Positions 1 to 64,000 of a DNA stretch of 64,000 nucleotides are shown here, one piece after another. The DNA is from an uncultured delta proteobacterium (lineage in GTDB: Bacteria; Myxococcota; UBA727; VGSZ01). The notes beneath the pieces are model-generated. The model saw nothing but the letters and a program-made list of their open reading frames with translations, did no database searches and was not told the origin of the DNA. Made by a program: the position numbers and the translations under genes. How positions within the stretch are numbered: the first letter of the stretch is position 1; every line of letters starts with the position of its first letter. The stretch spans positions 320,001-384,000 of the forward strand of contig CAVZJB010000003.1 of assembly GCA_963775425.1 (NCBI GenBank). The letters run 5' to 3'.

Positions 1-574
1 CATCCTCATCATCGCGCCCATGCTGGCGCCGATGGCGATGGCGATGGGCGTCGACCCCATCCACATGGGGATCGTCTTCATCGTGAACCTCGAGCTCGGC
101 TACATGACGCCGCCGGTGGGGCTCAACCTCTACGTCGCGTCCACGCTGTTTCAAAAGAGCCTGGGCTTCGTCATCCGCGCGGTGGTCCCCACGCTCATCA
201 TCATGATGGTGTCCCTCGGCTGCATCACGTGGTTCCCACAGCTCTCGTTGGCCCTCGTGGAGGCCGTCCACGCTCCGTCGACGGCGCCGCCGGTGTCGAC
301 GTCGACGCCGGCCGACGCCGGCACCGTCGTCGACGCGGGGCCGCCGCGGGTGAAGAGCCTCGCCGAGCTCATGGCCGAGATGAAGGCGAACAAGCCCGCC
401 GCCGCCGGCGCCGTCGTCGACGCGGGGCCGCCGCGGGTGAAGAGCCTGGCCGAGCTCATGGCCGAGCAGAAGGCGCGCATGGCCGCGGACGTGGACGCGG
501 GCGCGGCCGCGGGCGTGGCCGACGCAGGCGCGGCCGCCGACGCGGGCGTGGCAGACGGAGGCGCCGCCCCCTGA
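1..574 (+). CDS. dctM: TRAP transporter large permease (DctM), 5'-truncated by the window, with a low-complexity repeated C-terminal tail
   Basis: GVDPIHMGIVFIVNLELGYMTPPVGLNLYVAS is the typical DctM C-terminal motif, followed by hydrophobic helices. Confidence 0.85.
   Translation, partial: ILIIAPMLAPMAMAMGVDPIHMGIVFIVNLELGYMTPPVGLNLYVASTLFQKSLGFVIRAVVPTLIIMMVSLGCITWFPQLSLALVEAVHAPSTAPPVSTSTPADAGTVVDAGPPRVKSLAELMAEMKANKPAAAGAVVDAGPPRVKSLAELMAEQKARMAADVDAGAAAGVADAGAAADAGVADGGAAP
317..466 (+). repeat. Two-copy direct repeat (63-bp unit, 87-bp period) encoding AG.VVDAGPPRVKSLAELMAE
   Basis: 317-379 and 404-466 are nearly identical. Confidence 0.85.
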
Positions 575-700
575 TCGTGGCGGGCGGCCCCCGTGCGTCG
601 CGGCGACCGGTGTCCGCCTGCGGTCGTCGGCCATCCCGCGCGGGTGATCGTGCGCTGTGGCGGATCGGCCGGCGGCCGGCGGCCTGCTACAGTCCCGGCG

Positions 701-1177
701 ATGCTCCGCTGGCTGGCGCTCACCGCTCTCCTGTCGTCGACGACCATCCCGACGTTCACGCCGCGTCAGCTCGTCGACAGGAGCGACCTCGTCGCCCGCG
801 TCGTCGTTCGTTCGCACGAGAGCGCGTGGGTGGGCCGGAAGATCCTGACGTTCTACGACCTCGACGTCGTCGACGCGTGGAGCTCGCATGACCCGCAGGC
901 CCCGCGCCGCGCGCTCGTCGCCATGCCCGGGGGCATCGTCGGCGCGCTCGGCCAGGCGGTGCCGGGCACGCCCGTCCTCGAGGACGCGCACGCCTACGTC
1001 CTGTGCATGAGCCGCGGCGTCGGCCCCCGCGGCGCCCGCGCCGTCATCGGGCTGTGGCAGGGCGTCTGGGCGATCGACCAGGCCGGCGCGCTCCATGGCT
1101 TCACGCACGCCGGCCCCGACGTCGACACGCTCCCCCTCGACGCCCTGCGCGCGCGCCTCCTCGAGGCCGCCCCGTGA
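701..1177 (+). CDS. Secreted hypothetical protein, partner of the downstream metalloprotease
   Basis: ATG at 701, signal-peptide-like MLRWLALTALL, internal PGG.VG motif; stop overlaps the next GTG (GTGA). Confidence 0.65.
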   Translation: MLRWLALTALLSSTTIPTFTPRQLVDRSDLVARVVVRSHESAWVGRKILTFYDLDVVDAWSSHDPQAPRRALVAMPGGIVGALGQAVPGTPVLEDAHAYVLCMSRGVGPRGARAVIGLWQGVWAIDQAGALHGFTHAGPDVDTLPLDALRARLLEAAP

Positions 1178-2079
1178 CCCGGCGCGCGCCGCTGACGGCG
1201 TTCGTCGTGGCGGTGACGTGCGCGGCGCTGGCCCCGGCGGCGCACGCGTTCAACTGCACGCGGGTGGGCAGCGACGGACCGAGCCTGTTCTGGCGCGAGC
1301 GGCGGGTCGTGCTCCAGCGCAGCGGCGCGGGGCACGAGGTCGACGCCGCCCAGATCGACGGCGTCATGCAGCGCGCCGCCGACACCTGGACCGCGATCGA
1401 TTGCTCCGACGTCGAGGAGACCGTCGGCGCGCCCACCACGGACCCCCTCGCGGGCTTCGATTGGGCCGCGGGCGCCGGCAGCCCCAAGAACCACAACATC
1501 GTCGTCTTCAGGGACGACGACCCCCAGGACCCCATCGACGCCTGGGAGCACGAGCTCGGGGCCCTCGCCATCACCACGGTGACCTTCGAGAGCAACGAGG
1601 GCCGGTTGCTCGACGCCGACGTCGAGGTCAACGACGCTGGCTTCTCGTTCACGGCGTGCGATCCCGCGGACTGCCAGCCGCAGTTCGACCTCGAAAACAC
1701 GCTCACGCACGAATTCGGTCACGTGCTCGGCCTCGATCACACCGACGTCGCCGAGGCCACGATGTTCCCGTCGGCGCCGGAGGGCGACCTCAGCAAGCGC
1801 AGCCTCGCCGAAGACGACATCGACGCGGTCTGCACCATCTACCCGGCCGGCGCCGACATCGGGGAGTGCTACGGCGTCGCCCGCAGCGCGCCGCCGCGTG
1901 TGCGCTTCTCGCCGACATTCTGCGGCCAGGGCCCGGCGAGCGCCCCGATCGCCGCCTGCTGGGGCCTGCTGGCCGTGATCCGCTTCCGGCGCAATCGGGC
2001 AATTGCGCGACGGGCCCACCCAAGATCCTGTAGGCTCGACGACGACGATGTCCGTCTTGCAGATCTTCCGGGGCGATGA
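1174..2079 (+). CDS. Matrixin (M10-like) zinc metalloprotease with a MYXO-CTERM-like tail
   Basis: Signal peptide, HEFGHVLGLDH zinc motif, Met-turn ATMFP, C-terminal C..hydrophobic..RFRRNR. Confidence 0.8.
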   Translation: MTRRAPLTAFVVAVTCAALAPAAHAFNCTRVGSDGPSLFWRERRVVLQRSGAGHEVDAAQIDGVMQRAADTWTAIDCSDVEETVGAPTTDPLAGFDWAAGAGSPKNHNIVVFRDDDPQDPIDAWEHELGALAITTVTFESNEGRLLDADVEVNDAGFSFTACDPADCQPQFDLENTLTHEFGHVLGLDHTDVAEATMFPSAPEGDLSKRSLAEDDIDAVCTIYPAGADIGECYGVARSAPPRVRFSPTFCGQGPASAPIAACWGLLAVIRFRRNRAIARRAHPRSCRLDDDDVRLADLPGR

Positions 2080-3754
2080 GTTCCTGGAGGAGGTCGTCCT
2101 GAGCCGCGCCGTGATGGGGCTCGGACGCCATCCCCAGAACGACATCGTCCTCGACGACCGCTCCCTCTCCCGCTTCCACGCTCGCGTGGAGCGGCGCGGC
2201 GATCGCTTTGTCGTCGTCGACTGCGGCGCACAAAACGGCGTCCACCTCAACGGCGAGCGCGTCGTCGGTGAGAGCGACCTCGCGCCGGGCGACCGCATCA
2301 CGCTCGGGCGCTACATCGCCGTCTTCGACAGCAGCGGGCGCGTGGAGCCCGCGCCCAAGTACGACCTCAACCGGCCGCTCAAGAGCGGCACGCCGAGGTC
2401 GACGTCGCTCGACGCCGATCTCGAGGCGCTCGAGGTCGACGTGGACATCAACCTCGACGACGACAACGACCAGACCAAGAGGGCCAAGCACAAGGAGCTC
2501 CTCGAAGACGACTTCGACAAGACCGCCAAGAAGAAGCCCGAGCCCACGCTCGTGCTCCTGTTCAACGGCATGGAGGTGAGCCGCCACCCGGTGTCCCAGG
2601 GCGGGCTCACCATCGGGCGGAGCAAGCAGTGTGACGTCGTCATCAGCCTGCTCGGCCTCTCCCGCAAGCACGCCCAGATCCGGCGGGTGAAGGACGCGGT
2701 CTCCGTCGAGGATCTCGGCAGCCAGAACGGCACCTGGGTCAACAACCAGCGCATCCAGGGGCAGCGCCGCCTCAAGCACGGCGACCTCCTGAACTTCTAC
2801 GACTACGCGGTGCTGTTCCTCGAAGACGGCGACGTCGACGTCGGCTTCCCCGGCGGGACCTTTCCGCAGCCGGGCGACACCGACGCCGCGGCGGCCGACG
2901 AGCTCGAGAGCCGCGAGACCAACCGCAGCGCCCCGGTGCCCGGGTCCAAGGCGCGGCCGCCCACGGCGCGCAGCCCCGTCCCCATCGCCGACAGCGCGCA
3001 CTCGAGCTCGCCCGCGCCGAGCCGTCCGGCGTCGGCGCGCCACAACGGCCACGGCCGCGCGGCCGCGGGCGGCGCCGGCGTCGACATGGCGTCGGCGTCG
3101 GAGCTCGTGGACCTCGGTGAGGGCAGCTTCCTCGGCGAGGAGTTCGACCACGAGGCCAACGCCAAGAAGCAGCAGGTCTCGAGCTCGCTCCTCGACGAGG
3201 AGGCGCTCGACGACATCGGGCTCGACGACGACGAAGTCATCGGCAACAAGACCAACGCCACCGACATCGTCAAAGACATCGGCCTCGACAGCGCGTTCAA
3301 GAACGAGGACCTCGACGCCGGCGGCTTCGACGGCATGTCGGGCACCGAGGGCGACCAGGAGAAGTTCGACGACCGCACGTCGTCGAGCATCCGCAGCGGC
3401 GGCCGCGCCTGGGCCACCGACGACGAGGTGTTGCGCGCGCTCAGCAACTCGCCCGACAGCGTGATGGCCACGCTCGAGGTGCAGCTCGGCGGCAAGCCCT
3501 ACACGCAGATGCCGCTGTCGCAGACGGTGACCCGCGTGGGAACCGACGCGCGCTGCGAGCTCTCGCTGCCCAAGTCCTCGGGCCTCATGGCGTGGCACCT
3601 CACGCTCCTGCACATGGGCGGCACCGTGGTGCTCTACCGCGCCGCCCGCGCCGGCCGCATCCAGCTCGCCGAGACCGACGTCGACATGGCCATCGCCAAG
3701 GACGGCGACATGCTCGACCTCGGCAAGGTGAAGCTGAAGATCCGCCTCAAGTAG
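2048..3754 (+). CDS. Multi-FHA-domain protein with acidic linkers
   Basis: Two clear FHA motifs (LGR..SRFHA..NG; IGR..SRKHA..GSQNGT) and a degenerate third FHA-like domain at the C-terminus. Confidence 0.85.
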   Translation: MSVLQIFRGDEFLEEVVLSRAVMGLGRHPQNDIVLDDRSLSRFHARVERRGDRFVVVDCGAQNGVHLNGERVVGESDLAPGDRITLGRYIAVFDSSGRVEPAPKYDLNRPLKSGTPRSTSLDADLEALEVDVDINLDDDNDQTKRAKHKELLEDDFDKTAKKKPEPTLVLLFNGMEVSRHPVSQGGLTIGRSKQCDVVISLLGLSRKHAQIRRVKDAVSVEDLGSQNGTWVNNQRIQGQRRLKHGDLLNFYDYAVLFLEDGDVDVGFPGGTFPQPGDTDAAAADELESRETNRSAPVPGSKARPPTARSPVPIADSAHSSSPAPSRPASARHNGHGRAAAGGAGVDMASASELVDLGEGSFLGEEFDHEANAKKQQVSSSLLDEEALDDIGLDDDEVIGNKTNATDIVKDIGLDSAFKNEDLDAGGFDGMSGTEGDQEKFDDRTSSSIRSGGRAWATDDEVLRALSNSPDSVMATLEVQLGGKPYTQMPLSQTVTRVGTDARCELSLPKSSGLMAWHLTLLHMGGTVVLYRAARAGRIQLAETDVDMAIAKDGDMLDLGKVKLKIRLK

Positions 3755-3774
3755 GGCGGGGGCTTGTCCCCCGC
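3751..3774 (+). repeat. GTAG-type REP-like palindrome or hairpin
   Basis: GTAG-G-GCGGGGG-CTTGT-CCCCCGC: GTAG tetranucleotide followed by a 7-bp stem. Confidence 0.45.
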
Positions 3775-3783
3775 TTCGGGGTT

Positions 3784-3861
3784 CGGCGCTCCGGCGCTCC
3801 GGCGCTTCGGCGCTCCGGCGCTCCGGCGCTCCGGCGCTCCGGCGCTCCGGCGCTCCGGCGC
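3784..3861 (+). repeat. Intergenic 8-bp tandem repeat (CGGCGCTC) x9 plus a partial unit
   Basis: Read directly from the sequence; one unit is CGGCGCTT; lies between convergent genes. Confidence 0.95.
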
Positions 3862-3865
3862 GTCG

Positions 3866-4618
3866 TCACCGGCGGTTCATGCGCGCCCACAGCTCTTCGC
3901 GGGTGAACAGGCCGCGCTGCACGCACAGCTCGATGAGGGTGGCCAGCATCTCGTTGGCCTGGCGCAACTGCTCTTCGAGCGACGCCGGCTGCGGGTAGCC
4001 CGTGGGCGGGGCGACGCCCGGGCTCGTGCGCGGGGGAGCGGCGAAGGCGAGCTCCGCGAGCGGCGTGGAGGCGCGGTTGGGCGCCGGCGGCATGCTCGGC
4101 CGCAACGACGGCGCCTGCTCGATCACGGGTGCGCCGTTGGGCACCGACGACAGGTCGCGGCGCAGGCGCGGTGGAGGGCAGGGCGCTCGATCGCTGTAGT
4201 AGTAGGTGCGGATGGCCCACGTGACCTCGCGCGCGGGCGCGAGCACGGTCTTCACCTTGAGGCCGGTGCGGAACGCGACCTCGTCGAGGGCGCCGATGTT
4301 GTTCGGGTCGCTGGTGGCGACGGTGATGGACCGCTCGTCGCGCAGCACCGGGAAGATGTCGAGCTTCTCGCAGGTCTCCCGCGCGATGAGCGGCAGGACG
4401 TCCGGCGGGATGACCAGGTCGGGGAGCGCGACCAGCGGCACGTCGAGCTGCTTGCTGAGCCCGAGCCACAACATCATCTCGTCGAGCACGCCCTGGTCGA
4501 CGAGGATATCGCCGAGCTTGCCGCCCCACTGCTTCTGCTGCGCGAGGGCGGAGGTGAGCTGCATCTCGTCGATGAGCCCCGCCTTCACGAGCATGTCTCC
4601 GATCCGCATGCGCGGCAT
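3866..4618 (-). CDS. Stand-alone MshEN/T2SSE_N domain protein (putative c-di-GMP receptor)
   Basis: RIGDMLVKAGLIDEMQLTSALAQQ...KLGDILVDQGVLDE tandem MshEN motif; no ATPase domain. Confidence 0.8.
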   Translation of the reverse strand: MPRMRIGDMLVKAGLIDEMQLTSALAQQKQWGGKLGDILVDQGVLDEMMLWLGLSKQLDVPLVALPDLVIPPDVLPLIARETCEKLDIFPVLRDERSITVATSDPNNIGALDEVAFRTGLKVKTVLAPAREVTWAIRTYYYSDRAPCPPPRLRRDLSSVPNGAPVIEQAPSLRPSMPPAPNRASTPLAELAFAAPPRTSPGVAPPTGYPQPASLEEQLRQANEMLATLIELCVQRGLFTREELWARMNRR

Positions 4619-4694
4619 GCCCCACATTAGCGCCGCCCGCCGGCGCTGCCCAAAAGTTGTGTGCGCCGGCCCGAGACGGAACACTCGCGGCCGC

Positions 4695-5723
4695 TTGGCC
4701 GTCTACACGCACCTCGACGAAGGGGCGCTGCGCGCGCTCTGGTCCGTCTATGACGACGACGCCGAGCTCGTGCGCGCCGACGGCATCCCGCACGGCAGCA
4801 TCAACACCACGTACCGGCTGAGCACCGAAGCCGGCGTCTACTACCTCCGCATCAACGAGGAGAAGACCACGGGCGAGGTGCTCTACGAGCGCGACCTGCT
4901 GGACGTCCTGCACGCCGCGCGCCTCGAGGGCGTGGTCACGCCGGTGATTCGCCGCACGCGCATCGGCGGCAGCTTCTTCCTCGTCGCGCGGCGGCCGAGC
5001 GGCCCGGTGTGGGCCGCGATCTTCCCCGAGCTGCCCGGCCGCGACCTCGGCGTCTTCGAGGTCACCGCCGCGCACACCGCCCAGCTCGGCGCGTTCCTCG
5101 CGCGCGCCCACCGCGCGCTGCGTGGCTTTCACGGCGGCCGCAGGAACCCCTACGGCGTCCCCGTCGTCGACAGGTGGCTCGCCGACCTCGACCGCCTCGC
5201 GCTGCCGGAGCTGGCGGCGGTCACCGGGCGGCTCGCCGGCGCGCTCGAGACCGTGCGGCGCCGGCGCCGCCTGCTGCCGCACGGCGTGGTGCACGGTGAC
5301 CTCTTCGTCGACAACACGAAGTGGCACCAGGGCCGCCTCGCCGCCGTGTTCGACTGGGAGATGGCCGGCCGTGACCACCTCGCCCTCGACCTCGCCGTGT
5401 GCCTGCACGCCTGGTGCTGGCGTCCGACCGAGGGCGACTTCGACGTCGACAGCGCGCGCGCGCTCGTCGACGCCTATCAGTCCGTGCGTCGCCTGCGCGA
5501 CAGCGAGCGGCGAGGGTTCTTCGTCGAGGTGCTCTTTGCGGCCGTGCGCTTCACGGCGTCGCGGGTGCGGGACTTCGAGGTGCCCGCCGGCGCCGGCGGC
5601 CGCGCGAAGAACGTCGGTGACGCGGAACGCACGGTCCTCGACTACCGGGACTTTCTGCGGCGGCTCGACGCGTTGGAGTCCATGGGCGAGAGTCGTCTTC
5701 GCAAAATGGTGGGCCTCGCGTGA
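4695..5723 (+). CDS. thrB: Homoserine kinase type II (APH fold)
   Basis: TTG start, (M)AVYTHL, G.INTTY, HGDLFVDN and VFDWE motifs. Confidence 0.75.
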   Translation: MAVYTHLDEGALRALWSVYDDDAELVRADGIPHGSINTTYRLSTEAGVYYLRINEEKTTGEVLYERDLLDVLHAARLEGVVTPVIRRTRIGGSFFLVARRPSGPVWAAIFPELPGRDLGVFEVTAAHTAQLGAFLARAHRALRGFHGGRRNPYGVPVVDRWLADLDRLALPELAAVTGRLAGALETVRRRRRLLPHGVVHGDLFVDNTKWHQGRLAAVFDWEMAGRDHLALDLAVCLHAWCWRPTEGDFDVDSARALVDAYQSVRRLRDSERRGFFVEVLFAAVRFTASRVRDFEVPAGAGGRAKNVGDAERTVLDYRDFLRRLDALESMGESRLRKMVGLA

Positions 5724-6679
5724 TCCCGTCCCTGCTCCTCCTCCTGCTCGCTCCGCCGCCGGCCGCCGCGCCGCCGGCGGCCACCGCGCCGGCCGCACCG
5801 CCGGAGGCGCTCCTCGACGTCGACTGGGGCGACGGCCTCGAGACCGGCCGCATCGCGAAGATCGACGTGAAGGGCCCGGCGAAGATCACGAAGCTGCGCG
5901 GCACGCTGGCCAAGGAGGACGTCATTGCGCTGGCGGCCTCCGACGACGGCCGCGCGTGGATCGTGCTCGGCCCCGTGGACATCGAGCGCAAGGCAAAGCC
6001 GGTGCCCCTGGTGCTCGACGCCGTCCTCGACGACGGCAGAGAGGTGCACTTCGCCAAGCCGGCGCCCGTGATCGAGGCGCCGTACCCGGAGTCTCACATC
6101 ACCGTGGCGCGCAAGTTCGTGACGCCGTCGCGGGCGCAGCGACGGCGGGCGACCCGGGAGGCGCGCGTGATGACGGCGGCGATGGCGCACCCGAGCAGCG
6201 AGCGCTTGTGGCGCGGCTCCTTCGCCCGCCCGGTGCCCGGCCCGCAGACGTCTGCGTTCGGCACCAAGCGCACCTACGCCAGCGACCACAACAAGAAGAA
6301 GTACAACCGCCACTACGGCTGGGACCTCGACGGCAGCATCGGGGACCCCATCAGCGCCTCCAACCGCGGGCGCGTGGTGCTCGCCGCCAACCGCTTCTAC
6401 TCCGGCGGCACCGTCATCCTCGACCACGGCGAGGGCCTCTACACGCTCTACTTCCACATGTCGCGCATCGACGTGAAGGAGGGCGACGTCGTCGAGAAAG
6501 GCCAGGGCCTCGGCGCGGTGGGCGCGTCCGGGCAGGTGACGGGCCCGCACCTGCACTTCGCCGTGAAATTCGACGGGCTCTACCAGGACGCCCGCTACCT
6601 GGTCGATCTCGACCTGTCGCACGACGCCGTCGACCCGCCGCTGACGGCGGCGGCCTCCGCCGGAGCTCCGTCGCCATGA
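5720..6679 (+). CDS. M23 family metallopeptidase
   Basis: HYGWD, YFHMS and TGPHLHF motifs; signal peptide. Confidence 0.9.
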   Translation: MIPSLLLLLLAPPPAAAPPAATAPAAPPEALLDVDWGDGLETGRIAKIDVKGPAKITKLRGTLAKEDVIALAASDDGRAWIVLGPVDIERKAKPVPLVLDAVLDDGREVHFAKPAPVIEAPYPESHITVARKFVTPSRAQRRRATREARVMTAAMAHPSSERLWRGSFARPVPGPQTSAFGTKRTYASDHNKKKYNRHYGWDLDGSIGDPISASNRGRVVLAANRFYSGGTVILDHGEGLYTLYFHMSRIDVKEGDVVEKGQGLGAVGASGQVTGPHLHFAVKFDGLYQDARYLVDLDLSHDAVDPPLTAAASAGAPSP

Positions 6680-7068
6680 CCACGATCGACGACCGCATCA
6701 AAAACGCCACCACCGCGCGCGGCCCCTGGACGCTGGCGCAGGTCTTTTCGCACTGCGCGCAGAGCATCGAGTACTCGCTCACCGGCTATCCCAAGCCCGC
6801 CGCGTGGCCGGTGCGCGCCCTGTTCGGCCCCATGGTCATGAAGAAGTTCCTGCGCCGGGGCTTCATGAAGCACAAGCTCGACGCGCCCGTCCCCGGCGCG
6901 CCCGCCCTCGACGACACCGACGTCGAGCGCGCCCGCGCCCGCCTGCTGAGTGCCTTCGAGACCTTCCGCGCCGCGTCGACGACGGCGCCCCACTTCGCCT
7001 ACGGCCCCGTCAGCCACGCCGACTACGCCCGCCTCCACGAGATGCACATCGCCGACCACCTCGGCTGA
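6676..7068 (+). CDS. DUF1569/DinB-like protein
   Basis: WTLAQVFSHCAQSIEYSLTGYP...PHFAYG...LHEMHIADH. Confidence 0.75.
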   Translation: MTTIDDRIKNATTARGPWTLAQVFSHCAQSIEYSLTGYPKPAAWPVRALFGPMVMKKFLRRGFMKHKLDAPVPGAPALDDTDVERARARLLSAFETFRAASTTAPHFAYGPVSHADYARLHEMHIADHLG

Positions 7069-7086
7069 CGGGGGGCGCCCCCGTCA
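7066..7086. terminator. GC-rich hairpin between convergent genes
   Basis: TGACGGGGG-GCG-CCCCCGTCA 9-bp inverted repeat; no U tract. Confidence 0.4.
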
Positions 7087-7103
7087 TCGGTGGCGTCGCC
7101 GGC

Positions 7104-7709
7104 TCACCCGCCCTGCAGCCGCGACAAGCCGTCCCACAGCTCGGCAGCGTCGAGGAACAGCAGGCTCACGTCGCCGAGCTCGACGACGTCGCCCGACGTC
7201 AAGCGCAGTCGGGCGCCCTTGTTGCCGTTGACGGAGACGCCGTTTTGCGAGCCGAGGTCGACGAGCGTGAAGGCGCCGCCCTCCTCGAGCAGCTTCGCGT
7301 GTCGCTTGCTGACGCTGCGCTCGGCGACGCAGACGTCGGCGGCCTTGTCGCGCCCGATGACCGCCTCGCGCCCGGCGGGCACCACGTGGAGGGTGGCCCG
7401 GCCGCGCGCCGCCGGCACCGAGAGCTTGAACGTGGGGCCGGTGAGGGTGGAGGCGTCGGTGGCCTCGGGGGGGATGACCTCCTTGGTGCGGTCGAGGAAC
7501 ACGTCCTCGTCGCTGGAGGGCACGTCGACGGGCAACGGCAGGCCGGAACCGTGAAACGCCCAGGGCGCCGGCTCGTCCTCGCCGCCGCGCTCGTCGAGGC
7601 GGACGAGGACGGCGACGCCGGGCAACGCCTCGAGGAACTGCTTCTTGTCGTACGCCGCTCGCGCCTGCGCGTAACGCTCGACCGGCCCCGACCGCGGAAG
7701 GGTGCTCAC
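7104..7709 (-). CDS. FHA domain protein
   Basis: IGRD..SVSKRHA..LGSQNG; GTG start overlaps the upstream stop. Confidence 0.8.
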   Translation of the reverse strand: MSTLPRSGPVERYAQARAAYDKKQFLEALPGVAVLVRLDERGGEDEPAPWAFHGSGLPLPVDVPSSDEDVFLDRTKEVIPPEATDASTLTGPTFKLSVPAARGRATLHVVPAGREAVIGRDKAADVCVAERSVSKRHAKLLEEGGAFTLVDLGSQNGVSVNGNKGARLRLTSGDVVELGDVSLLFLDAAELWDGLSRLQGG

Positions 7710-8188
7710 AGACCCGAGGCTATCAGGAAGCTGTCGTCGGTCTTTCTGAGCACGAGCCGGTTCACGTCCGTGAGCGAGATCCAGCGCTCGCCGGCGGGGA
7801 GGTCCACCAGCGCGCGCTCGTTGTAGCGGTAGGCGACCTTCACCGTGCCGTCGTCCTTGTCCGGGCGGACGATCTGCTGCACCACGAGCGACAGCTCGAT
7901 CTGCTTGGTGCGCGCGAAGTCGGCGGTGAGCTTGGCGCGCAGCTTGTCGATGCCGTAGTCGTCGGCCTGGTCGACGGTGCCGTTGTCCTCGAAGTAGTCC
8001 TTGGCGCAGAGGCCGACGACGGCGTCGGGGCTCTTCTCCATGATGGCCTGCCGGTACTTGGCGAGGAACTCGATGACCCGCCGGTTCTCCGGCGTGTCCT
8101 CGACGTTGGTGCCGGGGATCATCGCCGTCTTGCACGCGGAGAAGGCGAGCAAAGGGGCGAGGAGGGCTGCTGCGAGAGCGATGCGCAT
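7706..8188 (-). CDS. Lipoprotein, NTF2-like hypothetical protein
   Basis: Lipobox FSAC after a hydrophobic signal peptide; DYFEDNGT motif. Confidence 0.7.
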   Translation of the reverse strand: MRIALAAALLAPLLAFSACKTAMIPGTNVEDTPENRRVIEFLAKYRQAIMEKSPDAVVGLCAKDYFEDNGTVDQADDYGIDKLRAKLTADFARTKQIELSLVVQQIVRPDKDDGTVKVAYRYNERALVDLPAGERWISLTDVNRLVLRKTDDSFLIASGL

Positions 8189-8229
8189 GGGGTTTGCCTA
8201 TAAAGCACGCGGGGGCGGCCGTCGATTCC

Positions 8230-22534: not shown

Positions 22535-23347
22535 CAGCGCGTGCGCGACGGCGTCGTCGTCGAGGAACGGGCACGAGAGCGCCACGCCGGCGTCATCGAA
22601 GGCCGCTTGCACCAGCGGGAGGTAGTCCGCCGAGACATCGCGCCGCACGACGTGGTCGGCGCCGTCGCCGGTGATCACCCGCTCGAACCCGTCCTCCCGC
22701 AAGCGGCGCGCGAGGAGCAGCTTGGCCACCGGGTGCGCGTTGTACAGCGGGCACTCCATGGCGCGCACCGCCGCCGGCAGCGCCGCGCGAAAGTCCTCGG
22801 CGCCGACGTCGACGAGGACCACCGCGGCGCCGAAGCGCTCCGCCGTCCGCACCGCCTCGTCCGTCTCGCCGTAGCCCGGCATGCGCGGCGCCAGCACGTA
22901 CGCCGGCACCGCGCGGCCCGCCGCCTCGCGCACGAGCGCCAGGAGCACAGCGGAGTCGAGGCCGCCCGACAGGGCGAGCGCGGTCTTGTCGCCGGCGTGG
23001 AGCGCGCGGGCGACGGCGGCGCGCAAAAGCCCGCCGAGCGCAACGTCGCCGCCGGCGCCCGCGCGCGCCACGGGGACGCGCCCCCCGCCGGAGACCGCCG
23101 CGACGGAGAGCGTGCCGTCGTCGTCGCCGAGGGCCGCGCCGGGCGGGAGCTGCCGCACCGCCTCGAGGAACGTGCGGTACGGATCTCCTGCGCCGTCGAG
23201 GTGCGCGCGCAGAGCGTCGACGTCGACGGCGCGGGAGACGCCGGGGAACCGCCCGAGCAGCGCCCGCACCGAGGGCGCGTGTCCAAAGCCGGGCGCGTAC
23301 ACCACGCGGTGGAGACCGAAGGCGTCGCGCGCGGCGAGCTTCTTCAT
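22277..23347 (-). CDS. Asparagine synthetase-like protein with synthetase (adenylation) domain only
   Basis: ALSGGLDS PP-loop, TGDGAD, CPFLD; no N-terminal Cys-Gly glutaminase start. Confidence 0.8.
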   Translation of the reverse strand: MKKLAARDAFGLHRVVYAPGFGHAPSVRALLGRFPGVSRAVDVDALRAHLDGAGDPYRTFLEAVRQLPPGAALGDDDGTLSVAAVSGGGRVPVARAGAGGDVALGGLLRAAVARALHAGDKTALALSGGLDSAVLLALVREAAGRAVPAYVLAPRMPGYGETDEAVRTAERFGAAVVLVDVGAEDFRAALPAAVRAMECPLYNAHPVAKLLLARRLREDGFERVITGDGADHVVRRDVSADYLPLVQAAFDDAGVALSCPFLDDDAVAHALARPPDPDKRELRALGARLGVPEPLVTGPKRSRLSPPVGVAALVAPDASARLAARLGRPAPRPEDTDRAWMLWGTTALLLDAFAAA

Positions 23348-24249
23348 CCCTCGACAATCCGCAGGAGACGCGAGCGCTCGCGCTCGACCTCGTCGCGCCG
23401 CATCTGGCGGTGAGGGCCCGACTCGGCGGCGCCCCCGAAGCAGCGGGCGCAGGCCGCGAGCGGCTCCGGGCGGAGCAGGTAGGCGACGACGCGGGCGGCG
23501 TCGACGTCGTCGTCGAGGACGAGGCCGTCGTCGTCGGCGCTCCCGCCGTCGAGCGAGGCGAAGTGAGGCGGGCGCGTGCACGAGAACAGCACGCCGTCCT
23601 TCACGAGGTGGCAGCGCTCGCGGAGCCAACACGCGTCGTAGACCCGGCGGTTCTCGTCGACGTCGGCGCAGCGGGCAGGGCGGTCCATGCGCACGAAGCG
23701 GTCCTGACGTTTCCAGTTCAGCGCCACGTCGAAGCGGCGCGCGCGCTCGACGATCGCATCGATGCCGGCTCGAGGAAGCGCGGGCGCCGGGTACAGCGAG
23801 ATGGTGAGCGCGTCGACGGCCTCGAAGAACGCGTCCGGCATGCGCGGCAGGAGCAGGCCGTTGGTGGTGAGCGACACCTTCGGCGCGATCTCCGAGGCGC
23901 GCGCGACGCGGAGCAGCTCGACGATGTCGGGGTGCAAGGTGGGCTCGCCGCCGACGAGCTTGAACACGCGCGGCGCGAGCACCCGGCGCGCGCCGCGGAG
24001 GTCGGCGGCGAGCGCGTCCACGGGGGTGAGCCGGTTCGGGAGCAGGGGCGACAGCGAGCAGCAGCCGGCGCACGAGAGGTTGCAGTGGTCGACGACGTGG
24101 GCCTCGAGCAATCGCGTGCGCACACGCCCGTCGACGACGACGTAGCTGCGCTCGAGCGGCGGCGGGAACACGTGCGCACGGGGCGGTTCGCCGGCCCCGG
24201 CGTGGGTGTCGGGCGCGTCGTCGCCGGCCACAGCGTTCGGACGTGTCAC
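23344..24249 (-). CDS. Radical SAM protein
   Basis: HCNLSCAGC (CxxxCxxC), GGEPTLHP, TTNG; extra C-terminal cysteines (CWLRERC, SC, CARC). Confidence 0.9.
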   Translation of the reverse strand: MTRPNAVAGDDAPDTHAGAGEPPRAHVFPPPLERSYVVVDGRVRTRLLEAHVVDHCNLSCAGCCSLSPLLPNRLTPVDALAADLRGARRVLAPRVFKLVGGEPTLHPDIVELLRVARASEIAPKVSLTTNGLLLPRMPDAFFEAVDALTISLYPAPALPRAGIDAIVERARRFDVALNWKRQDRFVRMDRPARCADVDENRRVYDACWLRERCHLVKDGVLFSCTRPPHFASLDGGSADDDGLVLDDDVDAARVVAYLLRPEPLAACARCFGGAAESGPHRQMRRDEVERERSRLLRIVEG

Positions 24250-25223
24250 GTCGAGCCCTCCGCGACGAAGAACGCGCGCAGCGCCGCGCGGCCCCCGGCG
24301 AGAGCCTCGGTCATCGCGGCGATCCCGTCGAGCATCTCCACCGCGCCCGGGGCGCCGGCGAGGAAGCGCTCCGCGGGCCAATGCTTCACGGCGTGCGCGA
24401 CGAGGGCGACGTCGACGGCCCACGGCAGGAGCGCCCGGCGCAGCGGGCGCACCGCCACGTACGCGGCGACGAAGCGGCGCGCGAAGGACGGCGCCACGAG
24501 CGGCAGGTGGTTGAGGCAGCGGACCACCTCGAGCTCGCGCGGCCCGCACGCGGCGCGATCGAAGTCGAGCACCAGGGGCGCTGCGTGCCCGGCGTCGAAC
24601 AGGAAGTTGTGCACGTTGTAGTCGTTGTGCAGCGGCCCCGCGCGCGCCGTGTCAGCCGGGGGCGCGCCAAAGGAGCCGGGCCCGCTTTCGTCGATCAGGC
24701 GCAGGCGCGCGTCGAAGATCGGCGCGTAGCGGGCGCCGCCGGCGGCGACGACGGCCGCGCCGTCGGCGACGATGCGCGCGCGCTCCGCGGCCAGGTCGCG
24801 GGCGGCGGCGTCGGCGACGACGTCGGGGAGGCCGAGCGCGTTGTCATCGCCGAGCGCGTCGTGGAGCGCGGCGAGGGCGGCGCCGAGCGCGGCCCAGGTC
24901 TCGCCGTCGAGGGCGTCGTAGGACCGCTTGTGTCCCGGCGCCCACTCGGTCGCGAACGCGAGCGACGCGTCGTCGAGCTCGACGAGGGTCTCAACGCCGC
25001 GCGCGGGCACGAGCCGTTGGACGCGAACGCGGGGATCGGGGTGCGCGGCGAGCCGCTCGAGGAGCGCGTGCTCGGCGCGCGCGGCGCGGGCGTCGCCTGC
25101 GGCGAAGAGCTTGAGGGCGACGTCGACGCCGCCGCGCGTCACGCGCGTGACGCGCGACGACACGGGGACGCAGACGGCGTCGTCGCCGAGATCCCACCGC
25201 CGGGCGGCCGCGGCCGCCGTCAC
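24246..25223 (-). CDS. Aminoglycoside phosphotransferase-like small-molecule kinase
   Basis: VALK, LHNDYNVHNFLF and VLDFD motifs. Confidence 0.8.
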   Translation of the reverse strand: MTAAAAARRWDLGDDAVCVPVSSRVTRVTRGGVDVALKLFAAGDARAARAEHALLERLAAHPDPRVRVQRLVPARGVETLVELDDASLAFATEWAPGHKRSYDALDGETWAALGAALAALHDALGDDNALGLPDVVADAAARDLAAERARIVADGAAVVAAGGARYAPIFDARLRLIDESGPGSFGAPPADTARAGPLHNDYNVHNFLFDAGHAAPLVLDFDRAACGPRELEVVRCLNHLPLVAPSFARRFVAAYVAVRPLRRALLPWAVDVALVAHAVKHWPAERFLAGAPGAVEMLDGIAAMTEALAGGRAALRAFFVAEGST

Positions 25224-25984
25224 AGCGGCTCGCCCGGGCCCCAACGGTAGGGGTGCCCGGTGACGAACGTGTTCTTTCCGACGAAGCGCACCTTGTACAT
25301 CGCGGGCCGATAGAGGGCCTGCGGCGAGTTGTCGTCGACGCCGAAGCGCGCGAACAGCTCGCGCTCCACGAAGAACGCGTTGTTGCCGTTCTGGTCGCAA
25401 CACAACAGCTCGTAGCCCTTGTCGGCGCCGAGGGCGGCGAAGGAGGCGAGGCTCGCGCCGTAATACGTGCTGCCGTCCCACACGTGGTCGGGGTTGAGCT
25501 TCATCACCCAGCGCTCGGGGGGCTCGTAGTACGGGTTGTACTCGACGACGACGACGCGCGGCCGGTGGCGCTCGAGCGCGCGCCAGATCCACCAGTCGTT
25601 GCCGTCGACGTCGAGGGAGAGGAGGTCGAACGCGGCGGGGACGCCCGCGCCCGCGAGGGTGTCGTCGACGGTGTCGGGCTGCACGCGCGCGTGGACCATG
25701 GTGACCCGCGCCTCGTCCCAACGCTCGGCGGCGGCGTTGTCGCGCATGCGTCCGAAGCGATAGGCGTCCCCCTCGACGAGCACGGCGCGCCAGCCGTGCT
25801 CCTTCCACAGCAGCGCGGTGTTGCTGTTGCGGAGCCCGTCGCTCGCGCCGATGTCGATGCACACCCGGGTGGCCGGCTCGATGCGTGCGAAGATCCTCTG
25901 CAGGATGTCTTCCTCGGCGCCCTGCGCGTAGATGCTCTTCTTGAAGGCTCCCAGCCGGAATCGCTCCTGCTCGTCGTCGCTCAT
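25220..25984 (-). CDS. FkbM-like methyltransferase family protein
   Basis: YAQGAEED, IDIGASDG..SNT, LLSLDVDGND, YYGASL, GNNAFFV. Confidence 0.8.
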   Translation of the reverse strand: MSDDEQERFRLGAFKKSIYAQGAEEDILQRIFARIEPATRVCIDIGASDGLRNSNTALLWKEHGWRAVLVEGDAYRFGRMRDNAAAERWDEARVTMVHARVQPDTVDDTLAGAGVPAAFDLLSLDVDGNDWWIWRALERHRPRVVVVEYNPYYEPPERWVMKLNPDHVWDGSTYYGASLASFAALGADKGYELLCCDQNGNNAFFVERELFARFGVDDNSPQALYRPAMYKVRFVGKNTFVTGHPYRWGPGEPL

Positions 25985-26790
25985 CGGTCCCCCTCGGCGC
26001 GGCACCACAAGACCTCGCAGCGATCGTCCCACGGCCAGCCGCCGGCCGCCGCAGGGCCGACGAGCGCCTCGCGCTCGGTGGCGTACGTGTCGATGGCGCG
26101 GCGGCGCACCGCGCGCCGCGCGCCGACGTCGACGTCGACGCGCCGCCACAGCGCCGCGGCGGCGCGCACGACCGAGGCGGCGCCGCGCGCTCCGAGGTCG
26201 TCCCCCGCGGGCCCCTGCGGCCGCGCCGTCGCCGGTGGTGCGCCCGCGACGCGCAGGAAGTGGACGTCGTCGTCGGCGTCGTCGTCGCAGCAGGCGGGCG
26301 CTTCGCCGCCCAGCCGCGCCCAGGCCGCGCGCACGGCGCCGCGAGCGCGGGCGTAGGGGCGGTCCTCGTAGAGCGACAGCGGCGGGCCGGCGCGGCGCGC
26401 GCGCCAGGCGAGGGCGGCGTCGGCGGTGGCGCGATGGTCGACGTGGCCGCCGCAGGCGAGCGGTGCCCAGACGGCCTCGGGGCGGAGCTCGTCGACGAGC
26501 GCGTCGAGGCGGGCCGCGAGCCCGCGCACCAGCTCCGGCGGCAGCGCGGTGCCGCACAGCGCCGCCCAGGTCTTTGCGATGCCTCTCAGCGGCGCGTCGT
26601 CGAGGCCGAGGTGGACGGGGCGCGCGCCGAGGATGTCGAGCGCCGCGCGATCCTCGGCGGCGCGGCGCGGATCGTCCACGCGCGAAAACACCGTGGCGAC
26701 GACGACGCCCTCGCGCGCGGCGAGCGCGGCGCCCACCGAGAGCGCGGCGTCGTCGAGGTGCGGCGAGAGCACGAGGAGGGTGGCGCTCAC
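25981..26790 (-). CDS. PIG-L/LmbE family N-deacetylase
   Basis: SPHLDD and GGHVDH metal motifs; LYEDRPY. Confidence 0.85.
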   Translation of the reverse strand: MSATLLVLSPHLDDAALSVGAALAAREGVVVATVFSRVDDPRRAAEDRAALDILGARPVHLGLDDAPLRGIAKTWAALCGTALPPELVRGLAARLDALVDELRPEAVWAPLACGGHVDHRATADAALAWRARRAGPPLSLYEDRPYARARGAVRAAWARLGGEAPACCDDDADDDVHFLRVAGAPPATARPQGPAGDDLGARGAASVVRAAAALWRRVDVDVGARRAVRRRAIDTYATEREALVGPAAAGGWPWDDRCEVLWCRAEGDR

Positions 26791-28013
26791 GTCGCCCCCA
26801 TCGGCGCGCGCCGCTGCGCGAGCTCCTCGACGAGGTCCGCGACCCGGTCGGGCCCGCCGCCCTCGCCGAGCGAGCGCCCGATCGCGCGCGCGCGCTCGAC
26901 GACGGCGGGCGCGCGCACGGCGTCGAGCGCGGCGCCGACGGAGCCGGCGTCCGCGGCGGCGGGATCGACCGCGACGCCGGCGCCTGCGCGTTCGAGGAAG
27001 CGGGCCTGCAACGGCTGGTCGTTGCAGAGCGGCAGCAGGACGAGGGGCACGCCGCGCGCGAGCGACTCCACGACGCTGTTGGCGCCGCCGTGGGTGACGA
27101 CGGCGTCGACATGCGGCAGCACCCGGAGCTGCGGCGCGCTCCGCACGACGATGGCGTCCGGCGGGGCGGCCTGACGGAAGGCGTCGTCGTCGACGAGGTC
27201 GCCGGCGCTGGCGACGACCTGAAGGCCGCGGCGCGCCGCCGCCTCGAAGATCGCGGCGAACAAGCGGGGCTGGAAGAACGCCTGGCTGCCGAACGAGCAG
27301 TAGACGCGGGGCGCTCCCGGCGTGAGGCGCTCGAACGGAAAATCGACGCCGGCGTCGCGCGAATCGACGTCGTCGCCGGAAAACGGCGCGCCGACCGAGA
27401 ACACCCGCGCGTTGTCGGCGGCGGCGCGGGGCGCGTACGCGTCGACGGTGAAGGCGACGTTCAGCCACGGGCTCTCGGCGTCGGACACGAAGAAGCGCGG
27501 GACGTCGACGCCGTGATCGGCGAAGATCGCGCGGCGCGGGCCGTCGATGCGCGCGAGCGTGTCGGTGAGCGCGGTCCGCCACGAGGGCGGGGTGACGGGG
27601 TTGAGCGACGTGGAGACGCCGGCCCAGGGAACGCCGGCGCGGGCGCAGGCGACGGCGGCGGCGTAGCTCATGGGATCGGCGACGACGACGTCGGGGCGCG
27701 TACGCGCGAGGGCGGCCTCGAGGACGGGGACCTGCGCCGGCGCGCTGTCGACGAGGAGAGCCTCGACCCAGCGCGAGAGCCACGCGGCGTCGCGCAGGCG
27801 CTCGGCGAACTCCCTGCCGCGCGTGATCCGCTCCAGCGCCGGCGCGTCCGCGGACAGCGCCTCGCAGGCGACGGGGAGGCCGGCGAAGGCGGGCGCGACG
27901 TCGCCGAAGGCGGCGATGGCGACGTCGTGGCCGCGCTCCACGAGCCGGCGCACCGTGGGGAGCAGCGGGTTGAGGTGTCCCTTCTCGGGGATGGCGACGA
28001 CGAGGACGCGCAT
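26787..28013 (-). CDS. GT1 (MGT/UDP-glycosyltransferase) family glycosyltransferase
   Basis: GHLNP N-terminal motif, SFGS, and APQLRVL...THGGANSVVESL..GVP...DQ signature. Confidence 0.9.
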   Translation of the reverse strand: MRVLVVAIPEKGHLNPLLPTVRRLVERGHDVAIAAFGDVAPAFAGLPVACEALSADAPALERITRGREFAERLRDAAWLSRWVEALLVDSAPAQVPVLEAALARTRPDVVVADPMSYAAAVACARAGVPWAGVSTSLNPVTPPSWRTALTDTLARIDGPRRAIFADHGVDVPRFFVSDAESPWLNVAFTVDAYAPRAAADNARVFSVGAPFSGDDVDSRDAGVDFPFERLTPGAPRVYCSFGSQAFFQPRLFAAIFEAAARRGLQVVASAGDLVDDDAFRQAAPPDAIVVRSAPQLRVLPHVDAVVTHGGANSVVESLARGVPLVLLPLCNDQPLQARFLERAGAGVAVDPAAADAGSVGAALDAVRAPAVVERARAIGRSLGEGGGPDRVADLVEELAQRRAPMGAT

Positions 28014-28024
28014 GGTGTATGCGA

Positions 28025-29893
28025 TCAGCGCGGGCCATGGTGGCGCAGGAAGCCCTCCATGCCAATCACGCTGAAGAGGATGGCGCGCTTTTCGTCGTCG
28101 ACGCTCTCGCAGGAGGTGACGAACGCGTCGACGGCGTCGACGTCGAGGACCAGGGCGAGGCGCTCGCGCGCGACGGGCTCGGCGAGGAGCGCGCGGCACC
28201 GGTCGCGCCAGGCGTGACCGAGGCCTTCGTCCCGGGGCAGGGCGCTCTTGCGGCGCGCGACGATCTCGGGCGGCAACCAGGGCGCGACCGCGTCGCGCAG
28301 CGCCGCCTTCTCGGGGCCGCGGGGATCGCCGTCTTCGCGGAAGGCGGCGTCGACGTCGACGAGGTCGGCGGCGGTGACGACGCGGGAGTCGGCGAACGGC
28401 ACGCGCGCTTCGAGGCCGAAGGCCATCGTGTGCATGTCGCCGTTGTGCAGCAGCCGGGTGAGCCAGCGCTCACGCAACAAGGCGGCCATGGCGCGGCGGT
28501 TGCGGCGGAGCGCGCCGTGGCTGCCGTCGTCCGCCGTGAAGGCGTCGACGGTGCGCGCGTCGAAGTGCTGCAGTCGCTCGTCGACGAGCCACCGCAGCTC
28601 CTGCCGCACGAGGCCGCGCCGCGCGGAGAAGCCGAAGCGCTCGGCGAGCGCGCGCGGCGAAGCGCAGGTCGAGCGGTCGAGCGCGAACGCGTACCCGTAG
28701 TGCGTCTCGTCGGCGGCGTCGCCGACGAGGATCGCGCTCACGTCGCGGGACGCGGCCTGGGCCAGCGCCCGCTGCGAGAGCTCCTGCTCCCACGCGACGA
28801 TCCGATCCTGGGACGCGGTGAGATCCTCGAGATCGTCGACGAGCTGCCTGCGCGACGCCTGGACGCGCACGAGCTCGATGGGCCAGCGCTCGGCGAGGAG
28901 CTCGCTGTACGGGGCGTCGTCGCCGACGACGATGCTCCCCGGCGTCGTCCCGGGATCGTCGTCGAAGCGGATGCTGTAGCAGCGCAGCCTTCCCCCCTCG
29001 CCGGCCATCGCGTCGCGTCGCGCGCGCAGCGCCGCCGCGACGATCGCCGACGAGTCGACGCCGCCGGAGAGGAACGCGCCCACCGGGACGTCGGCGTCGA
29101 GGCGCTCGGCGACGGCGCGCTCGAGGCTCCCCGCGATGTCGCGCGCGCGGGGCGGTGCCGGCCCGGCCCGGTCCGGGCGGCGCAACCGCACCTGCACGGG
29201 GGTCCGGTCGGCAGCGCGGAGGTCGGCGAGGACCGGGCTCACCCCGCGGGGGAACGCGTGGGCGCCGAGGAACGGCACGTCGCCACCCGAGAGCGCGGGC
29301 GCGGCGAAGGTGCTCGCGGCGGCGCCCGGATCGAGCGGGATCGAGGGGAGGACCGCCGTCAGCGCCTTCAGCTCGGACGCGAACCAGATGGCGCCGTCGT
29401 GATGTGCCCAGACGAGCGGCTTGACGCCGAGCGGGTCGCGGCCGAGCACCGCGCGGCGCGCGCGCGCGTCCCACAGGCAGAACGCGTACTCCCCTTCGAT
29501 GTCCACCGGCGTCCGTGGCGGTTCGTCGTCGTCGCGCAGCAGCGCCAGCGCGAGCGCCCACAGCAGCACCTCGCTGTCGCTGTGCGTGCGAAAGATCGCA
29601 CCGCGCGTCTCGAGCAGCGGGCGCAGGCGGCGGTGGCCGTAGATCTCGCCGTTGACGACGAGGGTGAAGCGGCCGTCGGGCGTCGACATCGGCTGCCGCC
29701 CGTGCTCGACGTCGACGAGCGCGAGCCGCGTGTGCACCAGGGCGACGCCGTCGTCGACGAAGACGCCGTCGCCGTCGGGCCCGCGGTGCTGCAGGACGTC
29801 GCGCAGGGTGCGCGTGAAGGCCGGAGGCGGCCGGCCGCGCCGCGGGCAGGCCTCGTCGTCACGGTGAAAGAGGACGCCCGCGATCCCGCACAC
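28025..29893 (-). CDS. asnB: Glutamine-dependent amidotransferase, asparagine synthetase B family
   Basis: (M)CGIAG, HRGPD, NGEIY, RDPLGVKPL, LSGGVDSS, LEARVPF. Confidence 0.92.
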   Translation of the reverse strand: MCGIAGVLFHRDDEACPRRGRPPPAFTRTLRDVLQHRGPDGDGVFVDDGVALVHTRLALVDVEHGRQPMSTPDGRFTLVVNGEIYGHRRLRPLLETRGAIFRTHSDSEVLLWALALALLRDDDEPPRTPVDIEGEYAFCLWDARARRAVLGRDPLGVKPLVWAHHDGAIWFASELKALTAVLPSIPLDPGAAASTFAAPALSGGDVPFLGAHAFPRGVSPVLADLRAADRTPVQVRLRRPDRAGPAPPRARDIAGSLERAVAERLDADVPVGAFLSGGVDSSAIVAAALRARRDAMAGEGGRLRCYSIRFDDDPGTTPGSIVVGDDAPYSELLAERWPIELVRVQASRRQLVDDLEDLTASQDRIVAWEQELSQRALAQAASRDVSAILVGDAADETHYGYAFALDRSTCASPRALAERFGFSARRGLVRQELRWLVDERLQHFDARTVDAFTADDGSHGALRRNRRAMAALLRERWLTRLLHNGDMHTMAFGLEARVPFADSRVVTAADLVDVDAAFREDGDPRGPEKAALRDAVAPWLPPEIVARRKSALPRDEGLGHAWRDRCRALLAEPVARERLALVLDVDAVDAFVTSCESVDDEKRAILFSVIGMEGFLRHHGPR

Positions 29894-29946
29894 GTCCGTC
29901 GCAGTACCCCGTTCGCGCGCGCCTCGCACGGGCGTATCCCGCGCCC

Positions 29947-30711
29947 GTGCCGGTCACGCGCGTGCGCCCGCCGGGCGTCACCCCGTTGGAGCTGTGGGAC
30001 GTGCTCGTCGACGGCGCGCCGCTCCACCTCGTGCCCCCCGCGCGCTGGCCCGCCGCCGCCGCGCGCGTCGTGGCGGCGTTGCGCGCAGGGGCCGCCGCCC
30101 GGTCCGGCGCCGCCCCCTACGCGGCCGTCGACTTCCGCGACGTCGTCGTCGGCGGCGGGCGCGCGCGCGCCGTCGTGGACGCGCTGGCGGCCATCGGGAT
30201 CGCGGCTCGTGTCTCGCCGGATCCCACGTTTGTCGCCGCGGCCGGCGGCCGCCTCCTGCTCGCGAGCGTCGTCGGTGTCGTCGCGGGCGCAGGGGTCGTC
30301 GTCGACGTCGGACAGAGCGCGATCAAGCGATGCGGCGGCGGCGGCCGCGCCACCTTCGTCCGCGATCCGCGCGTCGTGCCGCCCACGCCGTCGCCCGCCG
30401 CCCGCGACGCCGCGTTGGACTTCATCGCCGCCGCCATGTCCCCCAAGCACGCGCGGCCGGCGGGGATCGTCCTCGCCTTGCCGTGCGAGATCGGCGACGA
30501 CGGCGCCGCCGGCGCGTGCACCTACCCCTGGCGCGAGGGCGAACGCATCGTCGACGATGTTCTTGCGCGCGCGGGCCTCGCCGGCGTGCCGTGCGCCGTC
30601 CTCAACGACGCCGAGCTCGCCGCCGTCTCCGTCGACGTGCTCCTCGGGCCGCCGCGGCCGACGCTGGTGCTGACAGCGGGCACCGGGCTTGGCGCCGCCT
30701 TGCTTACATGA
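29947..30711 (+). CDS. ROK/ASKHA-fold-like protein (short)
   Basis: VVVDVGQSAIK, LNDAELAA, LTAGTGLGAA; transcribed divergently from asnB. Confidence 0.6.
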   Translation: MPVTRVRPPGVTPLELWDVLVDGAPLHLVPPARWPAAAARVVAALRAGAAARSGAAPYAAVDFRDVVVGGGRARAVVDALAAIGIAARVSPDPTFVAAAGGRLLLASVVGVVAGAGVVVDVGQSAIKRCGGGGRATFVRDPRVVPPTPSPAARDAALDFIAAAMSPKHARPAGIVLALPCEIGDDGAAGACTYPWREGERIVDDVLARAGLAGVPCAVLNDAELAAVSVDVLLGPPRPTLVLTAGTGLGAALLT

Positions 30712-30823
30712 GCGCGCATCCCTTGGTCCGGGTCGGCCGCACGGACACAACAGCCCACATCCTCGCCGGTCTTTGACACGCGATCGGCCCGGCCGGTAAC
30801 GTCGAGAGGGCACCGTTTTTTCG

Positions 30824-33022
30824 GTGGAGGACGACGTCTTGGGCGCCGCGACCGACATGCGGTCGGCCGAGCCGGGGGATGAGCAACTCCCGCGCAAGTT
30901 CGACCGCTACAATCTCCTCAAGAAGCTCGCCACCGGCGGCATGGCCGAGATCTATCTGGCGAAGCAGTCGGGCCTCGAGGGCTTCGAGAAGGTCGTCGTC
31001 CTCAAGCGCATCCTGAGCCACCTCGCGCAGGACGAAGAGTTCGTCTCGATGTTCCTCGACGAGGCCCGCATCGCGGCCAAGCTGAGCCACCCGAACATCG
31101 TTCAGATCTACGACCTCGGGAAGGCCGACGGCACCTACTACATCGCGATGGAGTACGTGTCGGGCCGCAACGTCCAGCACATCATCGGCAAGCAGCAGGA
31201 CCGCGGCGAGCCCATCCCCGTCGAGCACGTGTGCCGCATCGTCGCCGGCGTCTGCGACGGGCTTCACTACGCGCACTCGCGCAAGGACTACGACGGCACG
31301 CCGCTCAACATCGTCCACCGCGACATCTCGCCGCAAAACGTCCTCGTCAGCTTCGCCGGCGGGGTGAAGGTCGTGGACTTCGGCATCGCCAAGGCGTCCA
31401 CGCAGCTCGCGCAGACGCGCGCCGGCGTGCTCAAGGGCAAGTACGCGTACATGTCGCCGGAGCAGGTGCGCGGCGCCAAGGTCGATCACCGCAGCGATCT
31501 GTTCGCCGTCGGCCTCGTCTTCTACGAGATGCTCACGGGCACGCGCGCCTTCGAGCGGGACAGCTCGCTCAAGACGCTCAAGGCCATCGTGCAGGAAAAG
31601 CCCCTCAACCCCCGGGAGCTCAATCCCGAGGTGCCCATGGAGGTGGTGAAGCTCCTGTCCAAGGCGCTCGAGAAGAACCCGGACCGCCGCTACAAGACCG
31701 CGCAGGAGATGCAGCTCGCCATCGAGGACTACCTCGAGACGTCGCCGAAGAAGTCCAACAACGTGCGGCTCAGCCGCTACATGTACGACCTCTTCGACGA
31801 CGAGCTGAACTCCGCCGACGGCACCATGGTGGTCAAGGGCATCGGCGAGGTGATCATCCCCGCCAGCCAGGGCGTGAAGCTCGTCCCGCGCGTCGAGGAG
31901 GAGGTCGATCACAAGACCCTCTCGGCGGCGCTGTTGCCCGCCAAGCGTGATCCCAACGAGAGCAAGGGGGCCACGCCGGCCAAGAAGGACGAGGCCGCCC
32001 GGCTCGTCCGCAGCGAGCAGCCCGGCCGCGACGGCTCGGGGGCCGCCGCGCGCCCGCCCGCACGCCCACCGCCCGCGGCGCCGCCGGAGCTCGACGACGA
32101 TGACGACGTCGACGGAAAGACCGTCCCCGCCTACGACATCGAGAGCTACGAGCGCGAGCGCGCCGCGCGCGCGGCGGCCAAGGGGCAGCCGCCGCCGGAG
32201 CACGAGGACGAGGAGCGCACCACGGCGGGCGAGCCGCCGCCGCTCAAGCCGAAGGGGCGCCCCGACGCGGGCGACGCGCGCGCCGCGGCGCTGCTCGCCA
32301 AGGTCGACGCGATGGCCGCCGGCGACGACATCGCCACCAAGACCAGCGCGCCGCTGTACGCGCCGTCGGGGGCGACGGAGGAGCGCTCCCTCGAGGCGCG
32401 CGACGGGCCCACGGACCAGCAGCGCGGCAACAGCAACCGAAGCCGGCGCGCGAGCGGGACGTCACCGGAGGTCGAGGCCCTGCAGCCGCGCGAGTCGATG
32501 ATCGTCGGCCCCAACGGCCGCATCGACGGCAGCGGCGGCATCCGGCCCGCGCTCCAGGGGCGGCCCTCGGACGGCCCCTCGGACGGCATCGTCGAAGAGA
32601 CCTCGGACACCCCGCGGCCCGGCAACCCGCCCGCCGAGCGCACGCCGCACGTCGAGCGCCGCCGCGCGCGCGCGCCCGCTCCGCAGGCGGCCAAGGTCCC
32701 GCCGCTGTTCTACGCGGCGCTCGCGGCCATCGTGGGGCTGTTCGTGCTCTCCCTCGTCGGCATCATCGTCATCTTCGTCGCGCTCAAGGGCGGCGACGTC
32801 GAGTACGGCGTCGCCGTCGTCAACACGACCCCGGACGGCGCCCACGTGTTCGTCGACGGACAGGACTTCGGCAAGTCGCCCACGCAGGTGTCGGTGCCCA
32901 AGGGCGAGAGCTTCTCCCTCCGCGTGTCGCTCGACGGCTACAAGGACTTTGAGAAGGCCGGCATCGACCTCGACGGCAAGGACCTCCTCGAGATGCCGAC
33001 CATCACGCTCGAGAAGAACTGA
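30824..33022 (+). CDS. Membrane Ser/Thr protein kinase with C-terminal PEGA domain
   Basis: LATGGMAEIY, HRDISPQN, DFG, YMSPEQ; TM helix; NTTPDGAHVFVDG. Confidence 0.93.
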   Translation: MEDDVLGAATDMRSAEPGDEQLPRKFDRYNLLKKLATGGMAEIYLAKQSGLEGFEKVVVLKRILSHLAQDEEFVSMFLDEARIAAKLSHPNIVQIYDLGKADGTYYIAMEYVSGRNVQHIIGKQQDRGEPIPVEHVCRIVAGVCDGLHYAHSRKDYDGTPLNIVHRDISPQNVLVSFAGGVKVVDFGIAKASTQLAQTRAGVLKGKYAYMSPEQVRGAKVDHRSDLFAVGLVFYEMLTGTRAFERDSSLKTLKAIVQEKPLNPRELNPEVPMEVVKLLSKALEKNPDRRYKTAQEMQLAIEDYLETSPKKSNNVRLSRYMYDLFDDELNSADGTMVVKGIGEVIIPASQGVKLVPRVEEEVDHKTLSAALLPAKRDPNESKGATPAKKDEAARLVRSEQPGRDGSGAAARPPARPPPAAPPELDDDDDVDGKTVPAYDIESYERERAARAAAKGQPPPEHEDEERTTAGEPPPLKPKGRPDAGDARAAALLAKVDAMAAGDDIATKTSAPLYAPSGATEERSLEARDGPTDQQRGNSNRSRRASGTSPEVEALQPRESMIVGPNGRIDGSGGIRPALQGRPSDGPSDGIVEETSDTPRPGNPPAERTPHVERRRARAPAPQAAKVPPLFYAALAAIVGLFVLSLVGIIVIFVALKGGDVEYGVAVVNTTPDGAHVFVDGQDFGKSPTQVSVPKGESFSLRVSLDGYKDFEKAGIDLDGKDLLEMPTITLEKN

Positions 33023-33575
33023 GCGGAGGGCGCTCCCTCCGTTCGGCGATCACCGCGTGCGTGTGCGGGCCGACGTCGAGGGCGTTGGCGTCGTCGACGT
33101 CGACCTCCAGCCAGCCCCCGTGCTCCCCGACGTGGACCGGCACGTCGCGCAGCTCGCGCTCGCGATCGCCGCGCACGATGACGCCGGTGTGGGCCCCGTC
33201 GATGAGGCCGGCCTCCTGCGCGTCGTGAGCGCCGAGGGCGAGCCGGCGCAGCCCGAGGTGGACGCCGCCCGCGAGCACCACGGTGCCGTGTGGGCCCTCC
33301 AGGGTGCAGCCGCTGTCGGCGCCGGCGGTGAGGCCGAGGACGCCGGCCTCCCGCGGCAGGAGGCGCACCTCCGTCTGCCGCACAAGCGGGCCCAACACGC
33401 GCACGTGCCGCAACGTGCCCGCGGGGCCGCGCACGTCGACGACGGAGGCCGAGGCGAACGTCCCCGTCGGCGGGAGGGCGCACACGTCGACCAGCGTCGC
33501 GCCGGCGCCGAACAACAGCTCGAGGTGCGCCGCGCTCAAGCGCACGTGTCGCACGGTGACGACGACGGGCATCAT
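33003..33575 (-). CDS. PduL-like phosphate acyltransferase homologue (degenerate)
   Basis: RHVRLS..LELLFG, GP.GTLRHVRVLGP.VRQTEV, LEGPHG, DVDDANA. Confidence 0.7.
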   Translation of the reverse strand: MMPVVVTVRHVRLSAAHLELLFGAGATLVDVCALPPTGTFASASVVDVRGPAGTLRHVRVLGPLVRQTEVRLLPREAGVLGLTAGADSGCTLEGPHGTVVLAGGVHLGLRRLALGAHDAQEAGLIDGAHTGVIVRGDRERELRDVPVHVGEHGGWLEVDVDDANALDVGPHTHAVIAERRERPPLSSSRA

Positions 33576-33600
33576 GTGTCGACCCCAGGGACGCGGAGGT

Positions 33601-34626
33601 TCATGACGGGATGAACGAGGCCTGCCGCGAGCGGTCGAACGACGCGGCGAGCTCTTCGGGCGTGACGATGTTGGCGTCGAGGAGCATCACGCACTCCTTG
33701 GCGAGCGACGTGTCGAGGAGGTAGGGGCCGTCGGTGTTGAACGTGAACGGGATCTTGCGCTCGCGGAACTTGTTGACGACGAAGCCGAACTCCTGGAGGT
33801 CCTTCACCGCGCCGGTGGCGAGGTTGGACGACGGGCACAGCTCGAGGACGGCGCCGCTGTCGGCGAGGACGTCGAGCGCCTCCTCGTTGTAGGCGGCGCG
33901 GATGCCGTGGCCGATGCGATGGGGCTTGAGGTAGCGCAGCGTGGCGATGACGCCCTCGCCGGACGTGTACGAGGTCTCCCCGGTGTGCACCGTGGTCTTG
34001 AGGCCGGCCGCCCGCGCTCGCGTGAAGAGCTTCTCGTAGCGCTGCGCGTCGCGGTGGCGCAGCTCGAGGTTGTTGCTCTCGGGGCCGGCGAGGTCGATGC
34101 CGAGGACGCCGCGCGCCTGATACTTGATGGCCTTGTCGAGGATGATCTCGTTGAGCTCGTAGCTGAACTCGCGCGCGAGGCAGAAGATCAGGCAGGCCTT
34201 TACGCCGTACTCGAGCACGGCGAGGTCCATGCCGCGCAGGCAGGCGTGGATGATGTGATCGAGATCGCGCTCCCCGTGGAGGTTGCGCTTCATGGGGTTG
34301 AAGCGGAGCTCGATGTGGTCGACGCGGCTGCCACGGTACTCCTTGCCGATGATCTCGTAGACCGCGCGCTCCATGGCCATGGGCGAGCTCTGGATCTTCT
34401 CGGTCCACTCGTGCATCACCTTCAAATACTCGTCGAGTGACGACGTCGTCCCCGGCCGGATGGTGATGAGGTCGACGAACTCCCAGTAGCTCTTGGTGGG
34501 GAGCTTGAACCCCTGCTGCATCGCGATGCTGTAGAGGATGTGCGGTGCAACCGCACCACCGACGTGGATGTGGAGGTCGACGAGGCTGTCCGGGAGCCGG
34601 GGATCGAGGCCGTCGCGAGTGCCCAT
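33601..34626 (-). CDS. add: Adenosine/adenine deaminase
   Basis: DLHIHVGG, HTGE, RIGHG, ELCPSSN, NTDGP. Confidence 0.88.
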   Translation of the reverse strand: MGTRDGLDPRLPDSLVDLHIHVGGAVAPHILYSIAMQQGFKLPTKSYWEFVDLITIRPGTTSSLDEYLKVMHEWTEKIQSSPMAMERAVYEIIGKEYRGSRVDHIELRFNPMKRNLHGERDLDHIIHACLRGMDLAVLEYGVKACLIFCLAREFSYELNEIILDKAIKYQARGVLGIDLAGPESNNLELRHRDAQRYEKLFTRARAAGLKTTVHTGETSYTSGEGVIATLRYLKPHRIGHGIRAAYNEEALDVLADSGAVLELCPSSNLATGAVKDLQEFGFVVNKFRERKIPFTFNTDGPYLLDTSLAKECVMLLDANIVTPEELAASFDRSRQASFIPS

Positions 34627-34655
34627 GGTGGCGGAGAGTAGCTACAATGTGGCTC

Positions 34656-35987
34656 ATGGGCGAGCCACGGCGTCGCGATACCCGGCCACGGCCGCGCATC
34701 GGAGTGCGCTCGCCGCCGCCGGGCACAGCCCGCTACGGCGGCTTCGCGGTGGGACTGCTGGTCGCGATCGCCGTGCACGCGATCTTCCTCACGTTCCTCG
34801 GGGCCTTCATCGGCGGCGGCGGCGGGCAAAAGCACAAGCACGGGGTGCAGCTCGTCCGGCTGTCCCGATCGGACTGGGACAAGAACCGCCGCATCGAGCT
34901 GAAGATCAAAGACGCCCGCCCAGCCGGCGACAAGGACAAGAAGAAGGACAAGAAGGACGACGACGTCACGCCGCCCGGCAAGGTGGTGTCGCTGCCGCCG
35001 CCCGACAAGGAGGAGCGCCCCGACACCGCCGACTTCGCGTCGGAGTGGAACCAGAAGGTGGCGCACGAGACGCGCTCGCGCGACCAGATGCAGGACGCGC
35101 CGGCCATCACCCGGCGCCTGGAGCGGGGCGCGCTCGGCGCGAGCGAGCTGCCGCGCAGCAAGGCGGACACCACGTCGTCGGCGCCGACGGAGAGCGAGGC
35201 GTCCGGGCCGAAGGGCGCGGGGCGCGCGCTGACCGGCGACTCCGGCACCGACGCCACCGACGGCCGCGGCGTGCGCATGTTCGCCCTCGAGATTCCCAAG
35301 CAGGCCGCGCGCGAGCCGCTTCAGCTCAAGATGGACATCGGGGGCGTCCTGAAGAACCGCTCCGCGATCCCCGAGGTGCCGGGCAACGGCGACACCGCGC
35401 GTCTGGCCATGGGCAACCGCCCCGCCGACGAGGCCCACCGCACGGGCTCGGGTAGCGTGGGTGACGAGGCGGGGCAGGGGCTCCAGGGCGGCGGCAACGG
35501 CACCCACGGGCTGCCGAGCCTCGCGGACCTCACGCCGTCCACCACGCACCTCGCGCGCCTCGCGGGCGCCCCCGCCAACGACTGGCTCCCCGAGGTGGAG
35601 GTCGACGCCGAGACGCGCTTGAACGCGTGGCGCTGGAAGCACGCCACGTTCTTCAACCGCGTCGCGGACAAGATCCGCCGCGAGTGGCAGGGCGGCCAGG
35701 TCCTGTCCAAGAACGATCCCGCGGGCTCCGTCTACGGCTTCGAGGACCGCATGACGGTGGTGCAGGTGACGCTCGATCGCGACGGCAAGGTCCTCGACAT
35801 CAACGTCGAGGAGCCGTCGGGCGCGGTGGTCCTCGACGACGAAGCCGTGCGCGCGTTCAAGGACGCGGGACCATTTCAGAACCCGCCGTCACAGTTGTTT
35901 GAGGGCAACGACCGCTTCACGTTCCTGTTCGGCTTCAACGTTTCGTACAACCGAACCAATTTCGACCTCGACTGGCGCCCGAACTAG
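34656..35987 (+). CDS. TonB C-terminal domain protein (energy transducer)
   Basis: N-terminal TM anchor with His (AIAVHAIF), charged linker, TonB_C (PSG..VLDDEAVRAF..AGPF.NPP). Confidence 0.8.
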   Translation: MGEPRRRDTRPRPRIGVRSPPPGTARYGGFAVGLLVAIAVHAIFLTFLGAFIGGGGGQKHKHGVQLVRLSRSDWDKNRRIELKIKDARPAGDKDKKKDKKDDDVTPPGKVVSLPPPDKEERPDTADFASEWNQKVAHETRSRDQMQDAPAITRRLERGALGASELPRSKADTTSSAPTESEASGPKGAGRALTGDSGTDATDGRGVRMFALEIPKQAAREPLQLKMDIGGVLKNRSAIPEVPGNGDTARLAMGNRPADEAHRTGSGSVGDEAGQGLQGGGNGTHGLPSLADLTPSTTHLARLAGAPANDWLPEVEVDAETRLNAWRWKHATFFNRVADKIRREWQGGQVLSKNDPAGSVYGFEDRMTVVQVTLDRDGKVLDINVEEPSGAVVLDDEAVRAFKDAGPFQNPPSQLFEGNDRFTFLFGFNVSYNRTNFDLDWRPN

Positions 35988-37378
35988 AGCGTCCCGCTCA
36001 AGTGGACGTGGCCGTAGTCGCGCACCTGCCCGGCGAGCGCGATGTCTTCGCTCCAGGCGCCGATGCCGGCCTGGCCCGAGGCCTCGATGTCGAACGCGCC
36101 GGTCTCGCCCGGGCCGATGGTGAACGGCGCGATCTCCGGATAGGTGACGTCCACGCGGGCGTCGTCGGCGACCGTGTTCACGAACGCGATGGCGACGGGC
36201 ACGTTGCTCGGGTTGTGCAGGAGCAGCGTGCGCGGGCGCGGGTCGTCGGCGCTGAACGTCGTGCACCGGGCGAGCTGCACGGCGCCGGGCGTGCAGTCTC
36301 CGTTGAGGACCACCTCGAGCGCGGGATCGTCGTAGTCGGCGCTGACGTCGAGGGGGGTCGGTGGGTTGATGGGCGCCACGACGGTGAGCTGCCCCTGCTG
36401 GTGGCTCACGGTGGCGAAGGGGCCGGCCCCGATGGTGATGGCCACCGTCTCACGCGCAGCGAGGTCCGTGCCCCCTTTTCCTTCGGGGAAGCCGAACCCC
36501 CTCGCCGGCGGCAGGGTCTCGTCGGCCACGGTGTACGTGACGTCGCTGAGGTTGCGCAGCGCGACGGTGCAGGTGGCGCCCTCGACCCGGTCAACGCCGC
36601 CGAACGACGCGCACCCGTCGTCGGACACGAGCACCATCGCCGGATCGGCGGTGAGCGCGTCGGCGCGGAGGGTGATGTCTCGCGTGCGCGCCCCCGACAC
36701 CACGATGCGGTCCTGGCCGCCGCCGCCGTTGCTGGGCATGGTGGCCCGCGCGGAGAAGCTGAGGGCCCCGCCGGGCGCGACGGTGGTCGGCACGGCGTCG
36801 GGGGAGACGACGGAGAACCCGCCGCCGGGGACGCGGATCTGAACGACATCGATGTCGAGGGAGGTGAAGTTGTTGAGGGTGAAGTCGCACGTGGCGCTGT
36901 TGGTGCCCGCGCCCTTCGGGGTGAACACCACCATCGAGGTGACCTTCTGGCAGACGCTGGTGGTGCTGACGACGAGGGTGAGGTCGTTGGGATCCCCGTG
37001 CAGGTGCACGCCCCGCGCAGGGAGACCGCCCTCTCCCTCTCCTTCGCCCTCTCCCTCTCCTTCTCCTTCGCCCTCTCCTTCGCCCTCGCCCTCGCCCTCG
37101 CCCTCTCCTTCGCCCTCTCCTTCGCCCTCGCCTTCGCCTTCGCCCTCTCCTTCGCCTTCGCCTTCGCCTTCGCCTTCGCCTTCGCCTTCTCCCTCTCCTT
37201 CGCCCTCGCCCTCGCCTTCGCCGCCGCGGGCGGGGCGGCAGATGCCGTCCGCCTCGCAGCGATCGGTGGCGGCGCAGTCGCTGTCGACGGCGCAGGGCTC
37301 GTCGGCGATGCCGAGGATGCGGCACCCGGCGGCAGCGAGGACGACGGCGAGAGCGAGCGAGAGGGACACCACGCGCAT
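35984..37378 (-). CDS. Lipoprotein with Cys-rich module, (Glu-Gly)n linker and Ig-like (ASH/choice-of-anchor-D-like) domains
   Basis: Lipobox AAGC; C..DSDC...C....C; about 31-32 EG repeats; beta-rich repeated domains. Confidence 0.7.
   Translation of the reverse strand: MRVVSLSLALAVVLAAAGCRILGIADEPCAVDSDCAATDRCEADGICRPARGGEGEGEGEGEGEGEGEGEGEGEGEGEGEGEGEGEGEGEGEGEGEGEGEGEGEGEGEGEGEGEGEGGLPARGVHLHGDPNDLTLVVSTTSVCQKVTSMVVFTPKGAGTNSATCDFTLNNFTSLDIDVVQIRVPGGGFSVVSPDAVPTTVAPGGALSFSARATMPSNGGGGQDRIVVSGARTRDITLRADALTADPAMVLVSDDGCASFGGVDRVEGATCTVALRNLSDVTYTVADETLPPARGFGFPEGKGGTDLAARETVAITIGAGPFATVSHQQGQLTVVAPINPPTPLDVSADYDDPALEVVLNGDCTPGAVQLARCTTFSADDPRPRTLLLHNPSNVPVAIAFVNTVADDARVDVTYPEIAPFTIGPGETGAFDIEASGQAGIGAWSEDIALAGQVRDYGHVHLSGTL
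37031..37222 (-). repeat. 6-bp coding repeat encoding (EG) about 31-32 times
   Basis: Mixed CCCTCT/CCTTCG/CCCTCG units on the + strand. Confidence 0.95.
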
Positions 37379-37380
37379 GG

Positions 37381-38391
37381 TCAGCCTCCGAGGTCCAGGG
37401 CGAGCACCGTGCCGCCCACGGCGAGGCCGAGGACACCGACGGCCGCGCCGCCGAGGAGCGCCATGCCGACGTTGCGCAGCGGCGTGTCGTCGCCGGGTGT
37501 GGGGTGCTCGAGCTGCACCTCGACGGCGCCGGCGGCGATGCCGCACGCGGCGGCGAGGATCCCGCCGACCGCCGCGGTGCCGATGCCGGCGTAGAGCACG
37601 ACGGGGCTGTGCGCCGTCGTCGGCGTCGTCGTCGCCGGCGCCGTCGCTGGCGTCGTCGTCGTCGTCGGCGGCGTCGTCGTCGGCGTCGCCGCGGCAGGGT
37701 GGTTTTCGGCGACGCGGGGGAGCTCTGGCGGCCTCATCGCGATGGCGACGGCGCTGCGGGCGTGGGGCTCGGCGTCGATGGAGGTCTCGCTCGCCGCGTA
37801 TCCCGCGAGGGACGCGCTGACGGTGTGGGTGCCGGAGTCGACCGCCATCGGGCCGCGGAGCGGCGCGGCGCCGGCGGTGACGCCGTCGACGGCGACGGTG
37901 GCGCCGGCGATGTCGACGCGGATGGTGAGGAGCGCGGGTGGCGCGAGGACGCGATCGACGAGCGCGCGCACGGAGCGTCCGCCGTCGCCCTGGGGCGTCT
38001 CGACGCGAGCCACGCCGTAGGCGGCGACCTTCTTGGCGGCGACGTCGACGTCGGTGAGCGTCAACAGCAGCGCGCCGCCGGCCGACTCGGTGGACGCGAC
38101 GATGACGCGCTCGGCGCCGGCGATGGCGCCGATGCGCGCGGCGCAGCCGACGTCGGCGAGGTTGCATTGCAGGCCGCCCGCGGCGGCGTCGTTGATGACC
38201 GCTCGCGTGGCCTCGCGCGGCTGCGCCGTGACCCCGCGGGCGGCGACGGCGGCGCGGACGCCGTCCTCGAGGTCGTTGGCGATGGGCAGCAGCAGGCCGG
38301 GGCCCGTGACCGGCAGCACCACCGTCGACGCCGCGGACGGCCCTGCGAGCGCAAGGGCGGCGAGGACCGGAAGACAGATCGATGCATGCAT
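37381..38391 (-). CDS. PEGA domain protein
   Basis: Signal peptide; GATVAVDG..G.APL...GTHTV; Thr/Pro linker; C-terminal hydrophobic segments. Confidence 0.75.
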   Translation of the reverse strand: MHASICLPVLAALALAGPSAASTVVLPVTGPGLLLPIANDLEDGVRAAVAARGVTAQPREATRAVINDAAAGGLQCNLADVGCAARIGAIAGAERVIVASTESAGGALLLTLTDVDVAAKKVAAYGVARVETPQGDGGRSVRALVDRVLAPPALLTIRVDIAGATVAVDGVTAGAAPLRGPMAVDSGTHTVSASLAGYAASETSIDAEPHARSAVAIAMRPPELPRVAENHPAAATPTTTPPTTTTTPATAPATTTPTTAHSPVVLYAGIGTAAVGGILAAACGIAAGAVEVQLEHPTPGDDTPLRNVGMALLGGAAVGVLGLAVGGTVLALDLGG

Positions 38392-38433
38392 TCGCCGACG
38401 GTGGAGACCGGATCATATAGTGCCACAAAGCCG

Positions 38434-43098
<4,665 letters not shown>

Positions 43099-43105
43099 GT
43101 CTGAC

Positions 43106-43498
43106 TCACTTGGCGATGGTGGAGAGGTGCTTTTCGTAGCCGGCCGCGTCGAGCAGCGTATCGACGTCGGCGGCGTTGTGCGGCTTGACCTTGATCATCC
43201 ACGCCGCCCCGTAGGGATCCTTGTTCACCTGCTCGGGGGCGGCCACGAGCGCCGCGTTCACTTCGACGACGTCGGCGTCGAGCGGCGCGTAGAGATCGCT
43301 GACGGCCTTGACGCTCTCGACGACGCCGAAGGCCTTGCCCTTGGTGAGCTTCTTGCCGGCGTCGGGGAGCTCGACGAACACCACGTCGCCCAGCGCGGCC
43401 TGCGCGTGGTCGGTGACCCCGATGACGACGAGGTCGCCGTCCTTCTTGGCCCACTCGTGCTCCTCGGTGTAGCGGAGGTCCGCGGGAACGTTGCTCAT
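43106..43498 (-). CDS. gcvH: Glycine cleavage H protein
   Basis: [16 protein letters not shown] lipoyl motif. Confidence 0.97.
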
Positions 43499-43510
43499 CG
43501 AATCACTCCT

Positions 43511-44689
43511 TCACGGCTTCGGCGCGCCGACGGGCGGCTTGGTCCCGGCGGCGGCGCGCTTGTAGAACGGCAGCTTCACGACGCGAGCGGCGAGCTTCCG
43601 GCCGCGCACGTCGACGAAGACGGTGCCGCCGGGCTCGGTGTGCGGCTTGTCGATGTAGGCCATCGCCACCGCCTTCTGCAGAAACGGCGCCTGCGTCCCC
43701 GACGTCACCACGCCGATCGGCGCGGCGTCGGCGCCGTCGCCGGCGGTGACGGGGTAGCCGTGGCGCGCGATGCCCCGATCGATCATCTCGATCCCGCGCA
43801 GCAGGCGCCTGGTGCCGGCCGCGCGTTGGGCGTCGAGGGCCTCCTTGCCGATGAAGGCCTTGCCCTTGACGATGAAGCCGAGGTTGGCCTCGAGCGGCGT
43901 GTGCGCGTCGTCGATGTCGTTGCCGTAGAGGCACATGCCGGCCTCGAGGCGGAGGGTGTCCCGGCAGGCGAGGCCGCACGGGGCGACGCCGAAGTCCTTG
44001 CCCGCGGCGAGCACGGCGTCCCACACCATGGGCGCGTTGTTCGCCTCGACGTAGAGCTCGAAGCCGTCCTCGCCGGTGTAGCCCGTGCGGGCGACGAGGG
44101 CGTTTTGGACGACGCCCTGGTTGGTGCGCACGGAGCCGGTGGTGAAGTGGTAGCCGCCGACGGCGCGGACGTCGTCGCCGCAGAGGCGGGCGACGACGTC
44201 GACGGCCTTGGGCCCCTGGACCGCGAGCTGCGCCCAGCCCTCGCCCTCGTCGCGCGCCGTGACGCCGCCCTCGCCGGCGAGGCCGCCGAATTCGGCGCGG
44301 AGCACGCCCTCGACGTGCGCCCAGTCCTTGGCTCGGTTGCCGGCGTTGACCACGACGAGGTAGCGGCGCTCGTTGAAGCGGTAGACGACCACGTCGTCGA
44401 CGAAGGTGCCGTTCGGGTGGAGCATGCCCGCGTACATGGCCTGGCCGTCGGCGATGGCGCGCGGGTCGTTGGTGAAGAGGCGGGCGACGGCGTCGAGCGC
44501 CTTGTCGCCCTCGATGAAGATCTCGCCCATGTGGCTGACGTCGAACACGCCGACGGCGTTGCGCACGGCGAGGTGCTCGGCGCTCTCGGACGTGTACTTG
44601 AGCGGCATCTCGAAGCCGCCGAAGTCGACCATCTTGGCGCCGGCCTCGACGTGCTTTTGGTACAGCGGGGTGCGCTTGAGCGTGCTCAT
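43511..44689 (-). CDS. gcvT: Glycine cleavage aminomethyltransferase T
   Basis: [34 protein letters not shown]. Confidence 0.97.
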
Positions 44690-45537
44690 GTCCGCCTCGC
44701 GTGCGACGTCAGCGTGTTCTGCATGAGCATGGCGATGGTCATCGGGCCCACGCCGCCGGGGACGGGCGTGATGAAGCCGGCCACCTCGGACACCGCGGGA
44801 AAGTCGACGTCGCCGCAGAGCTTGCCGGCGTCGTTGCGGTTCATGCCCACGTCGATGACGACGGCGCCGGGCTTGACGTGCTCGCGCCCGACGACGTTCC
44901 TGCGGCCGACGGCGGCGACGATGACGTCGGCGTCCCGGGTGACGGCCGCGAGGTCCTTGGTCTTGCTGTGGGCCACGGTGACGGTGGCGTCGCGCTGCAG
45001 GAGCAGTTGCAGCATGGGCTTGCCCACGATGTTGCTGCGGCCGATGACGACGGCGCGCGCGCCTCTGAGCTCGACGCCGTGCTCGTCGAGGAGCCGCATG
45101 CAGCCGAGGGGCGTGCAAGGCACGAAGCCGGGGATGCCGAGGGCGAGGCGGGCGACGTTGTCCGGGTGGAAGCCGTCGACGTCCTTGTCGGGGTCGATGG
45201 CGCGCAGGACGAGCGTGGCGTCGATGTGCTTGGGGAGCGGGAGCTGCACCAGGATGCCGTCGACGGTGGGGTCGGCGTTCAGCGACGCCACCAGGGCGAG
45301 CAGCTCCTTGTCGGAGGTCGACGCGGGCAGCTCGTGGTGCAGGCTCACGATGCCGGTCTCGGCGGCGGCCTTGCGCTTGTTCTTGACGTAGGTGTGGCTG
45401 GCGGGGTCTTCGCCGACGAGGACGGTGGCGAGGCCGGGGGCCCGCTTGCCGGCGGCCACGCGGCGTGCGACCTCGTCCTTCACCTCGCCGCGCACCTTCG
45501 CGGAGATCGCTTTGCCGTCGATGATGGTGGCGCTCAT
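44686..45537 (-). CDS. folD: Methylenetetrahydrofolate dehydrogenase/cyclohydrolase
   Basis: [37 protein letters not shown]. Confidence 0.97.
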
Positions 45538-45631
45538 GGCGCCGTCGATGACGCGTGGACGGCACGAACGCAAGGGGCGACGGGGCGCTTGATGCGCCGG
45601 CCTCGCTGAGCGGCGGCGGAGCGGAGGCTAC

Positions 45632-46288
45632 GTGGACGTCCTCGAGGCGATGCGCAAGCGGAACAGCACCCGGGAGTTCAAGCCGGACCCCGTCGACGAG
45701 GCGACGCTGCGCGCCATCCTCGACGCGGCGCGTGAGGCGCCGTCGTGGTCGAACACGCAGCCCTATCTGGTGGCCATGGCGGGCGGCGCGCGCTGCGACG
45801 CCCTGCGCGCCGACATGCTCGCGGCCTACGACACCGCGGTGCCCGACGGCGACTACCCGCTCCTCGTCGAGTACCCGTCGCCGCTCAGGGAGCGCCGCCA
45901 CGCCACCGGTTACGGCCTGTACGCGGCGCTCGGCATCGCCCGCGAGGACAGGGCGGCCCGGGCGGAGCAGTTCAGGAAGAACTTCTCCTTCTTCGGCGCG
46001 CCCGCGGTGATGTTCCTGTTCGCACACGACGCGCTCGGCGTGTACTCGGTGCTCGACGCCGGGCTGTTCCTCGAGGCGCTCTTGCTCGCGGCCACCGCCG
46101 TCGGCGTGAGCACGTGCGCGCAGGCCGCGCTGGCCGGGTTCCCCGACGTCGTGCGCCGCCACTTCCGGGTGCCCGAGCGGTACAAGCTCCTGTGCGGCGT
46201 GTCCCTCGGCTACGCCGTCGAGGGCCGCGTCAACGCCTATCGGCCCGAGCGCCTGTCCGTCGACGAGCTCTTGATCGAGCCGAAGTGA
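45632..46288 (+). CDS. Nitroreductase family protein
   Basis: RNSTREF, APSWSNTQP, FFGAP. Confidence 0.88.
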   Translation: MDVLEAMRKRNSTREFKPDPVDEATLRAILDAAREAPSWSNTQPYLVAMAGGARCDALRADMLAAYDTAVPDGDYPLLVEYPSPLRERRHATGYGLYAALGIAREDRAARAEQFRKNFSFFGAPAVMFLFAHDALGVYSVLDAGLFLEALLLAATAVGVSTCAQAALAGFPDVVRRHFRVPERYKLLCGVSLGYAVEGRVNAYRPERLSVDELLIEPK

Positions 46289-46289
46289 G

Positions 46290-47276
46290 CTACGGCGCGA
46301 GCTCCGCGGCGAGGGCGCCGGCGATGCCGAGGAGGTCGTCCAGCCACAGCCACTCGCCGCCGGCGTTGACTTCGAGGAAGAAGTGCTCGCCCGCGGGGGT
46401 GACGACGAAGTCGGCGGCGCCGTAGCGCAGGCCGAGCTCGTGCACGAGCGCGAGCAGCCCGCGCTCGACGTCACGCGGCAGGCGGTGCGGGCGCCACGCG
46501 TGAAGGAGCGCCACGCCTTCCTCGCGCCAGTCGAGGAGGCCGCCGGCGTCGACGGCGGCGGCGAACACGCGGTCGCCGACCACGGTGGCGCGGACGTCGA
46601 GCGCTTTGTCCACGCGCTCCTGGAACGTCATCGGACACATGCGCAGGCCCCCGAGGTCGTCGAGGTGGTGACGCGCGACGCGGCTCGTGAACACGACGTG
46701 CTCGGCGTCTTGTCGCACCACCGCGAAGCTCGACTGCACCTTGGTGACGATGTCGCCGTCGCACGCGTCATAGAACGCGCGCACGGCGCCGGGCTCGTTG
46801 GACAAGAGCGTCCGCGGCACGGCGAGGCCGAGCGCGGCGGCACGCACGAGCTGAAGCTCCTTGTGGTCACAGCGCCGCACGGCCTCGATGGCGTCGACGT
46901 GCGGGCAGGGCAGCGCCGCGATCATCCCGTGGAGCGCCCGGCGCGCTTCGCCCACGCACGCGTCGCGCAGATCGTCGAGGGCGACGGGCAGGGCGCCGCC
47001 GGCGTGGAAGCGCCGGTGCCACACGGCGCTCACGTCGTCGAGGTCGAAGCGCCCCTCCGGCGTCGTCAACGTGCGCGCCACACCCGGCGCGCGCGACTTC
47101 GCGGGTCGGCCGCCCGTGGCGCGCGCGGAGGGACCGACGCGCGTCGACACCGACACGGCGTCGGGGAACCGATCGGTGTCGAGCCGCAAGAGGGTCGCGC
47201 CCCGGCGAGCGAGCGCGCGGGTGACGCGCTCCACGGCCTCGTCGTCGTCGCTGCGGGTGACGGCCAGGACGGTCAT
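46290..47276 (-). CDS. mvdD: Microviridin-type ATP-grasp macrocyclase, MvdD/MdnC (ester-forming)-like
   Basis: MTVLAVTRSDD, RLDTDRFP, VWHRR, HKELQL, SSFAV...VVFTS, CPMTFQE, LEVNAGGEW. Confidence 0.82.
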   Translation of the reverse strand: MTVLAVTRSDDDEAVERVTRALARRGATLLRLDTDRFPDAVSVSTRVGPSARATGGRPAKSRAPGVARTLTTPEGRFDLDDVSAVWHRRFHAGGALPVALDDLRDACVGEARRALHGMIAALPCPHVDAIEAVRRCDHKELQLVRAAALGLAVPRTLLSNEPGAVRAFYDACDGDIVTKVQSSFAVVRQDAEHVVFTSRVARHHLDDLGGLRMCPMTFQERVDKALDVRATVVGDRVFAAAVDAGGLLDWREEGVALLHAWRPHRLPRDVERGLLALVHELGLRYGAADFVVTPAGEHFFLEVNAGGEWLWLDDLLGIAGALAAELAP

Positions 47277-48331
47277 CGCGCCCCCCGGGGAGACATCGCG
47301 GTCGAAGCGGGGCCGGCGGCGAGCAGGTCCGCGAGGGCGCCGGCGACGTCCAGGCCGGCGTCGCGCTGCAGCCAGCCCCACTCCCCGGCGGGGTTCACCT
47401 CGAAGAACCAGTGCGTGCCGCCGACGTCGACGCCGAGGTCGACGGCGCCGAAGGAGAGCCCCAGCCGCGCCACGAGCGCCGCGCACGCGCGCTCGACGGC
47501 GGCGGGCAGCCGCGCCGCCCGCCACGTCGGGGCGCGCTCGGCGCCGGCCGGGGCGCGGCGCCAGTCGAGCGCTCCGGGAGGGCTCGCGAGCGACGCGGCC
47601 AACACGCGGCGGCCGACGACGACGGCGCGGACGTCGGCGCGCTTTTCGACGCGACGCTGGAAGATCATCGGCGCCGCGCGCAGCGCGTCCAGCGCGGCGG
47701 CGTCGCCCGCGTCGACGGGGCTCGTGCCGACAAAGGGGCCGGCGCCGTCCATGGACTCCGACAGCGGCGCGAGCAGCTTGCACACGACGCGGCCGCCGTC
47801 GGCCTCCACGGCCGCGATGAACGCGCGCGCCTCGCCGGGGTCGTTGGTGACGACGGTCTCCGGCACCGCGAAGCCGGGCACGCCTCGCGCCGCGACGAGC
47901 TGCGCGGCCTTCAGCTCCGCCCGCCGCTGTGCCGCGAGCGGGTTCACGAAGCGCACGCCGAGGTCCTCGAGCAGCGCCAGCATCCCCTCGAACGAGGCGT
48001 CGGCCTGCGCCTCGCAAGCCCCGGCGAAGCGGGCATCGACGTCGAGCGGCGCGCGCGCGGTCCAGATGCGCCGGCACCACACGGCGTGCGTTCGCACGAG
48101 GTCGATCTCGGCGTCGTCGACGGACAACAGCGCGCGGCCGTCGCCGCCCGTCGTCAGCGTGATGTCCGCAGGGAAGCGGTCGGTGTCCACGCGGACCGGC
48201 TCGAGGCCGCGCGCGCGCAAGGCGTCGGCGACGACGTCGGGGACGTAGACGTCGCCGCTGTGCGTGAGGACGAGCACGGTGCGGGGCGCGCCCCCCCGCG
48301 CGCGCCGCGCCCTGCGCCGCGCGGGGCTCAC
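47273..48331 (-). CDS. mvdC: Microviridin-type ATP-grasp macrocyclase, MvdC/MdnB (amide-forming)-like
   Basis: VLVLTHSGD, RVDTDRFP, VWCRRIW, K..QL, PLSESM, PMIFQ, EVNPAGEWGWLQRD; the start could be further downstream. Confidence 0.82.
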   Translation of the reverse strand: MSPARRRARRARGGAPRTVLVLTHSGDVYVPDVVADALRARGLEPVRVDTDRFPADITLTTGGDGRALLSVDDAEIDLVRTHAVWCRRIWTARAPLDVDARFAGACEAQADASFEGMLALLEDLGVRFVNPLAAQRRAELKAAQLVAARGVPGFAVPETVVTNDPGEARAFIAAVEADGGRVVCKLLAPLSESMDGAGPFVGTSPVDAGDAAALDALRAAPMIFQRRVEKRADVRAVVVGRRVLAASLASPPGALDWRRAPAGAERAPTWRAARLPAAVERACAALVARLGLSFGAVDLGVDVGGTHWFFEVNPAGEWGWLQRDAGLDVAGALADLLAAGPASTAMSPRGAR

Positions 48332-49686
48332 GCCGCCGTGACGTCGACGCCGTCGACGAGGACCAGCGGGCAGAGCGTGGCCATGTTCTTGTGCGGCTTC
48401 TCCCCCCACGCCACGAGCTTCTCGAAGCAGTCGAAGACGTTCCCCGCGATGAGCGTCTCTTTCACAGGCGCCGTCTTCTTGCCGTTTTCCACGAGGAAGC
48501 TGCCCTTGGCGACGCCGGAGAAGTCGCCGCTCACGGCGTCGACGTTTCCGGAGAAGCGCCCGACGTAGAGGCCGTTTTTCAGCTCGCGGAAGAGGTCGTC
48601 GTCGCCGGCGGTGCCGCCGGCGACGCGGACGTTGGTGGTGCCGATGGAGGGCAGCGAGCGCGCCGAGCCCTGCGCGTGTCCCGTGGGGCGCCTGCCCGCG
48701 CGGCGCGCGGCCTTGCCGTCGTAGAGGAACGTGTGCAGCACGCCGTCGCCCACGAGGACCGTGCGACGGTGCGGCAGCCCCTCGCGGTCGAAGCTCGCCG
48801 AGCCCAGGCCGCCGGGCACGGTGCCGTCGTCGACCAGCAGGAAGCCCGGCGAGGCGATGCGCTTGCCGAGCTTGTCCTTCAAGCGGCTCTTGCCCTTGAA
48901 GACCGTGTCGCCGTCGACGGCGTCGAAGAGCGTGTCGAGGAACACCTCCTCGAACGCGTCCGGCGAAAACAAGACCTTGCCCTTGTAGGTGATGCCCTCG
49001 CGGGGGTGCAGGAGCGCGAGGACGCGGTCGGCGAAGCGGCGGCTGACGTCGCCGACGTCGATCTCGCCGGCCGTGCGCACGCCGTCGTAGAGGTGGTCGA
49101 AGCTGCCGACCTCGTCGCCGTCGACGGCCATGCCGAACAGCCCGTACGTCGCCGCGGCCTCGCTGGCCGCAGCGGACACGCCCGCCGACGACACCACCGC
49201 GTACACGCTGCTCGACGACGCGAGCTCGGCGTTGTCGACGCTGACCCGCGCGTCCACGCCGCGCGCCTCGTCGAGGAGCGCCACGGTGCTCTCGACCACG
49301 TCTTCGGCGGTGAGGGCGGCGACGTCGTCGTCCCACAGCCCCTGCACCGGGCGCCCCGGGCGGGGCTCCACCATGCCGTTCGCCGCGTCGCCCGGCGAGG
49401 CGTGTGCGATGGCGAGCGCGTCGCCGATGGCGTCGTCGATGGCCTCGTCCGCGAGGCGGTTGACGTAGGCGAAGCCGGAGCGGTCGCCGACGAGCACGCG
49501 GATGCCCACGGCCTCGTGCTCCGCCGTGGACGCGCCCTTGAGCTCGCTCTGCTCCACGTTGGCCGACGTCTGCGTCACGCGCTCCGCGAACGCTTCACAG
49601 CCGGTGGCGCCTCTCTTTTGCGCGCGGCGCACGACGTCGTCGCACAGCTCGCGCAAGCGCCGCTCCACCTCTCCCGTCGTCGTCAT
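48328..49686 (-). CDS. pmbA: TldE/PmbA family protein
   Basis: GIRVLVG.RSGFAY, SASFDREG, TGHA, GDFSG, PVKETLIAGN; no HExxxH. Confidence 0.9.
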   Translation of the reverse strand: MTTTGEVERRLRELCDDVVRRAQKRGATGCEAFAERVTQTSANVEQSELKGASTAEHEAVGIRVLVGDRSGFAYVNRLADEAIDDAIGDALAIAHASPGDAANGMVEPRPGRPVQGLWDDDVAALTAEDVVESTVALLDEARGVDARVSVDNAELASSSSVYAVVSSAGVSAAASEAAATYGLFGMAVDGDEVGSFDHLYDGVRTAGEIDVGDVSRRFADRVLALLHPREGITYKGKVLFSPDAFEEVFLDTLFDAVDGDTVFKGKSRLKDKLGKRIASPGFLLVDDGTVPGGLGSASFDREGLPHRRTVLVGDGVLHTFLYDGKAARRAGRRPTGHAQGSARSLPSIGTTNVRVAGGTAGDDDLFRELKNGLYVGRFSGNVDAVSGDFSGVAKGSFLVENGKKTAPVKETLIAGNVFDCFEKLVAWGEKPHKNMATLCPLVLVDGVDVTAA

Positions 49687-51095
49687 TCCTGGCTCCCATC
49701 GTCCGCGGCGGCGGATTGGCCCGCGAGCGTCACCGTGCAGCGGACGTGCGGGCCGCCGGCGTCGACCTTGGCGGGTTGACCCTTGCCGCAAAAGCCGCTG
49801 CCGAGCTCCCACGCGAACTGGTCGCCGACGGCGTCCACCGACGAGAGCACCTCGAAGGCGTCGCCGGTGATGGTGGTCCCGCGGTGCAGCGGCCCGAGCT
49901 TCCCGTTCTTCACGGGGTAGACCTCACCCACCACGAACATGAACTCCGCGTTGGCGTCGGCCTGGCCGTTCTTGGCGCCGGCGAGCAGGTAGCCGTCGTC
50001 GAGTCCGGCGATCATCTCCTCGAGCGACGCCTTGCCCGGCTCCACGTACGTGTTGCGCATGCGGATGAGCGGCTCGTTGTCGAACTCGAAGGCGCGCGCG
50101 TTGCCCGTGGGCTCCACGCCGAAGCGCTGCGCGCTCTCGCGGTTGTGCAGGTACGAGCGCAGCACGCCGCCCTCGATGATGGTGACCCGCTGCGAGGGGA
50201 CGCCTTCGTCGTCGACGAGGACGACGCCGCCGGCGCCCGCGAGGTGCTCGCTGTCCCCGGAGTCGCACAGCGTGACGAGCTCGCTCGCGACGCGCTTTCC
50301 GATCTTGCCGGCGGCGGCCGACCCGGCGAGGACGAAGTCCGCCTCGACGGTGTGGCCGATGGCCTCGTGGACCAGCAGGCCGACGACGTCGGGCGCGAGG
50401 ATCACCTTTTTCTTGCCGCCGTCGACGTAGCCGGCCCGCAGCAGGTCGGTGGCCGTGCGCACGGCTTTTTCGACCATCTCCTCGGCGGTGCGCCGCGAAA
50501 ACAGGTCGCCGAAGCCGCCGGTGTGGCCCGCGGCCTCGACGCAGGACTGCAGCTCGCCCTCCATGGCCGCGACGGCGCCGACGCGGAGCTCGGGCTTGGT
50601 GTCCTGGATGTGCACCCGGGCGCCGTCCGAGGTGACGATGAACTTTTCGTCGATGAGCTCCGTGTAGCGCGCGCTCGACGACGTGATGGAGCCGCCGCCC
50701 CGCTTGATGAGCTCCTCGGTGCGCAACACGAGGTCGATCTTTTCCTCGAGCAACTTGTCCGAGAGCGGCTGGCGCGCCGGCGAGACGTAGTCGCGGTTCT
50801 GCCACGCCGCGCGCGGCGGGACCTTCAGCCGCTCCTTGCGTCGCGCCGCCGCAGCCTTGGCCGCCAGCCGCGCCGACGCGACCGCGCGTTTCAGGGCCTC
50901 TTTGGTGAGGACGCTGGTGGAGGCGAAGCCCCACGCGCCGTCAACGAGCGCGCGCACCCCGACGCCGGCGTGGTGCGTGGAGCGGGCGGCCTCGAGCTTG
51001 CCGTCCTCGACGAGGATCGAGCGCGAGGTGCGATCATGGTAGCGCAGCTCGAGCCAATCGCCCTGGTCGAGCACGCCTTCGAGGAGATCGTACAT
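49683..51095 (-). CDS. tldD: TldD metalloprotease
   Basis: GVGVRALVDGAWGFAST, HEAIGH, DDEG, TGNAR, IRMRNT, CGKGQ. Confidence 0.93.
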   Translation of the reverse strand: MYDLLEGVLDQGDWLELRYHDRTSRSILVEDGKLEAARSTHHAGVGVRALVDGAWGFASTSVLTKEALKRAVASARLAAKAAAARRKERLKVPPRAAWQNRDYVSPARQPLSDKLLEEKIDLVLRTEELIKRGGGSITSSSARYTELIDEKFIVTSDGARVHIQDTKPELRVGAVAAMEGELQSCVEAAGHTGGFGDLFSRRTAEEMVEKAVRTATDLLRAGYVDGGKKKVILAPDVVGLLVHEAIGHTVEADFVLAGSAAAGKIGKRVASELVTLCDSGDSEHLAGAGGVVLVDDEGVPSQRVTIIEGGVLRSYLHNRESAQRFGVEPTGNARAFEFDNEPLIRMRNTYVEPGKASLEEMIAGLDDGYLLAGAKNGQADANAEFMFVVGEVYPVKNGKLGPLHRGTTITGDAFEVLSSVDAVGDQFAWELGSGFCGKGQPAKVDAGGPHVRCTVTLAGQSAAADDGSQE

Positions 51096-51194
51096 CCCCC
51101 GTGGATAGCCGCGACCGCTGGAGAGCGCCACCCGGGCTCCGGCGGCGGCTGGGCCGAGGGCCTGCGTTCAGGTGACGCCTCACGAGGGTGCGAC

Positions 51195-52559
51195 ATGCAG
51201 GACGCAGTGATCATCGGGGCGGGGCAGGCGGGGCCGTTCCTCGCCGCGCGGCTGGCGGGCGCAGGGCAGAAGGTGACCCTCGTCGACAAGCGCGCGCTGG
51301 GCGGCACGTGCGTCAACGACGGCTGCACACCGACCAAGACCCTCGTCGCCAGCGCGCGCATCGCCTACACCGCGCGCGAGGCCGCGCGCTGGGGCGTGGT
51401 GGTCGGCGACGTGCGCGTCGACATGAAGGCCGTGCGCGCCCGCAAGGACACCGTCGTGGCCGCGTCGCGCGACGGGCTCGACGCGTGGCTCGGGTCGATG
51501 CCGGGCCTCACGCTCGTCCGCGACGCCGCGCGCTTCGTCTCGCCGAACGCCGTGGAGGCTGGCGGGCGACGCATCGAGGGCAAGCGCTTCTTCATCAACA
51601 CCGGCGCGCACCCCGTCGTCCCCGCCGCGCCCGGGCTCGAGGAGGTCTGCCTCACCAACGAGGACGTGATGGACCTCGACGAGGCGCCCGAGCACCTCGT
51701 CGTCGTCGGCTCGAGCTTCGTCGCGCTCGAATTCGCGCAGATCTACCGGCGCTTCGGCAGCCGCGTGACGGTGCTCGCGCGCAGCGGGCGCGTCCTCACC
51801 CACGAGGACGAGGCCGTCGCCGACGTCGTCACGGAGGTATTTGTGCGCGAGGGCATCGAGGTGCGCACGGGGGCGACGGTGGCCCGCGCCGAAAAGACCG
51901 CCGCCGGCGTGCGCGTGCACGTCGCGCGCGGCGGCGTCATCGAGCCGCTCGACGCGAGCCACGTCCTCGTCGCCGCCGGTCGCGCGCCGAACACCGCGGG
52001 CCTCGGCCTCGAGGCGGCGGGGGTGACCGTGGACGCCGCCGGCTACATCCCGGTGAACGACGTGTTGCAAACCAACGTCGAGCACATCTGGGCGCTCGGC
52101 GACGTCAACCGGCGCGGCGCGTTCACGCACACGTCGTACAACGACTACGAGGTGGCCGCCGCCAACCTCCTCGACGGCGCGCACCGCTCCGTCGCGAGCC
52201 GCATCCCCGTGTCGTGCATGTTCGTGGATCCCCCGCTCGGGCGCGTGGGCATGAGCGAGCGCGAGGCGCGCGCATCGGGCAAGAAGATCCTCAAGGGCTT
52301 GCGCCCCATGACGCGCGTGTCCCGCGCGAGCGAGCGCGGCGAGACCGACGGCTTCCTGCAGATCCTCGTCGACGCCGAGACGTCGAAGATCGTCGGAGCC
52401 ACGCTCCTTGGCGTCGAGGCCGACGAGGCCGTGCACGTCATCGCCGCGTTCATGGCGACGGGCGCGCCCTACACGGTGCTGCAGCAGACGGTGCTGTCGC
52501 ACCCGACGGTCTCGGAGCTCATCCCCACCGTCCTCGGAGAGTTGGAGCCGCTCGCGTAG
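51195..52559 (+). CDS. FAD-dependent pyridine nucleotide-disulfide oxidoreductase (MerA/RclA-like, without the C-terminal Cys pair)
   Basis: IGAGQAG, GGTCVNDGCTPTK, ALGD, HPTVSE. Confidence 0.88.
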   Translation: MQDAVIIGAGQAGPFLAARLAGAGQKVTLVDKRALGGTCVNDGCTPTKTLVASARIAYTAREAARWGVVVGDVRVDMKAVRARKDTVVAASRDGLDAWLGSMPGLTLVRDAARFVSPNAVEAGGRRIEGKRFFINTGAHPVVPAAPGLEEVCLTNEDVMDLDEAPEHLVVVGSSFVALEFAQIYRRFGSRVTVLARSGRVLTHEDEAVADVVTEVFVREGIEVRTGATVARAEKTAAGVRVHVARGGVIEPLDASHVLVAAGRAPNTAGLGLEAAGVTVDAAGYIPVNDVLQTNVEHIWALGDVNRRGAFTHTSYNDYEVAAANLLDGAHRSVASRIPVSCMFVDPPLGRVGMSEREARASGKKILKGLRPMTRVSRASERGETDGFLQILVDAETSKIVGATLLGVEADEAVHVIAAFMATGAPYTVLQQTVLSHPTVSELIPTVLGELEPLA

Positions 52560-52561
52560 GA

Positions 52562-53128
52562 CTACGCCTGCGCGCCGCCGGGGACGTTGATGAAGCCCGT
52601 GGGCGAGACGCCGAGGCGGGCGTAGCTCTCCTGCCAGCGTTCATCCATGGGGACGTCGAAGAGGAGCTCGGGGTCGAAGGGCGCGTGGAGCCAGGAGCCC
52701 CGCTCGAGCTCGTCTTCGAGCTGCTGCGGCGCCCAACCGGCGTAGCCGAGCAGGAGGTCAAAGCGGCCGGGGAGCTCGCCGCGGGCGCCGGCCTCGAGGA
52801 TCTCGCGCGAGGGAGAGATGGAGACGGAGGGCGCGACGTCGATGCCCGGGCCGAGCGGCCGGCCGTCGTCGTGCTCGTACAGGACGAAGCCCGAAAACCC
52901 GCTGACCGGCCCACCGATGAGCACCGACCTGTCGTCGATGCCGGGCACGATCTCGAGCTCCTTCAACAGTTGGTGGAGCCGGATCTCGCTCGGGCGGTTG
53001 ACGATGAAGCCCATGGAGCCGCCGGGCTCGTGCACGGCGAGCAAGACGAGGCTTTGGTCGAAGTTGGGGTCCGACAACGGCGGCGGTGCGAGGAGGAACC
53101 CGGGTGCGAGGCGGTCCGTCGTCGACAT
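52562..53128 (-). CDS. YqgE/AlgH family protein
   Basis: DPNF, GFIVNRP, GGPV, LGYAGWAPQQLEDE. Confidence 0.92.
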   Translation of the reverse strand: MSTTDRLAPGFLLAPPPLSDPNFDQSLVLLAVHEPGGSMGFIVNRPSEIRLHQLLKELEIVPGIDDRSVLIGGPVSGFSGFVLYEHDDGRPLGPGIDVAPSVSISPSREILEAGARGELPGRFDLLLGYAGWAPQQLEDELERGSWLHAPFDPELLFDVPMDERWQESYARLGVSPTGFINVPGGAQA

Positions 53129-53194
53129 GAGCAAAGTGTAACAGGTCGCCTCCGAGCGACGCTTCCACACATCGGCGCACCCGGATCCATTTTT

Positions 53195-54334
53195 TCAGGC
53201 GGTGGCGAGCACGCGCGACACCAGCAGCGACGGCGGCGGGCGCACGCCCGCGAGCGTCGGGTGATCGGGGCCCGAACCGAGCCGCGCGAGCACCTGCAAA
53301 CGCTTGCGTGTCTTGGCCGCGGCGTCCTGCAACGCGCCCGCGAACGCATCGTCGTCCAGCGCCGTCGCCGCCGACGCCGTGGCAAAGATGCCCCCCTCGT
53401 CGAGGAGCTTCAGGCACAACCCGGCGTGTTCCCCGGCGCGCGCGAGCGCGGTCTCGACGTCGTCGTCGGCGGCGGGCTGGGGGTGGAACACCACGACATC
53501 GAAGCGCGGCCGCACCTCGCTCTCGGCACGCAGCCAGGCGAGCGGGTCGGCCTCGACGCGATCGAGCCGCGTGTCGATGTCGTTGTGCCTGGCGTCCTCC
53601 TCGGCGAACGACGAGAGCACCGGCGCCTCGTCGACGAGCACCACCTCGGCGGCGCCGCCCTCGGCGAGCTGCAGGCCGTAGCCGCAGAAGCCGGCGTAGA
53701 GATCGAGGCAGCGCCCGCGCGCCCAGCGGCGGACCGCGCGCTGCCGCTCGAGGTCGGCGGTGAGGCGCCGCGCCCCGGGCGTGGCGAGGTCGACGGCGAG
53801 CTCGAGGCGGCCGTGCACGAAGCGCACGCACGGATCGGTGCCCTTCACCAGCGTGACCTCGTCGGCGCGGGCGACGGCGACCGTGGTGGCGGCGGTGCGC
53901 TCGACGAGGAGCGGCAGCACCTCGTTGACCACCTTGCCCATCGGCGGGCAGTCGACGGCGATGAGGAGCCCCGAGCCGAAGCGGTCGACGAACAGCCCGG
54001 GGATGCCGTCGCCCTCCCCATGGCAGATGCGGCCGGCGTCGCTGCCCTCGAGGTCGGTCTCGCGCCGGGCGAGGGCGCGCTCGAGCCGCGCGTGGATGAG
54101 GCCGACGGGATCGCGCGTGCGCGCCGACGACAGCAACCGGATGGTGGCGGGGCCGGTGGGGTCGTACAGCGCCGTCCCCATCGGCAGCGAGGTCTCGTCG
54201 ACGAGGTCCACGAACGGGCCGCCGTCGCCGTCGTAGCGGACGACGTCGTCCCGGTGCAGCCACGGCCAGCCGCGCTGCGCGCGGCGCAGACCCTTCCTCG
54301 TGACGATGGCGCTGCCGGTGACCTCGATTGGCAC
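53195..54334 (-). CDS. RlmI-like PUA + SAM-methyltransferase-fold protein (degenerate)
   Basis: RGWPWL, HGEGDGIPGLFVDRFG, LDLYAG, GPDHP. Confidence 0.75.
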   Translation of the reverse strand: MPIEVTGSAIVTRKGLRRAQRGWPWLHRDDVVRYDGDGGPFVDLVDETSLPMGTALYDPTGPATIRLLSSARTRDPVGLIHARLERALARRETDLEGSDAGRICHGEGDGIPGLFVDRFGSGLLIAVDCPPMGKVVNEVLPLLVERTAATTVAVARADEVTLVKGTDPCVRFVHGRLELAVDLATPGARRLTADLERQRAVRRWARGRCLDLYAGFCGYGLQLAEGGAAEVVLVDEAPVLSSFAEEDARHNDIDTRLDRVEADPLAWLRAESEVRPRFDVVVFHPQPAADDDVETALARAGEHAGLCLKLLDEGGIFATASAATALDDDAFAGALQDAAAKTRKRLQVLARLGSGPDHPTLAGVRPPPSLLVSRVLATA

Positions 54335-54429
54335 GAAGAGATCATAGCGCGGGGCGCCGGCGTCGACACTGCCGGCCACTCCGCGCCGGCGAAGCCGGTC
54401 CGGTAGGCCGAGCCGATAGAGGCGTGGTA

Positions 54430-55239
54430 ATGCCCCGGGCGATGCTGCTCCGCTTCGATCGGGACCGGTACGTGTCCGACGTCGCGCCCCGCCTGTTGTT
54501 GGCGTCGGCGGAGCTCTTGCTCGACGCGCTGCCCCCGCTGCAGCCGCAGACGCGGTTCCTCGAGGTGTGCGCGGGGGCGGGGCCGCTGGCGCGCCCCCTC
54601 GTCGAGCGCATCGCCGGCCTCGGCCGCCTCGTTGCGGTGGAGAGCGACTGGGGGCTCGCGCAGCACCTGCCGTCGTCCAAGGGCAGGGCGGCGCGGGTGG
54701 TCGCGGGCGCCGATCGGCTGCCGTTCGCGGCCGGCAGCTTCGACGTCGTGATCTGCAACCTCGTCCTCGGCGACGCGCAGGAGGATCGCCCGCGGCTGGT
54801 CGAGCTGCGGCGGGTGATGCGTCCGGGCGGCTGGCTGCTCGCCACCGTCCTGTTGCGCGGCAGCTTCGACGCGCTCCTCGACGTGCTCATCGAGAGCTGC
54901 GAGGCCCAGAGCCTCCACGCGAGCCGCCTCGCGCTCATCGAGGCGCTGCGCGGGCTGCCGGACGAGGCGTCGCTCGAGGCCACCATGGCGGAGGCGGAGC
55001 TCGACGTCGCCCACCTCGGCGTCGAGGAGCGCGCCTTGTTCTTCAAGGACGGCGCCGCCTGCCTGTCGGATCCGCTCGTGCGCGAGGTGCTGTTGCCGTC
55101 CTGGCTCCACGACGCCCCGCCGGTCCCCGACTCGGCCCTGGCCGCCGCCGCCGCGGCCATCGACACCTACTTCGGCGGCCGCTTCGCCCTGCGCCTCAAG
55201 ACGGCGATCATCACGGGACGGGCCGAAAAGCCGAAGTAG
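54430..55239 (+). CDS. Class I SAM-dependent methyltransferase
   Basis: LEVCAGAG, LPFAAGSFDVV, RRVMRPGG. Confidence 0.75.
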   Translation: MPRAMLLRFDRDRYVSDVAPRLLLASAELLLDALPPLQPQTRFLEVCAGAGPLARPLVERIAGLGRLVAVESDWGLAQHLPSSKGRAARVVAGADRLPFAAGSFDVVICNLVLGDAQEDRPRLVELRRVMRPGGWLLATVLLRGSFDALLDVLIESCEAQSLHASRLALIEALRGLPDEASLEATMAEAELDVAHLGVEERALFFKDGAACLSDPLVREVLLPSWLHDAPPVPDSALAAAAAAIDTYFGGRFALRLKTAIITGRAEKPK

Positions 55240-55312
55240 AATGCGGGAGTTGCTAGGCTCACTTGCCGCCCCCTCGCGGGTGACCACGATAGGCGGAAGG
55301 CGGAGGCGACAC

Positions 55313-55912
55313 ATGGGCTTGATCAAGGACGTGGTGATGGCGGCGAGCGTGGCGGCGGGCAACGTGGCCAGCCGTGAGCGCGATCGCGAACTGGAGACCA
55401 CGCACGAGGACGGCAGGCCCAAGGCGCTCGGCGAGCGGGCCAAGAACCGCCTGAACGCCGTGGTCGGCGAGGGCACGGCCAAGGTGGTCGTGAGCCAGAC
55501 GGCCCACTTCGGCGCCAAGGAGATCGCCAAGCGGGTCTCGGGCGACACCTTGAAGAAGGTGTTCGGCGCGCTGGCCAAGCGGCCGCTGGTGTCGGCGGGG
55601 GCGGCGTTGTTCGCCTTCGACGCCGCGCGCGACGGCTTCCGGCTCGCCCGCGGCAACATCGACGGGCGCGAGTTCGCCGAGCGCATCGGCGGCAACAGCG
55701 CCGGCCTCGTCGGCGCCGCCGGCGGCGCGTACGTCGGCTCGCTCGTCGGCACGTTCGCCATGCCGGTGATCGGCACCATGGTGGGCAGCGTCATCGGCGG
55801 CGTGGTCGGTGGCATCGGCGGCGACACGTACGGCCGCAAGAAGGTCCGCGGCTTCATGGGCGTCGAGGACGACGACGACTTCGACGACGACGAGGACGAC
55901 GAGGACGAGTGA
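55313..55912 (+). CDS. Hypothetical protein with glycine-zipper TM region and acidic tail
   Basis: GxxxG repeats AGGAYVGSLVG...GGVVGGIGG; D/E-rich end. Confidence 0.65.
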   Translation: MGLIKDVVMAASVAAGNVASRERDRELETTHEDGRPKALGERAKNRLNAVVGEGTAKVVVSQTAHFGAKEIAKRVSGDTLKKVFGALAKRPLVSAGAALFAFDAARDGFRLARGNIDGREFAERIGGNSAGLVGAAGGAYVGSLVGTFAMPVIGTMVGSVIGGVVGGIGGDTYGRKKVRGFMGVEDDDDFDDDEDDEDE

Positions 55913-56325
55913 AGCTTGCGCTCGCGACCGTTGCGCTCGGGCTCACCGCCTGCCAGGGCGGAGGGCCCGTGCCTGCGCTGTCGAACCTGAGCTTCAACGG
56001 GCCCGCGCCCGACTCCTCCGTGGTGCTGCTCCTCTCCGTCGACTTCGAGGACGACGACGGCGACCTCTCCAAGGGCGACCTCACCACCTTCATCAACCAG
56101 CGGCCGACCAGCGCGGGCGCGCTGCCGCTGCTGCCCATCTTCCTGCAGAGCGGGCTGGACGAAGGCGCAACCGACGGTACGCTCGACTTCGTGCTCGAGC
56201 TGTCGTTCTCCGCGAGCAATCCGCCGGCCTCCGGCTCCAGCTTCACCCTCGGCGCCCGCGCGAGCGACGGCGCCGGTCACACGAGCGGCACGCAGGAGAT
56301 CAAGCTGCGGCTCGAGAACGAGTAG
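55909..56325 (+). CDS. Lipoprotein, hypothetical
   Basis: Lipobox LTAC; FEDDDGDL motif. Confidence 0.65.
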   Translation: MKLALATVALGLTACQGGGPVPALSNLSFNGPAPDSSVVLLLSVDFEDDDGDLSKGDLTTFINQRPTSAGALPLLPIFLQSGLDEGATDGTLDFVLELSFSASNPPASGSSFTLGARASDGAGHTSGTQEIKLRLENE

Positions 56326-56332
56326 CCCTTTC

Positions 56333-56815
56333 ATGGTCAGCGACAAGCCCGACGACTTCGCCCTCGACGAAGACGACCTCGACGAGGAGGACCCCAAGGA
56401 GCGCGGCTTCGCCAGCAAGATGATCGGTGACCTCGCGCGCCGCGCGTTGATGACCGGCATCGGGGCCGTGTTCATGAGCGAGGAGTCCCTGCGGGGGCAG
56501 CTCTCGGACATGAAGCTGCCCAAGGAGGCGATGCACTACGTGGTGGCGCAGGCGGACAAGACCAAGCGCGAGATCGTCGCCACCATCGCCCGCGAGACGC
56601 GCGAGTTCCTCGGCAAGCTCGAGGTCGACAAGATCCTCGCGCGCGCCCTCGTCGGCACCACCATCGAGATCCAGACGCGCATCCGCGTGCTTCCCAAGGA
56701 GGGCGGCGGCGTCGCCCACGAGGTGGAGACCAGCGAGATGACCCTCGCCCCCGAGGACAAGCCGCACACCACGCGCAAGCGCAAGCGCCGCAAAGACGAC
56801 GACGCCGACTCCTGA
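56333..56815 (+). CDS. Conserved hypothetical protein (phasin-like N-terminus)
   Basis: RRALMTGIGAVFMSEE amphipathic helix; GC3-rich codons. Confidence 0.65.
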   Translation: MVSDKPDDFALDEDDLDEEDPKERGFASKMIGDLARRALMTGIGAVFMSEESLRGQLSDMKLPKEAMHYVVAQADKTKREIVATIARETREFLGKLEVDKILARALVGTTIEIQTRIRVLPKEGGGVAHEVETSEMTLAPEDKPHTTRKRKRRKDDDADS

Positions 56816-56864
56816 GCGGACCCGCGCGGCGCGCCCGACCGCGACTCGGGAGCTGCTCGGGGAG

Positions 56865-57866
56865 CTACTCGGGGAGGGGGGTGGCCTCGTCCTTGAGCTT
56901 CTTGATGCGCGAGGTGACCGAGGCGTCGGGGATGAGGTTCACGCGCACGCCCTGAACCTGCAAGAACTCGCGCACGGTCTGCTCGTCGATGCCGTCGACC
57001 TTGGTGAGGGTCTTGTCGAACCGCGCGAGCACGCCGTCGAGGCGGCGGGCGGCGGTGCGGAAGTCGGCCATGGCCGTGCGCATGTCCGTGGTGATCTTGT
57101 CGATGTTCTCCGCCGCCGGTCCGACGCGGCCCGCGGCGTCCTCGATCATCTTCGGGTCGATGCCGGCGAGGATGTCGTCGAGGCGCTTGGACGAGCTCTC
57201 GAGGCGATCGGCGAGCGGCGGGCCCCGGTCGCGCATCAGCGCGAGCACGGCGGCGGCGTCGTCGCCGGAGCCTTGCACGAGCTTGTTGGTGGTCTTCACG
57301 AGCTGGCGGACGTCGGCGAGGGTGTCGATGAGCTCGTGCTCGAGCTTGTCCGCGCCCTCGCGCTGCAACATGCCGTCCACGCGCGCGACCGCGCTCTCGA
57401 GCGGCGGCGCGATGTTGTTCATCCTGTCGACGAGCAGCGAGACGTCACGGATGACCTTGTCGATCTCCACCGTGGGCACGTTCTGATCGAGCACCGAGCC
57501 CGGAGCGAGCACCGCGGCCGGCGGCGCGCCCGGGTCCAGGTCGACGTACTTCTCGCCCAGGAGCGTCTTTTGGCGGAGCGCCGCCCTGGCGTCTTTGTGC
57601 AGCGCCACCTTGGGATCGATGGCGATGGTGACGCGCGCGCGGCGGCCCTCCACCCGGATGTCGTCGACGACGCCGATCTTCACGCCGGCGACCGCGACGG
57701 CGTTGTCCTCGGAGAGGCCGAGCGCGGAGTCGAGCATCAGCACGTAGCGGTGGGCGTTGCGCGGCGCGCCGCCGCCGACGGCGAACGTGAGCCACACGAA
57801 CGCAGCGAGCACGCCCACGACGAGCACGCCCAAGGCGGCCTCGGCCTTCCACGAACCCGGCTCCAC
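56865..57866 (-). CDS. mlaD: MCE/MlaD family protein
   Basis: TM helix; ALGL...V.VAGVKIGVV; LLGEKYVDLDPG; coiled-coil tail. Confidence 0.88.
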   Translation of the reverse strand: MEPGSWKAEAALGVLVVGVLAAFVWLTFAVGGGAPRNAHRYVLMLDSALGLSEDNAVAVAGVKIGVVDDIRVEGRRARVTIAIDPKVALHKDARAALRQKTLLGEKYVDLDPGAPPAAVLAPGSVLDQNVPTVEIDKVIRDVSLLVDRMNNIAPPLESAVARVDGMLQREGADKLEHELIDTLADVRQLVKTTNKLVQGSGDDAAAVLALMRDRGPPLADRLESSSKRLDDILAGIDPKMIEDAAGRVGPAAENIDKITTDMRTAMADFRTAARRLDGVLARFDKTLTKVDGIDEQTVREFLQVQGVRVNLIPDASVTSRIKKLKDEATPLPE

Positions 57867-57920
57867 GGCCCGACGCTACCACCCGGCTCGCCGCCTCGCG
57901 ACATCGCGGCGGCGTCGCCG

Positions 57921-58721
57921 TCACCCCGCCGCGGGGTCGCGATCGGGGGGGACGCGGTCGAGGAACGGTCTGAGCGGCGCCTCCTGTGACGCCCACAGCT
58001 CTTCGCGCGTGCCCCACGCGCGCAGCTTGCCGTCGAGCAGGAAGCCCACGTAGTGCGCGATGCGCGAGGCGCTGGTGACGTCGTGGGTGATGACGACGAA
58101 GGTGGTCCCGAGGCGCGCCTGCGTCTCCACCACGAGCTCGTCGATGGCGGCGCTGGTCTGTGGGTCGAGGCCGCTCGTCGGCTCGTCGAAGAGCACCATC
58201 TCGGGCTCGAGCGCGATGGCGCGCGCGAGCGCCACGCGCTTCCTCTGTCCGCCCGACAGGGCGTCGGGCATGCGCTCGCCCACGCCCGGCAGGCCGACGA
58301 GCGTGAGCAGCTCCTCGGCGCGCTCGCGCGCCCGCTTCATCGGCACGTTGCCCACGCGGCGCAGGGGGAACGCGACGTTCTCGGAGACGCTCAAGGAGCC
58401 GAACAGGGCGTTGTCTTGAAAGAGCATCCCCATCCGGCGCCGCAGCGCGAACAGCCCTGCGCGCGACAGCGAGAACACGTCCTGGCCGAGGGAGAAGACG
58501 CGGCCGGCGTCGGGCCGCAGGAGCCCGGTGGCCATGCGCAGCAGCGTGCTCTTGCCGCTGCCGGAGGGCCCGAGCAGCACCGTGGTCCTGCCCGCCGGGA
58601 TCTCGAGGTCGAGCCCCTCAACGACGGTGCGGGCGCCGAAGCGCTTGGTGACCTGCTGAAACGCGATCGAGCCCGAGGGAGCTTCCGCCGCGTGGCTCGC
58701 CGTGCGGTCTTCGGCCGTCAT
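57921..58721 (-). CDS. mlaF: MlaF-type ABC ATPase
   Basis: GPSGSGKS, LSGGQRKRVALARA, DEPTSGLDP. Confidence 0.9.
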   Translation of the reverse strand: MTAEDRTASHAAEAPSGSIAFQQVTKRFGARTVVEGLDLEIPAGRTTVLLGPSGSGKSTLLRMATGLLRPDAGRVFSLGQDVFSLSRAGLFALRRRMGMLFQDNALFGSLSVSENVAFPLRRVGNVPMKRARERAEELLTLVGLPGVGERMPDALSGGQRKRVALARAIALEPEMVLFDEPTSGLDPQTSAAIDELVVETQARLGTTFVVITHDVTSASRIAHYVGFLLDGKLRAWGTREELWASQEAPLRPFLDRVPPDRDPAAG

Positions 58722-59455
58722 CGGGCCATCCCGCCGTAGACGACCCACGTGAGCACCAGGCTCGCCGCGCACACCACGACCATCGCGCGGATGACCGCCT
58801 TGTTCGTCGCGCGGCCGACGCCGGCGGCGCCCCCGGTGGCGGCGAGCCCCTCGCGCGCGGCGATGGCCGCGAGGAGGAAGCCGAGCACCGCGCCCTTGCC
58901 GGCGCCGACGACGAGGTCGGCGACCGTGACGCCTTGCCACAGGTGCGACCACATGGCGCCGCGGTCGATGCCGAGCTGCCACGCGCCCACCGCCTGCGAT
59001 CCGAGCATGCCTGCGCCGCACGCGACCACCACGCACAGCGGGGTCCCGAGCACGGCGGCGAGCACGCGCGGGGCCACCAGGAGCCGCACCGGGTCGAGGC
59101 CCATCACCTCGAGCGCGTCGATCTGCTGCGTGGTGCGCATGGTGCCGATCTCGCTGGCGAACTCGGCGCCGCTGCGGGCCGCGACGGCGGCGGCGGCGAG
59201 GAGCGGGAACACGTCGCGCACGCCGCCGAAGCCGACGACGAGCCCGGCCATCTCGCCGCCGCCGACCACGGCGAGCGACGAGGCCGCCTGCACCGTGAGC
59301 ATGGCGCCGCCGAAGAACACCACGGCGAACACCACCGGCACCGACGTGGTCACCAGCCGCACGAACACGAGCAGCGTGTCGACGACGGGCGGCCCGCGCA
59401 GGACCGCGAGGAGCGCGCGCGGGAGGAAGCCGAGCACGGCCGCGATCTCCCTCAC
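58718..59455 (-). CDS. mlaE: MlaE family permease
   Basis: SEIGTMRTTQQIDALEVMGLDP; GAAGVGRAT. Confidence 0.88.
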   Translation of the reverse strand: MREIAAVLGFLPRALLAVLRGPPVVDTLLVFVRLVTTSVPVVFAVVFFGGAMLTVQAASSLAVVGGGEMAGLVVGFGGVRDVFPLLAAAAVAARSGAEFASEIGTMRTTQQIDALEVMGLDPVRLLVAPRVLAAVLGTPLCVVVACGAGMLGSQAVGAWQLGIDRGAMWSHLWQGVTVADLVVGAGKGAVLGFLLAAIAAREGLAATGGAAGVGRATNKAVIRAMVVVCAASLVLTWVVYGGMAR

Positions 59456-60249
59456 GGCTGGCCTCCGTGCAGGCCGAAGGCGAACGTGTTCACCAGGTAG
59501 TTGGCGACGAGCACCACGATCACGGAGGCGACCACCGCGCGGTTGGCGGCCTTGCCGACGCCCGCGGGCCCGAGCGGCGCGAAGAAGCCGGCCGTGGCGC
59601 AGACGGCGCCGAGGCCGGCGCCGAAGATCACGCACTTGAGCTCGCTCACCCAGACGTCCATGACGCCGATGCCCTCCAGGGCGGTGTCGAGGAACAGCGC
59701 GCGGGGGACGCCGAGGAGCACCACGGCCATCACGAAGGCGCCGAAGCAGCCGGCGGCGATGGCGACGGCGTTCATGAGCGGCGCCGCGAGCGCGGCCCCG
59801 ACGATGCGCGGGCCGGCGACGGTGGCGCGCGGGTCGACGCCCATGACGGCGAGCGCGTCGAGCTCGGCGTCGTTCCGCATGGCCCCGAGCTCGGCCGCGA
59901 TGCCCGCGCCCCCTTGCATGGCGACGACGACGGCGGCGAAGCCGGGCGCGAGCTCGCGCACGATGGTGGCGACGCACATCGGAGCGAGCGCGCGCTCGAA
60001 ACCGAAGCTGCGCATGAGCGTGAGCGCCTGCAGCGCGAGCATGGCGCCGACGGGCGCGCACACGAGCGCCACCGGCGCCGCGCACCGTCGCGCGATCTGC
60101 ACCGCGTGCTGCGCGCAGGCCTGCACGCCCTCGCGCGTGCGCAGCGCGCCGGCGACGGCCGGGAACGAAAATGCGAGCACCCGGCCCGTGGCGCCGAGGA
60201 AGCCCACGGTGCCACGGCCGATGCTCGCAAACGGCGCGACCGGATTCAC
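59452..60249 (-). CDS. mlaE: MlaE family permease
   Basis: VRELAP, AELGAM...LDALAVMGVDP, GPAGVGKA. Confidence 0.88.
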   Translation of the reverse strand: MNPVAPFASIGRGTVGFLGATGRVLAFSFPAVAGALRTREGVQACAQHAVQIARRCAAPVALVCAPVGAMLALQALTLMRSFGFERALAPMCVATIVRELAPGFAAVVVAMQGGAGIAAELGAMRNDAELDALAVMGVDPRATVAGPRIVGAALAAPLMNAVAIAAGCFGAFVMAVVLLGVPRALFLDTALEGIGVMDVWVSELKCVIFGAGLGAVCATAGFFAPLGPAGVGKAANRAVVASVIVVLVANYLVNTFAFGLHGGQP

Positions 60250-60324
60250 CCGGGTGACTCTAGTGCAGCCGTCCACGACGTGGAGCCGCGCGCGCCAAGC
60301 GGCGCGCCCCACGACGCCGGCGCG

Positions 60325-61111
60325 TCAGCCCTTCTTCGGGGTGCCGCGGCCGATGAGGACCTTCTTGAGCACCACGTCCTTGAGCGGGCGGGAGTGCGCG
60401 GGATCGTTGGGGTCCTTTTCGACATGCGTGATCTTCGGGACGACGTCGGCGCCGTCGATGAGCTTGCCGAAGAGGTTGTAGTGGCCGTTCAACCAGGGCG
60501 TGGCGTTCTCCGTGATGAAGAATTGCGAGCCGTTGGTGTTGGGTCCGCTGTTGGCCATGGCGAGGATGCCCTTGTCGTCGAAGCGCAGGTCCGGACGGAA
60601 TCTCGTCCTCGAACTTGTAGCCGGGGCCGCCGGTGCCGTTGCCGAGCGGATCGCCGCCCTGGATCATGAATTTGGGGATGACGCGGTGAAAGATGGTGCC
60701 GTCGTACAGCGGCTTGCCCTTCATCTGCTTGTGCGTCTTGGGGTCGGTCCACTCCTTGGTGCCCTCGGCGAGCCCCACGAAGTTCTCGACGGTGCGCGGC
60801 GCCTTCTCCCAGAACAGCTCCGCCGTCATGGTCCCCATCGACGTGACGAAGGTGGCGTAGAGCTTGTCTCCCGGCTTGATGCCGAGCGCCTTGGCGGTCT
60901 CCTCGGCGTTCGCCGCCGGCGCCGGCGCGTCGGCCTTGGCCTTGGCCTGGGCGAGCTGGCGCTCCAGCGAGGACTTGCTGCTCTGGGCGTTCTTGAGGCT
61001 CTGCTGGCACGTCTTGAGCTCGTCGCCGAGCTTCTTGTTTTGTTCCTCGAGCTCCTTGGCGTTGCAGGACACCGAGAGGAGCGCGACGGCGGCAAACGCG
61101 AGGAGGCGCAT
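60325..61111 (-). pseudogene. Lipoprotein cyclophilin PPIase with an apparent +1 frameshift near 60600 (probably a sequencing error)
   Basis: Lipobox SVSC, coiled coil, [24 protein letters not shown]; continues in another frame as [28 protein letters not shown]. Confidence 0.8.
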
Positions 61112-61113
61112 GA

Positions 61114-61638
<525 letters not shown>

Positions 61639-61656
61639 GCGCCGGGGGTACGGCGA

Positions 61657-62253
61657 CTAGGTGAGCTTCGTCAAGATGGCGAAGAGGCCCTCGGTGTTGA
61701 GGATCGTCGCGACGACGTCTCCGAAGCGCACCGTGTTGCCCGGCTGCACGGGGACGGGCTGCCCCTCGCCGTGGCGGGGGACGGGGGTGTCACCGAGGAA
61801 GGTGCCGTTGGACGAGCGCGCGTCCTGGAGCATCCATGTGCTCCCCATGTCCCGGAAGAACGCGTGGAAGCGCGAGATGCTCGCGTGAGGGAGGAAGACG
61901 TCGTTGCCCTCGTTGCGGCCGACGGCGATCCAGTCGAATTGCGAGCCGGCCCGGCGCTTGAGCGGGAACACCGCCGACGGCGGCAGAATGGGCGCCGGCC
62001 TGCCCGCGCTCGGATGGGTCTTGGAGGTGTCGCTGGCGGCGCCCGCGATGTCCGCGATGTGCACGAGGAGGAAGAGCTTGCCGTGCGCGGCCCGAAAGTC
62101 CTCGAACGACATCGAGCGCGCCTCGTGGCGCATGTCTGCGATGGGGATCCCGTTGCCGAACGTCATCTGAGCCGGTGTGGCGGCGAGCTTATGCGGGACG
62201 CCCGCCGCGGGTCCGGATCCGGTCGATTTCGGCTTGTCGACACGGTGCGTCAT
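61657..62253 (-). CDS. FHA domain protein
   Basis: VGRNEGND..SISRFHA..SSNGTF. Confidence 0.85.
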   Translation of the reverse strand: MTHRVDKPKSTGSGPAAGVPHKLAATPAQMTFGNGIPIADMRHEARSMSFEDFRAAHGKLFLLVHIADIAGAASDTSKTHPSAGRPAPILPPSAVFPLKRRAGSQFDWIAVGRNEGNDVFLPHASISRFHAFFRDMGSTWMLQDARSSNGTFLGDTPVPRHGEGQPVPVQPGNTVRFGDVVATILNTEGLFAILTKLT

Positions 62254-62290
62254 GTGTAGTTTTGACGCATCGCAGCAAAGGAGACCCGCG

Positions 62291-62458
62291 ATGCCCACCA
62301 AGAAGAAGACCACCGCCAGGACCGCCCCCCAGATGACCCTCCGCGAGCACGCCGTCGTCGCCGCCCGCGCCTGGCTGAGCGACGTGCAGATGCGCGCCGA
62401 GAGCCAGCTCGACGCGCTGCTCGAACGGCTGGGGCTCGTGCGCAAGAGCCAGGTGTAG
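62291..62458 (+). CDS. Small hypothetical protein (55 aa, phasin-like C-terminus)
   Basis: GGAG RBS-like site before ATG 62291; LDALLERLGLV motif; GC3-rich codons. Confidence 0.55.
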   Translation: MPTKKKTTARTAPQMTLREHAVVAARAWLSDVQMRAESQLDALLERLGLVRKSQV

Positions 62459-62468
62459 AGTCGTTGCC

Positions 62469-62816
62469 ATGACCAATCTGCCCAAGCGTTTGCGGGAAGC
62501 GTGGCACAACACCGTCGGCAATTTCGCCACCGACGACAAGGGCACGGCGAGCCTGCTGCAGCGGCTCGTCGACTTCGGCCAGCTCTCGGCGGAGGAGGCC
62601 AAGAAGGTCCTCGCCGAGGCGCGCCAGAAGATCGACGCCAACAAGGGCGAGCTCGATCGGCGCGTGGACGAGTCCATCAAGCGCACCGTCGATCGCTTCA
62701 CCGAGTCCAAAGAGGTCAAGCGTCTGGAGGAGCGCGTCGACGAGCTCGAGCAGAAGCTCACCGCGCTCGAAGCTCCCGACGGCGCGTCCGCGGGCGCCCC
62801 CTCCGGCCGCGATTGA
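62469..62816 (+). CDS. Phasin/PhaF-like coiled-coil protein
   Basis: LVDFGQLSAEEAKK, then SKEVKRLEERVDELEQKL. Confidence 0.65.
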   Translation: MTNLPKRLREAWHNTVGNFATDDKGTASLLQRLVDFGQLSAEEAKKVLAEARQKIDANKGELDRRVDESIKRTVDRFTESKEVKRLEERVDELEQKLTALEAPDGASAGAPSGRD

Positions 62817-62826
62817 TCGGCCGACG

Positions 62827-63939
62827 ATGATCGCCGACGGGCCGCTGCCGGGCTTCGACGACGCCTGTGTCCTCCGCGCGCTCGGCGTCGCGGAGGACGC
62901 GGGCGCCCCGACAAAGCGCGACGGCTCCCTCCCCGCCCCCTTCGCCGGCCCCGTCGTGTTCCGCGCCGGCGCCGACGACTTCGTCGTCGAGGAGATCCCC
63001 GCGTACCTCCCGTGCGGCGAGGGCGAGCACCTCTATCTCCTCGTCGAGAAGCGCGGGGTGTCCACGCCGGCGCTGGTCAAGCGGATGCAAGCCCGCTTCT
63101 CGCTCGACGAGCGCGAGATCGGCTACGCCGGCCGCAAGGACGAGCGCGGGGTCACGCGGCAGTGGCTGAGCGCCCCCGCCCGCAAGGTCGCCGATCCCGC
63201 CGCGCTCGAGGGCGAGGGCGTCCGCGTGCTCGAGACGGGGCTTCACAAAAACAAGCTCCGCCTCGGGCACCTGCGCGGGAACCGCTTCACCGTTCGCTTG
63301 TCCGGCGCGGTCGACGCGGCCGTCCTGCGGGATCGTGTGACGGCGGTCGCAGCGGGCGTCCCCAACCTCTTCGGGGCCCAGCGCTTCGGCCCCGACGACG
63401 GCACCCTCCGGCAGGCCGAGGCATTCGTGTCGCGGTCCCGGCCGGCGCGGTCCCGCCGGGACGAGTTCCTCGTCTCCGCCGTGCAATCCGCCCTGTTCAA
63501 CGCCTGGCTGGCCGACCGCGTCGACGACGGCACGTGGGCGACGCCCGTCCTCGGCGACGTGCTCGAGAAGACCGACAACGGCGCCCCCTTCGTGTGCACC
63601 GACCCTGTCGTCGACGGCGCGCGCGCGGCCGCCGGCGAGGTGCGCGTGGCGGGCCCGCTGCTCGGGCGCGCGATGCGGCCTGCGGAGAGCGACGCCATGA
63701 CACGTGAGTCGCGATCGTGGTCGCGGCTGGGTGTGCGCATCGATGCGCTCCTCGCCCACCCCGCGTTCCGGATCGGCGCTCGACGCGGCGCGTGCCTCCG
63801 GCCCGGGGACCTCGCCTTCGACGTCGTGGAAGGCGGCGTATCCCTGCGTTTCTCCTTGGAGAAGGGCGCGTACGCGAGCGTGGTGCTGCGCGCGCTCGTG
63901 GGCCGCGCGCTCGTCGACGCCGCCTTCCTTCCCGCCTGA
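62827..63939 (+). CDS. truD: tRNA pseudouridine(13) synthase
   Basis: DFVVEEI, GEGEH, YAGRKD, LGHLRGNRF, PNLFGAQRFG, GAYA. Confidence 0.93.
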   Translation: MIADGPLPGFDDACVLRALGVAEDAGAPTKRDGSLPAPFAGPVVFRAGADDFVVEEIPAYLPCGEGEHLYLLVEKRGVSTPALVKRMQARFSLDEREIGYAGRKDERGVTRQWLSAPARKVADPAALEGEGVRVLETGLHKNKLRLGHLRGNRFTVRLSGAVDAAVLRDRVTAVAAGVPNLFGAQRFGPDDGTLRQAEAFVSRSRPARSRRDEFLVSAVQSALFNAWLADRVDDGTWATPVLGDVLEKTDNGAPFVCTDPVVDGARAAAGEVRVAGPLLGRAMRPAESDAMTRESRSWSRLGVRIDALLAHPAFRIGARRGACLRPGDLAFDVVEGGVSLRFSLEKGAYASVVLRALVGRALVDAAFLPA

Positions 63940-64000
63940 TCGGTGCGCCGGCGTCGGCGCGGGCGAGCTTCTTGCTCAATCCCCTCCGCTCCCCCGGAGG

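What the first reader, a model, noticed from the sequence alone, without database searches (positions are those of the whole stretch)
46290..51095. TldD/TldE protease in one operon with both microviridin-type ATP-grasp macrocyclases: candidate graspetide leader-removal system
Seen: four minus-strand genes, tldD, tldE, mvdC/mdnB-like and mvdD/mdnC-like, each joined by a 4-bp start/stop overlap (49683-49686, 48328-48331, 47273-47276). TldD keeps HEAIGH and the C-terminal CGKGQ Cys. Known: MdnB/MdnC build the lactam and lactone rings of microviridins, and E. coli TldDE removes the microcin B17 leader by processive N-terminal trimming. To my knowledge canonical microviridin clusters encode no dedicated leader protease. 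Inference: TldDE here may trim the unstructured leader until it reaches the macrocyclic core, forming a protease-plus-cyclase RiPP maturation module.
Basis: partly seen in the sequence, partly recalled or inferred. Interest (0 to 1): 0.85.

Follow-up and report, generated by a model that had tools for sequence, protein, structure and literature searches.

The report
TldDE protease fused to microviridin ligases
The four genes really do form one tight block, but sister genomes show the protease pair is a resident of this chromosomal spot with or without the peptide-cyclising enzymes, so a dedicated leader-trimming role is possible but not supported.

Summary
Observation confirmed. On the minus strand tldD (49683-51095), tldE (48328-49686), an MdnB/MvdC-like ligase (47273-48331) and an MdnC/MvdD-like ligase (46290-47276) are packed with 4-bp overlaps; the tldE/ligase overlap depends on which GTG is the start.

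Interpretation only partly supported.
- For it: the genome has three tldDE pairs, so this is not the sole housekeeping copy, and the ligases are microviridin-type, not RimK-type.
- Against it: three sister genomes carry the same folD-nitroreductase-tldE-tldD-algH block with no ligases in it. TldD orthologues (61-79% identity) occur in relatives with no such ligase.
- Two same-order relatives have the ligases near tldDE, but an opposite-strand oxoprolinase gene separates them.
- TldD/E lay in the fetched flanks of 0 of 49 further Myxococcota ligase loci and 2 of 80 best loci across 185,579 species. Those two are the same two relatives.

The window holds no precursor. The only microviridin cores in the genome (two) sit in a 367-aa protein on another contig.

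Best reading (0.6): a historical juxtaposition by local gene loss, probably co-transcribed, with no dedicated partnership. By-product: this family carries core-less proteins ending in the PFFARFL leader motif.

The parts
49683..51095 (-). tldD, 470 aa, catalytic subunit of an M103-type metalloprotease (HEAIGH, C-terminal GFCGKGQ)
   Evidence: Translation. Pfam PmbA_TldD domains 1, 2 and 3 at E 8e-18, 2e-10 and 1e-57. NCBIfam TldD models score 295 and 191 bits, both below their equivalog cut-offs of 635 and 513. Best solved relative is E. coli TldD 5nj5, E 9e-51, with HExxxH and CGK aligned.
48328..49686 (-). tldE/pmbA, 452 aa, non-catalytic partner (no HExxxH)
   Evidence: Translation. Pfam PmbA_TldD domains 1 and 3 at E 5e-14 and 4e-64. 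NCBIfam PmbA scores 127 bits, below the cut-off of 438. The ATGA overlap with tldD is read.
47273..48331 (-). ATP-grasp ligase 1, MdnB/MvdC-like (predicted lactam-forming), 352 aa from GTG 48331 or 334 aa from GTG 48277
   Evidence: Pfam MvdD pre-ATP-grasp domain, E 3e-22. Best NCBIfam model is TIGR04185 MvdC at 252 bits, below the cut-off of 425. Best PDB hit is 5ig8, E 3e-59. N-terminus compared with orthologues.
46290..47276 (-). ATP-grasp ligase 2, MdnC/MvdD-like (predicted lactone-forming), 328 aa
   Evidence: Pfam MvdD pre-ATP-grasp domain, E 2e-25. Best NCBIfam model is TIGR04184 MvdD at 330 bits, below the cut-off of 475. Best PDB hit is 5ig9 (MdnC), E 6e-70. MdnC E191/D192 align to H203/H204.
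51096..51194 (.). 99-bp divergent intergenic region upstream of tldD, the only room for the block's promoter
   Evidence: Sequence. The plus-strand gene starts at ATG 51195. No sigma-70-like site was found, which is uninformative.
45632..46288 (+). Context: nitroreductase-family gene, convergent on ligase 2 with a 1-bp gap
   Evidence: Pfam Nitroreductase, E 5e-25. In G002, G004 and G006 the same gene abuts tldE directly.
51195..52559 (+). Context: FAD pyridine-nucleotide-disulphide oxidoreductase, divergent from tldD. It is missing from this position in the relatives examined.
   Evidence: Pfam Pyr_redox_2, E 2e-56. No hit to it in L040, L042 or L058-L060.
44686..45573 (-). Context: folD, left anchor of the conserved syntenic block, with gcvT, gcvH and gcvP beyond it
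   Evidence: Pfam; synteny.
52562..53170 (-). Context: algH-like DUF179 gene, right anchor of the conserved syntenic block, followed by a PUA methyltransferase at 53195-54379
   Evidence: Pfam; synteny.

Best explanation
The block joins two units with separate histories. Unit 1 is tldD-tldE, a zinc metalloprotease pair. It is a lineage-specific third paralogue and a stable resident of the folD...algH chromosomal block in this Myxococcota family. Unit 2 is the ligase half (MdnB-like then MdnC-like) of a microviridin-type graspetide cassette. In same-order relatives that cassette lies at the same chromosomal place, but it has its own multi-core precursor (G013) and is separated from tldE by an opposite-strand oxoprolinase gene. 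In this genome the oxoprolinase and the precursor are missing from the locus, so the ligase genes directly follow tldE and are probably read from the tldD promoter. The ligases most likely still work. Their likely substrate is a 367-aa protein on contig C2 that carries the genome's only two TxKYPSDxED cores, in which they would build the lactone and lactam cage. TldDE is most likely a general peptide-degrading protease whose link to the ligases is positional. Shown: the gene identities, the packing, the synteny, the paralogue count and the remote precursor. Inferred: co-transcription, the direction of the rearrangement, ligase activity on the remote protein, and the lack of a dedicated partnership.
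For: (1) G002, G004 and G006 (same family) carry gcvT-folD-nitroreductase-tldE-tldD-algH-PUA methyltransferase. Their TldD is 78-80% and their TldE 67-69% identical to the window's, and the block holds no ligase; their only ligase (about 41% identity) is on another contig. (2) Thirteen of 60 relatives have a TldD orthologue of 61-79% identity; the next best hits are at most 35%. Three of the 13 (G003, G007, G009) gave no ligase match at E 1e-10. In G005 the orthologue and both ligase pairs lie on different contigs of 21-204 kb. (3) G013 and G017 read folD-ligase2-ligase1-(precursor)-oxoprolinase(+)-tldE-tldD-algH, so the two units are convergent or divergent neighbours, not one operon. (4) Surveys with six TldD/E queries found hits in the fetched flanks of 0 of 49 further Myxococcota ligase loci (0 of 36 with at least 5 kb on both sides), 2 of 16 loci of near relatives, and 2 of 80 best loci of genome contigs. 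The last two show the same gene order and contig lengths as G013 and G017. (5) Five of 5 Myxococcaceae-family genomes with complete cassettes have only 33-37% identical TldD, far from the cassette. (6) In a quick tree the three linked ligases fall in one 8-row group (SH-aLRT 88), so the linkage can be a single inherited state. (7) Adjacent core motifs occur at 41 of 49 and 68 of 80 ligase loci, but none occurs in the 64-kb window. No oxoprolinase homologue was found in G000.
Against: The packing is tighter than a random deletion would be expected to leave: 4-bp overlaps, or at most a ~50-bp gap. The linkage, though loose, spans three families of one order (G000, G013, G017). This tldDE is an extra paralogue beside a generic pair, which is what a recruited enzyme would look like. 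The long precursors of this clade would need much proteolysis. The direction of change, loss in the sister genus versus gain here, is not resolved. Many surveyed contigs are short.
Confidence: 0.6

Rival explanations
1. One reading: this TldDE paralogue has been recruited as the processing protease of the graspetide pathway. It would thread the free N-terminus of the cyclised precursor and chew until the cage blocks it. The operon fusion in this genome would be the end point of that recruitment.
For: Co-directional, overlapping genes. It is a third, lineage-specific paralogue. TldDE lies within 3.6-5.4 kb of the ligases in G013 and G017. TldD keeps its catalytic motif. TldD/E is known to mature other RiPPs and occurs inside pearlin clusters (PMC10885120, passages).
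Against: The orthologue persists without the ligases. TldD/E was found in the fetched flanks of 0 of 49 and 2 of 80 other loci. Related cassettes function in genomes lacking this orthologue. The candidate substrates carry about 220 residues of predicted helical sequence before the cores and about 100 residues after them. An N-terminal trimmer that stalls at the first cage could not free later cores or remove the C-terminal part; this last point is inference from the published pencil-sharpener model.
Confidence: 0.22
2. The ligase pair is a relic on its way out. After the adjacent precursor was lost, the two genes are no longer used, and the sister genus has already lost them.
For: No precursor in the window. 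The window's ligase 2 sits on a long end branch, 0.7 against a median of 0.1, with atypical composition. The MdnC leader-recognition residues E191/D192 are replaced by His-His (residues named in PMC12848669, passage). GC rises to 0.75-0.78 over the ligases. G002, G004 and G006 lack them at this locus.
Against: Both reading frames are intact, with high third-position GC. Both keep all 36 columns that are invariant in a 17-sequence alignment. A remote core-bearing protein is kept and is collinear with orthologues in G005 and G010. Remote precursors also accompany precursor-less ligase loci in G005, G012 and G017.
Confidence: 0.1
3. TldDE is functionally tied to the pathway, but as a clean-up or turnover protease. 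It would degrade unmodified precursor, spent leader or stand-alone leader proteins rather than make the mature product.
For: E. coli TldDE degrades unfolded peptides and has other cellular roles (PMC10885120, passages). The family carries separate leader-motif proteins that would need turnover.
Against: The same comparative evidence as for the first rival applies. No direct evidence exists.
Confidence: 0.06

Closest known systems
Microviridin biosynthesis: MdnA/MdnB/MdnC of Microcystis and MvdC/MvdD/MvdE of Planktothrix (graspetide group 1)
   Same: There are two pre-ATP-grasp ligases in the order B-like then C-like. Their best solved relatives are 5ig8 and 5ig9. The core motif TxKYPSDx(D/E)(D/E) is found in the genome's remote candidate and in relatives' adjacent precursors. 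The PFFARFL leader motif is present in relatives.
   Different: No precursor, acetyltransferase or transporter lies beside the ligases. Both ligases score below the NCBIfam equivalog cut-offs. E191/D192 of MdnC are not kept. The candidate substrate is a 367-aa protein with the cores in its middle. The gene names and ring chemistry of MdnB and MdnC are recalled, apart from the 5IG9 = MdnC statement in PMC12848669.
E. coli TldD/TldE (MEROPS M103), which matures microcin B17, klebsazolicin and a microcin C analogue
   Same: Adjacent tldD-tldE genes. HExxxH and the C-terminal Cys are in TldD only. E 9e-51 to PDB 5nj5.
   Different: The E. coli pair is the single housekeeping copy and is not linked to the RiPP genes (PMC10885120, passages). 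Here it is one of three pairs, 32-33% identical to the genome's generic TldD, and physically fused to RiPP ligases.
TldD/E homologues encoded inside pearlin (ammosamide-type) clusters
   Same: A TldD/E-type protease gene inside or beside a RiPP cluster (PMC10885120, passages; PMC12424672, search listing only).
   Different: It is a different RiPP class. There the protease belongs to the cluster; here the protease stays when the ligases are missing.
Myxococcota microviridin-type clusters: myxomiditide myx cluster, and the conserved 'microviridin' BGCs of Archangium, Cystobacter and Sorangium
   Same: Same phylum and same ligase family. Multi-core precursors with PFFxRFx and TxKxPSDx(D/E)(D/E) motifs (PMC12848669, passages; PMC12766979, table passage; own loci).
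   Different: Those clusters keep the precursor next to the ligases, and no TldD/E is mentioned (0 occurrences of 'TldD' in PMC12766979). In PMC12848669 I searched for 'protease' and 'peptidase', not for TldD itself, but the library-wide search for microviridin plus TldD did not return that paper.

Membership tests
TldD (M103 metalloprotease, catalytic subunit) | Three PmbA_TldD domains | tested here: met
   Pfam PF01523, PF19290 and PF19289 all score above their cut-offs.
TldD (M103 metalloprotease, catalytic subunit) | HExxxH zinc motif and C-terminal Cys ligand | tested here: met
   HEAIGH and GFCGKGQ align to the same motifs of 5nj5.
TldD (M103 metalloprotease, catalytic subunit) | NCBIfam equivalog score | tested here: not met
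   NF040952 scores 295 bits against a cut-off of 635; NF008006 scores 191 against 513. It is a divergent family member, not an equivalog of either model.
TldE/PmbA partner | Adjacent paralogue lacking the catalytic motif | tested here: met
   Pfam domains 1 and 3. No HExxxH in the translation. Heterodimer formation was not tested.
MvdD/MdnC (lactone-forming microviridin ligase) | MvdD pre-ATP-grasp domain, with closest solved relative MdnC | tested here: met
   PF21068, E 2e-25; 5ig9, E 6e-70.
MvdD/MdnC (lactone-forming microviridin ligase) | NCBIfam TIGR04184 equivalog cut-off | tested here: not met
   330 bits against a cut-off of 475.
MvdD/MdnC (lactone-forming microviridin ligase) | Leader-recognition residues Glu191/Asp192 of MdnC | tested here: not met
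   They align to His203/His204. The residues are named in PMC12848669 (passage).
MvdC/MdnB (lactam-forming microviridin ligase) | Best family and structure match, and the equivalog cut-off | tested here: inconclusive
   The best model is TIGR04185, but at 252 bits against a cut-off of 425. The best PDB hit is 5ig8, E 3e-59.
Microviridin-type gene cluster | Precursor with a TxKYPSDx(D/E)(D/E) core next to the ligases | tested here: not met
   No core or leader motif in any frame of the 64-kb window, against 41 of 49 and 68 of 80 other loci that have one.
Microviridin precursor (Pfam Inhibitor_I10), for the remote C2 protein | Pfam score and core motif | tested here: met
   PF12559 scores 25 bits against a cut-off of 21. 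Its two cores are the only matches to K[YFW]PSD..[DE] in the 8.26-Mb genome.
Microviridin precursor (Pfam Inhibitor_I10), for the remote C2 protein | PFFxRFL leader motif upstream of the cores | tested here: not met
   Only IVQRFLDG is present, conserved as IVQGFLDG in G005 and G010, about 150 residues before the cores.
Cluster-encoded dedicated RiPP leader protease | Protease gene co-occurs with the modifying enzymes across relatives and is missing where they are missing | tested here: not met
Cluster-encoded dedicated RiPP leader protease | Cleaves the modified precursor | not testable with these tools
   Needs biochemistry.

The most novel reading that the evidence does not exclude
In this Myxococcota family the microviridin pathway may be split over at least three loci. 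(i) The two ligases are fused behind a lineage-specific TldDE pair. (ii) Protein-sized substrates carry 2-5 cores between a helical N-terminal part and a C-terminal domain, without the canonical leader. (iii) Stand-alone proteins of about 130-170 aa end in PFFAR(F/Y)L and would switch the ligases on in trans. TldDE would then be the enzyme that cuts the large modified proteins or the used leader proteins down.
Probability: 0.12. Interest if true: 0.8.

Novelty: new variant of a known kind. Interest (0 to 1): 0.35.

Why it matters
If TldDE were a cluster-encoded graspetide protease, it would fill the long-noted gap of how microviridin leaders are removed. The comparative evidence here argues against reading that from gene order alone. 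It is also a worked case of an apparent RiPP operon that is better explained by locus history. What remains of interest is the organisation of the pathway in this family: ligases without a neighbouring precursor, protein-sized core carriers elsewhere in the genome, and conserved core-less leader-motif proteins. That arrangement would be a natural counterpart of the in-trans leader activation so far shown only in vitro (recalled; the Reyna-Gonzalez 2016 title was seen only in a reference list).

Tried and rejected
- RNA evidence for co-transcription: no sequencing run was listed for window 46200-51200.
- Promoter and terminator scan of 45500-51700: no promoter-like site, and one terminator-like site on the wrong strand inside tldE. 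Uninformative.
- Earlier notes of this scan: none near the place, and none holding TldD together with graspetide terms.
- Ramesh et al. 2021 (PMC8688276) is not held.
- Supplements are closed. The co-occurrence tables of Carter et al. 2026 (PMC13097080) and Makarova et al. 2022 (PMC8939145) could list PmbA/TldD families at low frequency; I could not see them. Their main texts have 0 occurrences of PmbA (both), and of TldD and TldE in Makarova. Library searches for TldD with graspetide, ATP-grasp or microviridin returned only the review PMC10885120 and an ammosamide preprint.
- My first crude GC3 gene list missed genes embedded in long ORFs and was replaced by a frame plot.
- The plus-strand gene at 51188 was first translated in the wrong frame and gave 0 families. 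It was redone from 51195.
- Nitroreductase as a McbC-like partner: rejected. It is convergent and sits beside tldE in sister genomes that have no ligases.
- A second TldDE link: in G005 a leader-only ORF lies 5 kb from the generic TldDE. Rejected as coincidence, because opposite-strand genes lie between them and the two are on different contigs in G000.
- The careful tree search did not finish in 300 s, so the quick IQ-TREE tree was used.
- No structure or complex prediction was run, because no binding claim is made.
Full report
OBSERVATION. The window is about 72% G+C, and long ORFs occur in all frames. I therefore fixed the genes by translation, a third-position GC frame plot and family searches.

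Four minus-strand genes fill 46290-51095 without gaps:
- tldD, 49683-51095.
- tldE, 48328-49686.
- ATP-grasp ligase 1, 47273-48331.
- ATP-grasp ligase 2, 46290-47276.

The ATGA, GTGA and ATGA junctions are read directly. One junction is uncertain. The conserved body of ligase 1 begins at residue 18-19, where a second GTG lies at 48277, and orthologues start about there. The tldE/ligase-1 junction is therefore either a 4-bp overlap or a gap of about 50 bp.

IDENTITIES.
- TldD has all three PmbA_TldD domains, and TldE has domains 1 and 3.
- TldD carries HEAIGH and GFCGKGQ. Both align to the zinc motif and the Cys of E. coli TldD, PDB 5nj5, at E 9e-51.
- TldE has no HExxxH.
- Both ligases carry the MvdD pre-ATP-grasp domain.
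- Ligase 1 matches the MvdC model best (252 bits) and PDB 5ig8 (E 3e-59).
- Ligase 2 matches the MvdD model best (330 bits) and PDB 5ig9, MdnC (E 6e-70).
- RimK-type models score only 34-41 bits.
- All four proteins fall below the NCBIfam equivalog cut-offs. They are family members, not strict equivalogs.

SURROUNDINGS.
- Downstream, a nitroreductase gene (45632-46288, plus strand) converges on ligase 2. Beyond it lie folD, gcvT, gcvH and gcvP.
- Upstream, 99 bp separate tldD from a divergent FAD oxidoreductase gene (51195-52559). An algH-like gene and a PUA methyltransferase follow.
- No reading frame of the 64-kb window holds a microviridin core or leader motif.

THE GENOME. The assembly (8.26 Mb, 18 contigs, 94.55% complete) holds three tldD/tldE pairs. 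One is this pair; the other two are on contig C16 and are 31-33% identical to this TldD. The genome has only this one pair of MvdD-type ligases.

SYNTENY: THE DECISIVE EVIDENCE. Thirteen of 60 relatives have a TldD of 61-79% identity; the next best hits are at most 35%.

- In G002, G004 and G006 (same family) this orthologue lies in gcvT-folD-nitroreductase-tldE-tldD-algH-PUA methyltransferase. That is the window's block minus the two ligases and minus the FAD oxidoreductase (in G004 the contig ends after tldD). Their only ligase, about 41% identical, is on another contig.
- G003, G007 and G009 have the TldD orthologue but gave no ligase match at E 1e-10.
- G005 has it on a contig different from both of its ligase pairs.
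- Only G013 and G017, from two other families of the same order, have the ligases near tldDE. There the order is folD-ligase2-ligase1-(precursor in G013)-oxoprolinase on the opposite strand-tldE-tldD-algH. In G017 folD itself was not found in the stretch fetched.
- G000 has no oxoprolinase homologue that I could find.

The simplest history is that the cassette and tldDE were neighbours in a conserved block. This genome then lost the intervening oxoprolinase and precursor, and the sister genus lost the ligases. The opposite direction, insertion of the ligases here, is not excluded.

WIDER SURVEYS.
- Of 401 Myxococcota genomes, 60 have an MvdD-like match at E 1e-40.
- I examined loci from 59 of them. 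G012's 1.1-kb contig was left out.
- Queries were six TldD/E sequences taken from all three own pairs.
- TldD/E lay in the fetched flanks at 0 of 49 further loci (0 of 36 with at least 5 kb on both sides) and at 2 of 16 loci of near relatives, namely G013 and G017.
- Among the best 80 of 561 ligase loci found in one genome for each of 185,579 species, 2 of 80 have TldD/E. These show the same gene order and contig lengths as G013 and G017.
- Five of 5 Myxococcaceae-family genomes with complete cassettes have only a 33-37% identical TldD, hundreds of kilobases away where both lie on one contig.
- In a quick maximum-likelihood tree of 69 ligase-2 homologues, the three linked cases fall in one 8-row group (SH-aLRT 88) together with five unlinked ones. 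They need not be independent events. The window's sequence sits on a long branch, 0.7 against a median of 0.1. The careful search did not finish.

THE SUBSTRATE.
- G013's adjacent precursor is a 490-codon ORF with PFFARFL and ten TxK(Y/F/A)PSDxED cores.
- Myxococcaceae precursors have an N-terminal domain, PFFxRFL and many cores.
- In G000, the only matches to K[YFW]PSD..[DE] in all six frames of the genome are two cores, TIKYPSDEED and TSMKYPSDNED. They lie 23 codons apart in one 367-aa ORF on contig C2. My rough estimate of chance matches to this motif in the six-frame translation is under one.
- That ORF passes Pfam Inhibitor_I10 at 25 bits against a cut-off of 21.
- It is collinear with orthologues in G005 and G010. 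These lack PFFxRFL but share IVQ(G/R)FLDG, and they carry a C-terminal domain that is N-terminal in Myxococcaceae precursors.
- Its neighbours show nothing related to RiPP biosynthesis.
- Remote precursors also accompany the precursor-less ligase loci of G005, G012 and G017.
- Ligase 2 has His-His where MdnC has the leader-recognition residues Glu191/Asp192 (residues named in PMC12848669).

A BY-PRODUCT. G000 contig C8 encodes a protein ending ...PLPFFARYLVKQDGLRRQR, with no core after it. G005, G008 and G010 have similar ORFs ending PFFARFLEHQKR. A search of 5.8 billion proteins, in which only the 8000 best word-sharing candidates of 92-294 residues were scored, found two more, of 134 and 157 aa, ending PFFARYLVPQRR and PFFARFLAHQRR. 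That makes seven core-less proteins with the leader motif at the C-terminus. The C8 protein aligns weakly to the leader part of G013-type precursors (E 2e-6 in a six-sequence database). They may act as leaders in trans; that is conjecture.

LITERATURE.
- A review of RiPP leader proteases (PMC10885120, passages) describes TldD/E for microcin B17, klebsazolicin, a microcin C analogue and pearlin clusters. For graspetides it lists only PCATs.
- Makarova et al. 2022 (PMC8939145, term search of the main text) has no TldD, TldE or PmbA.
- Carter et al. 2026 (PMC13097080, abstract and passages) analysed co-occurrence for more than 20,000 predicted graspetides. For group 1 they report AMP-binding and alpha/beta-hydrolase proteins; PmbA has 0 occurrences.
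- Library searches for TldD with graspetide, ATP-grasp or microviridin gave nothing further.
- Microviridin-type clusters are known in Myxococcota (PMC12848669 and PMC12766979, passages).
- Supplements could not be read.

MECHANISM AND VERDICT. Most likely (0.6), the block is a juxtaposition of a resident general protease pair and the ligase half of a microviridin cassette, brought together by local gene loss and probably co-transcribed from the region upstream of tldD. The ligases probably still cyclise the remote two-core protein.

A recruited processing role for TldDE (0.22) is not excluded. It is weakened in two ways. First, the orthologue persists without ligases and was not found beside nearly all related cassettes. 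Second, the substrates are awkward for it: an N-terminal trimmer stalls at the first cage, and the candidate substrates carry long flanks on both sides of the cores. This second point is inference.

The remaining rivals are decay of the ligases (0.1) and a clean-up role for TldDE (0.06).

The arrangement is a new variant of a known kind. Interest is modest for the TldDE claim (0.35). The split organisation with stand-alone leader-motif proteins deserves its own follow-up.

Noticed in passing
G000 contig C8, L057:1480-1986 (-); also L199:1498-2064 (-), L200:1147-1551 (+), L202:1120-1545 (+); proteins P0007 and P0008: A small family of core-less proteins (about 130-170 aa) ends in the microviridin leader motif PFFAR(F/Y)L plus 4-11 residues. 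There are seven members, in G000, G005, G008 and G010 and in two metagenome proteins. They could be natural trans-acting leaders for the ligases.
   Followed up: partly
G000 contig C2, L067:9900-11003 (-); orthologues L209:1205-2827 (+) and L205:550-2298 (+): Protein-sized core carriers with three parts: a helical N-terminal part with a conserved IVQ(G/R)FLDG, 2-5 TxKxPSDxED cores, and a C-terminal domain of about 100 aa (GQRF...DPN...F..RTGG.AG). The same domain is N-terminal in Myxococcaceae precursors (L071, L072, L077, L095). It has a further copy at G000 C11:106062-106331. It has no Pfam family.
   Followed up: partly
L042:11246-12718 (-), L050:2600-4060 (-), L071-L074 and L095 upstream of the ligases: Myxococcota relatives carry very large multi-core microviridin-type precursors, with 10-16 cores separated by Gly-rich linkers and long leaders of 150-250 aa.
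   Followed up: partly
window 46500-48500: G+C rises to 0.75-0.78 over the two ligase genes, against 0.70-0.73 in the flanks. The window's ligase 2 has an unusually long tree branch and atypical amino-acid composition.
   Followed up: partly
window 40258-45573 and 51195-52559: A glycine-cleavage set (gcvP, gcvH, gcvT) with folD lies just downstream of the block. The FAD disulphide oxidoreductase inserted between tldD and algH could be an L-protein-like dehydrogenase. It is missing from this position in the relatives examined.
   Followed up: no
L073 and L082 (genome-contig loci): Two ligase loci labelled Rokubacteria and Arenicellales group with the G013/G017 ligases in the quick tree (SH-aLRT 98). 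This suggests either transfer or mis-binned contigs.
   Followed up: no
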